From the NCBI GenBank assembly GCA_963843145.1, contig CAWJJC010000012.1:96001-160000 (forward strand): a DNA stretch of 64,000 bases, given 5' to 3'. The translations under genes were made by a program, and so were the position numbers. How positions within the stretch are numbered: the first letter of the stretch is position 1; every line of letters begins with the position of its first letter. The notes beneath the pieces are model-generated. The model saw only the letters and a program-made list of their open reading frames with translations. It ran no database searches and was not told where the DNA came from. The stretch comes from an uncultured delta proteobacterium. GTDB taxonomy: Bacteria > Desulfobacterota > RBG-13-43-22. Shown piece after piece: positions 1 to 64,000 of the stretch.

Positions 1-485
1 GAGCGGAATATGAGCGCTTTGTGGCTGACGGAGTCCCGATGGGCCGACGGTCTGATTTAGTTGGCGGGGGGTTGATCCGCAGCGCCGGCGGTTGGTCCCA
101 GGTGCTGTCTCTGCGACGGCATAAACAGCGTATGGCCTCGGATGAGCGAATTCTGGGGAGCGGGGAGTTCATTGAGGAGGTCCTGTCCCAAGCGGAGAAA
201 CGGTTAGAGGAAACGCTCCGACTCAAAGCTCGGAAGGTTGAACTGGGTACCCTGGCCTCCCGGGTTTCCCGATCAGAAGGAATAGATTGGGACTTGGTTC
301 GGTCCGGAAGTCGAGCCGCTGAGGTAGTGAAGACCCGAAGACTTTTCTGTCAACTGGCAGTCAAAAAATTAGGATATTCGGGGGCGGAAGTAGCGCGCTA
401 CTTAGGAACAACGACGTCATCCGTTACCCGGTTGGCAAACGCCCCGGAAATGCCTGGCCTCTGTTACTCGAATTATGCAATATAG
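1..485 (+). CDS. REP-associated tyrosine transposase (RAYT, IS200/IS605 superfamily), C-terminal part; 5' end lies outside the window
   Basis: GRRSDLVGGGLIRSAGGWS and SDERILGSGEF motifs plus a C-terminal HTH (LGYSGAEVARYLG), as recalled for deltaproteobacterial RAYT-like transposases. Followed by CAACGTCCC at ~488-496. Confidence 0.75.
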   Translation, partial: AEYERFVADGVPMGRRSDLVGGGLIRSAGGWSQVLSLRRHKQRMASDERILGSGEFIEEVLSQAEKRLEETLRLKARKVELGTLASRVSRSEGIDWDLVRSGSRAAEVVKTRRLFCQLAVKKLGYSGAEVARYLGTTTSSVTRLANAPEMPGLCYSNYAI

Positions 486-558
486 AACCAACGTCCCATA
501 TTCACGGGTTTGTGCCGGAACGCTGGATTGAATGTTTCACTAAAAGGAGGTTATCAAA

Positions 559-822
559 ATGACTACTGTGATCGGGGTGCATGATGTGGATGACGTCGCT
601 CATTGGCTGAGTTCGACCAAACGAGCCGAGTTCTTCCATGCGCACGGGATGACTGTAAGGACGTTCGTCAATCCCGGACGGAGTAACCGGGTGGGGGTGA
701 TAATCGAGAACGTACCCAGTCTCGAGGTTCTCACTGAAGCCCTTCAGGGTGCCGATGCGGCCGAGGCAATGAAGCACGACGGCGTTCATCCGGAAACCGT
801 GGAGCTCTTCGTAGCGTCGTAG
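559..822 (+). CDS. Small hypothetical protein (putative gene cassette)
   Basis: 87 aa ORF with a strong AGGAGG RBS; attC site 8 nt after the stop. Confidence 0.7.
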   Translation: MTTVIGVHDVDDVAHWLSSTKRAEFFHAHGMTVRTFVNPGRSNRVGVIIENVPSLEVLTEALQGADAAEAMKHDGVHPETVELFVAS

Positions 823-829
823 CCATCCG

Positions 830-901
830 GCCTAACAATCGCATACAGTCGACCCGAAAACCGCTGCGCGGGTATCGGTCGACCGATGTGTGGCGTTGGC
901 G
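830..901 (+). mobile_element. attC site 1
   Basis: R'' GCCTAAC (830-836), imperfect inverted repeat (GTCGACC..GGTCGAC), R' GTTGGCG (895-901). Confidence 0.8.
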
Positions 902-980
902 CCGCCTGCGGCGTTGCCCCTATCGGGTCCATGTTCCGGCCGGCTCCGCCTACGGCGGCGCCAACCCGGCCATTGGACAC
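899..980 (+). repeat. Conserved structured element immediately after attC, copy 1
   Basis: Near-identical to 2533-2628. Nested hairpin GTCCA..GGCCGG..CCGCC-tac-GGCGG..CCGGCC..TGGAC. Confidence 0.8.
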
Positions 981-1098
981 CAATGTCACTTGCTTGCATG
1001 GCCTTCTGCCCCGCTAGCTGCGTGCCACGGGCCAACGCCCCATTACCATATACCTTTGAAGGTCTATTTTTTGAAAACTTATTTTGGACGAGTGTGAG

Positions 1099-2424
1099 AT
1101 GAACCCTATCTGTATAGTAGACGATGAATCTTCCATCTGTTCCACAGTAGCGAGCATCCTGAAGGACGAGGGGTATCAGTCCCTCATATTTCCGGATGCG
1201 GAGAAATTCTGGCAGAGGCTTGATACAATGGAGCCCGCTCTCGTCATGCTGGATATCTGGCTCCCAGGCACAGACGGTTTGCAGCTTCTGAAACGTCTGC
1301 ATGGCCGATTTCCCGCACTCCCCATCATCATGATGAGCGGACATGCCGGCATCGAGGCAGCGGTTGCCGCCATAAAGGCCGGTGCCTACGATTTTTTGGA
1401 AAAACCGCTGCATATGGAGGTATTACTCGACAAGGTGAAGTCTGCCCTTAAGCATCGACCTTCTATGAGTGGCGCGACCCTGCCTTCGGATACGAGGCTT
1501 GAGATCGTCAGCGCCGACCTTTTGATGCCTCCAGGCATGGTGGAGGCGGTGGATTCCCCCGAACCTCAACGCACTCTCAGAGGGAATGTTGTCCTTAACG
1601 GTATAGGGCTTCTGAGCGGCCGGAACACAGGTATCATTCTGAGCCCCCTTGGGACCAATGAAGGGATCGTTTTTCAAACTCTCGACGGTCAAACCATTCG
1701 TGGACATATCACCTCCTTAGAAAATTTCCCCCAAACTGTTTCATTGAAGACCTTCTCTGCCAACTCCACCACCCTGGACAACGGCAGGCAGCAGGTGCGT
1801 ACGGTTGAACACCTGATGGCGGTTCTTTCCATGTACGGCATAACCAACGTGCTCATAAAGGTCGACGACGAGGTGCCGAACATAGACGGCTCCGCTAAGG
1901 ACTTCTGTGATCTCATATTACAGGCAGGGATAGAAGAACAGCGAGCATTCACCAGGGTTGCTGTCATCCGCCAGAAGCTCGGAGTGGGAAACGAGGAGAG
2001 GCATGAAAAGCATCTCTATGCGGAGCCTTATGAAGGGTTCGAAATATCGATGAGGGTTGATTACCCCCCACCCATAGATGAACAGATTCTCACTTTTAAT
2101 CCTGAAAAAGAATCTTTTGCAAAAGAAATAGCCCCTGCTCGCTCATTCAACACTTTTGAGAATATCGAAATAGCTCAGAAGCTTGGGAAGGTCGGAGGCG
2201 GGTATCTCCATTCCCATATCATCATGTACGAAGGCAAGGTTATCAATACGGAGCTCCGTTATGCCGACGAGTTCGTGCGTCACAAGATATTGGACCTGAT
2301 CGGAGACCTCTACCTCCTCGGCTTCCCCATCAGAGGACGTATTACCGCCAACATGACCTCTCACAGTTACAATCAGGCCCTAGTGGAACGCTTGTACCAG
2401 GCTATCCAAAGCAGCTCCAGATGA
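1099..2424 (+). CDS. lpxC: Response-regulator receiver domain fused to UDP-3-O-acyl-N-acetylglucosamine deacetylase (REC-LpxC)
   Basis: N-terminal REC motifs (IVDDE, LDIWLPG, MSGH, FLEKP). C-terminal LpxC motifs QRTL, TVEHL, EVPNIDGSA, IAPARSF, RHKILDLIGDL. Confidence 0.9.
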   Translation: MNPICIVDDESSICSTVASILKDEGYQSLIFPDAEKFWQRLDTMEPALVMLDIWLPGTDGLQLLKRLHGRFPALPIIMMSGHAGIEAAVAAIKAGAYDFLEKPLHMEVLLDKVKSALKHRPSMSGATLPSDTRLEIVSADLLMPPGMVEAVDSPEPQRTLRGNVVLNGIGLLSGRNTGIILSPLGTNEGIVFQTLDGQTIRGHITSLENFPQTVSLKTFSANSTTLDNGRQQVRTVEHLMAVLSMYGITNVLIKVDDEVPNIDGSAKDFCDLILQAGIEEQRAFTRVAVIRQKLGVGNEERHEKHLYAEPYEGFEISMRVDYPPPIDEQILTFNPEKESFAKEIAPARSFNTFENIEIAQKLGKVGGGYLHSHIIMYEGKVINTELRYADEFVRHKILDLIGDLYLLGFPIRGRITANMTSHSYNQALVERLYQAIQSSSR

Positions 2425-2486
2425 AGGTGATAAATAACTTAAGCGGAAATATGCAGCAGGAAAATACAGCAAAGAATAAAAAAGTC

Positions 2487-2536
2487 CGTTAACAACTCGT
2501 TCGAGCCGATAGTCCGGCTCAACTCATCGGTTGCGC
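2487..2536 (+). mobile_element. attC site 2 (short, ~50 nt)
   Basis: CGTTAAC-AACTC-GTTCGAGCCG..CGGCTCAAC-TCATCG-GTTGCGC with an extrahelical base. Confidence 0.7.
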
Positions 2537-2628
2537 CACCTGCGGCGTCGTCAAGGCGGCGTTGCCCCTCTCGGGTCCATGTTCCGGTCGGCGCCGCCGC
2601 TGGCGGCACCAACCAGGCCATTGGACAC
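2533..2628 (+). repeat. Conserved structured element immediately after attC, copy 2
   Basis: Matches 899-980 with a 14-nt insertion and a few substitutions. Confidence 0.8.
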
Positions 2629-2650
2629 TGCAGGAGAGGAGGTGTTTTCA

Positions 2651-3097
2651 ATGAAATATCGTGAAATCTGGCATGAAATGATCATCAAAGCTACTCCCAG
2701 CGAGCTTTACCAAGCTTTGACCGATGTGAAAAAGCTAGCGCATTGGTGGACCACCGAGACGCGGGGCGAATCTGCTGTCGGAATGAAACTGGAATTCTGG
2801 TTTTATGGAAAATTCTTAAAGGAGATGGTTGTTACCACTCTGAAGGCTGATGAACTCGTGCGGTGGCGCGCAACTGAGCGGAGCGATCCTGATTGGGTCG
2901 ACACCGAAATTGAATGGAAAATCTTCCGCGAAGGCGACAAAACGTTTCTTCACCTTCGCCACTCAAAATGGCGCGAGGATGCCAAATTTTTCCCTCAGTC
3001 CTCAATGCACTGGGTGCTTTTCATGCTTAGCCTCAAGGAATTTGTCGAGACGGGCAAAGGCCGTCCGCATCCTTATGACATGCCGGTGGGCCTATAA
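2651..3097 (+). CDS. SRPBCC/AHSA1 (START-like) domain protein, cassette
   Basis: GGAGG RBS before the ATG at 2651; ATPSELYQALT..LAHWW and W..FMLSLKEFVETGKG pattern. Confidence 0.85.
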   Translation: MKYREIWHEMIIKATPSELYQALTDVKKLAHWWTTETRGESAVGMKLEFWFYGKFLKEMVVTTLKADELVRWRATERSDPDWVDTEIEWKIFREGDKTFLHLRHSKWREDAKFFPQSSMHWVLFMLSLKEFVETGKGRPHPYDMPVGL

Positions 3098-3143
3098 AGT
3101 CCTTCTGAAGGTGTGTAATTGACAAAGGTGACAAAGCAGAATA

Positions 3144-3200
3144 GCCCAACTTGCCGTTGGAGCCGGCCTCGTACCTTGGCGGCTCAACTCTCCGTTATAC
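3144..3200 (+). mobile_element. attC site 3
   Basis: GCCCAAC..GTTGGAGCCG..CGGCTCAAC..GTTATAC, 57 nt. Confidence 0.85.
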
Positions 3201-3292
3201 GAAATAGCAATATCAATATGCCCGATGACGGACAGGCAATAAGGTTCTGCAATATGCCGGAACCGCGCGAAGTAATGAGGTGGTCATAAGAA

Positions 3293-3772
3293 ATGGAAAC
3301 TGAAGTGAAACACCTGGAAGATGAGCAACTGGCAAACGGCGTTGTGGTACGTTTTTATGATGAATCCCGCAGGGTGGCCGGTGATCGCTGGCAGGTTAGA
3401 GTGCGCTACGATGCCGTGGTCTCGGTCTCTGAAACATTTTGGAGTCTGGTGAGTGGAGAGCCGGAATTGATTGAGGAGATTCGTGCCGCCTTAGGGGGGG
3501 AGATTGTCCTTACCAACGTCAATGAGCGGAATTTTATTTCAGCGGAGGAAAAGGAGGTGTTGGTTGCCGAAATAGTCAGCCGAGCTCGGAAAAATATCTT
3601 CGGCTATCTCGCTGATCCTGGATTTCCCGAGCGATATTTTAAACGCTGTTTTAAGGAGGCGCGCGAGGAAATTGAGCGGAAAAAGAGAGAGGTGTGGGTT
3701 CCGGACAACGAAGATGTTGAAGAGCCCGTTGATTTTTCCCATCTTTTTTCAGATGTGAAAAAGAGCGAATAA
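3293..3772 (+). CDS. Hypothetical protein
   Basis: 159 aa ORF with GAGG RBS; contains YDESRRVAGDRWQV. Confidence 0.7.
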   Translation: METEVKHLEDEQLANGVVVRFYDESRRVAGDRWQVRVRYDAVVSVSETFWSLVSGEPELIEEIRAALGGEIVLTNVNERNFISAEEKEVLVAEIVSRARKNIFGYLADPGFPERYFKRCFKEAREEIERKKREVWVPDNEDVEEPVDFSHLFSDVKKSE

Positions 3773-3878
3773 CGCAAATCAATTCAGGGGGCATCTTACT
3801 TTATTTTAACCAAACAACCCACCGATTGAACCGGTGATTTTATCGTTGGCGGGTAAAAAAGGAAGGAATACGAAGCAC

Positions 3879-4391
3879 ATGAATCTGAAGATCGGTATCA
3901 GGAGCGAAACCGAGGCCGATGTGAGCGCAATAACCGAGGTGACTGTCGCCGCATTTAAGACCCTGGAGATCAGCAATCACACGGAGCAATTTATTATATT
4001 GGCACTACGCGCCGCCAAGGCCCTCACGATATCGCTGGTTGCGGAAATGGATGGCCGTGTAATTGGTCATATAGCCTTCTCTCCCCTGACCATTTCGGAC
4101 GGCACTCGAAATTGGTATGGCCTGGGACCTGTTTCGGTGTTGCCGGAGTATCAGCGGCAGGGCATGGGCCAGGCCCTGATACGGGAAGGGCTGTCACGGC
4201 TGAAAGATATGAACGCTCAAGGATGTTGTCTCGTGGGACACCCGGATTACTACAAGAAATTCGGGTTCAAGAACATGTCCGGACTTGAGCTTGAGGGAGT
4301 GCCACAGGAGGTCTTCTTCGCTCTGTCTTTCGATGGGCATACTCCGCAGGGCACTGTCACTTTTCACGACGGATTCAAGGCGGACGGCTAA
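3879..4391 (+). CDS. GNAT family N-acetyltransferase (YhbS-like), cassette
   Basis: GHIAFSP, LGPVSVLPEYQRQGMG and GHPDYYKKFGF motifs; the TAA stop overlaps the attC R'' box. Confidence 0.9.
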   Translation: MNLKIGIRSETEADVSAITEVTVAAFKTLEISNHTEQFIILALRAAKALTISLVAEMDGRVIGHIAFSPLTISDGTRNWYGLGPVSVLPEYQRQGMGQALIREGLSRLKDMNAQGCCLVGHPDYYKKFGFKNMSGLELEGVPQEVFFALSFDGHTPQGTVTFHDGFKADG

Positions 4392-4467
4392 CAAGCACCT
4401 CGACACGTACCCTTAAAGGCCGCTGTGGACGGCAGCCTTTGAGGTCCGGTCAGGCGCGACGTTAGGT
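4386..4467 (+). mobile_element. attC site 4
   Basis: GGCTAAC (overlaps the GNAT stop) ... CCT(C)GAC..GTCAGG ... GTTAGGT. Confidence 0.85.
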
Positions 4468-4566
4468 GACTCCTCACGCTGTATCTGCTCGAAACACAGG
4501 CGCCGTACGTTGTGATGCTCAAAATAAGATCAAGAATATAGAAGGGAAAGAGAGAGTCTCGGGGCA

Positions 4567-5127
4567 TTGTTACCTGAACTGAATATAGGCTGGGGATATG
4601 CGTGGTGGTTTCCATCTGCTTACGCGTTGATCACGATCTCAATCGTGGCGATTTATGGTAAGGAGTTTTTAAAGAGATTCTTCCGTTTTCCCAAGTCCGA
4701 TTCCATCAAGCACAAGATACCTGTTGCCCTCGGTGCTGCCTTATTTGGCAGAGCGATCATGATCTATTCGATCTTTGTGCCTCTCGACCTGAACACCCTA
4801 TGGCTCTGGATCGGGGTATTCATCTTTGTTGTCGGTGCCCTCCTAACAGCCATTGCCATGCTCAACTTTGCTACAACTTCCCAAGATCAACCTGTTAGAA
4901 AGGGCCTGTATCGATTTTCGAGAAACCCCATACAGGTACTGGCTATTATCATGTGGATAGGTGTCGGGATAGCCACAGTATCATGGATCATATTTGGGGC
5001 CTGCCTGCTCCTCGCCATCGTATCCTATCCGTCGATTCGGGCACAGGAGCGCTATTGCCTTGAAACATATGGGGATGCCTACCGAGAATATATGGAGTCC
5101 ACGCCGCGCTATTTGCTGTTCGGCTAA
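4567..5127 (+). CDS. Isoprenylcysteine carboxylmethyltransferase/PEMT family membrane protein
   Basis: Hydrophobic helices; GLYRFSRNP and E...YGDAYREY..TPRY motifs. Confidence 0.8.
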   Translation: MLPELNIGWGYAWWFPSAYALITISIVAIYGKEFLKRFFRFPKSDSIKHKIPVALGAALFGRAIMIYSIFVPLDLNTLWLWIGVFIFVVGALLTAIAMLNFATTSQDQPVRKGLYRFSRNPIQVLAIIMWIGVGIATVSWIIFGACLLLAIVSYPSIRAQERYCLETYGDAYREYMESTPRYLLFG

Positions 5128-5159
5128 GAACCCTCAGAGTCATCAGACTAGGAGATCAT

Positions 5160-6539
5160 ATGAAGATCACTGTTCTGAATGGAAGTCCCAAGGGCGAGTT
5201 GAGCATAACACTCCAGTATGTGCACTTCCTTCAAAACAAGTTCTCGCAGCATGAGCTAAAAGTCTTTCATGTTGCACAGCGTATCAAAAAGCTCGAGAAG
5301 GATGAGAAGGCCTTTCGGGAGATCATCGAGGAAGTCAGGTCGTCTGATGGTATCTTGTGGGCGTTTGGCGTCTTTGTTCTTGCTGCACCCTCTCAGTACA
5401 TGAGGTTCGTTGAGCTGATTTCCGATAGGGGCATGGAAGACGCCTTCAAGGGCAAGTATGCAGCGGTTCTCACCACTTCGATTCACTTCTTTGACCACAC
5501 AGCTCACAACTATATGAGGGCCGTTTGTGAAGACCTTAATATGATATATGCGGACGGGCTATCTCTGTATCTGCAGGACCTGACTGACAAGCGCAGAAGA
5601 CAAGACCTCATAGCTTTTGCTGAAAACTTCTTTGAGGCAATTGAGAAGAGGTTCACCATTGCCCGACTTTTCAGGACACTATCGTTCACCAATTTTGTCT
5701 ATGAGCCCTCGCTTCCGGAGAAAAAGATATCCACAAAGGGCAAAAATGTTGTTGTCCTCACAGATGCGTTTGACAGCAATTCGAACTTAGGAAAGATGAT
5801 TGACGGATTCAAGCGGTCTTTTGCGGAGGAGATCGAAGTAATCGATCTGAACGATATCGACATCAGAGGCGGTTGCTTAGGCTGTATGCGATGCGGATAC
5901 GACTATACGTGTGTTCAAAAGGATGGGTTTGCCGACTTCTACAACAGTCGAGTTATGACTGCAAATATCATTGTGTTTGCTGGAGAAGTCAGGGGCCCAT
6001 ATTTATCCTCGAAATGGAAGGAATTCTATGACCGCGCCTTCTTCTGGAACCATACACCGTCTTTGGCCGGCAAGCAAATGGGGTACATCATCTCAGGGCC
6101 TTTGAGTCACACGCCGAATCTCATCCAAATTCTCGAAGCCTCTTCCACCACACGGCAGGATGCCAATCACGCAGATATAGTCACCGATGAGTGTGAGAAC
6201 TCGGCTGATCTCGACGCCTTGTTACAGAGTTTTGCGGAGCGGTTGGTCAGTTTTGCCGAAAAGGGGTACGTTAGACCGCAGAACTTCCTTGGTGTTGGGG
6301 GACATAAGGTTTTTAGAGACAATATCTGGGGAAGGCTCCGCATGATTTGGCAGGCAGATCATAGATACTATAAGAGGCATGGTAAGTATGATTTTCCACA
6401 GAAAGAGCTCAAAGTGTGGATCGCCAACCCCATCATGATGGCATTGACAAAAATCCCCAGGTTTAGAAAGAACTTCTACGCGAACCTAACGAAATTCTCC
6501 AGTGGACGATTGAAGAAGATCGCTGAGAGAAAGGATTGA
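5160..6539 (+). CDS. NAD(P)H-dependent oxidoreductase / iron-sulfur flavoprotein with two flavodoxin-like domains
   Basis: MKITVLNGSPKG start; CLGCMRC..C cysteine motif. Confidence 0.8.
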   Translation: MKITVLNGSPKGELSITLQYVHFLQNKFSQHELKVFHVAQRIKKLEKDEKAFREIIEEVRSSDGILWAFGVFVLAAPSQYMRFVELISDRGMEDAFKGKYAAVLTTSIHFFDHTAHNYMRAVCEDLNMIYADGLSLYLQDLTDKRRRQDLIAFAENFFEAIEKRFTIARLFRTLSFTNFVYEPSLPEKKISTKGKNVVVLTDAFDSNSNLGKMIDGFKRSFAEEIEVIDLNDIDIRGGCLGCMRCGYDYTCVQKDGFADFYNSRVMTANIIVFAGEVRGPYLSSKWKEFYDRAFFWNHTPSLAGKQMGYIISGPLSHTPNLIQILEASSTTRQDANHADIVTDECENSADLDALLQSFAERLVSFAEKGYVRPQNFLGVGGHKVFRDNIWGRLRMIWQADHRYYKRHGKYDFPQKELKVWIANPIMMALTKIPRFRKNFYANLTKFSSGRLKKIAERKD

Positions 6540-6574
6540 AGTTAGGTGAACAGTACTCGTCCAGGGAGAAGGCC

Positions 6575-6632
6575 ACATAATTAGCTGTTGGAGCCGACCT
6601 CGGAAACTCGGCGGCTCAACTCCGTATTCGGC
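6575..6632 (+). mobile_element. attC site 5 (non-canonical AAT/ATT core)
   Basis: ACATAAT..GTTGGAGCCGACCTCGGAAACTCGGCGGCTCAAC..ATTCGGC; inner stem very similar to attC 3. Confidence 0.7.
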
Positions 6633-6644
6633 AGGAGAATCGAG

Positions 6645-7520
6645 ATGGCAGACACACTTCACATCACGAGTGGTGATAGCGCAGGCGGAAGTCTGGCAAA
6701 GGCCGGACTTCCCGGGGAAGTATTCGTCTGGCACGACATTCTATACGATGGTCCCCGGAATCCCGGGTGGCCGAATGAAGACACTCTCGGCGCTCGCGCG
6801 CTGTTTCTGGAAGAAACCACCGCAGGTGGGTTGGATAGGGAGCGCGTTCTGGAAACACTGCGCAGCCAGTACCGGAAGCTGGCGGAAGCAGCAACCCACG
6901 AACGTATCGTCCTGTGGTTCGACGCGTGCCTTTTTGATCAGTCCATGCTCGCCCATATTCTTACCTGCCTGCACCACAGGGGCATCTTGAAAGTGGAACT
7001 CCTTTGCGTCGACGCATTCCCCGGGATCGTAACCTATCACGGACTTGGACAACTGCTGCCGGAGCAACTGGCATCCGTCTATGACAACCGACTTCCCGTC
7101 ACCGAAGAGCAATTCAGCTTTGCGGTCCTCGTCGACAAGGCCTTCGCAACTCAGAACTCAGCCATGTTGACGGAATTATCGGCAATGACAAAGGCTCCCT
7201 TGCCGTGGATTCCCGCCGCCGTAAAGCGATGGATCCAGGAGCAGCCTGACCCGAAAAGCGGGTTGGGCCGACTTGAGCGTCTCGCCTTGGCGGCAGTCCG
7301 AGGCGGGTGCGAAACACCGGGCAAGATCTTCGGATTCGTGGCTGCCGCTGATACGCCGCCGCAGTTCTGGGGAGATACGACACTGTGGGCCAAGATAAAC
7401 GGACTGGCGGACTGTGTACCTCCACTCGTGCGGATCGAAGGTCCCACCGACAGATTGCCTCAATGGGAAAGTGAGGTGTCGCTCAAGGACTTCAAGATCA
7501 AAGCTTTGCCGAACCAATAA
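6645..7520 (+). CDS. DUF1835 domain protein, cassette
   Basis: LHITSGDS, W.D.L..GP, IVLWFD.CLFDQ and FWGD motifs; AGGAG RBS. Confidence 0.8.
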   Translation: MADTLHITSGDSAGGSLAKAGLPGEVFVWHDILYDGPRNPGWPNEDTLGARALFLEETTAGGLDRERVLETLRSQYRKLAEAATHERIVLWFDACLFDQSMLAHILTCLHHRGILKVELLCVDAFPGIVTYHGLGQLLPEQLASVYDNRLPVTEEQFSFAVLVDKAFATQNSAMLTELSAMTKAPLPWIPAAVKRWIQEQPDPKSGLGRLERLALAAVRGGCETPGKIFGFVAAADTPPQFWGDTTLWAKINGLADCVPPLVRIEGPTDRLPQWESEVSLKDFKIKALPNQ

Positions 7521-7566
7521 GGATTGAGACGATCCTGAAAGGACGTTTCAATCCATTGCGCGATGC
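7508..7566 (+). mobile_element. Degenerate attC site 6 (end of array)
   Basis: GCCGAAC at the gene end and a GGATTGA..TCAATCC stem, but no GTT in R'. Confidence 0.5.
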
Positions 7567-7753
7567 AAAAGGCCAAGTCTTTTATTAACAAGCATGGCAG
7601 CCTCTTGCACTGGTGACCGGCAACGTAAATGCAGATTTGTAGGTTACTTGCCCCTAAAGATCAAAAAATGGGCGCCGGCCGGGTTACCGTCACGGCGCCG
7701 GAAAGTCCAATACTTAAAAGGTGGGCCTTCTTGTTGGGCGGCTAACTCCGTGG

Positions 7754-9043
7754 TTACGGTTTCGTGCAGGCCTGATAGATATTTGCAAAGAGTTCCGGTA
7801 TAAGCTTGTTGGGTGTGGCCGAGAAGGCCACCCGGAGCAAATCGGGTTCAACCGATATAACCCCGGTGTCGTATTGGGCGAGCAGCTTTTTTCGGACGGC
7901 CTCGGGGTCGGCGTTTTTGAGCCTGAGGCACATGAAATAGCCACTGTTATAGGGGAGGGCCTGGAAAGCCTCCCCATAGGTACCGGCCTGGATAGCCTTG
8001 GTAACCGTCTCATACCTGGAACGCAGGAGGTCGTTCTTCTGCTGTTTTTCCGACCAGTATTCCGGGTCCTGGTAGGCCTTGGTCAGCAACGATTGGCCGA
8101 GGTGCGACATATTGGAAGCATCGGCCCGGATGGCTCCGGCTGTCTTGGCCTCCAGGGCGCTGTAGATTTTCTTTTTATCTCCCGGTCCCCCCACTCCGTA
8201 GGTGATAAAGCCGATCCGAAAGCCCCAGACATAATCTTCTTTGGTCGGACCGTCGAGTTTGACGGCGACCACCCGCTCGTGCAGGTCGGCCAGTTTTGAA
8301 AACAACGATTCCGTCAGGATGCCTTTTTCGTAAACCAGGCCGAAGTAGGCATCGTCCACCAGGACCACCAGACTCTTCCCCCGATCGGCCGCCCCCCGGA
8401 TCACCTTGACGATCTCGGCCGCCTCCTCGATAGTCGGCGTATAGCCGGTGGGGTTGTTGGGAAAATTCAGCAACAGCAAGGCCTTGGATTGACCTTTGAG
8501 GGCATCCGCCAGGCCGGAGCGGTTGAACCCCTGGCCGGAGAACAGATCAAAGCTCCTCATCCGGGCCCCTTTTTTGGAAAGGAACATCAGGTCATAGTTT
8601 TCCCAGTAGGGGGCGGGTATGATCATCTCGTCCCCCCGGTTCAGGAAAAGCTCGGCAACGGTGCTCAGACCATGGGTCAGGGCCCCGGTAACAATCGGCT
8701 CGCTGAACTCCTTGCCGGTCAAGCCCGGGTTCTTTTTAAGCAGCATCCCCTTCCAGATTTCCCGCAGTTCCTTCTTCCCGGGACTGGGCGCGTAAGGATA
8801 GACTTCTTTGGGCTGGAGTTGGCCAAGATACTTGTGAATGGTTTGAAGATACATGGGTTGGCCGTTCTCTTCCAGCGCAATCCCGATCGTCGCGTTGATC
8901 CGCTTCCCGGCCGCTTCCGCCGACTGTGAAAGTATGCCTAACTTGGGGAAAAAAAGAGCCTGCCCGGCTTCCGAGAGAAGGTCAACCAGGTAGGGATTCT
9001 CTCCCGTCAAGGTTTCATTTAGAGTTTTCGCCTGTGGGTCCAT
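7754..9043 (-). CDS. PLP-dependent aminotransferase class I/II
   Basis: NFPNNPTG, DDAY and GPTKE..WGFRIG motifs. Confidence 0.9.
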   Translation of the reverse strand: MDPQAKTLNETLTGENPYLVDLLSEAGQALFFPKLGILSQSAEAAGKRINATIGIALEENGQPMYLQTIHKYLGQLQPKEVYPYAPSPGKKELREIWKGMLLKKNPGLTGKEFSEPIVTGALTHGLSTVAELFLNRGDEMIIPAPYWENYDLMFLSKKGARMRSFDLFSGQGFNRSGLADALKGQSKALLLLNFPNNPTGYTPTIEEAAEIVKVIRGAADRGKSLVVLVDDAYFGLVYEKGILTESLFSKLADLHERVVAVKLDGPTKEDYVWGFRIGFITYGVGGPGDKKKIYSALEAKTAGAIRADASNMSHLGQSLLTKAYQDPEYWSEKQQKNDLLRSRYETVTKAIQAGTYGEAFQALPYNSGYFMCLRLKNADPEAVRKKLLAQYDTGVISVEPDLLRVAFSATPNKLIPELFANIYQACTKP

Positions 9044-9230
9044 CCGGATCTCCTTGAAAATTATTTAAATTTTCCCAAGTATAGTAAAAAAAAGGCGAAC
9101 AACCAAACTTTTTTTGATACCTGGTACATCCTGCCCTTCCATTTGATGAGGAAATCTATCTGAGTCCGCTGCCCAAACGAAAGTTGACTTTTTCCTCCCG
9201 CTTAGTTAGGTTCTAAAGGTAACCTAAAAT

Positions 9231-9319
9231 AATTCGGAATTCGAAACGGTTATGTCTTGATCATTTTGATTTTGGACATTCGTGTTTGTTTCGGATTTCG
9301 TGCTTCGGATTTCGAATTT
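9231..9319. repeat. Heptamer-based (TTCGGAT/TTCGAAT) intergenic repeat, partial copy
   Basis: TTTGTTTCGGATTTCGTGCTTCGGATTTCGAATTT, nearly identical to the arm ending at 34569. Confidence 0.75.
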
Positions 9320-9349
9320 ATAGTATCTTGGTTAAGCAGGAGGATAATA

Positions 9350-9553
9350 ATGGCTGCCACGAAGTGGAGAAACGTTCATCTCTATCAATGCCCTTGCGGA
9401 TATGAGTACGAGCCGGAGAAAGGGGATGCGGAAAAAGGCTGGCGAGCCGGAACGCCTTTTGAGGATCTGCCGGAGGCCTGTACCTGCCCCAATTGCCAGC
9501 GGGCCAAGGTCCATTTCCGCGAAAAGAAATATTCTGTCCAGGTTACGGAATAA
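9350..9553 (+). CDS. Rubredoxin-like protein
   Basis: YQCPCGYEYEPEKGD..GTPFEDLP...CPNC; AGGAGG RBS. Confidence 0.85.
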   Translation: MAATKWRNVHLYQCPCGYEYEPEKGDAEKGWRAGTPFEDLPEACTCPNCQRAKVHFREKKYSVQVTE

Positions 9554-9650
9554 CGGGCGACATGCCTGGTGTCAAACCCTAAGGGGTCCAAAGGCCCATT
9601 AATTCTGGAGGCCTCAGACCTCCAACGCACTTGAAGAAAGGAAACTTCAG

Positions 9651-10277
9651 ATGGCGAACCCTACGCTGGAAATATTCTCCGATTACGCCTGACCGTGGTG
9701 CTATTTCATTACCGGGCGTATTGAAAGATTGCGGGCAGAGTATGAAATCGGCTTAAGGTGGACGGCTTTTCCCCTCCACCCGGAAACACCGGAAAACGGT
9801 CAAACCCTGGAACAGCTTTTCGCCGGTCAGGCAGTGGACTTGGATCAGGTGATGGTTCGTCTAAAGCTTGCGGCCCAGGAAGCGGGATTGCCCTTTACGG
9901 ACCGGACGATGACCTATAACAGCCGCCTGGCCCAGGAGCTGGGAAAATGGGCCGAGCGTGAGGACCGAGGCGACGACTTTCACCGTGCGGTTTTTCGGGC
10001 TTATTTTGCCCAGGGGACCAATATCGGGAAAGTTCGAGAACTCCTGGACCTGGTCCGTTCCCTTGGGCTTTCGGAAGCGGAAGCCGAAAGGGTGCTGCGG
10101 GAGAGGACTTTTAAAGAAGCGGTGGATTTAGACTGGGTCCGGTCGCGGGAACTGGGCATCCGGGCGGTTCCAACGTTTGTCCTGGACCGGCAGTCCCTGG
10201 TGGGCGCCCAGCCCTATAAGAAAATAACCGCCTGGCTGGATGCCGCCGGGGTGAGGAGGCGTGATAATGGAAAGTAA
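9651..10277 (+). CDS. DsbA/FrnE-like thiol-disulfide oxidoreductase, predicted selenoprotein (UGA 9690-9692 = Sec)
   Basis: MANPTLEIFSDYA-U-PWCYF is in frame with ORF 9729..10277 (FPLHP, GIRAVPTF, GAQP). The UGA falls at the first Cys of the CPWC motif. Confidence 0.9.
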
Positions 10278-11016
10278 ACGAAGACGGCAACCTGCTCCGG
10301 CCTGCGCCTCCTGCGACCAGCCCGTTGCCCGAAGAATTTGTTTCTCCGAAACGGGTCTGGGTTCGAAGGGCTGTCCGACCTTGGCTAAGAAAACCGTTCT
10401 GGAAGAGGCCAACCGGGAATATGAGCAGCCGGAGGTGCGGGAGTTTGCCCGCCAGGCCTCTATCCAGGAGGCCGAATGCTATGCCAATCGGCATGAACGC
10501 CCTTATGTCATGCAGCCTACTAAAACCCGGATAGTGGAAATCATCGAATTTGCCCGCCGGATGGGCTACCGGCGATTGGGGCTGGCGTTTTGTTTAGGCC
10601 TGGTCAAAGAGGCGGCTCTGGTGGAAGAAATTTTAATCGGGCAGGGCTTTGAGGTCATTTCAGCGGTTTGTAAAGCAGGTAAGACCCCCAAAGAAAAAAT
10701 AGGGATTAGGGAAAAAGAGAAAATCTATCAGGGGACTGCGGAAGCCATGTGTAACCCCATTTTTCAGGCCAAGCTGCTCAACGAGGAAAAGACACAATTC
10801 AATATCCTGCTCGGCCTGTGTGTGGGCCATGATTCTCTCTTTTTTAAGTATGGTGCGGCCCCCACCACGGTTTTGGCCGTTAAGGACCGGGTCACCGGCC
10901 ACAACCCCTTGGCGGCAATCTACCTTTCGGATTCCTATTACCGAAAAATAAGAACCGTCAAAAAGGACAAACCTGTAAAAAGCTCAAAAAAACCGTCATT
11001 GCGACCCCGGACATGA
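10267..11016 (+). CDS. DUF1847 metal-binding protein
   Basis: TRIVEIIEFA, LGLAFCLGL, CNPIFQA, GLCVGHD and KDRVTGHNP motifs. Confidence 0.9.
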   Translation: MESKRRRQPAPACASCDQPVARRICFSETGLGSKGCPTLAKKTVLEEANREYEQPEVREFARQASIQEAECYANRHERPYVMQPTKTRIVEIIEFARRMGYRRLGLAFCLGLVKEAALVEEILIGQGFEVISAVCKAGKTPKEKIGIREKEKIYQGTAEAMCNPIFQAKLLNEEKTQFNILLGLCVGHDSLFFKYGAAPTTVLAVKDRVTGHNPLAAIYLSDSYYRKIRTVKKDKPVKSSKKPSLRPRT

Positions 11017-11133
11017 TCCGGGGTCGCAATCTCCACTTTGGCAACAAGCTGATTCTTAGGGATGGCTTCGTCGTCACGCCTAAGGCGTGACTCCTCGCAA
11101 TGACATCTCGGGGGACTTTTGCGAAACCATCAG
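10995..11133. repeat. REP/MITE-like palindromic element
   Basis: GTCATTGCGA...TCGCAATGAC outer inverted repeat, internal hairpins (ACCCCGGA-catga-TCCGGGGT; GTCACGCC-taa-GGCGTGAC), ending GACTTTTGCGAAACCATC. Confidence 0.7.
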
Positions 11134-13577
11134 AAATCAAAAGGTCCTTTCAAGGTACTTTCCCCCGCCCACCTACCTTTCCGATAGCTAAAACGGATGG
11201 CCCCCTCCTGGTCGGTGCGCAGGATTTTAACGCCCTTGTCCAGGTAGCGACGGAGAATCTCGGGGTGAGGCACTGGAAAACGCACGGACCCCCGGGCCGA
11301 GAAAACGGCCCAGCGGGGGGCCAGGGCCTCAATGAAGGCCGGTTGGCTGGAAGTAAGGCTGCCGTGATGAGGAACCTGGAGGATCTGGCACGGGAGGAGA
11401 AGCCCGCGTTCCAATAAGCTGTTTTCCACCGGCGCTTCAATGTCCGCCGGCAACAGCACCCGCTGGCCCTGATAGTCGATTTGCAGGACCAGCGAGTGGT
11501 TGTTTTGGCCGTGCCAGTTAATGGTCTCGGATTCCTGAGGGGGCGCCGGGTCGGGGTATAAAATCCGGACGCGGACGTCGCCGAAATTTTTTGACCAGCC
11601 GGCCTTTGGTTGGAAGGTGGGGATTTTTTTCCGCTGGATCAGGTCTTCCAGACGTAAAAAAAAATCCGAATTCGTCCGCTCCCCGTTCCACCAGAATGCC
11701 TTGACGATAAATTTTTCCAGGATAAAAGGCAGCCCGTTGAGGTGATCGGGATGGGGGTGGGTCAAGACCACCGTATCCAGTGAGAAAATTTTTTTCTGCC
11801 GGAGAAAGGGGCTAACCACGCGTTCGCCCAGATCAAAGGCCGGATTGGGCGACCCGCCCCCGTCCACCAGCAGGTTTTCCCCGTCGGGGAATTCAACCAG
11901 GATGGCGCTGCCGTGCCCCACGTCCAGAAAGGTCAGGGTCAGGGGCCTGAAACCCAGAAAGGTTTTTATTTGGGGAAAGGAAAAGGTAAGCACCAGACCG
12001 ACCAGGGTGAACCCCAAGGCCCAAGGGAATCGGGGGATTATCCGCCGGTTGAAGAGGATGAACAGGGCTGAAAAATAGAAAAATATTTCCGGCCAAGAGG
12101 GCCGGGGGAAAGACATGAAAGCGCCGGGCAGGGAGGCAAAAAAATGGGTAATCTCCCAGGTCCAGGCCAGCAGCAGGGCGACGATTTGGAATAAGCCGGC
12201 GGTGCCCCAGGGAAAGAAATGGGAAAACCCTATGGCCAGGAGCCCCAGGGGTACGACGAAAACACCGGTCAAAGGAACGAGCAATAAATTACTGATCAGA
12301 CCGATAAAGGAAATCTGGTAGAACCACCAGGCGACCACGGGGAGGGTGGCCAATTGAGAGACCAGGGAGACGCAAAAAATCCCCCAAAGATAAAGCAGAC
12401 CTCGATAGCCCCAGGAGGGATCGGGTTTCTCCGGGTCCCCCTTGGGAGGCCATAGTTTAGGCAAAAGATAGCCGATGGCCCAGACGGAAATGAAAGATAA
12501 TTGAAAGGAAGGACGGAACAGGGAGGAGGGCGCCAAAAGCAACAGCAGCAAGGCGGCCAGGGCCAGATTATTTAACAGGTCGGATTGCTTTTTTAAAATC
12601 AGGGCCAGGAACACCAGAGTGACCATCAAAAGGGCTCGGGAAACAGGGGGACTCAAGCCGGCTAACAGGGCATAACCGGCTACCGGAACAAAGGACCCAA
12701 CCAAGGCCCAAAATCGGACGTTCAAAGACAACAGGACCGTTTCGGACAGACTGAGCAGATAACGAAAGAGGAAAAAAGCCAGACCGCCGACCAACCCGAG
12801 GTTCAATCCGGAAAAAGCCAGCAAATGGGCCACACCGGCCTGACTGAAGGCCTCCCGAATTTCCGGGGAAATTTTACTTTGGTCACCCGTCAGCAGTGCC
12901 CGGGCGATTCCGTTGAGCGGGGAAGGGATGTGGGCGTCGATGAGGGCATTGACCCGAAAACGGGCGGCCAAAAAGGAGAGCCTTTTCCCCAGCGTGTTGT
13001 TGGGACCGGATAAAACCAGGAGATCGGGCCGTTCCAGAAATCCGGTCACCCAAATCCCCTGGCGGGCCATTACCCTTTGAAAGTCATACCCTCCCGGATT
13101 ATGGTAGCCCTCAATGGGATGCAGTCGGCAGACGAATCGGATCGGGTCGCCTGTTTCCAGGTTATCCAGGGTACCGCTCACGGTTAAGAGGATCATTCCC
13201 TGGGTGGGAAAGTCTTTCCCCTGATAACGATAGGCACTCAGGCGGACAATCAATCGGGTCCGGTCCGGCGAAAAGGTCGGCTCCTGTTGGATGATTCCTG
13301 AAAATTGATGAAGCTCCCGGTCTACAAGAACGGCGGGTACCGTCGGTTCAGTAAAACGGGGCGAGAAGAACGAGGTCTGGCTGAGTCCAACGGCCAGGAA
13401 AAAAATTGTTCCCCAATAAAAGACTGAAGTCGGCCTAAAAAAATAAAGGAGACCAAGGACTACAAAAATAAAGATTAGAACGTAGGGGACATAAGGCACC
13501 CAACCGGATGGAAGGGAATCCCCCAGGAAGAGGCCGACCATGAAGGCCAGCACCAAAGGGATGGCGGGACGGGACAT
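11130..13577 (-). CDS. comEC: DNA uptake competence protein ComEC/Rec2
   Basis: Competence domain (GVAHLLAFSGLN) and metallo-beta-lactamase domain (DVGHG, THPHPDHLNG, PHHGS). Start taken at MSRPAIP. Confidence 0.92.
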   Translation of the reverse strand: MSRPAIPLVLAFMVGLFLGDSLPSGWVPYVPYVLIFIFVVLGLLYFFRPTSVFYWGTIFFLAVGLSQTSFFSPRFTEPTVPAVLVDRELHQFSGIIQQEPTFSPDRTRLIVRLSAYRYQGKDFPTQGMILLTVSGTLDNLETGDPIRFVCRLHPIEGYHNPGGYDFQRVMARQGIWVTGFLERPDLLVLSGPNNTLGKRLSFLAARFRVNALIDAHIPSPLNGIARALLTGDQSKISPEIREAFSQAGVAHLLAFSGLNLGLVGGLAFFLFRYLLSLSETVLLSLNVRFWALVGSFVPVAGYALLAGLSPPVSRALLMVTLVFLALILKKQSDLLNNLALAALLLLLLAPSSLFRPSFQLSFISVWAIGYLLPKLWPPKGDPEKPDPSWGYRGLLYLWGIFCVSLVSQLATLPVVAWWFYQISFIGLISNLLLVPLTGVFVVPLGLLAIGFSHFFPWGTAGLFQIVALLLAWTWEITHFFASLPGAFMSFPRPSWPEIFFYFSALFILFNRRIIPRFPWALGFTLVGLVLTFSFPQIKTFLGFRPLTLTFLDVGHGSAILVEFPDGENLLVDGGGSPNPAFDLGERVVSPFLRQKKIFSLDTVVLTHPHPDHLNGLPFILEKFIVKAFWWNGERTNSDFFLRLEDLIQRKKIPTFQPKAGWSKNFGDVRVRILYPDPAPPQESETINWHGQNNHSLVLQIDYQGQRVLLPADIEAPVENSLLERGLLLPCQILQVPHHGSLTSSQPAFIEALAPRWAVFSARGSVRFPVPHPEILRRYLDKGVKILRTDQEGAIRFSYRKGRWAGESTLKGPFDF

Positions 13578-13838
13578 GGCCGCTGCGGTTAAGGAGTTTG
13601 CAGATCTTCCGGATTCTTTCACAGCAGAATAGAAATAGCGAATAAATCCAGTGAAGTCAACAGAATAAGCCGGGAGGAACTTATTCTCCATCCGTTATCC
13701 GTGCGATCTCCAGATCTTCAGGAATCAACGCGGGGACAAGGGGATTATCCTCCGAGGGGATTTCTTCCCTGAATTCCGGCCGGACCGGATTAATCCGACC
13801 CGACCCCAGCCTTGCATTTGGGGAAGGAATCAATAATA

Positions 13839-15089
13839 ATGCTGATTATGCTGACGACCCAATTGATCATCAACCTGCTGCTGATCCTCGGCGCCGCTTG
13901 GGTCCTGGGCAGCGTCTTTGCCCGCTTCGGTCTCCCGGTAGTTCTAGGGGAAATGCTGGCCGGGGTGATCCTGGGTCCGCCCCTGCTGGGGCTGGTTACC
14001 GGTTCCTCCGCCATCGAACTCATGGCGGAATTCGGGATTTTTTTCGTCATGTTTTATACGGGTATGGAAATGGACCCCCGGGAACTCCTGGAGCATTTCT
14101 GGCAGGCTTTGACCGTGGCCCTGGGAGGGTTCGTCCTGCCTTTTGTCCTGGGCTATCTTGCGACCCGGGCCTTCGGAGGGACGGTATATCAGTCCCTCTA
14201 CGTGGGGATGTGCATCTCTATTACCGCCATCGCGGTTCAGTCCATCGTCCTGCATTCCCTGAAGATCAACCGGACGGAGGTGGGCCATATCATCATCGGA
14301 GGGGCCATCGCCGACGACATTTTTTCCCTGATCGGCCTCTCCATCCTGCTCGGGGTCTCCAAAACCGGAACCCTCCAGTGGGGCAATATCCTCTGGATCG
14401 GGTTGGCGGCGGCCGGTTTTTTCGGGATTACCCTGGCCCTGGGCCACTGGGTGGTTCCCCGTTTAACCCGGAGGCTGCACGATCGGGAGGGCAAAGCCTT
14501 CACCTTTGCCATCATGACCGCGTTGGTGATGGCTTATTTGGCCGAACTGGCGGGCCTGCACCTGATCATCGGCGCTTTTCTGGCCGGGCAGTTCGTCCGG
14601 AAAGAAATTATGGAGGAAAGCCTCTACCGGGTCATTGCCGACCGTTTCTACGCCATCAGCTACGGATTCCTGGTGCCGATCTTCATGGCCTCTCTTTCTT
14701 TTCACCTGCATTTTCAATGGGACTGGTTTTTTATCGGTTTTACCCTGGCGATAACCGCCATGGCCATCCTGGGGAAGCTGGTCGGCTGCGGGCTGGGATA
14801 TTACCTCTTCCGGCGCAATCCCTGGGAGGCCCTGATTGTCGGGCTGGGGATGAACGGCCGGGGGGCCGTCGAGTTGGTGGTGATTACCGTGGTGATCAAT
14901 CTAAGCAACCAGCTTCTCAGTCAAAAGACGCTTAGCCAGCCGCTGCTGACCGAAACGCAATTTTCGGCCCTCATTATGATGGCCTTCATCACCACCCTGT
15001 TTTCACCCCTGGCTTTGAAATGGTCCGTGCAGCGGACCTGCCTGCCTAACGAGAAGGCGGATTTCTGTCGGGTTTGGGAAAAGGGGTGA
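13839..15089 (+). CDS. Cation:proton antiporter (CPA2 family)
   Basis: PVVLGEMLAGVILGP, AIADD, GAFLAG and GRG motifs; many TM helices. Confidence 0.9.
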   Translation: MLIMLTTQLIINLLLILGAAWVLGSVFARFGLPVVLGEMLAGVILGPPLLGLVTGSSAIELMAEFGIFFVMFYTGMEMDPRELLEHFWQALTVALGGFVLPFVLGYLATRAFGGTVYQSLYVGMCISITAIAVQSIVLHSLKINRTEVGHIIIGGAIADDIFSLIGLSILLGVSKTGTLQWGNILWIGLAAAGFFGITLALGHWVVPRLTRRLHDREGKAFTFAIMTALVMAYLAELAGLHLIIGAFLAGQFVRKEIMEESLYRVIADRFYAISYGFLVPIFMASLSFHLHFQWDWFFIGFTLAITAMAILGKLVGCGLGYYLFRRNPWEALIVGLGMNGRGAVELVVITVVINLSNQLLSQKTLSQPLLTETQFSALIMMAFITTLFSPLALKWSVQRTCLPNEKADFCRVWEKG

Positions 15090-15563
15090 TCCTCCACTAG
15101 GGAAGAGCTTGCTGGCTTCCAGGCCTTCGGGGGAGACCCTAACCCGGGATCCTGGGAATCGGGCCTTAGAACAGCCCGGGGAAAAAGACCAGGGAGCAGT
15201 ATCGGGCTGGGGTCGGACCCAAAGCCGTTAACTTAAGGGTATTTCCCCTGCCTACTTTTGATAATCATTATAATGAGATGGAGGAACTGCCCGTTTTTCC
15301 AGAAAGGCAACATAGCGCGTCAATAACTCGGGTGGTATATTGAGCATGGGATGTTAACCGGAAGGGTGTATTTGTCCGATTTGGAATACTACACAGTTAG
15401 GAGCGAAGCCAAAATACTTCCTTTTGTCAATATCTTTTTTACATTTAAATCGATTCCATGGTACATTTCGGGAAAACTACTGGAGGGATCTGTTCCCTAT
15501 AAGGCTTTTTTCAGATTCTGGTCACCCGATTGCCGGATGGCGCCGAGTTTATAATGACAATGA

Positions 15564-15654
15564 CCTGAATCAAACGGATGGACCTGAGCGGCGGTCACGG
15601 TCCTCGACGATGGCTGGATGATTGGCCGCCGCCCTGTCATCCGCAACGTTCGGT
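15564..15654 (+). mobile_element. attC site 7
   Basis: CCTGAAT-CAAA-CGGATG(G)AC..GCGGCGGTCA..TGGCCGCCGC..GTCATCCG-CAAC-GTTCGGT, directly before the hicB RBS. Confidence 0.7.
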
Positions 15655-15664
15655 CTACTAGGAG

Positions 15665-15889
15665 ATGAAAATGAAGGGTGAATTCACAGCGATAATAGAA
15701 GCAGCACCCGAAGGCGGCTTTTGGGCCATTTGTCCTGAGGTGCCTGGGGCTAACGGACAGGGCGAAACTATAGAAGAAACCAAGAATAGTTTGCGGGAGG
15801 CTATAGAATTAATCCTCGATGACCGCAAGGCGGACATTATCCGTGGACTTCCTGAGGACGCCATCCAGGAAAAGGTACTGATTGGATGA
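15665..15889 (+). CDS. hicB: HicB family antitoxin (short form)
   Basis: GGFWAICPEVPGANGQGETIEE..LREAIELIL. Confidence 0.9.
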   Translation: MKMKGEFTAIIEAAPEGGFWAICPEVPGANGQGETIEETKNSLREAIELILDDRKADIIRGLPEDAIQEKVLIG

Positions 15890-16065
15890 GACGGCAGGAC
15901 TTGGAGCGCAAGTTGAGAATCGCGGGTTGCTACCTGAAGCGGGAAGGCAGCGCACATTCACTTTGGATCAATCCGAAAAACGGAGCAACAGAAGCGATTC
16001 CCCGTCACACCGAGATTAAAGAACCGTTGGCAAAGAAAATTTTGAAGAATCTGAGCGCAGAATGA
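15886..16065 (+). CDS. hicA: HicA family toxin (59 aa, below the ORF-track cutoff)
   Basis: MRRQDLERKLRIAGCYLKREGSAHSLWINP..IPRHTEI; ATGA overlap with hicB. Confidence 0.9.
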   Translation: MRRQDLERKLRIAGCYLKREGSAHSLWINPKNGATEAIPRHTEIKEPLAKKILKNLSAE

Positions 16066-16149
16066 ATGACCGTGGCAAGGGCCAAGCAGCATTTTATCCC
16101 CGACCAAATCCAGCATTCCACCCATCGATGTTATAAACGGGAACTCCTT
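16066..16149 (+). pseudogene. N-terminal stub of a RAYT-type transposase
   Basis: (V)ARAKQHFIPDQIQHSTHRCYKRELLL resembles the recalled MARxxRH..HxTHRC RAYT start; truncated at the stop codon of the murA fragment. Confidence 0.65.
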
Positions 16150-18127
<1,978 letters not shown>

Positions 18128-18203
18128 GCGGGCCACCTGTCTCCTGCCAGATCAACCATTCCTCAAGCAGGCCTCAAGTCAAATTCTGCCGACTTCTTCA
18201 TTA

Positions 18204-18226
18204 GCCGAGAATTTTGTATTCTCGGC
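18204..18226 (-). terminator. Hairpin between the two cargo genes
   Basis: GCCGAGAA-ttttgta-TTCTCGGC just after the stop at 18228. Confidence 0.45.
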
Positions 18227-18227
18227 G

Positions 18228-20095
18228 TTATCTTTTCATCAGGGGCAGATGCAATCTTGGCGTGAGGCTCGAATCGTCCGGCTGGCGCTCGACCGCGCCG
18301 ATGTCGTAGCTGCCGTCGGGCCCCGGGCGTGGCTGGCCGCGCTGATCGCTGGCGGGCGCATCATTGCCTACCACGCCGGCAATCGCCGGGCTGCCTTCAG
18401 TTTGAGCATGTGCACCAAGGTGGGGCCGCCATAGTTGCCCAGCGCCGTGAGCAGCGGGTCGAGACCATTGGGGTCTGTGGCCGTTGACCAGAGCCGGTCA
18501 GCGCGCAACTGTTATCGCTCGAGAGGCTGAACTTCGCTGTAGTGATTGTGCCGCTGCAATTGCCGCCCGCGGCACTATAGGCCAGGATCGTATTGGTCAG
18601 AATCGTTGAAACGCCTGGAGTGCCGCTCTGCATGAAGAGCGCGCCGCCTTTGGGTGCGGAATTGTTGCTCAAAGTCACGTTCAATAGCCTTAGGTCAAAA
18701 TAGTTGTAGAGGCCACCGCCCTGATCTGTGGCCGAGTTGCCGCTGAGTGTGGTATTGGTCAGTGTGGCCTGGCTGAAGTTGTACAGGCCGCCTCCCTTGC
18801 TTGCTGAATTGCCATTGAGGGTGGAGTTATTCAGTATCGCCGTGCCCCAGTTGAAAAGACCGCCGCCAGCGCCACCCGAGTTGCTGCTGAGGGTGACGTT
18901 GTTCATCTTCAGCAGGCTATTACCGTCATTGTAAATGGCCCCGCCGCGATTGTTACCCGAGTTGCCGTTGACGGTGACGTTGTTCAGCGTCAGCGTGCTA
19001 TTAGTGTTGTAAATGGCCCCGCCGCCGCCGTAACCCTTGTTGCCGCTGAGGATGACGTTATCGAGCGTCGCCATGCCGTAAAAACCAGCGAAAATGGCGC
19101 CGCCGTCGGTGGCCGAGTTGCCGTTGAATGTGCTCTGTGAAATGGTCAGCACGCCGAAATTCCGAATCGCGCCACCGGTCGCGGCGGTGGTTTGGGTGGG
19201 CGTCTGATTCGCATTGAGCTGGCTGCCGCTAATCGATACGCGTCCGGAGGTGGTGATGTTCAGGCCCCCGCCTCCGCCATAACCAATCCCATTGGCCGTA
19301 TTGCCGGTAATCTGGCTGTTGCTGATCTCGACTGTCCCGCCCACATCCAGCCCGCCACCATCATGGACCGTCGCATGATTGTTCCGAACCATCGTATTGA
19401 TCAGCGTAAGTGTTCCGCCGCTGTCGATGCCGCCGCCGTACTGCGACTGGTTGTTCTCGATCAGGCTGTTCTTTACGATCGTCGTTCCGTTGATGTCCCT
19501 CGATCGCTCCTCCCGCAAAGTAGCTCTGGCTGTTGCGAATCGTCACCTGGTCCAGTTCCAGCCGGCCGCCTTCGTTTAAGATGGCCCCACCCTGGGTCGG
19601 CTAATTTCCTCCCGCCGAGGCATTGCCATCCGTCAGGATGATGTTAGTCAGCGTCAGCGTGGCGTCTGCCGCCTGTAAGTCGAACAGACGGTTGACGCCC
19701 GCTCCCGGAGAGGGTCACCAGGTTGCCGCCATCAATCGTGTAGGAGCGGCCGGAGATGACGTTGAACCCGCCCGCCTGTGTGACGGTGATGACGACCGGC
19801 GCGGCGCCGCAACTGAACGTGATCAGTCCACTGCCGCTGTTCATGGCGCGGCGAGGCCTGTCCCCGTGCAATTCGTCACCGTCCCCGCCGCCTGTACCGT
19901 TGCCGTGCCGATCAGAATGAACCACAGCCCCAGTCCAATGAAACTACCAAACAAACTGACCATTAAGTCGCGCTTCAATGTTGCCTCCCAAAGCCATAAA
20001 CGGGAGCCCAGCGGTCGGTTCCTCGAGAGGACACGCTGTTTCACGACCAGGAGTCGGGGAAGTAACGGCAGTAAACGGAAGGTAGCTATTTTCAT
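18228..20095 (-). pseudogene. Multiply frameshifted polymorphic outer-membrane-like (GGAI/FxxN) beta-helix protein with choice-of-anchor Q
   Basis: ORF pieces 19841-20113, 19644-19925, 19361-19546 and 18397-19518 join into one protein ending DIGAVE..RLHLPLMKR*. Confidence 0.75.
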
Positions 20096-20377
20096 GAGTC
20101 CCCCGGTTGGCAAATGCCATAGCCCTCGTCACGGTAAGCGACGGGCGGGCACCTGCGGGTGATTGTGAGCTGCATGTGGATTGGATTCGGGGCCAGCGGG
20201 GCTATGAGTATCTCCCGTCCTTGGCCTATTATACAATTTAGGTTCATTCGAAAGGTAAGTCAATCAGAGAGATGAAATAAGGAAGCTCAGCCGCGTGAAG
20301 CCACCCGGTTTTACAACCGGTAATCCTTCCCCGGGATAACCGGCTTCAGACCTTTTTCAGGCATGATGCCCCTCCAT

Positions 20378-20535
20378 TAGGTGACGGCTGTTACTCCCCG
20401 GGCGTCGGAAATCGACAGCAGGTTTCGGTGGTCGTCATGGGTGTAATCCACCCTGGAGCCGTCTGGGAATTTTTCCCCGGTGGTCAATTCCGGGTCGTTC
20501 AACGTTAACTGACGGCCTGGCCGTGCCGGTTAGCC
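20378..20535 (-). pseudogene. Rhs/YD-repeat remnant
   Basis: Minus-strand frame reads KFPDGSRVDYTHDDHRNLLSISDARGVT, preceded by degraded NRHGQAVS*. Confidence 0.55.
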
Positions 20536-20537
20536 GC

Positions 20538-21800
20538 TCAACCTGTTTCCTTGATCCGTTCAATTTTGGCCCCCAGGGCGGAGAGCTTCTTCTCCAGAGT
20601 TTCATAGCCCCGGTCCAGGTGATAGACCCGGGAGATTTCCGTGATCCCCTCGGCCCGTAAACCCGCCAGAACCAGGGAGGCGCTGGCCCGCAGGTCGGTG
20701 GCCATGACCGGTGCCCCGTTCAGGCGGGAGACGCCCTTGACCACCGCCTGGTGGCCGGAAACCTGGATGTCGGCACCCATCCTTTGCAGTTCACTCACGT
20801 GCATGAACCGATTTTCGAAAATCGTTTCCTGGATGATGCTGGTATCCTGGCTGACGCACATAAGGGCCATGAACTGGGCCTGCATATCGGTGGGGAAACC
20901 CGGATAGGGGCGGGTGGTCACGGAAACGCTTTTTATTTTCCGGGGGCCGGAAGCCGTCAGTCCCGTCTTGTCTTGAGAAAACTCCACCCCGGTCTCTTTC
21001 AATTTCATGATCAGGGCCTCCAGACAGGAGCCGTCATAATCCGTCAGGGTAATTTCACCGCCGGTTATTCCGGCCGCCACCAGATAAGTTCCGGCTTCGA
21101 TGCGGTCGGGCATAACCCGGTAAGTGGCGGGATGCAGGGAAGGGACTCCTTCGACGGTGATGATATCCGTCCCGGCTCCCGCGATTTGGGCCCCCATTCC
21201 TTTCAAAAAATTGGCCAGGTCCACTACTTCCGGTTCCTTAGCGGCATTGGCCAGAGTGGTTTTCCCCTTAGCCAGGGTCGCCGCCATCATCAGGTTTTCC
21301 GTCCCGGTGACGGTCGGCAGGTCAAAGACGATTTCAGCGCCTTTCAACTGGCGGGCCTTGGCCTCGACGTACCCGTGTTTCAGTTCCAGGCGGGCCCCCA
21401 TCTGCTCCAGGCCTTTCAGGTGCAGATTGATGGGACGGGCGCCAATGGCGCATCCGCCCGGCAGGGACACCCGGGCTTTGCCCAGCCGGGCCACCAGCGG
21501 TCCCAGGACCAGGATTGAGGCCCGCATGGTTTTGACCAGATCATAGGGGGCTTCCCAGCCTTTCACCTGGGAGGTATCTAAATGCAGTTCGCTGGACGAA
21601 ACCTCTTCACATGAGACCCCCAGCCAGGAAAGCAATTTTTTGTGGGTGCGGATATCCCGCAGGGTGGGCAGGTTAGTCAGGGTTGAAATCCCTTCGGTTA
21701 ACAGGGCGGCGGCCATGATCGGCAAGGCCGCATTTTTTGCCCCGGAAAGGGAAACTTTTCCCTTTAAAGTCCGACCGCCGTGAATTAGAATCTTATCCAT
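20538..21800 (-). CDS. murA: UDP-N-acetylglucosamine 1-carboxyvinyltransferase
   Basis: [31 protein letters not shown] and HLDRGY motifs. Confidence 0.98.
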
Positions 21801-22702
21801 TGAATTTTCCTTTCAGCACCCGATCTTTCCCGGAATAGTCGCGACGAATCAGGGCCGGATCAAAGCCGCTCCGCCGGGCTAATTCCAGCACCGGCGGCCC
21901 TTGCGTTTCACCGATCTCCAGGAGCACCCAGCCTCCGGGTTGGAGGATCTGGCGGGCTTGGCCCAGGAGTTCCCGGATGGCGGTCAGACCGTCCGGCCCG
22001 CCGTCCAGGGCGGAAAGCGGTTCGTAATTCTTTATCCCCGGGGACAATTGCCGGATTTCCTCCCGGGTTAAATAAGGGGGATTGGAGATCAGCAGACTGG
22101 ATTTTCTTTTTGTGGGTAGCGAACGGGGTCAACCAGTTCCCCTGGAGGAAAGAGACCGTCCGATGAACCTGGTGCAGCCGGGCATTGGCCTCCGCCGTCT
22201 TCAGGGCCGGCCAGGACCGGTCGCTGGCCGCCATGAATCCCGGTTCGACCGGAGCGCTCAGCAGGGTCTTGGCGAGGGAAATGATTATGGCCCCTGAACC
22301 TGTTCCCAGTTCGATCGTATTTTTCAGGGAAGGGTCGGCTTGGATCAGAGCCAAAGCCTCTTCCACCAGGAGTTCGGTTTCCGGCCGGGGAATAAGGACT
22401 GAGGGGTTGACCGCAAAAGAGAGAGACCAGAATTCCTTGCGTCCCAGGATATAGGCAACCGGTTCATTTTTTACCCGGCGAAGCAGGAGGGCTTTGAAGC
22501 CCGCCAATTCAGCCGGGTTCAGCGGCCGATCAAATTGCAAAAATAACCCCAGGCGATCCAGGCTGAGGACCGAGGCCAAGAGGATTTCCGCACTTAGACG
22601 GGGTTCTGAAACCCCTTTTTCCCTAAGGTATTCCCGAGACCAGTCGATGGTTTTAATTACGGTCCAGGGTTCATCCGTTTTTTTATTTGTTGTTTCGCCC
22701 AT
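21793..22702 (-). CDS. prmC: Release factor glutamine methyltransferase, with an apparent +1 frameshift near 22105
   Basis: VLIPRPETE and ELGTGSG in one frame; ISNPPY..YEP..ALDGG in the shifted frame. Confidence 0.9.
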
Positions 22703-23017
22703 TTAAAGCTGATATGGCCGCCGAGACCCGGCGGCCATGGAGATCCAATTTCAGATTAAACCCCCATGCCCGGGGCGGGCGCCCCGAATCATGAAATAAG
22801 GCTTCAGAAGACGGATTGTTAATAATCAATTGTCAATTATTAATTAAGAATTGAAAGTTGATTATTGATTATTGGCCAAGAGAAGCCCTCGATTTTATTT
22901 TCGTATTAGGGGTACCAGATAGTAGGACACCCACCCGGAAGGGCGAACAATCTCATGCTCGAAGTGGTTGGTCGCGTCCGGGGGAGCCAGGGGGTGAGGC
23001 AGCAACGATGATCCCCC

Positions 23018-24079
23018 TCAGGCTTTGAGGTGTTCCGACTGGTAATGGGTATTCAGGGCCTCAATGACTTCGGATAATTTCCCTTCCATGATTTCATCCA
23101 AATGATAGAGGGTCAGCCCGATGCGATGGTCGGTCAGCCGGTTTTGGGGGAAGTTGTAGGTCCTGATTCGTTCGCTGCGGTCTCCTGACCCGACCTGGCT
23201 TTTGCGGTTTTCGGCAATCTTATCCTGCTGTTCTTTGACTTTTAAGTCCTGGATCCGGGCCCTCAATATTTTTAGCGCTTTGGCCTTGTTTTTATGCTGG
23301 GATTTTTCATCCTGGCAGGAGACGACCAGACCGGTAGGCAGATGGGTGATCCGAATCGCGGAGTCGGTGGTGTTGACGCTCTGCCCGCCCGGCCCGGAGG
23401 AACGGAAGACATCCACCCGGATTTCTTCAGGATCGATGACCACATCCACTTCCTCGGCCTCCGGCAAGACGGCTACGGTAACGGCCGAGGTGTGCAACCG
23501 GCCCTGGGCTTCGGTGGAGGGCACCCGCTGTACCCGGTGGACCCCGCTTTCATATTTCAATTTGCTGTAGGCCCCCTGACCCTCGATCAAGACGATGATT
23601 TCTTTGAACCCGCCCATACCGGTGGGGTGGTCGCTCATGACTTCCACGCGCCAGTGCATGATCTCGGCGAATTTGGAATAGAGGCGAAACAGGTCGGCGG
23701 CAAAGAGGGCGGCCTCATCCCCCCCGGTCCCGGCCCGAATTTCCAGCAAGGTATTTTTTTCGTCGTTGGGGTCCTTGGGCAGCAAAAGGACCATGATCTC
23801 TTCTTCCACCTGGGTCGATTGCTCCCGAAGTTGTTGCATTTCGGTCCGGGCCAGGTCGCGCATCTCCGGGTCGGGGTCTTCCAGAAGGTCCGTGTTTTGC
23901 CGGATGGCTTCGCTCAGGGCCTTGAGTTGGCGGTATTTGCCGATGAGGGGGGACAGATCGGAATGTTCCTTGGCCAGTTTCTGATAAGCCGCCTGGTTGC
24001 GCAGGATTTCCCCATCCCCGAGGGATTCCTCGACCTTGGCAAAACGGTCCTCCACTTCCTCCAGTTTCTCGAACAGCAT
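23018..24079 (-). CDS. prfA: Peptide chain release factor 1
   Basis: GGQ motif, PST anticodon-like motif, EIRAGTGG. Confidence 0.97.
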
Positions 24080-24088
24080 AGGCGGTAG

Positions 24089-25027
24089 TTAAACAACCTG
24101 CGGGTTGACGGGTCGCCCTTCCAGGCTAAGTACTCGGGACAGGGCCTGCAGGGCAACTTCAATCTGGTCTTCGGTAGGTTCCTGGGTGGTAAGATGTTGA
24201 ATCCAGAGGCCGGGGAGAATGATCACCCGGACCCAGGGAAGATGAGCCTTTTTCCCTGAGTATTTAATGGCTTCATAGGCTAACCCCGTGATGGGAATCA
24301 TCAAGAGGATTTTGAAAAATATATAGAAACCATTTTTTGCCCAGACCGATAGACCGGCGAATTTGGGCAGAAACGGAAATAGAAACGAAAAAAGCAGGAT
24401 GCTGATAATCAACAAGAGCAGAATGAACGAAGTGCCGCAGCGGGGGTGCAGGGTGGAGTGACGCTTGGCGTTCTCGACGGTCAAGTCCTCCCCGGCTTCG
24501 TAGGTAAAGATCGATTTATGCTCCGCCCCATGATACTGGAAAATCCGACGGATCTCCTTGAACCGGGAGATAATCCAGATATAGGCAATGAAGATAAAGA
24601 CCTTAATGAGGCCGTCTATAATATGAAAGGTCAGGGACTCCACCCCGAAGCGGTAGGGCGAGATCGTCCCCAGGAAGGCGCTGATGGCATGGGGCAGGGC
24701 GACAAAAAGGCCCAGGCCGATCAAGATGGCCAAGCTCATGGTCAAAAACATGGTCCAGGAACTAAGGTCCTTTTTTTCTTCCTCCTCGGCCAAGGCTTGG
24801 TTGGCGGAATAATTAAGGGCCTGAATCCCCTGGACCAGGGTCTCGATGAGGGTCAAGGTGCCCCGCAGCACCGGCCACTTGAGAAAACTCCAGCGATCGG
24901 ACCAAGGATGGAGGAGATCTTCCTTAAAAGCAATCTCCCCGTTAGGCTTTCGTACCACCACGGCTAAGGATGTAGGGGCTTTCATCATTACCCCTTCAAT
25001 AACCGCCTGTCCGCCGACTTGAATCAT
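24089..25027 (-). CDS. DUF1385 membrane protein
   Basis: GGQAVIEGVMM, YHGAEHK and HPRCGTSF motifs. Confidence 0.92.
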   Translation of the reverse strand: MIQVGGQAVIEGVMMKAPTSLAVVVRKPNGEIAFKEDLLHPWSDRWSFLKWPVLRGTLTLIETLVQGIQALNYSANQALAEEEEKKDLSSWTMFLTMSLAILIGLGLFVALPHAISAFLGTISPYRFGVESLTFHIIDGLIKVFIFIAYIWIISRFKEIRRIFQYHGAEHKSIFTYEAGEDLTVENAKRHSTLHPRCGTSFILLLLIISILLFSFLFPFLPKFAGLSVWAKNGFYIFFKILLMIPITGLAYEAIKYSGKKAHLPWVRVIILPGLWIQHLTTQEPTEDQIEVALQALSRVLSLEGRPVNPQVV

Positions 25028-25045
25028 AGTAAGGGGGACTCCTGA

Positions 25046-25270
25046 TTAATTGGCTTCCGGTTGGGCCGCCTTGACCTTGGCGTACTTTTTCTGAAACCGC
25101 TCCACCCTTCCGGCGGTGTCCATCAGTTTCTGCTTACCGGTAAAAAAGGGATGGCATTGGGAACAGATCTCTACCCGGATTTCTTTTTGCGTCGAGCCGG
25201 TGGGAAGTTCCGCCCCGCAGGCGCAGCGGGCAGTGATTTGATGGTAGGGGGGGTGAATTTTTTCTTTCAT
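25046..25270 (-). CDS. rpmE: 50S ribosomal protein L31
   Basis: [26 protein letters not shown]. Confidence 0.97.
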
Positions 25271-25294
25271 GATCGCTTTTACCTCCTTAAACGG

Positions 25295-26545
25295 TTATTT
25301 ATTCATTAAGCTCAAAAATTCGGCGTTGTTCTTCGTGCCTTCCATTTTCTCCAGGAGAAACTCCATGCTGTCCACCGGGGTTAGAGGTGCCAGCAGTTTG
25401 CGCAGGATCCAGACGCGGTTGAGTTCATCCGGAGACAGGAGCAATTCTTCCTTGCGGGTCCCGGATCGATTGATATCAATGGCCGGAAAGATACGCTTAT
25501 CGCTCAGCTTCCGGTCTAAATGGATTTCCATGTTGCCGGTTCCCTTAAATTCCTCGAAAATCACTTCGTCCATTCGGCTACCGGTATCGACCAGGGCGGT
25601 GGCCATAATGGTCAGGCTCCCCCCCTCTTCAATATTTCGAGCCGCGCCAAAAAAACGTTTGGGCCGATGCAGGGCATTGGAATCCACCCCGCCGGAGAGA
25701 ATCTTGCCGCTGGGAGGAACCACGGTATTATAGGCCCGGGCCAAGCGGGTGATACTGTCCAGGAGAATGACTACATCCCGTTTGTGTTCAACGAGTCTTT
25801 TGGCTTTCTCTATAACCATCTCGGCCACTTGGATATGACGCTGGGCCGGTTCGTCAAAGGTTGAACTGATCACCTCGGCCTTGACCGAACGCTGCATATC
25901 GGTGACTTCTTCGGGCCGTTCATCGATCAACAATACTATTAATATAATGTCTTTATAATTTTTAGCAACGCTGTTGGCGATATTTTGCAGGAGCATGGTC
26001 TTTCCGCTGCGGGGCGGGGAGACAATCAGTCCCCGCTGACCCTTGCCGATGGGGGTCAAAAGATCCATAATCCGCACCGAATAATTTTTGGATTCGTCGG
26101 TCTCCAGGCCGATACGCTGATTGGGATAGAGGGGGGTCAGGTTGTCGAACAGAATTTTATCGCGGGCCAGTTCCGGGTCTTCGTAATTAATGGCCTCCAC
26201 TTTCAGGAGAGCGAAGTAGCGTTCGTTATCCTTGGGAGGGCGAATCTGACCGGCCGTGACGTCCCCGGTTCTCAGGTTAAAACGTCGGATTTGGGAGGGA
26301 GACACATATATGTCATCCGGTCCGGGGAGATAATTATAATCGGGCGCCCGAAGGAAGCCAAACCCGTCCGGGAGAATTTCCAAAACCCCCTCGCCATAGA
26401 TGAGGCCGTTTTTTTCCGTCTGGGCTTGCAGAATGGCAAAAATGAGTTCTTGTTTTCTCATCCCGCTGGCCCCCTCGACGTTCAGTTCTCGGGCCATGGA
26501 CGTAAGTTCGCTAATTTTTATTTCTTTCAGTTCGGCTAGGTTCAT
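25295..26545 (-). CDS. rho: Transcription termination factor Rho
   Basis: [34 protein letters not shown]. Confidence 0.98.
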
Positions 26546-26824
26546 TGCTTCCTCGGTTTTTTAGTTGATAAAGGTACTCAGGCGTGACCTTAATTCAGTT
26601 AGACCTATCTGGAGAACAGGGTAATTCCCATCCCGAAAGAGGAAGTTGCTTCAGTGAGTTCCTTGAGGGTTGGGTTTAATTCCAAAAAGATTGGATTGTG
26701 TAATGGGATTTGCCGGATTTTTTTGGGTTACTCGGTCTTTTCAGGATGGTGCGGATAATTTAAGGATTCTTTTCTCCTTCCCGCTGTATTTAGGATACAT
26801 AGATAGAACATAAAAAAAGAATTG

Positions 26825-27775
26825 TCAAGATTTTTTTAGCAGGTCAAGTAGTTGGCTCATATCGGCCGGCCAGGGGGAGGTAAATTCCAACTGGATTTGG
26901 GTCCGGGGATGGGAAAAAGCCAATCGGCCGGCATGCAACATTTGGCGGGAAAGTGAACCCAGGCTGATGGACAGAGCGGGATCCAACCCTTTGAACCCTC
27001 TTTTTTTTAACCCATAAAGGGGATCACCCAGGATTGGCAGGCCTAACGCGGCTAAATGGACCCGAATCTGATGGGTTCGTCCGGTTTTTATTCGTAAGCG
27101 CAGTCTATTAATCCCCGGGTGGTATCTTTCCAGGACCAGCCATTCGGTCAGGGCCGGTTTCCCCCGGACCTCATTAACGGCCATTTTTTTTCGATCGATG
27201 GGGTGCCGTCCGATCGGGGAAGTAATGGTTCCCTGGCGTTGAGGGGGAGTTCCCCAGGTTAGGGCTTGATATTCTTTGAAAATTAGGCCCGATTGAAATT
27301 GTTTGGTCAGCGCCTGGTGGCAGGAGTCATTCTTAGCCACAATCAACAAGCCCGAGGTATCCTTATCTAATCGGTGGACGATCCCGGGGCGAAAGGTCCC
27401 CCCCGCCGTTGATAGATTTTGCCCGAGATGCAGCAGGGCATGGACCAGGGTCCCTGAATAATTACCCGGAGCCGGATGAACCACCAACCCGGCCGGTTTA
27501 TCGATCACCAGGAGGTCCGAATCCTCGAAAACAATCGAAAGGGGGATCGGTTCGGGTTGTAAAAGAATAGGGTCCGATTCCTTCGGGGTTAACACCACTT
27601 GATCTCCGGTTTTTAAACGGTAGCCCGCTTTGGCCGGCTGGCTGTTTACGGTAACCCCGCCCTCCTCGCCCCATTTTTGAATTTGGCTGCGAGAAAAATC
27701 AAGCCCCTGGCCGGCTAAAAAGAGGTCTAATCGTTTTCCAACGTCCAGCCCTTGTATAATGAATTCATAGACCAT
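26825..27775 (-). CDS. rluD: RluA-family pseudouridine synthase (RluD-like)
   Basis: S4 domain, HRLDKDTSG, TGRTHQIRVH. Confidence 0.9.
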   Translation of the reverse strand: MVYEFIIQGLDVGKRLDLFLAGQGLDFSRSQIQKWGEEGGVTVNSQPAKAGYRLKTGDQVVLTPKESDPILLQPEPIPLSIVFEDSDLLVIDKPAGLVVHPAPGNYSGTLVHALLHLGQNLSTAGGTFRPGIVHRLDKDTSGLLIVAKNDSCHQALTKQFQSGLIFKEYQALTWGTPPQRQGTITSPIGRHPIDRKKMAVNEVRGKPALTEWLVLERYHPGINRLRLRIKTGRTHQIRVHLAALGLPILGDPLYGLKKRGFKGLDPALSISLGSLSRQMLHAGRLAFSHPRTQIQLEFTSPWPADMSQLLDLLKKS

Positions 27776-27777
27776 GG

Positions 27778-28779
27778 TTAGCTTTTGACTTCGGTGAAAA
27801 TCATACGGCCGGTTCCGGTTTGCAAAACGCTGGTGACCATGACGTCTTTATTTTGGCCGATGTATTTTCTGGCATTCTCCACCACCACCATGGTCCCGTC
27901 ATCCAGGTAAGCGATTCCCTGCCCGGGGGTCTTACCTTCGCGGATGATTTGAACGGCGAGGATTTCCCCGGGCAGGACCACCGGCTTAAGGGCATTCGCT
28001 AGACTGTTTAGGTTGATAACCCGGACTCCCTGCAATTCGGCCACCTTATTCAAGTTGAAGTCATTGGTAACGATGGTGCCGTTTAATTCCAGGGCCAAGT
28101 CTACCAGCTTGGCATCCACGTTGTCCTTGGGGGGGTTGCGGTCGACAATGTGAACATTCAGGGCAGGCTGGTTTTGGATTTTTTCGATGATTCCCAGGCC
28201 TCGTCGGCCTCGGGTTTTCTTCAGGGGGTCCGCTGAATCGGCGATATGGTGTAGTTCCTGGAGCACAAATTGGGGAATGATCAAAGTTCCTTGGACGAAT
28301 CCGGTTTCACAAATATCGGCAATCCGCCCGTCAATGATGACACTGGTGTCGAGCAGATAACGGTTCAGGTTTCCCGAAGAAGAAAAAGGAAGGCTGCGGG
28401 AATTGAAAAAATGGGCCCATTCATCGGTTTTCCCCCCTCCCAACCTCAATCCCAGATACCCTAGGAGTACACTGAGCAAAAAAAATACCGCGGGAGTAAA
28501 AGCCGGATCGGGGAAGAAAATAACCAAAACTTCCAAGGACAATCGGGCCAAGATCAAGGCGAGTATTAGCCCCAGGCAACTTCCGAACAGCCGGCGCAAG
28601 GGGATTCTTCTCAATATTCTATCCAGGGCCAGCATCCCACCGGCCAGCAACAGCCCCAGGAAAACTCCCCCGAGAGCAGCCCAGGGTAGAGCGGTCCGGA
28701 CCCCGATTTGATGGCCAATCCAATAGCCCGCGAATAGACAGGCTAAGGTCAATAGAGTTGTTGAGAGGTAATAAGGCAT
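27778..28779 (-). CDS. PIN/TRAM domain membrane protein (YacL-like)
   Basis: LDTSVIIDGRI, TNDFNL, YLDDGTMVVV. Confidence 0.92.
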   Translation of the reverse strand: MPYYLSTTLLTLACLFAGYWIGHQIGVRTALPWAALGGVFLGLLLAGGMLALDRILRRIPLRRLFGSCLGLILALILARLSLEVLVIFFPDPAFTPAVFFLLSVLLGYLGLRLGGGKTDEWAHFFNSRSLPFSSSGNLNRYLLDTSVIIDGRIADICETGFVQGTLIIPQFVLQELHHIADSADPLKKTRGRRGLGIIEKIQNQPALNVHIVDRNPPKDNVDAKLVDLALELNGTIVTNDFNLNKVAELQGVRVINLNSLANALKPVVLPGEILAVQIIREGKTPGQGIAYLDDGTMVVVENARKYIGQNKDVMVTSVLQTGTGRMIFTEVKS

Positions 28780-28983
28780 TCGCTCACCCCCTTTCCTTGA
28801 AAAGCAGTACTCCGACCGAAGTAAGAATGAACCGATAATTTGGAATTAGCCTTTTGAAGGCCGTGAAAAGAGGAAAAGGGAGCCTGAATCCCCAAGGTGA
28901 AGCTCCTGATTATGATTTAGGAGGGGGAAGGGGTGAAAAATTACAAGTTTAGGATAAAAGGATTTCGCCGTCCAATTGAAAGG

Positions 28984-29469
28984 CTAATGCATGAAAATCC
29001 GCTGAATATCTTTCTCTACTTTTTCTTCGTTGACTTTTTTGGCAATGGATATTTCCTTGACCAGCAGGTTCTTAGCCGTATCCAACATCTTACGCTCGCC
29101 GAAGGAGAGTTCTTTGTCCACCCGAAGCAGAAAGAGGTCCCGCAACACTTCAGCAACTTCGTACACCGAGCCGGTTTTTATTTTTTCCATGTATTCACGG
29201 TAACGGCGATTCCAGGTCTGATTGTCAAATTCAATGTTTTTAGCCTTTAAGATTTTGAAAATTTTGGGGACTTCTTCCTCCCGAACAATTTCCCGCAAGC
29301 CCACATGTTCGGCATTCTGGGTGGGGATCATGATGACCATGTTATTTTCCAGAATACGCATGATATAGAAATGTTGATTCTGTCCGTAAAGCTCCTTGGC
29401 CTCGATGGACTCGATTCGTCCAACGCCATGGGCCGGGTAAACCGCCAAATCACCTACCCTGAAGATCAT
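28984..29469 (-). CDS. carD: CarD family transcription factor
   Basis: FRVGDLAVYPAHGVG, WNRRYR, LSFGER. Confidence 0.95.
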   Translation of the reverse strand: MIFRVGDLAVYPAHGVGRIESIEAKELYGQNQHFYIMRILENNMVIMIPTQNAEHVGLREIVREEEVPKIFKILKAKNIEFDNQTWNRRYREYMEKIKTGSVYEVAEVLRDLFLLRVDKELSFGERKMLDTAKNLLVKEISIAKKVNEEKVEKDIQRIFMH

Positions 29470-29586
29470 GAACCGCCCTCCTTCTAGATTAGTGGACAGT
29501 TGAATTATAACATAGTTGGGCGTCAAAACCAAAATAAAAAAATAGTGAGTTAATCCAATTTGTTAAAGAGGGCAACGGGAAACCGT

Positions 29587-30924
29587 TCAAACCCGGGAAA
29601 GAAAAGTCAGGCTTTCCAAATGATAAGTCTGAGGGAAAAAGTCCAGGGGTATCGTCCATTGAAGTCGCCATCCTTTTTGGATCAAAAGGGCTAAATCCCG
29701 AAAAAGGGTCATGGGTTCACAGGATAGGTAGTATAGATCGTGGAGGGCCAGAAGATCCACTTGCTGAAGGATTTCCCGAGCTCCGGTTCGGGGGGGGTCC
29801 ATAAAGACCACGTTGAATCGCGATTTCTCTCGAAGCAGTTGATTGAGGGCGGAGTGAGCGGAGGCCTGATGAAAAATACAGTTACTTATTTTATTAAGAC
29901 GTTGATTATACTTGGCATTCTCAACGGCCGGGGCCAGGGACTCCACCCCGATCACTCGCCCGGTCTTAATGGCCAGGGGGATGGAAAAATTTCCCTGGCC
30001 GCAAAAAAGATCCAAACAGGCGACCTGAGGGCCCCAACAGGGTTGGTTTAATAGAAAGGCGATCAATCGCAGGTTCTGGGCCAGGTTGACTTGGGAAAAG
30101 ACTTGAGGGAAGAAGGTCAATTCCACCTTGCGATCCAGAAGAGTGGTTTCGACCGGAAGCAACACCCGTTGCCCATGCCGATCGGGAGAAAAGGGATCGA
30201 GGCCGAACAGCTTACCTTCCTGGACCGTTCCAAAAAAGACGGCCTGAATACCAGGAATATCCAGAAGCATTTCGGTAACCTGCCGGATAGTCCCAGTCGA
30301 AGGACGGCGGGGTACCCGAAAGAGAACCAGACCTTTTTCCCCTTCTCCGAGGCATTGGATTTCCAGTTCCGCCGGTTCGCCCAGAAAAGGAATATCCCGA
30401 ATCACCCGGGAAAGGCTGACCAGGATGCGGTTGACCGCGGCATTGGCCAGGAAACACCTCTCCACCGCCACCAATTGGTGGCTTCGGGCCTGAAAAAAGC
30501 CCAGACCCGATTGTCGGCCGCGGACCTGGATTTTCAACCGCAGGCGATGGCGATAATAGAGAGGCTCGGGAGAATCCCAGAGGGGTTGAATTGGCGGATC
30601 CTCCATTTGGAGCGCGTGCCGGAAGGCCTCTCTGAACCCGGTTTCCTTAATCCGTGACTGGACCGACGAGGAGGCATGCTGAAGATGGCAACCGCCACAA
30701 ATCCCAAAGACGGGGCAGGGGGGCGTAACCCGATCCGGCGAAGCTTCCAACACCTTGATCAGCCTTCCCCGCGAATAGGTCTTCCGGTCCTCCTTGATTT
30801 CAACTTCCACGGATTCACCCGGCAAGGTAAAGGGAACAAAAACAATTTTTCCCTCCAGCCTCCCCAGTCCCTCTCCCTGCATGGAAATGGCGGTTATACG
30901 AATAACGGCCATTTCATAGTCCAA
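29587..30924 (-). CDS. rlmD: 23S rRNA m5U methyltransferase RlmD/TrmA family
   Basis: TRAM domain, C..CGGC cluster, DPPRTG, SC, DFFPQT.HLE. Confidence 0.85.
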   Translation of the reverse strand: MDYEMAVIRITAISMQGEGLGRLEGKIVFVPFTLPGESVEVEIKEDRKTYSRGRLIKVLEASPDRVTPPCPVFGICGGCHLQHASSSVQSRIKETGFREAFRHALQMEDPPIQPLWDSPEPLYYRHRLRLKIQVRGRQSGLGFFQARSHQLVAVERCFLANAAVNRILVSLSRVIRDIPFLGEPAELEIQCLGEGEKGLVLFRVPRRPSTGTIRQVTEMLLDIPGIQAVFFGTVQEGKLFGLDPFSPDRHGQRVLLPVETTLLDRKVELTFFPQVFSQVNLAQNLRLIAFLLNQPCWGPQVACLDLFCGQGNFSIPLAIKTGRVIGVESLAPAVENAKYNQRLNKISNCIFHQASAHSALNQLLREKSRFNVVFMDPPRTGAREILQQVDLLALHDLYYLSCEPMTLFRDLALLIQKGWRLQWTIPLDFFPQTYHLESLTFLSRV

Positions 30925-31156
30925 TCATCCAGACCCAGACCGGGATGGTAAACATGGAAATCAAGGTGCTCAGCATGATGATGGAAGCGGATACACCTTT
31001 ATCTGCACCCAACTCCGAAGCCATGATGTAGGTGACGACGGCCGTTGGACAGGCCAGCAGGACGACGGTGAGGCGAAAGTCTAACCCGGTGACTAGTCCA
31101 TAGCGAAGCAGGAGAACCCCGAACCCGGGGAGGATGATAAGTTCCAATAACGCCAT
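30914..31156 (-). pseudogene. C-terminal fragment of an AEC (auxin efflux carrier) family transporter
   Basis: ACPTAVVTYIMA..GAD..SASIIMLSTLIS..TIP motif only, 80 aa. Confidence 0.6.
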
Positions 31157-31326
31157 AGGCCGGAGATTCCAAAAAAATTTGCCTATTATAACGTCTGGGG
31201 TTTGGTAGATCCAGGGTTAAATCCGAGAAGATAATATTTGGTTGACCGCTTTCCTCAAAATATGGTATTTAAGCCAGAATTCAAAATCCTCTCTAAATTG
31301 ATACCCTGAATCTATAATTCAGAAAA

Positions 31327-32274
31327 ATGACTTCCACATTAATAGGTCACCCGGATCGGATAGAGCCTTTCCAAAATTTTCTTCGGGTTATTGCCCAAGA
31401 CAAAGAGACCGTGCTCATTTCCGGACCGCTAGGCTCCGGAAAAAAGAGAACGAGCCAGTTCTTGATTGAAAATGGAGCCAAGGCCCAGGATCCCGTTTTT
31501 TTTATTGAGGGACTTCAATTTTCAGAAGAGGTTTGGAACCGGGCGCTAACCGCATTGGGGGAAAGCGGAACATTGGTTCTGGAAGGACTGCAACGCCTCC
31601 CCTTAGCCGTGCAGTCCCGGTTGAAGGATTGGCTAATCGGTAATGGACCTTTGTGGGCGGAGAATCAAACTCGGCCCCGGGGATGGAGGGTAATCGGAAC
31701 CACCAGCGAGGCCCAAAATGCATTCGCTGAATTACTGTTCCAGTTCCCCTTGCATATTCAACTGCCTTCCTTGAACGAAGTCCTGGAAGATATCCCGTAC
31801 CACCTGAAATTTTTTCTTAGAGAAAAGCCCATCCGCTATATTCGCTACTTTTTTCTCTTAAAAACCACTTGTCATCAATGGGCCGGAAACCTTCGGGAGT
31901 TGGAACATTACTTGGAACAGGCCATGGTCTATTACCATTCCATGGCCTTGGTAGCCGGGTTCAAAGGCGGAGAAGAAGTTTTTGGTGAAAAGCGCCTGCG
32001 CTATTATCAGGATGTCTTAAAGGGAGAGTGGTGGTATTACCCCTATCGGTTTCAGTCTGGTTTTACCGAATCCTTGCCACATATTTTGAACCAGACCGAT
32101 TTCAGGCAGCAATTGATCGACCAAAATCTAGTGACCCCCTTGCTCGGGGAGGAATCCGGATTTTTGGTGTTGGATTTGAAAGATCCGGAATTTGAGCTCA
32201 AGGCGATCCGAATTTATAATTTATTCCAGGAGTTTATGGAAACCGCTCAATCAATCAGACAAGGTAGAAAATGA
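31327..32274 (+). CDS. Degenerate sigma-54 activator-like AAA+ protein
   Basis: VLISGPLGSGK, GTLVLEG..LPLAVQSRL, LPSL..EDIP, WAGNLREL; no GAFTGA. Confidence 0.65.
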   Translation: MTSTLIGHPDRIEPFQNFLRVIAQDKETVLISGPLGSGKKRTSQFLIENGAKAQDPVFFIEGLQFSEEVWNRALTALGESGTLVLEGLQRLPLAVQSRLKDWLIGNGPLWAENQTRPRGWRVIGTTSEAQNAFAELLFQFPLHIQLPSLNEVLEDIPYHLKFFLREKPIRYIRYFFLLKTTCHQWAGNLRELEHYLEQAMVYYHSMALVAGFKGGEEVFGEKRLRYYQDVLKGEWWYYPYRFQSGFTESLPHILNQTDFRQQLIDQNLVTPLLGEESGFLVLDLKDPEFELKAIRIYNLFQEFMETAQSIRQGRK

Positions 32275-32936
32275 TGGCGAAAAACGGCAACGGCAACGGC
32301 AACGGCAAGGGCAGATCTATGGAGGGAATTTATTCCTTTTATTCCCCTTTCTACGATTTAATCTTTGGAAAGTCCCTGGAAGCCGGGCGCAGGCTGGCTT
32401 TCAAGTATCTCGACCCTTCCGGCCCCAAAAAAGTATTGGAAGTGGGGATCGGGACCGGTCTGACCTTGCGGCATTACCCCAAATCCTGCCATATCGTCGG
32501 GATTGACATTTCCGCCAAAATGATTGAGCGGGCCCGAGAGCGGGTCGCGCTTCTGGGCAATGGCCATACTATTGACCTGGAGGTCATGGATGCCTGTAAT
32601 ATGACCTTCGAGGACAACTCCTTTGACGCGGTTCTCTCCCCTTTCGTCATCACCACGGTCAAGGATCCTCAACAATTCTGCCGGGAAATCCTCCGGGTGT
32701 GTAAACCCGGCGGGCAAATCATTATCGTCAATCATTCCAAAGATCCAGACCGCTTATTCGGAAAATTGGAGGCCTGGGCCTCCCCGTTTTTTTCCCGGGT
32801 CGGCTTTGTGACCGACTTGGATGTGGTCAGCCTGGTCCGTTCCACCGAGATCGAAATCCAGCAGATCATTAAGTGCAACCTCTTCAATTTACATAAAATC
32901 ATATTGGGGCACAAACCAAAAACCAGCCCCGTTTGA
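32271..32936 (+). CDS. Class I SAM methyltransferase (phosphatidylethanolamine N-methyltransferase PmtA-like)
   Basis: YDLIFG, VLEVGIGTG, GIDIS, RVCKPGG..VNH. Confidence 0.8.
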   Translation: MMAKNGNGNGNGKGRSMEGIYSFYSPFYDLIFGKSLEAGRRLAFKYLDPSGPKKVLEVGIGTGLTLRHYPKSCHIVGIDISAKMIERARERVALLGNGHTIDLEVMDACNMTFEDNSFDAVLSPFVITTVKDPQQFCREILRVCKPGGQIIIVNHSKDPDRLFGKLEAWASPFFSRVGFVTDLDVVSLVRSTEIEIQQIIKCNLFNLHKIILGHKPKTSPV

Positions 32937-32945
32937 TTTTATTCT

Positions 32946-34367
32946 ATGATTCAAAAAATATCCAAAAAAGAAGCCGAGGCCTTAGGAAAAAAACTGGCCT
33001 ATAAAACCCACCTGGTCTGGGATGCCCTGAAGCCCTCGGAGGAACAAAAGCTTTGGAAACTGGGGGAAGACTATAAAACCTTCCTGGATGCCTCCAAAAC
33101 TGAACGAGAGACTGTTGCGGAAATTTCCCGGCTGTTAAAGAGGGGTGGATTTGATTCGGCCGAGAAGAACCGGGCGGGAAGTCGCGTTTACCAGATTTTT
33201 AAAGACAAGGTCCTGGCCCTGGCCGTTTTAGGAAAAGAACCGCTGACCACCGGATTGCGCCTGATCGCCTCGCATATCGATGCCCCGCGCCTGGACTTGA
33301 AGCAGCGCCCCCTCTATGAAGACGTGGACCTGGCTTTTTTCAAAACCCATTACTATGGGGGAATCAAGAAATATCAGTGGCTGGCCCGCCCGCTGGCTTT
33401 GCACGGGACGGTGATGAAAAGCAACGGAGAGAAGATTAACCTGGTCATCGGCGAAAAACCGGATGATCCGGTCTTCACCGTTTCCGACCTGTTGCCTCAT
33501 CTGGCCAAGAAGGTTCAGATGGATAAAAAGCTTTCCGAGGCCATAGAGGGAGAAAAATTGAATATCCTTCTCGGAAGCCTGCCCTTAGGACCCCCAGAGG
33601 GTAAGGACCGTTTCCGGCTGGCCGTCTTGAATATTCTTTACGACCGTTTTGGGATCGTGGAAGAAGACCTGACCAGTGCTGAATTAGAGGTGGTCCCGGC
33701 GGAATCGGCCAGGGATGTGGGTCTTGATCGGGGGATTGTCGGCGCCTATGGGCAGGACGATCGCGTCAGCGCTTTTTGCAGTCTCCAGGCCGGCCTGGAG
33801 GTTTCGCCGGCCAAGAAAAATATTCTTTTGCTTTTCTTCGACAAGGAAGAAATCGGCAGCGAAGGCAATACCAGCGCCCGGTCCCAGCTTATAGAGTTCT
33901 CTTTGGAACGGCTGTTTAGTTTAAAAAAAGAACCCTTTTCGCGGAAGATCCTGGTTCGCACTCTGGCCGAAACCAAGGCGCTGTCGGCCGACGTGGCCGG
34001 CGCCCTGGATCCCGATTATCAGGAGGTTCACGAAAAGCGGAATGCCCCCCGAATGGGGTATGGTCTCTGCCTGACCAAATTCACCGGGTCCGGGGGGAAA
34101 TACGGTTCCAGCGATGCCAATTCCGAGTACCTGTTTTGGGTGAGAAGCCTTTTCAATCGCCAGGAAGTGATCTGGCAGACGGGGGAACTAGGCAAAGTGG
34201 ATGAGGGCGGGGGCGGAACCATTGCCAAATTTTTAGCCGCCTTGGGGATGGATGTCCTGGACTGCGGGACACCGGTCCTTTCCATGCATTCCCCCTTTGA
34301 GCTGGTCAGCAAAGCGGACCTGTTTATGACCTACAAGGGATACCGAGCCTTTTTGACCGCACCTTAA
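32946..34367 (+). CDS. M18 family aminopeptidase
   Basis: HIDAPRLD, YYGGIKKYQW, DKEEIGS, SMHSP. Confidence 0.93.
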   Translation: MIQKISKKEAEALGKKLAYKTHLVWDALKPSEEQKLWKLGEDYKTFLDASKTERETVAEISRLLKRGGFDSAEKNRAGSRVYQIFKDKVLALAVLGKEPLTTGLRLIASHIDAPRLDLKQRPLYEDVDLAFFKTHYYGGIKKYQWLARPLALHGTVMKSNGEKINLVIGEKPDDPVFTVSDLLPHLAKKVQMDKKLSEAIEGEKLNILLGSLPLGPPEGKDRFRLAVLNILYDRFGIVEEDLTSAELEVVPAESARDVGLDRGIVGAYGQDDRVSAFCSLQAGLEVSPAKKNILLLFFDKEEIGSEGNTSARSQLIEFSLERLFSLKKEPFSRKILVRTLAETKALSADVAGALDPDYQEVHEKRNAPRMGYGLCLTKFTGSGGKYGSSDANSEYLFWVRSLFNRQEVIWQTGELGKVDEGGGGTIAKFLAALGMDVLDCGTPVLSMHSPFELVSKADLFMTYKGYRAFLTAP

Positions 34368-34374
34368 GAACTAC

Positions 34375-34569
34375 AAATTCGAAATCCGAAGCACGAAATC
34401 CGAAACAAATTCAAATGACCCAAATTCGAAATTCAAAACACCTCAACCCTTGAACAGGGGAAGATTCGGGAATCACCCACCTCCCGTCGAGGGAGGTGGA
34501 GACGTTTCGGTCATTTGGATTTTGAATATTCGGGTTTGTTTCGAATTTCGTGCTTCGGATTTCGAATTT
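34375..34569. repeat. Long inverted-repeat element built of 7-nt units, between convergent genes
   Basis: The left arm AAATTCGAAATCCGAAGCACGAAATCCGAAACAAA is complementary to the right arm (1 mismatch in 35 nt); internal CCACCTCCC..GGGAGGTGG hairpin. Confidence 0.85.
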
Positions 34570-34573
34570 TCAG

Positions 34574-35947
34574 TTAAAAAAGGGCCGCCAGACACTCTTG
34601 AAGAGAAGATACGCCGATTAACCCCATGACCGTCTGCCCGGGAAGTTGATCTCTGTTATTCTTGGGCAGGAGACAGCGGGTAAACCCCAGCTTTTCCGCT
34701 TCCTTAACCCGGACAGGGGCCTGGCTTACGGCCCGAATCTCACCGGTCAGGCCCACTTCTCCGAAGATAATGGTACTGGAAGGAATCGGGCGATCCAGGA
34801 AACTGGAAGCCAGAGAGGCGGCGATCCCCAGGTCCACCGCCGGTTCATCGATCCGCACCCCTCCGGCTACGTTGACAAAAATATCCAGACCCAGAATATT
34901 CAAACCCACCTTTTTTTCCAGGACCGCTAACAGTAAGGATACCCGATTGGGGTCCACCCCCATGGCTGTCCGGCGGGGAACCCCGAAATTGGATTGACTG
35001 ACCAGGGCCTGCAATTCCACCAGAATAGGCCGGGTCCCCTCCAGGCTGGGCACCACCACCGATCCGGAAACGTTCAAGGGCCGCTCGGACAGGAATAGGG
35101 AGGAAGGATCCATGATTTCTTCCAGACCGGTATCCTTCATCTCAAACACCCCGATTTCATTGGTCGAACCAAAACGGTTTTTGACCGCCCGCAGGATCCG
35201 GTAGGCATGACCCCGTTCGCCTTCAAAGTAGAGGACGGTATCCACCATATGTTCCAGGACCCGGGGACCGGCCAAGATCCCCTCCTTAGTTACATGACCG
35301 ACGATAAACAGGGAGCTGACCGTTTTCTTGGACCAGAGGCTCAAACGGCCGGCCACTTCCCTGACCTGGGAGACGCTACCGGGGGCGGAGGCCAGGTCCC
35401 CGGAATAGATGGTTTGGACGGAATCGATTACCAAAAACCGGGGTTTAAGTTCCTGCAGGGTACGAAAAATCTTTTCCAGCGAGGTTTCGGCCAGGACATA
35501 AACCGGTCCTTCAGTCACCCCTAAGCGTTCTCCCCGCATCTTGACCTGGCGGGCGGATTCTTCCCCGGAAATATACAGAGCCGTTCCGCCTTCCCGGACC
35601 AGGGCGTGCAGGGCCTGGAGCACCAGGGTGGATTTGCCGATCCCCGGATCGCCGCCGATCAATATGACCGACCCGGGCACTACCCCGCCGCCCAGGACCC
35701 GGTCCAGTTCTTGAATCCCGGTGAGGAAGCGTTCCTCGCTTTGGCCGGAGATGTCCTTTAACAACCGGGGGGCTTCATCGGGAAAAGAGAAATCTCCACC
35801 CAAGACAGCGGCCGTTTTGGGGTTGACCCGGACCTCTTCCACCAGCGTGTTCCAGTTTCCGCAGTCCGGGCAGCGTCCCAGCCATTTCGGGCTCTGCGAA
35901 CCGCAGGACTGGCAAATAAAAACGGTTTTTTCATTTTTTCCGGGCAT
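34574..35947 (-). CDS. radA: DNA repair protein RadA/Sms
   Basis: C4 zinc finger, GDPGIGKS, KNRFG, Lon-like C-terminus. Confidence 0.97.
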   Translation of the reverse strand: MPGKNEKTVFICQSCGSQSPKWLGRCPDCGNWNTLVEEVRVNPKTAAVLGGDFSFPDEAPRLLKDISGQSEERFLTGIQELDRVLGGGVVPGSVILIGGDPGIGKSTLVLQALHALVREGGTALYISGEESARQVKMRGERLGVTEGPVYVLAETSLEKIFRTLQELKPRFLVIDSVQTIYSGDLASAPGSVSQVREVAGRLSLWSKKTVSSLFIVGHVTKEGILAGPRVLEHMVDTVLYFEGERGHAYRILRAVKNRFGSTNEIGVFEMKDTGLEEIMDPSSLFLSERPLNVSGSVVVPSLEGTRPILVELQALVSQSNFGVPRRTAMGVDPNRVSLLLAVLEKKVGLNILGLDIFVNVAGGVRIDEPAVDLGIAASLASSFLDRPIPSSTIIFGEVGLTGEIRAVSQAPVRVKEAEKLGFTRCLLPKNNRDQLPGQTVMGLIGVSSLQECLAALF

Positions 35948-36094
35948 AGGCGACCTGAAAGGAAAGGGGGCCATCTTCTTACGCCCCCGGTTTATTAATG
36001 GGTAGTTCCCCCGTATAGTATAATGGCTGATGTCTTTTAGGAAGAAAAAATTTAGTTGACAGATAATAAAAAACATTTAAAATAATAAGGTTTA

Positions 36095-36170
36095 GCGGGC
36101 ATAGCTCAGCTGGTAGAGTACAAGCTTCCCAAGCTTGGTGTCGCGGGTTCGAATCCCGTTGCCCGCTCCA
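36095..36170 (+). tRNA. tRNA-Gly (CCC)
   Basis: GCGGGCA acceptor stem, CAAGC-TTCCCAA-GCTTG anticodon arm, GGTTCGAATCC T-arm, CCA end. Confidence 0.97.
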
Positions 36171-36312
36171 ACGCTTAACGGAGCCAGGTAGTTCCCTTTT
36201 TGAGGTGGGCCTTAGGTTCGGTCGGATGAAAGGCCATTACTTCGAATAGCGGATTATTGATAGTTTCAGAAACATTAGTCCAAGAAAGTATCAATTTTAT
36301 TTCTGCTGTGCG

Positions 36313-36337
36313 AAGTGGGCTCCGGCCCACTTTTTTT
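36313..36337 (+). promoter_or_regulatory. rimP leader terminator/attenuator hairpin
   Basis: AAGTGGGC-tccg-GCCCACTT followed by a T-run, just upstream of rimP. Confidence 0.75.
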
Positions 36338-36361
36338 GTGTCCAAGGGGAGATAGAGGAAA

Positions 36362-36832
36362 ATGGGCCAGTTGCCGGAAGAGGCCTTCAATAAAATCAAA
36401 ACGCTGGCCGAATCCCTCCTCCAGGAAGAAAAAATGGAATTGGCGGATATGGAATTGCTCAGGGAGGGCCGGGGATGGGTGCTCCGCCTGTTCATAGATA
36501 AAACCGGTGGGATCACCCTGGACGATTGCGCTTCTGTCAGTCGACAGCTCGGGGACCTGTTGGAGGTGGAGGACCTTATCCCCTTTCGCTATACCCTGGA
36601 GGTCTCTTCCCCGGGTTTGGACCGGCCCCTTAAAAAGGACCAGGACTTCTTGCGCCAGATCGGCAACCCGATCCAGGTCATAACTCGGAGTCCCTGGGAA
36701 GGACGGAGTTTCTTTAAGGGGAAGATGTTGGATTATCAGGTGTCCGGCACTCTTTCGCTGGCTGATGAGAAAAAAGTCTGGGAGATCCCGGTTTCCCTCA
36801 TTGCTAAAGCCCGTTTGGTGTTCGAGGGCTGA
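36362..36832 (+). CDS. rimP: Ribosome maturation factor RimP
   Basis: LRLFID..ITLDDC, YTLEVSSPGLDRPL. Confidence 0.96.
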   Translation: MGQLPEEAFNKIKTLAESLLQEEKMELADMELLREGRGWVLRLFIDKTGGITLDDCASVSRQLGDLLEVEDLIPFRYTLEVSSPGLDRPLKKDQDFLRQIGNPIQVITRSPWEGRSFFKGKMLDYQVSGTLSLADEKKVWEIPVSLIAKARLVFEG

Positions 36833-36851
36833 TTTTTAAGGAGAAAATACT

Positions 36852-38273
36852 ATGGGCCTGATTCAACGAAAAGAAAAGGATATGACCGGCGGGATTTCTC
36901 TGGATCTTAAACGCGTCATTGACCAGGTCAGCCGTGATCGGGGCATAGATAAACAGATACTCATTTCCACCTTGGTCGAAGCGATTCGCCAGGCCGCCAA
37001 AAAAAAATTAGGACTTAAACAGGAAATCGAGGTTACTTACAACGAAGAATTAGGCGAGGTCGAAGTCTTTGAATTTAAAGAGGTAGTGGAAAAAGTCAAA
37101 GATCCCCAGACGCAGATTACCATGGAAGAGGGCCGCAGTCTGGACCCGGAATGCGAACTGGGAGACAGCTTGGGCATTAAGATGGAGACCAGTTCTTTCG
37201 GACGGATTGCCGCCCAGTCGGCCAAACAGGTTATCATCCAGCGGATGAAAGACGCCGAACGGGATATTATATTTGAAGATTTTAGAGACCGCCGGGGAGA
37301 AGTGATTAACGGCATCATCCAGCGCTTTGACAAAGGAGCGGCGATTATCAACCTGGGGCGAACCGAAGCTATACTCCCGGTGACCGAACAAATTCCCACG
37401 GAGACCTACAAACAGGGGGATCGCTTAAGGGCCTATGTGCTGGAAATAAAAAAGATCAGTAAAGGGCCGCAAATCATCCTTTCCCGCACCCATCCCCAAT
37501 TTGTGGCGGCTTTGTTTGAAATGGAAGTCCCGGAAGTATCGGAGAAGATCGTTCGGATTATTAATGTGGTCCGGGAACCGGGCGGCCGGACCAAGATTGC
37601 CGTGGCTTCGGATGATAGACAGGTGGATCCGGTAGGGGCCTGCGTGGGCATGAAAGGCAATCGAGTTCAAAACGTCGTTCAGGAATTGCGGGGAGAAAAG
37701 ATCGATATTATCCCCTGGAACCCGGACCAGGCCAAATATATCTGCAGTGCTTTAGCCCCGGCCGAAGTCGTCCGGGTGATCATCGACGAAATAAGCCGTT
37801 CCATGGAAGTGGTCGTGCCCGATGACCAATTGTCCCTGGCCATCGGCAAACGAGGGCAGAATGTTCGCCTGGCCTCCCGATTAACCGGATGGAAAATCGA
37901 TGTGAAAAGCGAATCCAAGTACGACAAGTCCATTAAGGATGGATACCAGTCCCTGCTGCAGATTGCCGGTGTGGGGGAAGTGACGGCCGATGTCCTTTAC
38001 AAAAAAGGCTTCCAATCCGCTCAAGAGGTGGCCGAAGCCTCGCTAGAGGAACTCATCGAGGTCCCCGGCTTGAGCCAGAAAAAGGCCGAAAAGCTTTTGG
38101 AGTCGGCCGCCTCCTACGTCCAGCTCGAGCGTCAAAAAGACGCCCTGGATAAACAAAATCAAGCCCTGGAAGAGGAAAGGGTCGCTACCGAAGCGGCGGC
38201 TACCGACTTGGCTCAAGAGCCGCCCGAAGTGCCGGAAGAGCCGAAGGCCGATGAACCGGAGGAACAGAAATAA
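36852..38273 (+). CDS. nusA: Transcription factor NusA
   Basis: FGRIAAQSAKQ, DPVGACVG, AIGKRGQNVRLA. Confidence 0.97.
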   Translation: MGLIQRKEKDMTGGISLDLKRVIDQVSRDRGIDKQILISTLVEAIRQAAKKKLGLKQEIEVTYNEELGEVEVFEFKEVVEKVKDPQTQITMEEGRSLDPECELGDSLGIKMETSSFGRIAAQSAKQVIIQRMKDAERDIIFEDFRDRRGEVINGIIQRFDKGAAIINLGRTEAILPVTEQIPTETYKQGDRLRAYVLEIKKISKGPQIILSRTHPQFVAALFEMEVPEVSEKIVRIINVVREPGGRTKIAVASDDRQVDPVGACVGMKGNRVQNVVQELRGEKIDIIPWNPDQAKYICSALAPAEVVRVIIDEISRSMEVVVPDDQLSLAIGKRGQNVRLASRLTGWKIDVKSESKYDKSIKDGYQSLLQIAGVGEVTADVLYKKGFQSAQEVAEASLEELIEVPGLSQKKAEKLLESAASYVQLERQKDALDKQNQALEEERVATEAAATDLAQEPPEVPEEPKADEPEEQK

Positions 38274-38567
38274 ATGGCGGCGGCTATTCGGGAAAGAACC
38301 TGCCGGGCCTGTCGACAAAAAAGGGAAAAAAGCGCCTTCCTTCGTTTGGTGATCCATAAGGATTCCGTGCTGGAAGCGGATCCTGAACAGGTCCTGCCGG
38401 GCAGAGGCTGGTATCTTTGCCTCCAAAAAGATTGTTTATCGATTATCGACAACCCCAAACAATGTCGCCGAGCCTTCGGTCCCTTTAGGCAGGTAGGTCC
38501 GGTTCTCTGCGAATATATTAAGAATCCGCTGGTAGGGGGTACCCATGACCAAAATGCGCGTGTATGA
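38274..38567 (+). CDS. ylxR: YlxR/DUF448 family protein
   Basis: RTCRACR and GRGWYLC motifs; located between nusA and infB. Confidence 0.85.
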
Positions 38568-41112
38568 GTTAGCTAAAGAATTGGAGATGGAAAATAAGGT
38601 CCTGGTGGACGCCATACGGGAGATGAGTATCGAGGTGAAAAGCCATTCTTCATCGCTCTCCGACGAGGAAGTGGCGTTAATTAAGGGCCATCTTAGCGGG
38701 ACCAAATCTTTGGTAGTGGAGGAACAACGGATCAAATCCACAGTCATTCGCCGCAGAAGAAAAGTCGTGGAGGTGGCACCGGAGCCGGAGGTGGAAATTC
38801 CGGCTATCGAATCCCCTCCCCAGCCGGAGCTGGAAGCACCTCCGGCGCCAGAGCCACCCCCTCCCGGCAAACCGTTGCTGGAGACACCAGGGGAACGGGA
38901 AATGGAGGGTGCCCCATCCACACTCCCGGAAAAACAACCCTTGAAAGAAGAGTTGGATCGAACGGCTAAACCGGCCCCGGAGGTTCTCCCTAAACCGGTC
39001 AGGCCACCCAAGCCACCTAAAATGACTCCGGCCAAAGTGATTCGAGCGGCTGAGCCGGTCGCCCCCCCAGCTCCAGCTCCAGCTCCAGCGTCGACGCCGG
39101 TTAAGAGGATTGAAGAAAAGAAGGAGGAAGAGACTCCCAAAAAAGAAAAAGTTCCCATCAAAAAGGGCTTAAAAACCACTCGGGTGTCGACGGAAACGGA
39201 AACTGCGAAGTCCAAGGTATTCAAAAAACGAAAAGAAATCCTGGAACGCGCGGCGCTCTACGATGATTCCGCCCGGGAAGGTCGTCCCGGCAAGGGGATG
39301 AGAAGCGGTAAATCGGCGGCCAAAAAGTATAAAAAGACCGAAATCACCACGCCGAAGGCCAGCAAACGCCGTCTCAAAATTTCCGAGGCTATCACGGTAG
39401 CCGAATTGGCCAAGCGGTTGGGCGTGAAAAGCGGTGAGTTAATGAAAAAACTCATCGCCTTGGGTCTGATGGTGACCTTGAATCAAGCCATTGATTATGA
39501 AGCCGCCGCCTTGGTGGCCGCCGAATTCGGGTATGAAGCCGAAAAGGTTTCTTTCGAGGAGGAGCAAGCTGTCCGCTTGCATACCGATCAACCGGAAGAA
39601 CTAAAGCCGCGACCTCCGGTGGTCACCATTATGGGTCATGTGGATCACGGGAAAACCTCTCTTCTGGACTTGATTCGAAAAACCAATATCACCCAGGGGG
39701 AAGTCGGCGGGATCACCCAGCATATCGGAGCGTATCACGTCAAGCTGGATCGAGGGGAGATCGTTTTTTTGGATACCCCGGGCCATGAGGCCTTTACCGC
39801 TATGCGGGCCCGGGGGGCCCAGATTACCGATATCGTGGTGTTAATCGTGGCGGCCGACGACGGGGTCATGCAGCAGACCAAAGAGGCCATCGATCATGCC
39901 CGCGCGGCGGGAGTGCCGATTATTGTAGCCATCAACAAGATCGATAAGCCCAACGCTAACACGGAACGGGTCAAAAGGCAGTTGGCCGAATATGGACTGG
40001 CGCCGGAAGACTGGGGAGGGGAAACGATTGTGGCCGAAGTCTCGGCCAAAAGCGGCCAGGGGGTGGACCATCTTCTGGAAATGATCCTGTTGCAGGCCGA
40101 AGTCTTGGAATTAAAAGCCAATCCCAAAAAACCGGCCCAGGGGCGGGTGGTGGAAGCCCGGTTGGATAAAGGGCGGGGGCCGGTGGCTACGGTCCTCATT
40201 CAGGGAGGGACCCTCAAGGCCGGAGATCCGTTTATCTGCGGCATTCATTTTGGGAAAGTACGGGCCCTCTACAATGATTGGGGGCAAAAAGTGGATCAAG
40301 CCCTCCCCTCCAGTCCGGTGGAGGTCCACGGTTTCAGTGGGGTACCCAATGCCGGAGAGGAGTTTCAGGTCAGTGAAGACGAGCGGATGGCCAAGCAGGT
40401 CAGCCTGTACCGGGTGCAGAAAAAAAGGGAGGCCGAACTCTCCAAGACCAGCAAGCTCACCCTGGAAAAATTGTACGAACAAATACAAGAAGGCCAGGTC
40501 AAAGAGCTGACGCTGATTCTGAAGGCCGACGTCCAGGGATCCCTCGAAGCCATCAGTGAGGCCCTGAACAAATTAAGCACTGCGGCGGTAAAGGTCGTTA
40601 CCCTTCACAGTTCCACCGGGGCCATCACCGAAACCGATATCATGCTGGCCTCAGCTTCCAAGGCCATCATCATCGGTTTCAACGTTCGCCCCAATCCCAA
40701 GGCCCAGGAATTGGCGGAACAGGAACAGGTGGACGTCCGTTTTTACGATATTATTTACAATTTGGTTTCGGAAGTGAAAGACGCTATGACCGGCATGCTG
40801 GACCCCATCCATAAAGTGGTGGTCAACGGTCACGCCGAAGTCCGTGAGTTGTTTCACGTTCCTAAGGTGGGCACCGTGGCCGGGTGCGGCGTCACGGATG
40901 GTAAGATCGACCGCAATGCCAAGGCCCGCCTCCTCCGGGACAACGTGGTGATCTTTGACGGCCGCCTTTCCTCCCTGCGGCGTTTCAAGGACGATGCCCG
41001 GGAAGTCTTGGCCGGTTTTGAATGCGGCCTCAGCCTGGAAGGGTATAACGATATTAAAGTCGGAGATACGATTGAGTCGTACTACCTGGAGGAGGTCAAG
41101 GCCACGCTGTAA
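38545..41112 (+). CDS. infB: Translation initiation factor IF-2
   Basis: [20 protein letters not shown]. Confidence 0.98.
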
Positions 41113-41175
41113 GGGCCCATTTTTGGATTCAAGGGTCTAAAAACCCGAACGTTGCTTTTCAGAGACTGAAAAACG

Positions 41176-41463
41176 ATGGTTATTGGCGTCCTGGAAATAG
41201 TCCTTTGGCTGCCTGAGTCCCATTCCCTGAAGGCCAAGCGTCAGGTCATCAAGAGTCTCAAGGATAAAGTAAGAAACCGGTTTAATGTCTCCATCGCCGA
41301 AGTGGGCGATCAGGAGTTGTGGCAAAAAGCCCATTTGGGAATCTGCAGTCTCAGTAACGATCGCCGGGAGGTCAATGCCCGTTTAGATCAGGTAGTCAAT
41401 TTCGTAGAGCGGCTGCAGGTGGCCGTGGACCTGGAGTTTCGCCTGGAAATGATCGATTATTAA
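41176..41463 (+). CDS. DUF503 (YlxP) protein
   Basis: SLKAKR..FNVSIAEV..WQ. Confidence 0.9.
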   Translation: MVIGVLEIVLWLPESHSLKAKRQVIKSLKDKVRNRFNVSIAEVGDQELWQKAHLGICSLSNDRREVNARLDQVVNFVERLQVAVDLEFRLEMIDY

Positions 41464-41487
41464 ATTAGGACGGACTGGCCAATTAGG

Positions 41488-41859
41488 ATGATAAAAACCA
41501 ACGTCGGCCGACCCAAACGAACCGGACAGGTTGGAGGGCTGATCCAGAAAGAAATTTCCGATCTGCTCCTGCGCAAAGTCAAAGACCCTCGCCTGGAGAT
41601 GGTGACCATTACCGGCGTGGAGGTCTCTCCGGACCTGAAGCTGGCCCGGGTTTTTTTCAGCCGCCTGGGAAATCCCGAGGAAATCCAGAATACCTGGCAA
41701 GGATTGAAAAAGGCCTCGGGTTTCATTAAACGGGAATTGGGCGCTCGATTGCACTTACGGCATGTGCCGGAGGTGGAATTTTTTCACGATACTTCTTTTG
41801 AATACGGCGACCGGATCGAAGGACTGTTGCGGGGCCTTAAAAAAGATCAGGAAGAATAG
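41488..41859 (+). CDS. rbfA: Ribosome-binding factor A
   Basis: KDPRL..VSPDL..A, LRHVPE. Confidence 0.95.
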   Translation: MIKTNVGRPKRTGQVGGLIQKEISDLLLRKVKDPRLEMVTITGVEVSPDLKLARVFFSRLGNPEEIQNTWQGLKKASGFIKRELGARLHLRHVPEVEFFHDTSFEYGDRIEGLLRGLKKDQEE

Positions 41860-41868
41860 CCCCAGACC

Positions 41869-42822
41869 ATGCTGAAAAAAGAAGCCCCAGCGGATCTCCA
41901 TTCTCCTAGACCCTCCCCCTGGGAAGGTGTTTGGGTAATCGACAAACCGCCGGGACGCACCTCCCATCAGGTTTTGCAGAAAATCCGGGCACTTTCCCGG
42001 CACCGCAAAATGGGGCATATCGGCACCCTGGACCCTTTAGCCACCGGGGTGTTGCCGGTCTGTGTGGGGTGGGCTACCAAGCTGATCCCTTTTATTTCCG
42101 TATCCCCCAAGGTTTACCGGGCCCAGATGGTCCTGGGCCGGTCTACGGACACGCAGGACGTTTCGGGGCAGGTACTCCAAGTGTCCCTTGAACCGCTCCC
42201 CCGGCCCGAGGCTATTGTGAAAGCCTGCCAATCCTTTGTCGGGACCCAACGGCAGATCCCCCCGGTATATTCGGCCCTTAAGTTTCAAGGCCAACCCCTT
42301 TACCGCTGGGCCCGGAAAGGAAAACCGATAGTCAAACCATCCCGGGAGATTACCGTTGAATCGATCCGGATTTTGGAAATCGGGGGGGGGGTAGTTGATT
42401 TCGAAGTGACCTGTTCCTCGGGCACCTATATTCGAACCCTGTGCGCGGATATAGGCACACAGCTCGGTTGCGGGGCTTATTTAAATACGCTGCAGCGCAC
42501 CCGAAGCGGGCCCTTTACCCTGGAACAAGCCGTCCCCTGGGAAATTCTGGAGCAAGCGGCCTTTCAGGGGGGGCAGGAAGCCTGGAGGCTGCCCTTGGAT
42601 TTTATCCTGGGGCAATACCCCCAAGTTAAGGTTGAGGAAGCCTGGAAACAAAAAATAAGGCAGGGTTGTTGGATCGAACCCGAGGAGGCCCTTTCCGAGT
42701 GGCCGGCAGTTCAACCCGGTGAACCCGTTTGTGTGATCAGTCCGGGAAACCATTTACTGGCGATTTATCACCTCCCCGGGGATTTGAAAAGAGAACTCAA
42801 ACCCCTGCGGGTTTTGATTTAA
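41869..42822 (+). CDS. truB: tRNA pseudouridine(55) synthase
   Basis: DKPPG.TS, GHIGTLDPLATG, GTYIRTL. Confidence 0.95.
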   Translation: MLKKEAPADLHSPRPSPWEGVWVIDKPPGRTSHQVLQKIRALSRHRKMGHIGTLDPLATGVLPVCVGWATKLIPFISVSPKVYRAQMVLGRSTDTQDVSGQVLQVSLEPLPRPEAIVKACQSFVGTQRQIPPVYSALKFQGQPLYRWARKGKPIVKPSREITVESIRILEIGGGVVDFEVTCSSGTYIRTLCADIGTQLGCGAYLNTLQRTRSGPFTLEQAVPWEILEQAAFQGGQEAWRLPLDFILGQYPQVKVEEAWKQKIRQGCWIEPEEALSEWPAVQPGEPVCVISPGNHLLAIYHLPGDLKRELKPLRVLI

Positions 42823-42851
42823 TTTATTAACTTAAACGAAGGAGGTCTAAA

Positions 42852-43121
42852 GTGGGATTAACCTTAGATCAGAAGAAAGAAGTTTTAGGTAAGTTTAGTG
42901 TCCATCCAACCGACACGGGATCCCCTGAAGTCCAGATTGCCCTGTTGAGCGAGCGAATTAAATACCTGACGGAACATTTCAAGACCCATGCCAAGGACCA
43001 TCATTCCCGACGGGGACTGCTGAAGTTGGTCGGTCAGCGAAAGCGATTACTGGGTTACCTCAAGAAAAAGGATGCTCAGCGGTATCGTAACCTTATTCAG
43101 GAACTGGGGATTCGTAAATAA
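42852..43121 (+). CDS. rpsO: 30S ribosomal protein S15
   Basis: [19 protein letters not shown]. Confidence 0.98.
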
Positions 43122-43157
43122 ACCCCCTGGGTTCCCAATGAAAAGGAGTATGTTTGA

Positions 43158-45254
43158 ATGCCTCATAAATTAACGACTGAAGTCAATGGCAAAACCTTAA
43201 GTATAGAAACCGGTCGCGTGGCCAAGCAGGCCACCGGAGCGGTATGGGTCCAATACGGCGAAACGATCGTCCTGGTCACCGTGGTCTCCACCCAGGACGT
43301 CCGGGAGGGGATCGATTTTCTTCCTCTCACCGTGGATTACAAGGAGATGGCCTATGCGGCCGGACGGATTCCGGGAAGCTTTTTCCGAAGAGAAATCGGC
43401 CGTCCCGGTGAAAAAGAAACCCTCACCTCCCGTTTGATCGACCGTCCTTTGAGGCCCCTGTTTCCCAAGGATTATTTTTATGAAACCCAGGTGATTGCCA
43501 CGGTCCTTTCGGTGGATCAGGAAAACGATCCCGATATTTTGGCTATCATCGGGGCTTCCGCGGCTCTGGAGATTTCGGATATTCCCTTTCAGGGGCCGAT
43601 TGCCGGGATTCGCGTCGGCCGCATCGAGGGGGAGTTGGTGCTCAATCCTACCAGTTCTCAATTGAAGGACAGTGATTTTAATATCATCGTGGCCGGCACC
43701 CAGGAGGCGGTGGTCATGGTGGAAGGCTGGGCGCGGATGACCAGCGAAGAGGACTTGGTCCGGGCTATTTTTTACGGCCATCAGGGGATGCAAGGCCTCC
43801 TGGAAATGCAAAAAAAACTAGCTCAACTAGTCGGCCCCAAGAAAAGAACCTGGACGGGCACAGCGGTCAATGAAGAATTGACGGCTCGGATGACCGCTGC
43901 CGCGGCACCCGCAGTGGCCGAGGCCTTGACCCTGTCCGGGAAAATGGAACGCCACGAGCGGATGCGGGAAATCCTGCTTGACCTCCAACAACAATTTGGC
44001 GAAGATCCGACCCACCGTCCTCTCATCAGGAAGATTTTTGAAAACCTGGAACGGGACACGGTTCGACGGATGATCGTCAAGGAGAAAAAAAGAATTGACG
44101 GCCGAAAATTTAACGAGGTCCGCCCCATCTCTTGTGAGGTCGGGGTTCTTCCCCGGACCCATGGATCGGCCCTGTTTACCCGGGGGGAAACGCAGGTCCT
44201 GGCCGTGGCCACCCTGGGGACCTCCTCCGATGAGCAGCGGATAGATTCCTTAATCGGAGAAACCTTCAAGTCCTTCATGCTTCATTACAATTTTCCACCC
44301 TTTTCCGTGGGCGAGGCCCGAATGCTCCGGGGACCGGGACGAAGGGAAATCGGGCATGGGGCCCTGGCGGAACGCTCCCTGCTTCAGGTGCTGCCCAGTA
44401 GTGACACCTTTCCTTACACGATCCGGATCGTTTCCGAGGTGCTGGAATCGAACGGTTCTTCCTCCATGGCCACGGTCTGTGGCGGCAGCCTGTCCCTGAT
44501 GGACGCCGGGGTGCCTATCACGGCCCAGGTGGCCGGTATCGCCATGGGCTTGATTATGGAAGAGGAGGAGGTAATCATTCTAACGGATATTCTGGGGGAT
44601 GAAGACCATTCGGGCGATATGGATTTTAAAGTAACCGGCACCGTGGAGGGCGTCACCGGTTTACAAATGGATATTAAAGTCCAAGGGGTCAACCAGGATA
44701 TTATGGGACGGGCGCTAGAACAGGCCCGGGAGGCCCGGCTGTCCATTCTGGCCTTGATGGAAAAGACCATCGCCCAACCACGAACCAGCTTGTCCGACTA
44801 TGCGCCCAAAATAACCACCATTGAAATCAATCCCGAAAAGATCCGGGAAGTGATCGGGCCGGGGGGAAAGGTTATTCGGGCCATTGTCAGTGAGACCGGG
44901 GCTAAAATCGAGGTGGAAGATTCAGGGAGAGTTATTATCGCCTCTCCGGACGGGAAAAGTTCGGAGCGGGCCATTGCCATGATCATGGAAATCGTCCAGG
45001 AAGTGGAAATCGGGCGGTTGTATATGGGAAAGGTGAAAAAAATCATGGACTTCGGGGCCTTCGTCGAAGTCCTGCCTGGGACCGAGGGGCTGATTCACAT
45101 CTCTCAACTGGATAACCATCGGGTCAACAAGGTGACCGATGTCCTTCAGGAAGGGGACGAAGTGCTGGTCAAGGTGCTGGAGGTGGATAAGCAGGGAAAA
45201 ATCCGATTAAGCCGGAAGGCCGCTTTGGGGCAATCCCTGCCGGAGAAATCCTAA
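43158..45254 (+). CDS. pnp: Polyribonucleotide nucleotidyltransferase
   Basis: [22 protein letters not shown]; KH and S1 domains. Confidence 0.98.
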
Positions 45255-45258
45255 GTCC

Positions 45259-46518
45259 ATGGTTCAGAAGACGGTTTTGCCCAACGGTCTCAGGATTATT
45301 ACCGAAAAACTCCCTCATCTCGTTTCCGTTTCCATGGGGATCTGGGTGGACAACGGGTCACGGGATGAATCCCCGGGACTGAACGGGATTTCCCACTTTA
45401 TCGAACATATGATCTTTAAGGGGACCCGGAACCGCAGCGCTCAACAGATTGCCAAGGAATTGGATGCTATCGGAGGGCTTTCCAACGCCTTCACCTCCAA
45501 GGAACATACCTGCTTTCATGCCAAGGTCTTAGGCCACCACCTGCCGCAGGTCACCGAGCTCCTGCTGGATATCTTCCTGCAATCGGTCTTTGATCCGGAA
45601 GAGGTGGAACGGGAGCGGATGGTGGTCCTCCAGGAAATCAGCATGGTGGAGGATACCCCGGACGAATTGGCTCATGTCCTTTACGGGGAAACGGTTTATG
45701 AGGGAAACCCCCTGGGCCGGAACATCCTGGGGACCCCGGAAACGGTGCAGGCCTTTACCCAGGATAATCTTCTACACTACCTTCAGCGGGCTTATGGGCC
45801 GGAGAAAGTGGTGGTGTCTGCCGCGGGGCAGTTGGACCACGAGGACTTCGTGAAGTTGCTGGCTCCGGAGCTTCTGAAACTTCCGCCCGTGGGAAAAAAC
45901 CCTGACCGTCAGAAACCCCTGCTGGCCTCCAAGTTTCGGGTGGTTCCCCGCGATTTGGAGCAGGTCCATCTGGCCATGGGAACCTGGGCTCCGGCGGCGG
46001 CCGATGAACAACGCTATGCCGCCACGTTGCTCAACGTGCTCATCGGGGGAAATATGAGCTCCCGCCTGTTCCAGGAAGTGCGGGAGAAACGGGGGTTGGC
46101 CTACGCCATTTATTCCTACCTGTCGTCCTTCCAGGACACCGGCATTTGGGGCATCTATACCGCGGTGGCCAAAGAAACCCTGCCGGAAACCTTGGAAGTT
46201 ATTGGCCGGGAGTTGATTAAAATAAGAAAGGGGGAGGTGACGCCGGGCGAATTGGCGATGGCCAAAGAATTTGTCAAAGGCGGCATATTGCTGGGCGCGG
46301 AAAACAATGACAATCGCATGACCCGTCTAGCCAAGAATGAATTTGTCTTTGGCCGCCATTTGACCTTCGAAGAAATCATGGAGGGATTGGACGCTGTAGC
46401 TTTGGAAGACTTGGTCAACCTGGCCGAGGAAACTATCCAGGGCGATCTTTTTTCTCTGGTGGCCCTGGGTCCGGTGTCGGAGGGGGAAATTCCCTTTCCC
46501 TGGATTTCCTGGTCGTGA
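45259..46518 (+). CDS. M16 family zinc peptidase
   Basis: [27 protein letters not shown]. Confidence 0.95.
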
Positions 46519-46970
46519 GAGAAGTGACTGTTCAGGTGATGCGGGTTTTCCCGGACCGGGACCTGGATTTGCCGCTCCCGGCCTACCTGAGTTCAGGGGC
46601 GGCGGGGATGGACTTGGCCGCTGCTCTGGAGGGTGAGCTGGCCCTGGCTCCCGGGGAGATCCGGTTGATTCCCACCGGCCTGGCCCTGGCCATCCCCGAG
46701 GGGTTCGAGGGACAAATCCGGCCCCGGAGCGGATTGGCCTTGAAACACGGGATCAGCCTGATCAATAGCCCGGGGACGATCGACTCTGATTATCGGGGGG
46801 AAATTGGACTGCCGGTGATCAACTTGGGGACCCGTCCCTATACTATCCGCCGGGGGGAGCGTCTGGCTCAATTGGTCATTCAACGGGTTTACCGGGCCAA
46901 TCTTCAGGAAACCGATCACTTGGAGACGACCGAAAGGGGTCAGGGGGGCTTCGGCCATAGCGGGGCCTGA
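46515..46970 (+). CDS. dut: dUTP diphosphatase
   Basis: [24 protein letters not shown]. Confidence 0.96.
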
Positions 46971-47085
46971 ACCGGCCTTTCTTCTCCGACCCTTGGGTTC
47001 CCCTTACTTAATTAAAGTATGCTTGTTCACCCTTTGGGGTGGGTAGCCATAATATAAAGCAGGTTAGTCTGAAAGCGGAGTTTCG

Positions 47086-47298
47086 TGGCCGTCGGGTCTC
47101 GGCGAAAGGGTTTTCCAAATGTACTCCGGACTCCGAAACCGGGCCTAAGTTACTAATTTTATATAAAGCAGGCCCATACTCCAAGACTTTTGAGGCTTCC
47201 CTGGCTGGCCCTGCCTTCGGGAAGATTTGAAAACACGGGGGCCGGGTTAAAACCTGAAAAGCAATATGGAAAACCCTTTCGCCGAGACCCGACGGCCA
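47086..47298. repeat. Perfect 32-bp inverted repeats (47086-47117 and 47267-47298) enclosing 149 bp
   Basis: TGGCCGTCGGGTCTCGGCGAAAGGGTTTTCCA and its exact reverse complement. Confidence 0.92.
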
Positions 47299-47368
47299 TT
47301 CCGGAGACAAGGGGTTCCCGCCCATACGGGGGAAGCGTCAAAAATATTTTTAGTGACGGATTAAGGCG

Positions 47369-48325
47369 GTGACGGGCTATTTAGGCATTGATGTGGGTTC
47401 CATCAGCACCAATCTGGTGGTGCTGGGCGACTCCGGAGAAGTGGTGGCCAAGAACTATCTCAGGACCCGGGGGCAGCCTATTCAGGCGGTCCAGCAGGGG
47501 CTCAGGGATATTCAAAAAGCCTTGCCGCCTGGTTTGACCATCGGCCGCGTCGGAACCACCGGCAGCGGCCGTTTTATCACCGGTATCCTGGCCGGGGCGG
47601 ATGTAATAAAAAATGAAATCACCGCCCACGCCTTAGCCGCGATCCATACGGATCCCCAAGTACAAACCGTGCTGGAAATCGGGGGCCAGGATTCGAAGGG
47701 AATCATTATCCGTAATGGGACGGTGGTGGATTTTGATATGAATACCGTCTGTGCCGCCGGCACCGGATCTTTTTTGGATCAACAGGCCTTCCGCCTGGGG
47801 ATCCCGATCGAGCAATTCGGCCCTTTAGCCCTGCAATCCAAAAGACCCACCAAAATCGCCGGCCGGTGCACGGTCTTCGCCGAGTCGGACATGATCCATA
47901 AACAACAGATGGGACATACCCGGGAGGATATTGTGGCCGGCCTTTGTCAGGCCTTGGTCCGCAATTATCTGAATAATCTGTTTAAAGGCAAAGAGATCCG
48001 AGAACCCATTCTCTTCCAAGGCGGGGTGGCCGCCAATCAGGGTATGGCCCGGGCTTTCGAACTGGCCTTGCGCTGCCCCGTCATTGTGCCGCCTCATTAT
48101 GAAGTCATGGGGGCAATCGGCATAGCCCTCCTGGCCCGGGACTATCGACCAGAACAGGCGGCCACGCGCTTTAAAGGCTTCGATCTGACTCAAATCCACT
48201 ATCATTTTAATAGCTTTGAATGCAACGGCTGTTCCAATGGTTGTGAGGTCTTCTCGTTTGAGACCGATGAAGATCGGCCCATTTATTGGGGGGACCGTTG
48301 TGGTCGCTGGGAAAACATGCCTTAG
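47369..48325 (+). CDS. Acyl-CoA dehydratase activase (BadF/BadG/BcrA/BcrD ASKHA ATPase)
   Basis: GIDVGS, EIGGQDSK, CAAGTG, RCTVFAESD; C-terminal C..C...C motif. Confidence 0.92.
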   Translation: MTGYLGIDVGSISTNLVVLGDSGEVVAKNYLRTRGQPIQAVQQGLRDIQKALPPGLTIGRVGTTGSGRFITGILAGADVIKNEITAHALAAIHTDPQVQTVLEIGGQDSKGIIIRNGTVVDFDMNTVCAAGTGSFLDQQAFRLGIPIEQFGPLALQSKRPTKIAGRCTVFAESDMIHKQQMGHTREDIVAGLCQALVRNYLNNLFKGKEIREPILFQGGVAANQGMARAFELALRCPVIVPPHYEVMGAIGIALLARDYRPEQAATRFKGFDLTQIHYHFNSFECNGCSNGCEVFSFETDEDRPIYWGDRCGRWENMP

Positions 48326-48337
48326 TCGGGGCGTTTA

Positions 48338-48799
48338 ATGGCTATCCAGAAAAAACGAGGAACCATAAACCAGGCGGAACAGGGCCGCAGGACCAAAGAG
48401 TCTCAACCCTCGGGCAAAAGGGGTATTCCGGTTCGACGGCCACCTGATCAAAAGGGGGGCTGCCCGGACCCCGCTCAAGTTCCGAATGAAGGGAAACTAC
48501 TCGCGGGAATGGAAAAAAAGTTGAAACGGGCCACCCGGCGTCTGGAATCCTTTCAAACCATAGGGAGACAACAGCGCGCCTTTTTGTCCCTTCAGTCCCA
48601 TCAAATCCGGGCCCAGTTGCATGCCGTCATGGGGTATACCGAATTGGTTTTAAGAAAAATCCAGGGGCAGTTGCCCGCTTCCCAGGCGGAAAATCTAAAA
48701 AAATTGTTGCTTAGCGTCGAAGGCTTGAAAGAGGCCATTGAAGGCCTGGAGGGATTTCCTTTGCTGGACCCTAAAAAGTCCCCGGCGAGAAAAATTTAA
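48338..48799 (+). CDS. Hypothetical protein with an isolated HisKA-like helix pair
   Basis: FLS..SHQIRAQLHAVMGYTELV resembles an H-box; no HATPase domain. Confidence 0.55.
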   Translation: MAIQKKRGTINQAEQGRRTKESQPSGKRGIPVRRPPDQKGGCPDPAQVPNEGKLLAGMEKKLKRATRRLESFQTIGRQQRAFLSLQSHQIRAQLHAVMGYTELVLRKIQGQLPASQAENLKKLLLSVEGLKEAIEGLEGFPLLDPKKSPARKI

Positions 48800-48890
48800 G
48801 ATCCTAATGATGATTCTCGATACCTATTGAAAGGGTAGAAATACATTCTCAGCATAAAATTTGTTAAGGACTGACCTTCGGGAGGTGCTG

Positions 48891-50303
48891 ATGACTGACA
48901 GGATAGGCTACCGCATTTTATTGGTCGAAGACCAACCCTTGGAGGCCGATTTTATCCGGCAAGAACTTTCGGATCAAGGCTATGCCGTCACCTGGGTGCA
49001 AGACGGCTTGGAGGCGCTCAGGGTGATTCGGGACACCATTCCGGATTTGGTTTTAATGGACATCCGGCTCCCGAAACTGGATGGGCTCGCGGTGCTCAAG
49101 CAAGTAAAATCCGATCCCCAGACTCAGTTCATCCCGGTAATCATGGTCACCGCTTTGACCGAACTGGAAGAGCGGGTCAGGGGCCTGGACGCGGGGGCAG
49201 ATGATTATATCACCAAGCCATTTCAATCCTATGAACTTTTGGCCCGGATTCGGTCCACCCTGCGCATCCGTCGCATGTACGAGGACCTGGCTTCCACTCA
49301 GGATAAATTGAAAAGAACCTGGGAAGAAAACCGACAGTTGCGCAGGGAGATTCAGGGCAAATACTCTTTTAATCAAATCTTGGGGCAAAGTGCGGCCATG
49401 CGCCAGGTTTTCCATTTGATGGAGAAAGCCGTCGAAAGCCCCATTACGGTGGTCATCCTCGGGGAAACCGGTACCGGCAAAGAATTGGTCGCCCGCTCGA
49501 TTCATTATAACAGCCCCCGGAAAGACCGAGCCTTTGTGGTTCAAAATTGCGGGGCCTTGCCGGAAAGCCTTTTGGAGAGCGAGTTGTTCGGCCATAAGAA
49601 AGGGGCCTTTACCGGGGCAGTGGCCGACAAAAAAGGCCTTTTTGAGATTGCCCATGGGGGCACTATTTTTTTGGATGAAGTGGGGGATACCCCTCCGGCT
49701 TTGCAGGTGCGATTATTGCGGGTATTGCAGGAAGGTGAAATCCGTCGCCTCGGCGAAGTAAAGCCCCTGACGGTGGATGTCCGGGTCATCGCCGCCACCC
49801 ATAAAGACCTGAAAGAGGAAATTAAGGCGGGGAAGTTCCGGGAAGATCTTTTTTATCGGATCTACGCCTTTCCCATTCCGCTTCCTCCCCTTTCCGAGCG
49901 GACCGGGGATATCCCGGTGCTGGTCGACCATTTCCTCAAGAAATACAATCAGCGTTTGGGGAAAAACTGTCGGCTCAGTTCAGACTGTTTAAATCTATTG
50001 GAAAAATATCCCTTTCCGGGAAATGTTCGGGAGTTGGAAAATGAAGTGGTGCGGGCCCTGACCCTGGCGACCGAGGAAGAGGAACTCCGTCCCAGACACT
50101 TGTCCGATAGTATTCGGGAGACGGGTTGGGGGTACTCCCCGGTCAAGGAGGGTTCAATTCAGGATCAAACCAGCCATCTGGAGAAGGGCATGATTGAGGA
50201 AGCCTTGAAGGCCTGCCGGGGTAACCGCAGCAAGACCGCCTTGAAACTGGGTTTGAGCCGTCGGGGATTATTGAACAAGATTAAGCGGTACGGTCTGGAC
50301 TGA
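48891..50303 (+). CDS. Sigma-54-dependent response regulator (REC-AAA-HTH Fis)
   Basis: REC domain, GETGTGKE, GAFTGA, FREDLFYR, C-terminal HTH. Confidence 0.95.
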   Translation: MTDRIGYRILLVEDQPLEADFIRQELSDQGYAVTWVQDGLEALRVIRDTIPDLVLMDIRLPKLDGLAVLKQVKSDPQTQFIPVIMVTALTELEERVRGLDAGADDYITKPFQSYELLARIRSTLRIRRMYEDLASTQDKLKRTWEENRQLRREIQGKYSFNQILGQSAAMRQVFHLMEKAVESPITVVILGETGTGKELVARSIHYNSPRKDRAFVVQNCGALPESLLESELFGHKKGAFTGAVADKKGLFEIAHGGTIFLDEVGDTPPALQVRLLRVLQEGEIRRLGEVKPLTVDVRVIAATHKDLKEEIKAGKFREDLFYRIYAFPIPLPPLSERTGDIPVLVDHFLKKYNQRLGKNCRLSSDCLNLLEKYPFPGNVRELENEVVRALTLATEEEELRPRHLSDSIRETGWGYSPVKEGSIQDQTSHLEKGMIEEALKACRGNRSKTALKLGLSRRGLLNKIKRYGLD

Positions 50304-50324
50304 ATAGCCGGTGGCGAGAACCTC

Positions 50325-50918
50325 ATGAGTAGGAACTCCTCTTGCGCGGGGATCATCTTAGCCGGCGGTCTGAACAGCCGGATGGCCGGCCGAAACAAGG
50401 CCCGCTTGCCCATCGAGGGGCAGACCATCCTGGATCGGCTCGTGCCCCTATTCCAGGCCTTTTTCGATCCCATCCTGATCGTTACCAACCAGCCCCGGGA
50501 CTATCTGGATGAAGGAGTAATCCTGGTCACCGACTTGGTCGATATCCGGAGTTCGTTGACCGGTATCTACAGCGGCCTGTTTTACTCCCCCCGACCCCAT
50601 GCCTTCATCGCCGGCTGTGATATGCCTTTTTTGAAACTGGAGCTTCTGGAATTAATTTTGAAAAATTTAGAGGCCCGGTGGGATGTGGTCGTTCCGGTCA
50701 CCGAGGAGGGGTATCAGCCCCTAGCGGCGATTTATTCCCGGCGGTGCTTAGAACCCATTGCCAGCCAGTTGGCCGAGGGGAAGTTAAAGGTTTCCCATTT
50801 TTATTCCCAGGTGAGGGTCAAGAAAGTACCCGAAACGAGTTTGAGACAGGTGGATCCGGAATTGAAATCCTTTTTTAACATCAATACCCCGGAAGATATG
50901 GATGGTCTGGAACCGTAA
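50325..50918 (+). CDS. mobA: Molybdenum cofactor guanylyltransferase
   Basis: ILAGG..SRM..K, CDMPF, FFNINTPED. Confidence 0.9.
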   Translation: MSRNSSCAGIILAGGLNSRMAGRNKARLPIEGQTILDRLVPLFQAFFDPILIVTNQPRDYLDEGVILVTDLVDIRSSLTGIYSGLFYSPRPHAFIAGCDMPFLKLELLELILKNLEARWDVVVPVTEEGYQPLAAIYSRRCLEPIASQLAEGKLKVSHFYSQVRVKKVPETSLRQVDPELKSFFNINTPEDMDGLEP

Positions 50919-50961
50919 TTGCGAAAATAAAATCGATCACCGTTTTTGGTAGGAGTGTCGT

Positions 50962-52404
50962 ATGCCTGAATGGGAAGCCGTTATCGGGCTGGAAGTACAC
51001 GCCCAACTATTGACCGACAGCAAAATATTTTGTGGCTGCTCCACCCGTTTTGGGGCCGAACCCAACACCCATACCTGCCCGGTTTGCCTGGGATTGCCCG
51101 GTTCCCTGCCGGTCCTGAACAAAAAGGTGGTGGAGTATACCTTGCGCATGGCCCTGGCCACACAATGCACCATCACCCCGTACAGCCTCTTCGCCCGTAA
51201 GAATTATTTTTATCCGGATTTGCCTAAGGGATATCAGATTTCCCAGTTTGAAGCGCCGATCGCCTTGGGGGGGAATCTGGAAATAACGGTTCAGGGTATT
51301 CCGAAGCGGGTAGGGATCACCCGCATCCATATGGAAGAGGACGCCGGCAAGTTAATCCATGATGAAAGCCAACCGGTAAGTTACGTGGACTTTAACCGCA
51401 CCGGGGTGCCGTTGATGGAGATTGTCAGCGAACCGGACTTGAGGACCCCGGAAGAGGCCGGTGAGTACCTCCGGCGGCTCAGGGAGATCCTCCGTTACCT
51501 GGGGATTTGCGACGGGAATATGGAAGAAGGCAGTTTCCGTTGCGACGCCAACAGTTCCCTGCGTCTCCAGGGAGAAACCACCTTGGGAACGAAGGTGGAA
51601 TTGAAAAATATGAATTCCTTTAAGCACGTGGAAAAGGCTTTGGAATTTGAACTTCGCCGGCAGCGGGCGGTTTTGGAAGACGGGGACCTGGTGCTCCAGG
51701 AGACTCGACTCTGGGATGCCGCCCGGGGAGTCACGCTGCCCATGCGCGGCAAAGAAGAGGCCCATGACTACCGTTATTTTCCGGATCCGGATCTGGTCCC
51801 GGTGGAAATCAGCCCGGAATGGATTGTTACCGTCAGGAATAGTCTTCCGGAACTCCCCGGGGCCAAACGCCGGCGTTTTGTCGACGAGTACGGGTTGCCG
51901 GAATACGACAGTGAGATTTTGACTTCTTCCAGGGCCTTGGCCGAGTTTTTTGAACAGTGTGTCCGGCTCCACCCCCAGCCCAAGACCGTCAGCAACTGGA
52001 TCATGGTGGATTTAATGCGAGAACTCAAGCGAGAGGAAAAGGAAATCGAATTTTGTCCGATCACCCCCTCTCAATTGGCGACCTTGCTGGACCTGATTCA
52101 AGAGGGGCAGATCTCAGGGAAGCAGGCTAAAACGGTTTTTGAGGAGATGTTTCAGAACGGCCGGGATCCCCGGGGCATCGTGGAAGGACAGGGAATGGTC
52201 CAGATGACCGATCCCGAACAGATCCTTCCGGTCATAGAGGAGGTCCTGGAGGCCAGTCCCGGCCAAGTGTCCGAATATCGGGCGGGGAAAAACAAGGTGT
52301 TCGGGTACTTCGTGGGTGAGGTCATGAAGCGGACTAGGGGGAAGGCCAATCCGAAACTGGTTAATGAACTGCTGAAGAAAAAGCTGGAGGCGGATGATGA
52401 TTAA
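50962..52404 (+). CDS. gatB: Asp/Glu-tRNA amidotransferase subunit B
   Basis: [28 protein letters not shown]. Confidence 0.98.
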
Positions 52405-53494
52405 AACCATTGACTGGAAAGAAAACCGGGTGGTCATGATTGATCAGCGCAAGTTGCCCTGGGAAGAAATCTATGTGGTTTGTTCCGAATATCCCCAGGT
52501 CATCGAGGCGATTCGGACTATGGTCATTCGGGGGGCCCCGGCCATAGGGATTGCGGCGGCCATGGGCGCGGCCCTGGGGGCCCAAACCCTAAGCGCGGAA
52601 AATCCGGAGCAGTTCAGGAAAGGGTTTCAGGGCATTTGCCGCGAGATCGGCGCGGCCCGGCCCACGGCAGTCAATCTGACCTGGGCATTGGAGCGGATGG
52701 CGGCCACGATGGAAGACCGGTTGTCCGGGCGAGGGATGGCGGTTAAAACCGCGTTGATTCGGGAAGCCCGTCGGATGCTGGCCGAGGATGTGGCCATCAA
52801 CAAAAAAATGGGACTGGTCGGGCAGGAAATGATCCGGGACGGAGACACCATTTTGACCCACTGCAATGCCGGGGCCCTGGCCACCGGCGGCTACGGTACG
52901 GCCCTGGGCGTGATCCGGGCTGCCAAGGCGGCCGGGAAAAAGGTCCGGGTTTTCGCGGATGAGACCCGTCCCTTTCTCCAGGGGACCCGTCTGACCGCCT
53001 GGGAACTGGCCCGGGACCGCATCCCCGTTACCCTGATCACCGACAATATGGCCGGCTATTTTATGAAGAAAGGGCTGATCGATCGCGTCATCGTGGGGGC
53101 GGACCGCATTGCCGCCAACGGAGACGCGGCCAATAAGATCGGCACCTATTCGGTGGCGGTCCTGGCCAAGGCCCACCGGATTCCCTTCTACGTGGCCGCC
53201 CCTTGTTCCACCATCGATGCCCGGATAAAAACCGGTGAGGCGATTCCCATTGAAGAACGGGACCCGCGGGAGGTCACCCACTGGCGGGAGCTACGGATTG
53301 CCCCGGAAGGCATCAGCGTCCTGAACCCGGCGTTTGACGTCACCCCGCATTCATATATTGCCGGGATTATTACCGAGAAAGGCCTCTTAAAGCCGCCCTT
53401 CACCCGGAGTATTCGGGAAGCCCTGCGAGGGGCGGGGAGGCCTGAGATGGAAGATGGAAGAAGGAAGAGGGAAGCAAAAAAAGGCGGCAGATAG
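52394..53494 (+). CDS. mtnA: S-methyl-5-thioribose-1-phosphate isomerase
   Basis: [34 protein letters not shown]. Confidence 0.95.
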
Positions 53495-53497
53495 ACC

Positions 53498-54295
53498 TTA
53501 CTTTTTTTCCAATCCGATTTTTATCACCATCCTCTTCCCCTCCTCATATCCCACCGTCTTGGCGGCGCTGCCCAGATTGCAGGCAATTTCCAGATAGCCG
53601 CTGCTGCCGAAAAGGGCCAGGAGCTCGCCGGGTTTTGCCTGGGCGTAGCTTTCCCGCAGTCCCTGAAGCCGATTGGACCCTATCCCGATTATTATTTCCG
53701 CAGGATTCGATCGAGGTTTGACCAATGCTTGGCTCAAGTTGGTGATGAGGTTGCCGAAGCGGTCGGCATAGACCACCTGGCCGATGAGAACATTGTTTTT
53801 GACCGCCGGTTCGGGCAGGTTCAGGAGGACAGGATCGGAAAGCGGCTTCCCAAAAGCAGTCATCGGAAGGCCCCGGCTCAAGTGCGCGGCGGCCGGGGCA
53901 AAGATATCCCGGCCATGAAAAGTATGGGAGACCGGGTTTAGAAAGTATTTAGGGTTGGTCAGATGAAAGACTCGAAAATCCGGAAAGGCCCGAAGTATTT
54001 GGGTGAATAGGCCGTTGTCGGGACCGACCCAGTAATGCGCTTTGGTCTTGATCAAGATCGGCCGCCGGGCGCCTCCCACGCCGGGGTCGACTACGACCAG
54101 GTGAATAGTTCCTTTCGGGAAGTAGCCGGCGATGGTCGCCAGCTTGAAAGCCGCTTCCGGGAGCCGGTGGTGTGAAAGCCCGTGGGTGATATCCACCAGC
54201 GTGGCCCGGGGGTTGATTCCCAGCATCACACCCTTCATGATCCCCACATAGGGATCGTCCCAACCGAAGTCTGTGCTTATTGTGATTACCGGCAT
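53498..54295 (-). CDS. SAM hydroxide adenosyltransferase / chlorinase-fluorinase (DUF62) family
   Basis: TDFG, VVDPGVG, GPDNG, TFHGRDIF, DRFGN. Confidence 0.92.
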   Translation of the reverse strand: MPVITISTDFGWDDPYVGIMKGVMLGINPRATLVDITHGLSHHRLPEAAFKLATIAGYFPKGTIHLVVVDPGVGGARRPILIKTKAHYWVGPDNGLFTQILRAFPDFRVFHLTNPKYFLNPVSHTFHGRDIFAPAAAHLSRGLPMTAFGKPLSDPVLLNLPEPAVKNNVLIGQVVYADRFGNLITNLSQALVKPRSNPAEIIIGIGSNRLQGLRESYAQAKPGELLALFGSSGYLEIACNLGSAAKTVGYEEGKRMVIKIGLEKK

Positions 54296-54405
54296 TTTTT
54301 GACCTTTTGAGAGTCGATTTCTTCCTTATGGTTTCGGGCGCGGACTGAAACCGTCTTTCGCGGTTTTAAATTGACATATTTTCCATAATGGAGTATAAAG
54401 GTAGT

Positions 54406-54639
54406 ATGAAAGTCAAGACTTCTGTCACCCTTTCCAGGGAGCTTCTGGAGATCATCGATGCCCGGGCCAGGCAATCCAAAAAGAACCGGTCTGATTTTGT
54501 TGAAACCGCGGTTCGGCTGTTTATCCGGCAATTGGTGCTGGAAGAGCAGAACGCCAGAGACCTGGAGATTATAAACCGCCGCGCTGATCATCTCAATCGG
54601 GAGGCGGCCGACATCCTGACCTACCAGACCCCGCTATGA
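54406..54639 (+). CDS. Ribbon-helix-helix antitoxin
   Basis: [14 protein letters not shown]; ATGA overlap with the toxin gene. Confidence 0.85.
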
Positions 54640-54962
54640 AGCGGGGCGAATTGTACCGGGTGGCCAATCCCATAGCCAAGGACCCAAAGAAATTCCGGGT
54701 CTTTGTAGTGGTCAGTCGCCAGGTGGTGATCGACTCCCGGTTTTTAACAGTCATTTGCGCACCGATCTATACGGCCTACGACGGCCTGGCCAGTCAGGTC
54801 CCCGTGGGACCGGAAGAAGGCCTCAAGCACAAAAGCAGCATCCACTGTGACGAACTGGTTAGCCTCTTCAAGTCGGTTTTAACCAATTTCATCGGGACGT
54901 TGGCCCCGGGCCAAATGGAACAACTGGACCGGGCCCTGCGGATCGCCTTGGATCTTCCCTGA
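54636..54962 (+). CDS. mazF: PemK/MazF family toxin
   Basis: [24 protein letters not shown]. Confidence 0.88.
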
Positions 54963-55111
54963 TTTCCATTCAATCTTTAAAAACTACTTCGTTTTCTGAT
55001 TATCTCATCGAAGGATTGAATTGACCACCCTCCACTATTGAAGTATAAAAATACAAAAGTCAAGCCGTTCAGAATTTTCAATGATCGGAAGGAAAAAGCT
55101 CCGTTAAGGCG

Positions 55112-56395
55112 ATGATTCCCGCCATCCTTAAAGTGCTGTTGGTCTTTGTCCTGATCCTGATCCTAAACCGGGTTCGGGTCAGTTTAAGCCTCTCTCTGCT
55201 TGCCGGCTCCCTGGTCCTGGGGTTCTGGATGAATCTCGGCCCGGTGGAAGTGGCCGTCAGCATTCTGAAAAGCCTGGCTAAACTGCAGACGATCAGCCTG
55301 ATCCTGATCGTGGGATTTATCCTGGTGCTCAGTCGCCTGATGCAGGAGAGCCGGCATCTGGACCGAATTGTAGCCGGGTTTATGAGCCTCTCGCGGGATG
55401 ACCGGACCGCCGCGGCGGTGCTGCCGGCCCTGATCGGGCTGCTGCCCATGCCCGGGGGGGCTCTGTTTTCCGCCCCCATGGTGGAAACGGCCTTGTGCCG
55501 CAACCCGATGACCGGGGAACAGCGGACAGCGGTCAACTACTGGTTCCGGCACATCTGGGAATACTGGTGGCCCCTCTACCCGGGGGTGGTCCTGGCGGTG
55601 GCCCTACTGCGGGTGGAACCCTGGCTGTTTATGGCCTTCATGGCCCCCATGACCGTCGTCACGGTCCTGGCCGGCGTACTGTTTATATTGAAACCCCTGG
55701 GGTCCGGGACCGTCCGCCAAGAGGCGGGATTTTCCTGGGCGGGGCTGAAAGGATTTTTATGGGAGATTATGCCGATCCTGACCGTCGTCCTGGTCCTTCT
55801 GGGAATGGCCGGGGTGATCGGGATCCTGAACCGGGCCGGAGTGGCCTGGAAAATTCCAGGCGCCGTTTCCATTCTCCCCGGGCTCCTGGCCGCCATCATC
55901 TGGGTCCTGCTGGTCAACCGGCTTTCCTTCGGGCAACTGAAGGCGGCCGTGGTGGATCGGAAAAACGTCTCCCTCCTGCTGCTGGTGGCCGCCATCATGG
56001 TCTTCGAAGGGCTGATGACGGACAGCCGGGCCGTGGTCGAGATCCGCAATGAACTGATGGCCTACCATATCCCGCTGGCGCTGGTGATCACCATTATGCC
56101 CTTCCTGTCCGGGGTGGTCACGGGGATCGCCATCGGCTTTGTAGGGGCCTCGTTCCCGCTGATCATCCCCCTCTTCCCGGCCGGGTCCCTGTTTGATTAC
56201 CTTTCTTATGCCGCCCTGGCCTACAGCTTCGGTTATATGGGCATGATGCTCTCCCCGGTACATCTCTGCTTCCTGGTCACCAAGGATTATTTCCGGGCTA
56301 GCTTGTTCGGCAGCTACCGCTTTTTTTATCTATCCGCCTTTAGTGTCATGGGTGCGGCCATCGTTTTGTTTTTAATATCCAGGATCCTTCAATGA
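55112..56395 (+). CDS. DUF401 family membrane protein
   Basis: GLLPMPGGALFSAP, NYWFRH, SPVHLC. Confidence 0.88.
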   Translation: MIPAILKVLLVFVLILILNRVRVSLSLSLLAGSLVLGFWMNLGPVEVAVSILKSLAKLQTISLILIVGFILVLSRLMQESRHLDRIVAGFMSLSRDDRTAAAVLPALIGLLPMPGGALFSAPMVETALCRNPMTGEQRTAVNYWFRHIWEYWWPLYPGVVLAVALLRVEPWLFMAFMAPMTVVTVLAGVLFILKPLGSGTVRQEAGFSWAGLKGFLWEIMPILTVVLVLLGMAGVIGILNRAGVAWKIPGAVSILPGLLAAIIWVLLVNRLSFGQLKAAVVDRKNVSLLLLVAAIMVFEGLMTDSRAVVEIRNELMAYHIPLALVITIMPFLSGVVTGIAIGFVGASFPLIIPLFPAGSLFDYLSYAALAYSFGYMGMMLSPVHLCFLVTKDYFRASLFGSYRFFYLSAFSVMGAAIVLFLISRILQ

Positions 56396-56575
56396 CCGGA
56401 GAATTCATTTATGGCCCGTACGAAATACGGGAGGCCGATTCACCTAATTTTTCCGCCGGACTAATGCCCAACCGGAATCGCCTCCGGCTTTGTGGGGGCA
56501 ACATTTTGCTTTCACCTACTACTCTTCAAAAAAGATAGCCTCGAAAATCAAAAATTACCGTTTGAAATAAACAAT

Positions 56576-56686
56576 GTGCCCCAAGGCATCGAAGGCTTTT
56601 TCTTGCCGGTTGTCCTTGGAGCGGTAGAGGATCCGGGATTCTTCTGGGGGATAAGTCAGGCGTTCTTGAGAGAAAGAGGCCCGGTA
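56576..56686 (-). pseudogene. IS91-family (Y2 rolling-circle) transposase remnant
   Basis: Minus-strand frame YRASFSQERLTYPPEESRILYRSKDNRQEKAFDAL resembles the recalled RASFSQERMTY..YxSKD..FDAL segment of deltaproteobacterial IS91 transposases. Confidence 0.6.
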
Positions 56687-57039
56687 ATGTATTACTCTCT
56701 TGGGAGGCGCATTTCAAGTGGCAACCGTCATTGTTTCCATGTTTCCTTGTTGTGTTATGGGTAGAGGCGGTGTTAGGATTTAGCTGACGCGCCAGGCCCG
56801 CATGAACGGCAGCCGGTTCACTCCGGTGCCTCGAACATGACAGCCTTCGGAAAAGGTGGGGTGGGAATTGCCGAGGTGGACGTAGGGCAGGGTAGTATAT
56901 TCGTTACAGGTATTCCCTGCCGGTTGGAATAGCACCAATTCCAACCGGCGTTGCCAAACGTTGATAAGGCACATTGGATGTCTTTTGGCAAGGAGACTGC
57001 CTGATGGCACAGCCTCCCTGAGGGTTTCTGACCGGGATG

Positions 57040-59863
57040 TCAGTGCAGGATCAACGGCAGGAATATGGTGAATACTTTGGTAATGGTATATGTCTCACCG
57101 CTGGTGTAAGGCCGGCCGGCCAGCGGGTTCCCGACCAGGTCGGCGATGGTTGCGCTGACAGGTACTTCCAAGCGGATGGTGCCGTTGCCGCTTCCTGTGT
57201 TGACTGTCACAGCGTAGACATTACCCGAACCACTGACACCGGTCACGTAAGCGCCTAAAACACCCGTTGTTGTGAGAGAGAAGTCGGTCACATCAACACC
57301 CATCACAAATTCAGAGAACGTGACGGTGAAATTCACGCTGGCAAGATTGGTAGGACTGGGATTTGCAAGCAGGCTGGACGAAACAATGGGAGAGATCACG
57401 TCGTATACGCGGCTGAATTGCGTGGCAATCGTGTTGCCGTTGCCTGCCAAATCTGTTGCCACGCCCGCGGCAATATCTGCAGTGACCAATCCCTGCACGC
57501 CAGGCGTGAGATCAAAGGTGTAACTTGCACCGCTACCCGTGAAGTTGCTGACCGCGCCATTCGCAGGAACGATGTCGGTGGATGTAAAGCCGGTGACGCT
57601 TTCGCTGAAGGTCACCCTGACCGCAATAGGTGAAGTATTGGTCGGATCGGAGGCGAGCGAAGTCATCGTCACGGTCGGTGCAGTGGTGTCGATCACCCAG
57701 GTATATGTTGCCGTGCTGCTGTTGGTCGCCGCGTCGGTGACACGCACTGTGAAGGTGTGAGAGCCTTCGCCCAGTGGTCCCGCATAGGACTGGCTGCCGG
57801 TCGTGGTGCAGGTCGCAAATGATCCGTCATCCAGTTTACAATCGACAGATGTTGGGCTTCCAGCGGGTGTGAACGTAAAGGCAGCCGAAGTGCTGTTGGT
57901 CGGGTTGGTGGGATGGGTGTCGATCGTCACGGTCGGTGCAGTGGTGTCGATGCCTGCGATAGCATCAGACAGGCTGTAAGCGGTATTCCCGAGAGCGTCT
58001 ACCGCTTTATAACATACCTTTGTGCCGTTGTCAGACTCAGATGAGAATGTCTGGCTGGAATATGCAATAAAGGCCAAACTGCTGTCGCAGATCGTGCCGG
58101 TGGTATTGCTCATCATCAATGTGCCGCCCGGCGCACTGGCTGTAATGGTTTTGTTCAACGCTGCGCTGGTGTCAGGTTCGGTGATCGTGATCGTCGGAGC
58201 AGTTGTATCAATCACGTAGGTCTGGTCAATGCTGGGTTCGCTGACCGCAGGGCATTGCCTCCCAAATCTGTGATGGTTGGTGTAGCGCTAAGATTGAGGT
58301 TGACATCACCATTAAAACTTGCCAAATCACCTCCGGAGATGGTCACATCATAAGTGCTGGTAGTAACCTGGGAGACGGCGTTGACTGTTGCAGTGCTCGT
58401 AGAGTTCTTAACGAAATCGGCAATATCCACATGCGTCATAGGTTCGCTGAACGTGGCCAGGAAGGTGAGAGTATCCGCGTTCGTGGGGCTGGTGGCCGGT
58501 GTCTTCAGGGTGAATGAAGTCACACTGGGTGCGATAAAGTCATCTTGCTCAAACGCGCCGATGTCACAGTGCGACCCTTGTGGACGAGAGACGCCGCGCT
58601 GGTCGGTGGGAGGACAGACACCATCGTCCCCCGTATTGATGGCTGAGGAGCCTGCCAGGAGCGGGATGGTCTTGGTGAAACCGCCATAGTTGCCGAGCGT
58701 GCCGAGCATGGGGTCAGCGGGAATTATATTCGTGCAAGTGCTTCCAGTAGGGCAATCGCCCTCCACGACACTATCCCTCACGATGGGAACACCAGCAGTG
58801 AAGTTGTAAATCTGCGCACCGCTGGGAGCTGTATTGCCCCAGAAGATCGCGTTATAGATTATTGGAGCACTGGTAACATTGTACATCCCGCCGCCTTCCG
58901 ACACAGCCGAATTATCGCTAAAGGTGACGTTCCAAAGGTTCGGAGCGCTGGTATCGTTGTACATCCCGCCGCCTTCCGACACAGCCGAATTATCGCTGAA
59001 GGTAACGTTAATAAGGTGCGTACTGCTGGTAAAGTTGTACATCCCGCCGCCATATGTCGCCGAGTTGTTGTTGAAGGTGACATTCGTCAACGGATGATTG
59101 CTGGTAAAGTTGTATATTCCGCCGCCATATGTCGCCGAGTTGTTGTTGAAGGTGACATTCGTCAACGATATAAGATGGCTGGTATCGTTGTACATCCCGC
59201 CACCTTCCTGCCCAGCCGAATTATCGCTGAAAGTAACGTTCATCAACGTTGGATTGCTGGTATAGTTGTACATCCCGCCACCACAATTACTGGCTGAATT
59301 GCCGCTTAATATGACGTTCATCAACATTGGATTGCTGGTAGGGTTGTACATTCCGCCACCGCAATTATTGGGTTTGGTATCGTCATTAGCATTTCCCGCC
59401 GTGATTGTGAAGCCATCCAGGATCGCGCCGGTTACGCCGATGACAACGTGATACGAATTGTCGCTGTTGCTTGCAGTGCCAATCTCACCGCTCAGAATGT
59501 GACGTTGGCCGCAGGATTGCGCTGAGTGCGTGCCTCCTCGGTTCCGATGAAACCGCCGTAGAGGGCGACTCCATTCTTGAGTTGGAAGGTATCGGTGCGG
59601 AGTGTGCCGGGGGTGTATGTCCCGGCCGCAGCCCAGATCTCAGTGCAGGGGGGTGCGCCCAGCGCCGATTTCAGATCAGTATAGGCATTCGTCCAGGATG
59701 TGCCGGAGTTGGTTCCGCTGGCATTCCACTTGACGTAACATTCCCCCGCCGCGTGCGCAGGCGTTACATCTAAGGTGCCAAAGGTAAGCGCCAGTATGAA
59801 CAATATGAACAAAAGGTTAAACGAGATTGGATACAAACGAGGAATTGATCTCTTTTTGAACAT
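57040..59863 (-). pseudogene. Frameshifted large surface protein (beta-helix, choice-of-anchor Q, Ig-like repeats) with C-terminal FLPLI motif
   Basis: ORFs 59492-59944, 58212-59351 and 57040-58215 join through two frameshifts; signal peptide; ends VFTIFLPLILH*. Confidence 0.8.
58879..59365 (-). repeat. Intragenic 75-78 nt tandem repeats (GGGMYN..NVTFS.NSA)
   Basis: TTGTA(C/T)AT(C/T)CCGCC recurs at 58879, 58957, 59035, 59110 and further copies. Confidence 0.85.
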
Positions 59864-60369
59864 GCCTACACTCCCCGATGGATACAAGAATCTGAAGAAC
59901 CGAGGCTCGATCAGTCCTTGGTACCTTCTAAAAGTATCGGTCAATGTCTGTTTTTGTTTAATATAATAAGTAAATTAAGCGCCAGAGCGCCTCCTAACCC
60001 AGGTCTTTCACCAAGCCAATCAATCCCTTGAGGCAAAGATGGGCTTTCCTCCCAAAATTATCAATAAACTAATGGATTTTGGCCTTCTCCTTTTCAGTCG
60101 GGACAGAATACCGACCTGGGATGCCCCACCTCTGTCCCACCTTTTAGCCGTGCGAGGGTTTATTTGTCCCCCTGAAACCAAATTCCTACCTGCCCGGCCC
60201 CGGTAACAAGAAGGCCGGAGGTTCCTCTCCTGTCCCTTTTTACTCCCTTCCCCACGCCTCAGCCCAAGATGACTTCTAAAAGGCTTGCGAAGAAGGGAAA
60301 TTCGGGCGTACTATCAGAAAAAAAGGAAGGTGATGTGGATTAAATTTTAAGAAGGAAGTCGGTGACACA

Positions 60370-60582
60370 ATGAATATAGGCGGATTTTCATGGAAAAGAC
60401 TTGCTGGGATTTCAGCGGCTAAATCCCGAATTTCCCGATCTATTGGTATTCCCCTCACCAAAAGTGGTAGACAAAGAAAAGTAGGGAGAATGGTCATGGG
60501 AAAAGGTTGCCTAACTTCTATTATTCTCCTCGCCCTGGCCCTTCTGCTATTAACCTTGTCCTGTGGTGGTGGGTCATTTTGA
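60370..60582 (+). CDS. Small basic conserved hypothetical protein
   Basis: GFSWKR..GIS..K..ISR..GIPLTKSGRQRK.G motif plus a hydrophobic tail. Confidence 0.65.
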   Translation: MNIGGFSWKRLAGISAAKSRISRSIGIPLTKSGRQRKVGRMVMGKGCLTSIILLALALLLLTLSCGGGSF

Positions 60583-60906
60583 CAACTGTTGTCGGGTTCC
60601 CCCGGACCCGGAATCAAAAAAGACCGGTTTGGCCCCGATCCGGCCCCTGGTCTCCTTCAACCCTCAGCAAAAAAAGGCCCCACGTTCTGGAAGGCCCCTC
60701 GAATTTTTAACCCGTTCACGCCCGCAACCGCCGCCGGATCTTAAACCTAAAAGGCTCACTCGAACTGACCCGCATCAGCCGGATACCATGGTACCCCCTC
60801 GGCGGCACATTCCTTTATGCTCCAGGGTTCCTCGGTCAGGATCTCCAGAGCGTTCCAGTAATCTTCGTCCAGAAAGGGGATGTCGGTCATTGGGAGAGGG
60901 TTTCAT

Positions 60907-61386
60907 TCATATAACTCCACGACATGCGAGCAGATTTATTGCCTTCATCGTCATCACTACTTGTCCGTGCTGATTGAGCGACTCACAGAAAGAATGAAGA
61001 ACCCCTCGATCGGGCTTCGAACGCGACCGCCTGGTTTCAGTGACCGTTACTCTAATCGATAGGGTGTCACCTGGTCTAACAGGATTTAGCCAACGTAGCT
61101 CATCAACTCCGGGCGATCCCAGGCTAGCCACATGTGAAAGATAATGATCTACGACTAAGCGCATCATGAGGCTGGCTGTATGCCAACCGCTGGCTATCAG
61201 ACCACCGTACATCGATTTTGCAGCAGCCTCCGGATCTGTATGGAAGGGCTGAGGATCGAACCTCCTGGCAAATGAGATGATTTCCTCCTCTTCAACGGAG
61301 ATTGAACCAAACTCATAAACCGCACCAGGGATGTAATCTTCAAAAAACCGCTGGTCAATCGGGGTAGTGAACGTTTCCGGTTTCAT
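60907..61386 (-). CDS. MaoC family dehydratase
   Basis: [28 protein letters not shown]. Confidence 0.92.
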
Positions 61387-61936
61387 AGAACTCCTTGCTG
61401 AATGAGCAGGTCGGTCAATGGATTAACGAAACTGGAAGGCAGGTTATCTTAGTTAATGTGGCTCCTTTGAATGTCCCCATTCTACAAGGGTTCGGGAGAA
61501 ATAAACAGGAGGTTTTGTCAGGCAGGAACCCTTAATTGGAGGGTGTCCTTAACGAATTGCGTTTATACTCTGTCATTTCTATGAATTGGCAACTTAAAGG
61601 ACTACAGGAAGCAATTCTTCGGAGGCCCCCGACCGCCCCTAAAAATTACATTTTCTGATAACCCGAATGATTCCCCCAAAAAACTCCAGATCTTGATTAA
61701 GAGTCCATCCGAAGTGGCTCAAAGGAAGAATATGAATACGGTAAACATTTTGGAGCTCCCTCCTTGGATTCAAGGTGAGGAGATCGACCGGGTCCTCTTT
61801 TTCTGTCTTTTCAGCGATTTTCCTGCTATACCTTTACCAGGACCATCCTCCCCTGGCCGACTGGTTGGCTGCCTCCTCTGGGGGGGTGACGGGAATGAAT
61901 CGCCGCGCCCCGGTCCGAGCAAAACATCCGGGAGGT

Positions 61937-63190
61937 ATGGCAACTCGAGTGAACCAAAAGATCACCCCGTTCTGGCTATTGTTCGTGCTGACCGGTCTCA
62001 ATCTCCTTAATTATCTGGATCGGTATGTACTCAGCGCTGTGCGGACGCCGCTGGCGGCCGAGTTCGGGTTAAGTTACGGTGAATCGGGACGTATCTTTAC
62101 CACCTTCATGATTGGGTATTTTTTTACTTCTCCGCTCTTCGGCTACCTGGGGGATCGGGTTTCACGCAAGGGGTTGATTGCTGCTGGTATTTTCGTCTGG
62201 AGTTTGGGCACGGTGCTGACCGGATGGGCGGCTGGTTTCGGGCAGCTCATCTTATTTCGAGTCCTGGTCGGGGTGGGCGAAGCCAGCTATGCCAGTGTCA
62301 GTCCCAGTCTGATTTCAGACAGTTACGGACCGAAACGGCGCAACAACGCCTTGACGGTATTTTATCTGGCAATTCCGGTGGGGACCGCCCTGGGGTTTAT
62401 TCTCGGAGGGGCCATCGCGGCCCACTGGGGCTGGCGTTACGCCTTTCTCTGGGCCGGCGCCCCGGGGCTGCTGTTGGCCTTCGTGCTGCTCCCTTTCCGG
62501 GAGCCGAAGCGGGGGGAAGCAGAGGCCGTGGAGGGGCAGACCCTGACTAAGCCCGGTGTCAGGGATGTCTTTGGGCTTTTTAAGAATAGCCATTATATGC
62601 TGGTGGTCTGGGGGTACGTGGCCTATACCTTCGCCCTGGGGGCCTTCGCCTTTTGGGGGCCCACTTTCCTGGAGCGGGTTCACCACCTGCCGACCGACAA
62701 GGCCGGCAGTTTCATGGGCGGGGTGATCATCTTCTCAGGGCTGGTGGGGACCCTATTGGGCGGGTTTACGGCGACCCGCTGGCAGCAGCGTAACCCCGCC
62801 GGCTATGCCTGGATGTTGGGTTGCGCGGTTGTACTGGCGGTGCCCACTTCCTTCCTGGCTTTGATCTCCACCACGGTCACCTTGACCATGGTTCTTCTCG
62901 GGGCCTCCATCTTTCTCCTTTTTCTCTGCACGGGGCCGGTAAATACCCTGATCCTGGAAACCGTACCGGTTAACCTCCGGTCCAGCGCCATGGCCCTGTC
63001 GATTTTTTTGATCCATCTCTTCGGCGACTTATGGTCCCCGGAAATCGTCGGTCGACTGGCCGACCACCTGGGGAATGACTTGCGCAGGGGGATGCTGATC
63101 CTTCCGTTTTTTTTAATGCTGGCGGCCTTATCATGGCTGGGCCTGACCTGGAAGATCGTTAAGGCGCATGGTTGTTTAAGGTCATTCTGA
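61937..63190 (+). CDS. MFS transporter (Spinster-like)
   Basis: NLLNYLDR, GYLGDRVSRK, GVGEASY; GGAGGT RBS. Confidence 0.9.
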   Translation: MATRVNQKITPFWLLFVLTGLNLLNYLDRYVLSAVRTPLAAEFGLSYGESGRIFTTFMIGYFFTSPLFGYLGDRVSRKGLIAAGIFVWSLGTVLTGWAAGFGQLILFRVLVGVGEASYASVSPSLISDSYGPKRRNNALTVFYLAIPVGTALGFILGGAIAAHWGWRYAFLWAGAPGLLLAFVLLPFREPKRGEAEAVEGQTLTKPGVRDVFGLFKNSHYMLVVWGYVAYTFALGAFAFWGPTFLERVHHLPTDKAGSFMGGVIIFSGLVGTLLGGFTATRWQQRNPAGYAWMLGCAVVLAVPTSFLALISTTVTLTMVLLGASIFLLFLCTGPVNTLILETVPVNLRSSAMALSIFLIHLFGDLWSPEIVGRLADHLGNDLRRGMLILPFFLMLAALSWLGLTWKIVKAHGCLRSF

Positions 63191-63199
63191 AAGAAAGAA

Positions 63200-63525
63200 A
63201 GGGTCTCGTATTAACGGTCTCAAAATAATATTGACAGGGTTCCTTCAACGCCGCCAGTAACAACAAAAGACAAAAGACGATCTCTCACAGAGCACACCGA
63301 GATCGCAGAGAATAGTTAATTTCTGATTGCCGCTGAGAAGGCCGGCAATCAGAAAAAATCTCCCGCTCCGCGAATAAGACCCCGCCGGAGGCGTGAGCTG
63401 TTTTGAAAAATCGGCCTCTCAGCGATTTTTCAAAACAGCGATTCGTCTTTCTCTGTGTCCTCGGCGAACTCGAGCGAAGCGGGCGAGAGAAAAAACACCC
63501 CCTGTAAATACAATTATGAGACTCT
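63200..63525. repeat. Nested MITE-like palindromic element
   Basis: Outer imperfect IR GGGTCTCGTATT / AATTATGAGACTC. Inner ACAGAG..CTCTGTG arms and hairpins TTCTGATTGCCG..CGGCAATCAGAA and GCTGTTTTGAAAAATCG..CGATTTTTCAAAACAGC. Confidence 0.65.
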
Positions 63526-63674
63526 TAATAAGTCCAATTCTGGGTTAATAACCTAAAAAAGCGCTGATTTCTCCGCCTGCGGAGACCATGCCGGGAGCCG
63601 GCCTTAATATGTAATTATTAAATTTTAATTAAATTATTGTTTGACAATTATGATATTTAAATTATATTAATTCC

Positions 63675-64000
63675 ATGAAGATTATCCCGCGGATATACGA
63701 TGCTTATTTCCAGCGTTCCTTGGCCGGTTCCCTGATCACCGTTCTTCTCGGTCCCAGACAAACCGGCAAGACCACTACCGTTAATCATTATCTGGAGGGC
63801 GTCCCCCCTGACCGGAAATTTTATCTGAACCTGGATTCCTCGTTCGAGCGCGACCGAGTTGTCGGACGGGAAACCTATCTGACGGAACGAATAGAAGAAA
63901 CCTTGGGTTTCAAACTGGACCAGTTGAGAGAACGCTTTTACCTGTTCGTTGACGAGGCCCAAAAGCTGCCCTTGATTTTTGAAATCGTTAAAATGCTGAA
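63675..64000 (+). CDS. AAA_14 (DUF4143-type) ATPase, runs off the window
   Basis: MKIIPR..LLGPRQTGKTT..YLNLD..LFVDEAQK. Confidence 0.85.
   Translation, partial: MKIIPRIYDAYFQRSLAGSLITVLLGPRQTGKTTTVNHYLEGVPPDRKFYLNLDSSFERDRVVGRETYLTERIEETLGFKLDQLRERFYLFVDEAQKLPLIFEIVKML

Follow-up and report, generated by a model that had tools for sequence, protein, structure and literature searches.

Why should two unrelated cassettes of a single array begin with the same folded non-coding sequence? The first-pass annotation of our window, the whole 64-kb stretch of DNA that was analysed, raised this question by describing a near-identical structured element of ~85-95 nt that follows the crossover GTT of two different attC sites and opens two unrelated cassettes. 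The repeat itself is confirmed: 908-980 and 2556-2628 are 89% identical over 73 nt, and 896-1042 and 2531-2628 (copies A and B, Table 1), the only two members of the repeat family inside the window, are copies of one element. Its surroundings do differ as described, both in the upstream attCs and in the downstream genes (Response_reg+LpxC and AHSA1/SRPBCC), and the noted apical CCGCC-GGCGG stem with the loops TAC and GCT is present in the copies. The proposed length proved too short for copy A, which extends over 896-1042. There is no reading frame in the element, since indels of 14 nt and other sizes separate its copies; it is a real, structured and portable non-coding unit. We estimate a probability of about three in four that this unit is a gene-less integron cassette, the short form of which consists of a single attC-type site cut at its own crossover. 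Gene-less cassettes as a kind are already known; the minimal, attC-only form is unusual.

Table 1. Features of the cassette array around the two element copies, in window positions; each crossover lies between the two bases named.
Feature	Positions	Strand	Details
IS200-like (Y1_Tnp) transposase gene, 3' part, unmatched C-terminal part	3..485	+	Pfam on whole ORF
Ordinary attC of preceding cassette	830..895	+	R''-type box ending AAC 830-836; crossover G895-T896; anchored hairpin test score -0.40 kcal/nt
Element copy A, long form	896..1042	-	crossover A1042-T1043
Copy A arm a (R' half + extension)	896-906		
Copy A block c	908-920		
Copy A block d	924-950		
Copy A loop	951-953		
Copy A arm e	954-985		holds R'' 959-965, spacer 966-970, L'' 971-978
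Copy A hairpin P3 (variable terminal structure)	986-1028		
Copy A arm g	1029-1042		holds L' 1031-1037, spacer 1038-1041
Response-regulator-LpxC cassette	1043..2530	+	leader 1043-1098; ORF 1099-2424 (Pfam LpxC 9.4e-74, Response_reg 3.7e-27); attC ~2486-2530; crossover G2530-T2531
Element copy B, 5' part only	2531..2628	-	profile positions 4-102
Copy B arm a	2531-2540		
Copy B arm b	2544-2555		
Copy B block c	2556-2568		
Copy B block d	2572-2598		
Copy B loop	2599-2601		
Copy B arm e	2602-2628		
Rest of AHSA1/SRPBCC cassette	2629..3194	+	ORF 2651-3097 (Pfam AHSA1 1.1e-08); attC 3144-3194 with R''-type box GCCCAAC at 3144-3150; crossover G3194-T3195
Two further cassettes of the array, without element	3195..4461	+	
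159-aa ORF of one of these cassettes	3293-3772	+	attC 3812-3845
GNAT acetyltransferase gene of the other cassette	3879-4391	+	attC ~4390-4461

The boundaries of the element emerge from comparing its copies, located with an nhmmer profile in the window's own genome (G000, 17 hits) and with BLAST in relatives. On the left, the base before the unit is G in 51 of the 68 copies with a definable 5' end, and the unit's first six bases are TTGGCG in 35 of them. Many copies have an ordinary attC to their left; others have an AT-rich, attI-like promoter module ending in G/TT (a slash marks the crossover). This module (...ATATTG/TT), recognized by profile beside 13 of the 68 copies, elsewhere precedes many different cassette starts, and in G002:C17 it adjoins the start of a frameshifted intI. 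How often this neighbour is an attC had to be judged by eye because both automatic tests performed poorly: an anchored AAC:GTT hairpin test called an attC upstream of 8 of 41 copies, and an 80-nt MFE test, set against 600 random GTT sites, put a single one of 55 flanks without the module under the 5th percentile. By eye, a box ending in AAC and then an inverted repeat lie to the left of at least 18 of 31 long copies. A crude attC finder run on G000:C12:92-112 kb missed most of the visible attCs and called false ones. The tie of the element to the crossover, as first described, stands; its exact start does not, for 899 and 2533 lie 3 and 2 nt inside the unit.

On the right, 88 copies reach the 3' end; the typical finish is ...GCA/TT, the crossover triplet being ATT in 77, GTT in 4 and something else in 7, and the hexamers that follow are diverse (TTGGGC 9, TTAGCC 8, TTAGGC 5, and others). 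Three neighbour-swap comparisons, in which the same downstream cassette has a different preceding site, support this junction. The SRPBCC cassette, with homologues in G005, G003 and G002, starts TTGGGCAT... directly 3' of the element in G005:C12 and is preceded by another palindromic unit in G003:C53; the R'' box of its own attC is complementary to that start. A toxin-antitoxin-like cassette (start TTATG...) stands after the element in L027 and after an ordinary attC in L095. In two RNA-library runs, contigs of other organisms align with the window only from 1043 on, which sets the start of the Response-regulator-LpxC cassette, and one of them carries ...TTGGTG/ before the position matching 1043; as contigs, these data hold no strand, start or level, and parts of the stretch that they leave uncovered count as no evidence. 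The homologue of this cassette in G020 does not settle the 3' boundary of the element, the homology beginning at the start codon and the leaders being unlike. Among the arrays compared, no orthologous pair differing solely by the presence of the element was found. The downstream cassettes thus have the TT that follows ...GCA as their first bases, and in other places they are preceded by different sites, contrary to the idea that the element starts them: it is a separate unit with a recombination junction at each side, not a leader of the genes that follow. Judging by the intact arrangement in G005:C12, copy B is a 3'-truncated deletion derivative in which P3, arm g and ~145 nt of the next cassette's start are lost. 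Copy A has a 14-nt deletion in the 5' hairpin, and the corresponding 14-nt block is present only in copy B.

What kind of unit this is becomes apparent from its 3' half. The attC consensus runs R''(..AAC)-L''(GTT-like)-L'(..AAC)-R'(GTT..), with spacers of ~5 nt and with R'' complementary to R' and L'' to L'. We found the same order, spacing and complementarity of boxes in the element, where the layout is R''-spacer-L''(+1 base)-hairpin-L'-spacer-R' and the boxes read CACCAAC / 5 nt / CATTGGAC / hairpin / GTCAACG / 5 nt / ATT... The resulting box spacing, 7-5-8-hairpin-7-5-7, is identical to that of co-resident ordinary attCs. Across all copies the element measures 85-165 bases, ~105 nt in the short form and ~150-165 nt in the long form. 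The short form comprises, in order, TT plus a 9-nt extension (arm a), a 3-nt loop, R'' plus extension, a 5-nt spacer, L'' plus one base, the conserved hairpin, L', a spacer and ...GCA; in other words, it is a recombination site plus 14 nt. A 12-nt stretch at the start of the unit is complementary to the unit's own R''. Across 30 distinct short copies, the bottom strand in its attC-type fold is 90.1% paired, a value reached by 1 of 500 shuffles. The canonical GTT crossover is not found in most copies, ATT standing in its place, and the changed base would still pair with R'' as a T.G wobble on the bottom strand; we know of no test of integrase cutting at an ...A/TT crossover. Since Rfam holds no attC covariance model, the proposed membership of the element among attC sites and cassettes is drawn from its architecture and junctions; a scan of the whole window with Rfam at gathering score gave no relevant match and missed all of the window's attCs.

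The strand on which the element folds is equally telling. Single-base bulges (C, T and T) all lie on one (3') arm of the bottom-strand fold, and this asymmetry, together with the better structure of the bottom strand, is what is seen in attC sites. In the same 43 copies, standard pairs account for 90.0% on the bottom strand versus 84.2% on the top strand, the corresponding figures for the long hairpin being 88.7% and 79.7%; top-strand A.C/C.A cells, which are G.U on the bottom strand, number 240, and top-strand G.T cells 94. The bottom strand is thus the strand under selection, and we infer that it is also the working strand of copy A. RNAalifold recovered 8 pairs only on the top-strand alignment, after which the structure was defined from single-sequence folds and pair counts. 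As to the two window copies themselves, the bottom strand of both folds better than the top (z-scores of -4.10 and -4.29 versus -2.69 and -1.21), a correction to the first-pass description of the fold.

This strand asymmetry disfavours the RNA leader that the first-pass annotation had offered as one explanation. In its full form, this alternative holds that the element is a top-strand cis-acting RNA (riboswitch-like, or a translation or stability element), transcribed from the attI-like module or by read-through and controlling the gene 15-60 nt downstream. The element does always lie upstream of the next ORF on the same strand, but such co-orientation is expected of anything within a cassette array. 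A promoter-like module (TTGACA-17 nt-TATTGA/TATTAT with a TG extension) is positioned 20-25 nt upstream of 13 of the 68 copies, and the top-strand RNA of a near-consensus copy is strongly folded (-97.4 kcal/mol); however, pairing on that strand is the poorer one throughout the counts given above, RNAalifold's few pairs included. Pieces of the element occur in RNA-library contigs, although the contigs give no strand and RNA libraries may contain DNA. Moreover, the genes downstream are unrelated (Response_reg+LpxC, AHSA1/SRPBCC, the IS200-like transposase, toxin-antitoxin-like genes and unknowns), the cassettes that follow are also found in places lacking the element, and the 3' half alone also follows ORFs, as an ordinary attC does. 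Neither strand of 780-2700 gave a relevant match in Rfam 15 with E as high as 10. An RNA leader is therefore, in our view, very improbable.

The distribution of the element is that of a paralogous family confined to one lineage. BLAST found it in 19 of 20 further genomes of this family and in none of 20 genomes drawn from other families; with this spread and the 17 hits in G000, the repeat far exceeds what chance would produce. An exact 18-mer search returned 59 loci, the element being present at 50, of which 48 are labelled delta-/Thermodesulfobacteriota and 2 Pseudomonadota/Gammaproteobacteria. The element has multiplied within one order of uncultured Thermodesulfobacteriota, reaching up to ~16 copies per genome. 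The first-pass annotation had suggested such a search and had named scatter through ordinary intergenic regions as the mark of an ordinary repeat; the inspected copies lie mostly in cassette arrays, and the G before the unit recurs in the proportion given above. A collection of 72,556 plasmids contained no match to the element. The whole unit is 75-95% conserved across four genera, even in the hairpin, which varies freely in other attCs; such conservation may hint at an additional role.

Paralogous non-coding cassettes of Vibrio are the closest known things to this element. Vibrio chromosomal integrons contain ORF-less paralogous cassettes in many copies per array, which show >80% identity between related species and lack homologues outside the lineage; both selfishness and a service to the integron, such as a promoter role, have been put forward to explain them (Boucher et al. 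2006, PMC1382264; Blanco et al. 2023, 10.1101/2023.11.21.568050). Our element is likewise ORF-less, multi-copy and lineage-restricted; it is paralogous within genomes in the manner taken there to characterize gene-less cassettes (PMC1382264), and it has crossover points on both sides and its own attC. However, an attC-only form does not appear in the available portions of these accounts of gene-less Vibrio cassettes (PMC1382264; 10.1101/2023.11.21.568050). Our element is almost without a body, the short form adding only its 14 nt to the site and the long form inverted copies of its own arms; moreover, its host is an uncultured Thermodesulfobacteriota order, and many of its copies reside in arrays without an integrase. 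Another comparison is with the homogeneous attC families of sedentary chromosomal integrons, such as the Vibrio cholerae repeats, in which one attC type is repeated and conserved over its full length, including the apical hairpin, and the bottom strand folds with bulged bases on one arm. A single attC type repeated within a lineage and conserved along its full length, the bottom-strand fold and the one-arm bulges are common to both. In contrast, the attC type of our element is one among many dissimilar attCs in the same arrays, it is mostly without cargo, and its crossover is ATT rather than GTT in 77 of 88 copies.

The first-pass annotation had also considered a MITE that targets attC crossovers. 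This is near in spirit to a unit moved by the integrase, whereas a transposase-driven MITE or REP finds no support, there being no target duplication beyond the crossover; overall, the first interpretation is partly supported. Like MITEs and REPINs, the element is short, palindromic, non-coding and multi-copy and would need an enzyme in trans, yet its ends are integron crossovers rather than terminal inverted repeats with target duplications, the enzyme presumed to move it is a tyrosine recombinase that works on single-stranded, folded DNA, and a link to the local IS200-like gene is lacking. That gene is one argument for a small element that prefers attC and is served by a transposase, be it a REP/REPIN with a RAYT-type IS200-like gene or a MITE derived from an attC-targeting IS or group II intron: the ORF at L004:1862-2863 (G000:C12:95484-96485; Pfam Y1_Tnp, E 3.3e-10, with no match for the window part 3..485 alone) is situated between two copies of a short, palindromic element that is multiplied in one lineage. 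The gene is carried as cargo by the cassette unit that separates copy A from the preceding element copy (G000:C12:95119-95269, outside the window). However, its close paralogues (89-90% identity) on G000:C15 (two) and C5 are accompanied by none of the 17 element hits, in G003:C47 the 3' end of the gene is joined to another cassette without the element, and the two copies flanking the gene are direct, not inverted. We accordingly rejected a REP/REPIN with a RAYT-type Y1 transposase. IS1111-attC insertion sequences and group IIC-attC introns do insert at attC sites of cassette arrays; they are 1.5-2 kb long and encode a transposase or reverse transcriptase, whereas the element has no ORF, matches no group II intron or other Rfam family, and is itself an attC, so these readings were rejected as well. 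With both of its ends at integron crossover points, no duplicated target and no copy in the plasmid collection, transposase-driven spread is extremely improbable.

The gene-less cassette reading leaves room for an additional signal. The cassette might be kept also for an outward or antisense promoter of the sigma-54 type on the bottom strand inside the conserved hairpin, directed towards the upstream attC or attI (and intI where present), which would silence the upstream cassette or drive the integrase. The sigma-54 consensus is TGGCAC-N5-TTGC, with GG at -24 and GC at -12 at fixed spacing. The strict motif occurs in 37 of 101 hairpin-bearing copies and GG-N10-GC in register in 71, though the remaining 30 are without even the core dinucleotides in register. 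The adjacent CCA is unpaired in the fold yet at least 90% conserved, and a putative sigma-54-type activator gene, its translation read by eye, lies 4 kb upstream. On the other hand, much of the motif conservation is explicable by structure alone, because the -12 part falls in paired covarying positions (among 43 copies, one such pair is A-T in 22 and C-G in 13); both hairpin arms are equally conserved, and no transcript start can be read from the contigs. Antisense promoters are on record in gene-less Vibrio cassettes, in the available portion of one report (10.1101/2023.11.21.568050). On balance, we consider such a signal distinctly unlikely.

Returning to the gene-less cassette, how might it move? 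The bottom (-) strand of the element would fold like that of other attC sites, and the integron integrase would cut it at the crossover, with the upstream site assisting excision of the unit. The excised unit could then re-insert at attI-like sites or exchange at attC sites, and so would come to lie before unrelated cassettes. The element would thus be a non-autonomous unit moved by the integron integrase; we infer its IntI-dependent mobility. Integron integrases scoring above the TIGR02249 cut-off are encoded in 6 of the 21 family genomes, complete genes being present for example on G016:C14 and G019:C5. In the window's genome G000 none exceeds the cut-off (best 86 bits versus 265), so present-day mobility there is doubtful. 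Regions beside complete intI genes (L092-L098) mostly show contig ends or no attI-like module, L099 being the only informative one.

The two forms of the element may represent different states of this process. In the long form, to which copy A belongs, both arms of the site, but not the hairpin, are repeated in inverted orientation between arm a and the site; this extra block matches the arms at 49 of 55 positions when inverted and at 39 of 55 when direct. Because each arm of the site thereby has a better partner than the opposite arm, the single strand adopts a three-way junction with an additional 5' hairpin. In 37 long copies this junction is on average 8.1 kcal/mol more stable than the L-box-paired fold, so that the long form may not recombine at all. 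The short form would then be the recombination-ready state, the long form a partly locked one and copy B a decayed one, its 3' half and the next cassette's start having been lost in one deletion. A bolder version, which we regard as unlikely, is that the short form is a portable, selfish 'empty' attC living on the integron integrase, which by landing at GTT-type secondary sites behind genes would provide these with a recombination site and so make them into new cassettes, the long form being the record of a wrong-strand (inverted) insertion that is now a self-locking three-way junction. Some copies do stand directly behind a stop codon without another attC; in L073 the stop lies 7 nt before G/TT, and for the gene upstream of this copy, sought as an empty site, no homologue was found in the other 20 genomes. 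Any connection with cassette genesis, the footprint of cassette creation suggested in the first-pass annotation included, is speculative; if true, a portable attC would bear on the open question of how cassettes originate.

Much of the content of chromosomal integron arrays consists of non-coding cassettes, which are poorly understood, and the present family is a limiting case, a cassette consisting of nothing beyond its recombination site. If it moves as proposed, it would be an integron analogue of MITEs and would offer a simple substrate on which attC requirements could be studied. In the long form, nature provides a test of whether an attC can be turned off by alternative folding. For annotation, two adjacent attC-like sites need not mean a missed gene, and what looks like a conserved '5' leader' in a cassette array may be a cassette in its own right. 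The site type of the element serves also as an ordinary attC of cassettes that bear genes: of 11 copies that start at R'', 5 have an ORF ending 4-35 nt upstream, and in G000:C27 the R'' box is changed to TTCCAAC, matching the cassette start TTGAAAT.

The start of the window is, as read from the sequence, the interior of a cassette array, and directly behind its first two attC sites lies the repeat reported in the first-pass annotation: across 73 nt, window 908-980 and window 2556-2628 share 89% identity. The genes that follow were also said to differ, and indeed the ORF 3′ of copy A encodes a response-regulator-LpxC fusion, and that 3′ of copy B an AHSA1/SRPBCC protein. Aligned with their flanks, the two copies have a common sequence that extends back to the crossover TT. 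A complete unit starts with TTGGCG... and ends with ...CAACGCCGCA, after which TT follows, and this defines the extent of copy A given in the table. A 14-nt block is confined to copy B, which breaks off mid-unit.

The element had been thought to begin the downstream cassettes. Instead, three comparisons show that the cassette after the unit is a separate one. First, the SRPBCC cassette, starting with TTGGGCAT..., stands directly behind the unit on a relative's contig (G005:C12), and on another (G003:C53) it stands, with about 150 nt of identical leader, behind a different palindromic unit; the R″ box of its own attC is complementary to its start. Second, a cassette starting TTATG... lies behind the unit at one locus (L027) and behind an ordinary attC at another (L095). 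Third, contigs of two RNA-library runs match the LpxC cassette only from window position 1043 on, and one of them has ...TTGGTG/ before the match. Among 88 copies complete at the 3′ end, this end is ATT in 77, GTT in 4 and other in 7, and the hexamers that follow are diverse and resemble cassette starts. The SRPBCC comparison also shows copy B to be the product of one deletion, in which the 3′ half of the unit was lost together with the initial ~145 nt of the SRPBCC cassette.

Coordinates of the features discussed (a slash marks the crossover point; G000, genome of the window; C, contig, the window lying on C12)
Feature	Position	Remark
Ordinary attC ends	window G895/T896, G2530/T2531, G3194/T3195, G3845/T3846, about G4461	read from sequence
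Copy A	window 896-1042	
Copy B	window 2531-2628	
Extra copies	G000:C12:93584-93690; 95119-95269	just upstream of window; BLAST and profile search
AT-rich modules	G000:C12:93501-93583; C21:112863; C2:121143; C27:274355; C6:154273; C28:720297; C15:2-57	first one just upstream of window
273-aa ORF	G000:C12:92688-93509	outside window, directly upstream of module
Split integrase gene (L099)	G002:C17:137000-139072	beside module
Second short repeat	G000:C28 about 40900-40930; G000:C21 about 126830-126860	adjoins two decayed copies
Palindromic stretch	window 7508-7558	just past ORF end at 7520

Single cassettes of window 1-7600 (159-aa ORF, GNAT, SRPBCC) have counterparts of 93-98% identity in other genera, where their order and neighbours differ. 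Some array junctions in relatives (G002:C33) lie off attC sites, which points to deletions besides recombination. The unit in the element's place at G003:C53 (locus L102), lying about 150 nt 5′ of the SRPBCC cassette, is gene-less, about 170 nt long, has 22-nt perfect inverted ends and forms GAT rather than GTT at both junctions. The lineage therefore has at least two gene-less cassette families.

On the strength of its sequence, the unit is itself an attC. From its R″-type box (CACCAAC or CGCCAAC) on, it consists of a 7-nt box, a 5-nt spacer, an 8-nt box with one extra base, a hairpin, a 7-nt box, a 5-nt spacer and the crossover, and the ordinary attCs adjoining it have the same order and spacing. 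Together with five further bases, the R″ box is complementary to the initial 12 nt of the unit itself, as expected if the two are joined in a circular cassette. Folded as bottom-strand DNA, the permuted site forms one long hairpin with every single-base bulge on one arm; in 30 distinct short copies the attC fold is 90.1% paired, a value reached by 1 of 500 shuffles. The same type of site is also used by gene-bearing cassettes: of 11 copies starting at R″, 5 have the end of an ORF 4-35 nt upstream, and on G000:C27 the R″ box is altered in step with the start of its cassette.

Which strand is folded bears on the earlier suggestion of an RNA leader, considered here as a regulatory RNA made from the top strand. 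In the 67 pairs of the long-form fold, top-strand A·C (bottom-strand G·U) cells number 240 and top-strand G·T cells 94, and in the same 43 copies standard pairs make up 90.0% on the bottom strand versus 84.2% on the top. True two-sided changes are few and fall mainly in the hairpin, where one pair is A-T in 22 copies and C-G in 13. This asymmetry fits a bottom strand folded as in attC recombination, or a bottom-strand RNA, and does not fit a top-strand leader. The leader is further disfavoured because the downstream genes are unrelated and neighbours are swapped, the same cassettes being found behind other sites. A sigma-54-like motif, a candidate promoter, is frequent on the bottom strand: of 101 copies, 37 have its strict form and 71 its core. 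It overlaps paired positions. A MITE was another option raised initially; mobilization of the unit, as a REP or a MITE, by the IS200-like gene nearby was rejected, as close paralogues of that gene occur on contigs without the unit and the unit's two ends are integron crossovers.

BLAST and profile searches found 17 copies on 9 contigs of G000. The unit is present in 19 of 20 other genomes of the window's family, which is the whole order among the genomes compared, and in 0 of 20 genomes of other families in the phylum (one genome per family). An exact 18-mer of the unit matched 59 public loci; profile search confirmed the unit in 50 and found none in 9. Delta- or Thermodesulfobacteriota lineages account for 48 of the 50 by label, Pseudomonadota/Gammaproteobacteria for 2. 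With identical sequences dropped, 111 copies remained: 50 of the long form (about 150-165 nt), 43 of the short form, which is about 105 nt and corresponds to the 3′ two thirds, 7 reduced to the 5′ part and 11 others.

The short form is an attC-type site cut at its own crossover. Of the extra 55 nt in the long form, 49 agree with the two arms of the site in reverse complement and 39 in direct orientation, and the two small hairpins have loops that are mutual reverse complements. Being an inverted copy of the arms, the insert supplies each arm with a near-perfect partner, and the strand adopts a three-way junction with an additional 5′ hairpin. In the 37 usable of 43 copies, this fold exceeds one with paired L boxes in stability by a mean of 8.1 kcal/mol. 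We infer from these modelled folds that the long form may recombine less readily. It could have arisen when the same unit inserted in inverted orientation next to a direct one and one hairpin was later lost.

At the left boundary, 68 copies have a definable 5′ end; G stands before the unit in 51 of them, and 35 begin with the hexamer TTGGCG. Two kinds of left neighbour occur. An ordinary attC, with a box ending AAC and then an imperfect inverted repeat, precedes, as judged by eye, 18 or more of the 31 module-free long copies, two automatic tests being too weak for a count. An AT-rich module adjoins 13 of the 68 copies by profile; it carries a good promoter (TTGACA, 17 nt, TATTGA or TATTAT preceded by TG) and ends ...ATATTG/TT. 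Elsewhere the same module and the same G/TT are followed by many unrelated cassette starts, so to judge from sequence the module behaves like an attI site with a cassette promoter. On G002:C17, a contig that breaks off precisely at the crossover, it adjoins the start of a frameshifted gene for an integron-type integrase. The N-terminal and catalytic C-terminal parts of this integrase are in different frames and its score of 258 bits is just below the 265-bit cut-off; the split reflects either a pseudogene or a misassembly. An integrase above the cut-off is found in 6 of 21 genomes of the family, and none in G000. The seven modules of G000 each end ...ATTG/TT with a different cassette start after them; they resemble stand-alone platforms of attI plus promoter, and may be remnants or themselves mobile. 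Modules lie beside short copies more often than beside long copies (8 of 28 versus 5 of 36), which in this biased sample is a weak hint of lower recombination in the long form.

A study of Vibrio (PMC1382264) describes paralogous non-coding cassettes that are confined to one lineage and more than 80% conserved, with selfish or useful roles proposed. Titles and abstracts on integrons, attC, non-coding cassettes and Desulfobacterota contained no attC-only cassette and nothing on this lineage's arrays, though cassette tables may contain cases. The element is a minimal variant within a known kind, new in its minimal form.

The 273-aa ORF upstream of the module on C12 ends 25 nt before it on the same strand, with no attC in between; its translation, read by eye, has an S-T-F-K motif and may be a class D beta-lactamase or penicillin-binding-type protein. 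The second short repeat, about 20 nt, contains GACGCTGTAGGCAGG. The 50-nt palindromic stretch, with AAT...ATT ends, recurs with 88-98% identity at about 20 sites spread over 12 genomes of the family, some of which hold several, and may represent another attC-like or terminator-like repeat family.

What the first reader, a model, noticed from the sequence alone, without database searches (positions are those of the whole stretch)
1099..2424. Receiver-domain-LpxC fusion carried between attC sites
Seen: an intact REC domain (DD, phospho-acceptor D in LDIW, S, KP) fused in frame to LpxC with its Zn ligands (EH, HKxLD) and a late His. Known: LpxC catalyses the committed step of lipid A synthesis, is regulated mainly by proteolysis in E. 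coli, and is an antibiotic target. Inference: lipid A flux may be controlled by phosphorylation here. The LDIW/SGH receiver is NtrX-like, so the fusion may have come from an ntrX-lpxC neighbourhood. A core envelope enzyme in cassette position is unusual.
Basis: partly seen in the sequence, partly recalled or inferred. Interest (0 to 1): 0.72.

Follow-up and report, generated by a model that had tools for sequence, protein, structure and literature searches.

The report
Receiver-fused LpxC on a mobile cassette
This gene joins a phosphorylation-sensing receiver domain to LpxC, the enzyme that commits a cell to making lipid A; it sits in a mobile gene cassette and belongs to a large, undescribed family that in some bacteria has replaced both the ordinary LpxC and the regulator NtrX.

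Summary
Window 1099-2424 (+) encodes a 441-aa protein: an intact receiver (REC) domain, a disordered ~40-aa linker and a full LpxC domain with all catalytic residues.

In this genome it is an extra copy. A canonical lpxC lies on another contig in the cluster lpxC-DUF4390-ntrY-ntrX. The same-genus genomes lack the fusion. A genome whose canonical LpxC is only 47% identical carries a 98% identical copy, with DNA homology ending within ~50 nt of the gene, so the gene was transferred horizontally.

attC-like hairpins flank it in a co-oriented array, with no integrase in the assembly. This was read by hand, not with an attC model.

The family is large. NtrX-LpxC proteins with the complete NtrX part (~730 aa) and repeatedly shortened REC-LpxC forms fall outside canonical LpxC in a tree.

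A REC-LpxC fusion is the only LpxC in 17 of 50 carrier genomes and in most of a sister genus. None of the 17 has ntrX next to ntrY, against 22 of 29 carriers with canonical LpxC.

Best reading: a phosphorylation-controlled LpxC, probably fed by NtrY. No paper describing it was found. Biochemistry is untested.

The parts
830..901 (+). attC-like site of the preceding cassette. Boxes are GCCTAAC and GTTGGCG; the predicted crossover lies between 895 and 896.
   Evidence: Read from the sequence. The bottom strand folds as a hairpin, -14.3 kcal/mol, z -1.4. My constrained-fold scanner recovered it.
896..1042 (+). ORF-less repeated element of ~150 nt that starts right after the crossover and ends in its own attC-like box (ATTACC at 1042-1047).
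   Evidence: Repeat family D6. About 10 copies lie on 5 contigs. No Rfam match.
1043..2530 (+). The REC-LpxC cassette as delimited by comparison: a 56-nt leader, the ORF, a 62-nt spacer and most of its attC.
   Evidence: In 50 of 50 relatives' loci, DNA homology to the window stays within 1043-2532. Three loci start exactly at 1043 and one ends at 2532. Contigs from two RNA libraries also start to match at 1043, with unlike sequence before it.
1099..2424 (+). ORF of 441 aa: the REC-LpxC fusion protein.
1108..1437 (+). Receiver domain (aa 4-113). The phospho-acceptor D52 is the codon at 1252-1254.
   Evidence: PF00072, 95.1 bits. D9, S80 and K102 are invariant, and D8 and D52 at least 90% conserved, in 37 fusion proteins. 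The best own-genome paralog is NtrX.
1438..1566 (+). Linker (aa 114-156), predicted to be disordered over aa 120-140.
   Evidence: AlphaFold2 model: mean pLDDT 84.3, with residues 120-140 below 50.
1567..2397 (+). LpxC deacetylase domain (aa 157-433).
   Evidence: PF03331, 248.7 bits. Matches solved LpxC chains at E 7e-41. The catalytic residues are intact here and in 42 of 42 fused relatives.
2487..2536 (+). attC-like site of this cassette. The predicted crossover lies between 2530 and 2531.
   Evidence: Read from the sequence. Bottom-strand hairpin of -8.7 kcal/mol, z -1.7. Similar sites follow the gene in L030, L032/L034, L036, L041, L050 and L067. My scanners missed it.
2531..2628 (+). Second, truncated copy of the ORF-less repeat.
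   Evidence: 89% identical to 908-980; alignment.
2651..3097 (+). ORF of the next cassette (AHSA1/SRPBCC-like, 148 aa).
3144..3200 (+). attC-like site (boxes GCCCAAC and GTTATAC).
   Evidence: z -1.4
4386..4467 (+). attC-like site (boxes GGCTAAC and GTTAGGT) that closes the cassette holding ORFs 3293-3772 and 3834-4391 (GNAT).
   Evidence: (-20.1 kcal/mol, z -3.3, 1 of 200 shuffles as good)

Best explanation
The gene encodes a response regulator whose output is an enzyme. An NtrX-type receiver domain is tethered by a flexible linker to a catalytically competent LpxC, the zinc deacetylase of the committed step of lipid A synthesis.

Shown:
- Both domains are intact.
- The family is large.
- It descends from, or shares an origin with, complete NtrX-LpxC fusion proteins.
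- In several lineages a REC-LpxC is the only LpxC, although LpxB, and LpxD where tested, are present.
- The copy in this window is an accessory, horizontally acquired one. It lies in a co-oriented array of attC-like sites with no integrase in the assembly.

Inferred:
- Phosphorylation of D52 switches LpxC activity, by relief of inhibition as in CheB or by dimerisation. The direction of the switch is unknown.
- The kinase is NtrY.
- The fusion turns the known transcriptional control of lpxC by NtrY/NtrX into direct control of the enzyme.
- In this genome the copy has no promoter-like site of its own. It would add a second, differently regulated LpxC if it is transcribed from upstream.
For: Domains and residues:
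- Searches show both domains and the conserved residues.
- The catalytic E, H, F, H, K, D, D and H are invariant in 42 of 42 fused forms; T191 is S in 2 of the 42.

Genuine LpxC function:
- Of 50 genomes carrying this clade, 17 have no canonical LpxC, 3 have only a fragment and 30 have both.
- Two of the 17 were checked and have LpxB and LpxD.
- In sister genus g4, 10 of 14 genomes have only REC-LpxC fusions as their full-length LpxC. Nine of those 10 have LpxB.
- The g4 fusion lies in a conserved neighbourhood.

NtrX origin:
- NtrX is the best NCBIfam hit for the REC domain.
- The own ntrX is the best paralog in the own genome, at 85.5 bits against 67.8 for the next. For the g4 fusions the figures are 130 and 118 bits against 105 and 100.
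- Fifteen clusters (at 50% identity) of 650-736 aa carry REC, an AAA+ domain, an AAA-lid domain and LpxC.
- HTH_8 was detected in 6 of those 15.
- None of the 15 has a GAFTGA loop.
- NtrX is the top NCBIfam model for the 3 that were scanned.
- In the LpxC-domain tree, 60 canonical rows lie on one side of a branch with 96% support. All 42 fused rows, together with 6 rows that show an LpxC domain only, lie on the other side. Long and short forms are interleaved.

Link to NtrY:
- The own genome has lpxC-DUF4390-ntrY-ntrX-nadK.
- In g4, ntrX is deleted between ntrY and nadK in 10 of 10 loci fetched. One locus keeps a relic of NtrX aa 420-472, and another keeps an lpxC relic.
- Among the 50 carriers, ntrX follows ntrY in 22 of 29 genomes with an intact canonical LpxC, and in 0 of 17 without one. 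Two of the 17 keep relics with different end points.
- NtrY stays intact in these genomes, except for one internal stop in G054.

Literature:
- NtrYX represses lpxC transcription in R. sphaeroides and C. crescentus (passages of PMC12444477).
- An NtrC-family regulator has lpxC as its single target in D. vulgaris (passages of PMC3333781).

Transfer:
- The fusion is 98% identical (97% at the DNA level) to the copy in a genome whose canonical LpxC is 47% identical.
- No neighbouring gene family is shared by more than 5 of the 50 loci.
Against: - There is no biochemical evidence for activity or for phospho-control.
- No histidine kinase lies in the cassette, and pairing with NtrY rests on gene loss patterns only.
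- In 17 carrier genomes whose NtrY homolog has no detected DUF4390 neighbour, ntrX is not adjacent whether canonical LpxC is present (7), absent (9) or fragmentary (1). The association therefore comes from one part of the data.
- Related genomes are not independent; I count only about four separate ntrX deletions, judged by their different end points.
- Most genomes are MAGs, so an absence can be a gap in the assembly.
- At least one carrier contig looks mis-binned.
- The window copy has no sigma-70-like promoter upstream and may be silent.
- The TIGR00325 score is only just over its cut-off, and the Pfam score is about 115 bits below that of the canonical copy. A shifted substrate is therefore not excluded for this clade.
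- The tree used a quick search with SH-aLRT support only, and it is unrooted.
Confidence: 0.6

Rival explanations
1. The LpxC domain has been recruited for another job. It could be a deacetylase of a different sugar-lipid, or a ligand-binding sensor module. In this genome the gene would be neutral cassette cargo, not a lipid A enzyme.
For: The genome already has a canonical lpxC. The fused domains form groups separate from canonical LpxC and score lower against the family models: 250 against 366 bits in Pfam, and 210.8 against a cut-off of 187.25 in TIGR00325. There is no promoter-like site upstream. Cassette arrays often hold genes of unclear use.
Against: All catalytic and zinc-binding residues are invariant in 42 of 42 fused forms. 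The fusion is the only LpxC-family gene in 17 of 50 carriers and in 10 of 14 g4 genomes, which keep LpxB and, where tested, LpxD. The protein is kept at 84-92% identity across 120 listed clusters, which argues for strong selection.
Confidence: 0.15
2. The REC domain does not switch catalysis. Instead it controls the amount or the location of the enzyme, for example by phosphorylation-dependent handing-over to a protease. This would mirror FtsH or Lon control of LpxC elsewhere, or the way RssB-type receivers work.
For: LpxC is controlled by proteolysis in E. coli and possibly in alphaproteobacteria (passages of PMC12444477; PMC3333781). The linker is long and disordered. No REC-LpxC interface was predicted (no verdict; not counted as evidence).
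Against: Nothing speaks directly against it. The receiver is of the NtrX type, not the RssB type. The co-loss of ntrX and lpxC fits either mechanism.
Confidence: 0.15
3. The flanking repeats are not attC sites. They are REP- or MITE-like elements tied to the neighbouring Y1 (IS200-like) transposase gene, and the gene lies in an ordinary variable region.
For: No integron integrase was found in the assembly: the best TIGR02249 score is 86 bits against a cut-off of 265. The 150-nt repeat is scattered over 5 contigs in both orientations. A Y1 transposase gene lies between two copies. My three rule-based scanners found only some of the sites. Hairpin z-scores are modest, from -0.6 to -4.7. BLAST of two sites against plasmids found nothing meaningful.
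Against: Separate hairpin sites with AAC and GTT boxes stand after co-oriented ORFs at 830-901, 2487-2536, 3144-3200 and 4386-4467, and at two places upstream of the window. Homology with 50 other genomes ends at the predicted crossover points, and two RNA-library contigs show the same limit at 1043. Similar sites follow the same gene in seven other loci. Of the 5 such genomes searched, 3 encode an integron integrase above the cut-off and a fourth has a partial gene at 259.6 bits. The relaxed scanner gave 3 hits in the 5.5-kb array against 9 in the other 94.5 kb.
Confidence: 0.15

Closest known systems
Canonical LpxC (UDP-3-O-acyl-N-acetylglucosamine deacetylase; solved for P. aeruginosa, E. 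coli and A. aeolicus)
   Same: Full-length LpxC domain with the same zinc ligands, general base and late His. It is the sole LpxC in many carrier genomes.
   Different: [quoted passage not shown] It lies on the far side of a 96%-supported branch from 60 canonical sequences and is only 39% identical to the genome's own LpxC. It is horizontally mobile.
NtrY/NtrX two-component system, which represses lpxC transcription in R. sphaeroides and C. crescentus (passages of PMC12444477); DVU2934 of D. vulgaris, an NtrC-family regulator whose single target is lpxC (passages of PMC3333781)
   Same: The receiver is NtrX-like. The own canonical lpxC is clustered with ntrY and ntrX. Relatives are complete NtrX-LpxC fusions.
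   Different: This protein has no AAA+ or DNA-binding domain. Any control would act on the enzyme itself, not on transcription. The 2025 review contains neither 'receiver' nor 'fusion'.
Response regulators with enzymatic outputs: CheB (REC-methylesterase), PleD/WspR (REC-GGDEF), RpfG (REC-HD-GYP). These names are recalled, not tested here.
   Same: The layout is N-terminal REC, flexible linker, then a catalytic domain.
   Different: The output domain is a biosynthetic enzyme of the outer membrane. I found no paper naming LpxC as a receiver output.
LpxC-FabZ bifunctional proteins
   Same: This is another natural LpxC fusion, seen among the hits (P0207, P0224, P0232, P0248).
   Different: The partner there is C-terminal and metabolic, and those LpxC domains sit inside the canonical group.
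Integron gene cassettes in clusters of attC sites lacking an integrase (CALIN; term recalled)
   Same: Single promoterless ORFs in one orientation are each followed by an imperfect hairpin with AAC and GTT boxes. The same gene occurs in many contexts.
   Different: No integrase is in the assembly. A core envelope enzyme with its own signalling domain is unusual cargo. A 150-nt ORF-less element is interleaved with the cassettes.

Membership tests
LpxC (PF03331 / TIGR00325) | Profile match above the curated cut-off over the whole domain | tested here: met
   PF03331: 248.7 bits (cut-off 27), model positions 1-267 of 268. TIGR00325: 210.8 bits (cut-off 187.25).
LpxC (PF03331 / TIGR00325) | Zinc ligands (His, His, Asp), general-base Glu, second catalytic His, and the Lys and Asp of the HKxxD...D motif | tested here: met
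   E237, H238, H395, K396, D399, D403 and H422 align with the solved enzymes and are invariant in 42 of 42 fused forms. The Thr is Ser here.
LpxC (PF03331 / TIGR00325) | Serves the lipid A pathway, shown by being the only LpxC in genomes that keep the other Lpx genes | tested here: met
   This holds for relatives, not for this genome. 17 of 50 carriers have no canonical LpxC. 2 of 2 checked have LpxB and LpxD. 10 of 14 g4 genomes have only fusions, and 9 of those 10 have LpxB.
LpxC (PF03331 / TIGR00325) | Deacetylase activity on UDP-3-O-acyl-GlcNAc | not testable with these tools
   Needs an enzyme assay.
Response regulator receiver (PF00072) | Profile match, plus the acidic pair, phospho-acceptor Asp, Ser/Thr and Lys | tested here: met
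   95.1 bits (cut-off 30.2). D9, S80 and K102 are invariant, and D8 and D52 at least 90% conserved, in 37 sequences.
Response regulator receiver (PF00072) | Cognate histidine kinase encoded beside it | tested here: not met
   The neighbours are unrelated cassette ORFs. The candidate kinase NtrY is on contig C17.
Response regulator receiver (PF00072) | Phosphorylation changes the output | not testable with these tools
   Needs biochemistry.
NtrX family (as the source of the receiver) | NtrX is the nearest family or paralog of the REC domain | tested here: met
   NF051870 is the top REC hit at 109 bits. The own ntrX is the best match in the own genome. The top solved REC chains are 4d6x and 5m7n; that these are NtrX is recalled.
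NtrX family (as the source of the receiver) | Full NtrX architecture (REC, AAA+ without GAFTGA, HTH_8) and a score over the NF051870 cut-off | tested here: not met
   This protein has REC only, at 109 bits against a cut-off of 600. Relatives of 650-736 aa keep REC, AAA+ and AAA-lid; HTH_8 was detected in 6 of the 15; none has GAFTGA. They too score below the cut-off, at 335-344 bits.
Integron gene cassette | An attC at the 3' end: imperfect hairpin with RYYYAAC and GTTRRRY boxes (consensus recalled) | tested here: inconclusive
   The site is present by hand reading at 2487-2536. The bottom strand folds with the AAC and GTT boxes paired, but z is only -1.7 and the boxes fit the consensus loosely. 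My scanners missed it.
Integron gene cassette | The same unit occurs in different contexts, with limits at the crossover points | tested here: met
   In 50 of 50 loci homology stays within 1043-2532. No neighbour is shared by more than 5 of the 50 loci. RNA-library contigs share the limit at 1043.
Integron gene cassette | Integron integrase (IntI) in the genome | tested here: not met
   The best TIGR02249 score is 86.2 bits against a cut-off of 265, in an assembly that is 97.9% complete. IntI above the cut-off is present in 3 of 5 relatives' genomes tested.
Integron gene cassette | Call by a calibrated attC covariance model (IntegronFinder) | not tested
   The model is not on hand. The MAFFT alignments of my sites were too poorly registered to build one.

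The most novel reading that the evidence does not exclude
REC-LpxC is the direct phospho-target of the kinase NtrY. The receiver of NtrX, a regulator that already controlled lpxC, was moved onto the enzyme itself by fusion of the whole NtrX to LpxC, followed by repeated loss of the AAA+ and DNA-binding parts. This self-contained 'regulated committed step' has displaced both ntrX and the canonical lpxC at least four separate times. It also travels between distant bacteria as an integron-type cassette, so outer-membrane synthesis can be re-wired by horizontal transfer.
Probability: 0.4. Interest if true: 0.85.

Novelty: new variant of a known kind. Interest (0 to 1): 0.72.

Why it matters
How bacteria outside the enterics regulate LpxC, the committed and drug-targeted step of lipid A synthesis, is an open question. 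The 2025 review read in passages lists proteolysis, protein partners and transcriptional control by NtrYX or ChvGI, but no direct phospho-control. A receiver domain fused to LpxC would be the first case of two-component signalling acting on the enzyme itself. It would also give a simple, testable system: one protein, one aspartate.

The series from NtrX-LpxC to REC-LpxC, together with the paired loss of ntrX and lpxC, is a clear example of a transcriptional circuit collapsing into a post-translational one. It also suggests that control of lpxC is an old, core role of NtrYX. The fact that such a gene travels as a cassette shows that core envelope functions are not exempt from the mobile gene pool.

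Tried and rejected

2. Predicted REC-to-LpxC docking, as two chains cut from alignment A3: the queue was full twice. The same job was then sent again and gave 'no answer', score 0.00. This is not evidence either way.

3. Rule-based attC scanners:
- A strict one found only the 4386-4467 site.
- A stem-counting one found none of the hand-read sites.
- A constrained-fold one found 830-901, 4386-4467 and one upstream site, but missed 2487-2536, 3144-3200 and L011:10182-10270.

4. An attC covariance model: the MAFFT alignments of 10 and of 8 sites were out of register, so no model was built.

5. BLAST of two attC-like sites against plasmids: only chance-level hits.

6. Rfam on the repeats and the array: no relevant family. 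The only hits were weak microRNA-model hits on a long hairpin at L011:4047-4182.

7. Naming the lineage through its canonical LpxC: the nearest named genomes are at most 55% identical and carry mixed labels, so no name is given.

8. Expression: contigs from three RNA libraries (two studies) cover parts of the gene at 90-99% identity. Contigs cannot show transcription of this copy, and DNA carry-over is possible.

9. A close-relative comparison of deletion end points failed. The carrier contig of the supposed relative (L032) is 99.9% identical to that of another organism and is probably mis-binned.

10. An assembly artefact or a frameshifted gene pair was considered and rejected.
Full report
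**1. The observation**

Window 1099-2424 (+) is an open frame of 441 codons starting at ATG.
- Pfam finds a receiver domain at aa 4-113 (95.1 bits) and a complete LpxC domain at aa 157-433 (248.7 bits, model positions 1-267 of 268).
- The NCBIfam lpxC equivalog scores 210.8 against a cut-off of 187.25.
- The best receiver model is NtrX, at 109 bits, far below its whole-protein cut-off.
- Against solved structures the LpxC part matches P. aeruginosa-type LpxC chains at E 7e-41. The printed alignment shows the Glu-His pair, the HKxxD...D motif and the late His in register; the Thr of the solved enzymes is Ser here.
- An AlphaFold2 model built on 37 fusion sequences has mean pLDDT 84.3, two well-folded domains and a disordered linker at residues 120-140.
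- The fusion is not an assembly accident. All 120 listed clusters at 84-92% identity have both domains and 438-462 residues, and 50 species genomes encode it.

**2. It is an extra, horizontally acquired copy in this genome**

- The assembly has 5.35 Mb in 32 contigs and is 97.9% complete. It holds a second, stand-alone lpxC on contig C17 that scores 366 bits.
- The GTDB order of the genome has only 21 species genomes. The three other genomes of the same genus have the canonical gene only. One genome of a sister genus has an 89% identical copy.
- A genome outside that order carries a copy that is 98% identical in protein and 97% in DNA. Its canonical LpxC is only 47% identical to the one here.
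- In all 50 relatives' loci, DNA homology to the window stays within 1043-2532, even for the 97% copy, where it spans 1087-2440.
- No neighbouring gene family is shared by more than 5 of the 50 loci.

**3. Cassette context**

*For a cassette*
- The gene stands in a run of co-oriented ORFs. Their products are two hypothetical proteins, a Y1 transposase, REC-LpxC, an AHSA1-like protein, another hypothetical protein, a GNAT, a PEMT-like methyltransferase and an FMN reductase.
- The ORFs are separated by imperfect hairpins that begin with an ...AAC box and end with a GTT... box. These lie at 830-901, 2487-2536, 3144-3200 and 4386-4467, and at two places upstream of the window.
- Folded as bottom-strand DNA, the nine attC-like sites tested give z-scores from -0.6 to -4.7.
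- The left limit of homology with other genomes, 1043, falls exactly after the first base of the terminal box of the preceding element. The right limit, 2532, falls at the predicted crossover of the 2487-2536 site.
- Two contigs from RNA libraries of two studies also begin to match at 1043, with unlike sequence before it.
- Similar sites follow the same gene in seven other loci. Five such genomes were searched for IntI: three have it above the curated cut-off and a fourth has a partial gene.
- No sigma-70-like promoter precedes the gene.

*Against a cassette*
- The own assembly has no IntI; the best score is 86 bits against a cut-off of 265.
- My scanners recovered only some of the sites.
- No calibrated attC model was available.

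I therefore read this as a cluster of attC sites without an integrase, at about 80% confidence.

**4. The family and its origin**

A search of 1.84 billion cluster representatives, followed by Pfam annotation of 50 hits, showed that LpxC is a recurrent output of signalling proteins.
- Counting near-full-length LpxC domains, 19 rows including the window's own protein are REC-LpxC.
- 15 clusters of 650-736 aa carry REC, an AAA+ domain, an AAA-lid domain and LpxC. HTH_8 was detected in 6 of the 15.
- 3 clusters are intermediate forms of 483-505 aa, one of them REC-HTH_8-LpxC.
- 5 are AAA+-LpxC without a REC hit; some start inside the AAA+ domain and may be N-terminally truncated.
- None of the long forms has a GAFTGA loop. 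NtrX is the best NCBIfam model over their first ~450 residues, at 335-344 bits, for the 3 that were scanned.
- In some long forms the AAA+ domain scores as low as 30 bits, as if decaying.

A quick maximum-likelihood tree of 108 LpxC domains gave the following.
- 60 canonical sequences, including the LpxC-FabZ fusions, lie on one side of a branch with 96% SH-aLRT support.
- All 42 fused forms, together with 6 rows that show an LpxC domain only, lie on the other side.
- Long and short forms are interleaved there. For example, a REC-HTH_8-LpxC protein is sister to a full-length form at branch lengths of 0.13 and 0.17.
- This pattern points to repeated loss of the middle domains.
- The tree is unrooted, and only the short search was run.

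The catalytic residues are invariant in 42 of 42 fused forms. The receiver's D9, S80 and K102 are invariant, and D8 and D52 at least 90% conserved, in 37 sequences.

**5. The link to NtrY/NtrX**

- In the own genome the canonical lpxC heads the cluster lpxC-DUF4390-ntrY-ntrX-nadK. The kinase has NtrY_N, HAMP, PAS, HisKA and HATPase domains. The regulator has REC, a sigma-54-type AAA+ domain and HTH_8.
- Two relatives in other parts of the family show the same order.
- That ntrX is the best match in the own genome to the receiver of the window's fusion (85.5 bits; next best 67.8). It is also the best match to the receivers of the sister genus's fusions (130 and 118 bits; next best 105 and 100).

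*Sister genus g4*
- g4 carries a different REC-LpxC, 41-46% identical and 443-497 aa, at a conserved locus between a DUF2867/NmrA gene and an acyl-CoA dehydrogenase gene.
- In 10 of its 14 genomes the only full-length LpxC-family genes are fusions. Two genomes also keep a canonical copy, one has a broken fusion and one has no hit.
- 12 of the 14 have LpxB.
- At the old locus, ntrX is missing between ntrY and nadK in 10 of 10 loci fetched. One locus keeps the last 53 codons of ntrX and another keeps 34 codons of lpxC. ntrY is intact at 67-72% identity.

*The 50 carriers of the window's clade*
- 30 have an intact canonical LpxC, 3 have a fragment and 17 have none.
- Two of the 17, Desulfoprunum benzoelyticum and Desulfobulbus sp. 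Tol-SR, were checked and have LpxB and LpxD.
- ntrX follows ntrY in 22 of the 29 canonical-LpxC genomes for which an NtrY locus was found. It does so in 0 of the 17 genomes without a canonical copy.
- Two of the 17 keep ntrX relics with different end points.
- A genome-wide search in two of them found no NtrX-like protein above the 43-45% identity of ordinary paralogs, whereas orthologs score 53-54%.

*Caveats*
- In 17 carriers whose NtrY homolog has no DUF4390 neighbour, ntrX is absent whether canonical LpxC is present (7), absent (9) or fragmentary (1).
- Related genomes are not independent.
- Most genomes are MAGs.
- One carrier contig is probably mis-binned.

**6. Mechanism**

*Shown*
- An intact NtrX-type receiver is tethered to an intact LpxC.
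- This kind of protein can be the only LpxC of a genome that keeps LpxB.
- Where that is so, ntrX next to ntrY is gone as well, while ntrY is kept.

*From the literature, read as passages*
- NtrYX represses lpxC transcription in R. sphaeroides and C. crescentus (PMC12444477; bioRxiv 10.1101/2021.04.17.440287).
- An NtrC-family regulator has lpxC as its single target in D. vulgaris (PMC3333781).

*Inferred*
- NtrY phosphorylates D52 and this switches the enzyme, so a transcriptional circuit became a post-translational one.
- Whether phosphorylation turns the enzyme on or off, and whether it acts by unmasking, by dimerisation or through stability, cannot be told from sequence.
- In this genome the copy coexists with ntrX and canonical lpxC and lacks a promoter-like site, so it may be recent and possibly silent cargo.

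**7. Novelty**

Four full-text searches found no paper on a receiver-LpxC fusion or on LpxC as a regulator output. They used the term sets 'LpxC, receiver domain, response regulator'; 'LpxC, output domain, REC'; REC-LpxC and paralog terms; and LpxC domain and fusion terms. The 2025 review of lipid A regulation contains neither 'receiver' nor 'fusion'. The library lacks most subscription journals, and public databases already label these proteins simply as LpxC. The claim is therefore 'not described in what I could search', not 'unknown'.

I rate it a new variant of a known kind: a response regulator with an enzymatic output, and a new mode of LpxC control.

Noticed in passing
window 896-1042 and 2531-2628; also C12:93552-93690, C12:95119-95270, and copies on C8, C11, C21 (2) and C28 (3): An ORF-less repeat of about 150 nt starts right after an attC-like crossover and ends in its own attC-like box. 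Two copies stop at the same internal point. A small internal hairpin shows a compensatory change between copies. There is no Rfam match. It may be an ORF-less cassette, or an element that targets attC sites.
   Followed up: partly
window 3-485 (gene starts upstream at L011:11484): A 333-aa Y1 (IS200-like) transposase gene lies in cassette position between two copies of the repeat (PF01797, 40.6 bits).
   Followed up: partly
G000 contig C17:96000-110000 (L084): The canonical lpxC heads an apparent operon, lpxC-DUF4390-ntrY-ntrX-nadK, next to mltA. The same order occurs in two relatives.
   Followed up: yes
L171-L180 (genus g4, NtrY loci): ntrX is cleanly deleted between ntrY and nadK in 10 of 10 loci. 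A 53-codon ntrX relic remains in L175 and a 34-codon lpxC relic in L171.
   Followed up: yes
L024, L026-L029, L033, L036-L038, L041, L042, L050, L062, L067: about 115 nt upstream of the fusion gene: Many relatives share a longer conserved leader with two small hairpins and a TTGACC word. The window copy lacks the part upstream of 1043. This may be the gene's own promoter or regulatory region.
   Followed up: no
L011:8688-9509 (C12:92688-93509, just before the first repeat): An ORF with a penicillin-binding transpeptidase domain (273 aa, PF00905) borders the start of the attC-like array.
   Followed up: no
window 18397-19518 (-) and 58212-59351 (-): Tandem units of 72-81 nt lie inside two long ORFs (repeat families D1, D2, D4, D5). 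They probably encode repeat proteins of one family.
   Followed up: no
window 16152-16451 and 20540-20839: A 300-nt stretch is shared at 96% identity by the 3' ends of two minus-strand ORFs (16150-17928 and 20538-21800).
   Followed up: no
window 9254-9324 and 34504-34574: A 71-nt AT-rich intergenic repeat (86% identity) has reiterated TTCGGATTTCG-like words.
   Followed up: no
L032 against L034: The fusion-bearing contig of a MAG labelled Desulfatitalea is 99.9% identical over 10 kb to that of Desulfobulbus sp. Tol-SR, while their NtrY loci are unrelated. The contig is probably mis-binned.
   Followed up: partly
L011:4047-4182 (C12:88047-88182): A long hairpin gave weak hits to three plant microRNA models in Rfam (best 33.5 bits against a cut-off of 130). 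These are surely chance hits on an inverted repeat.
   Followed up: no
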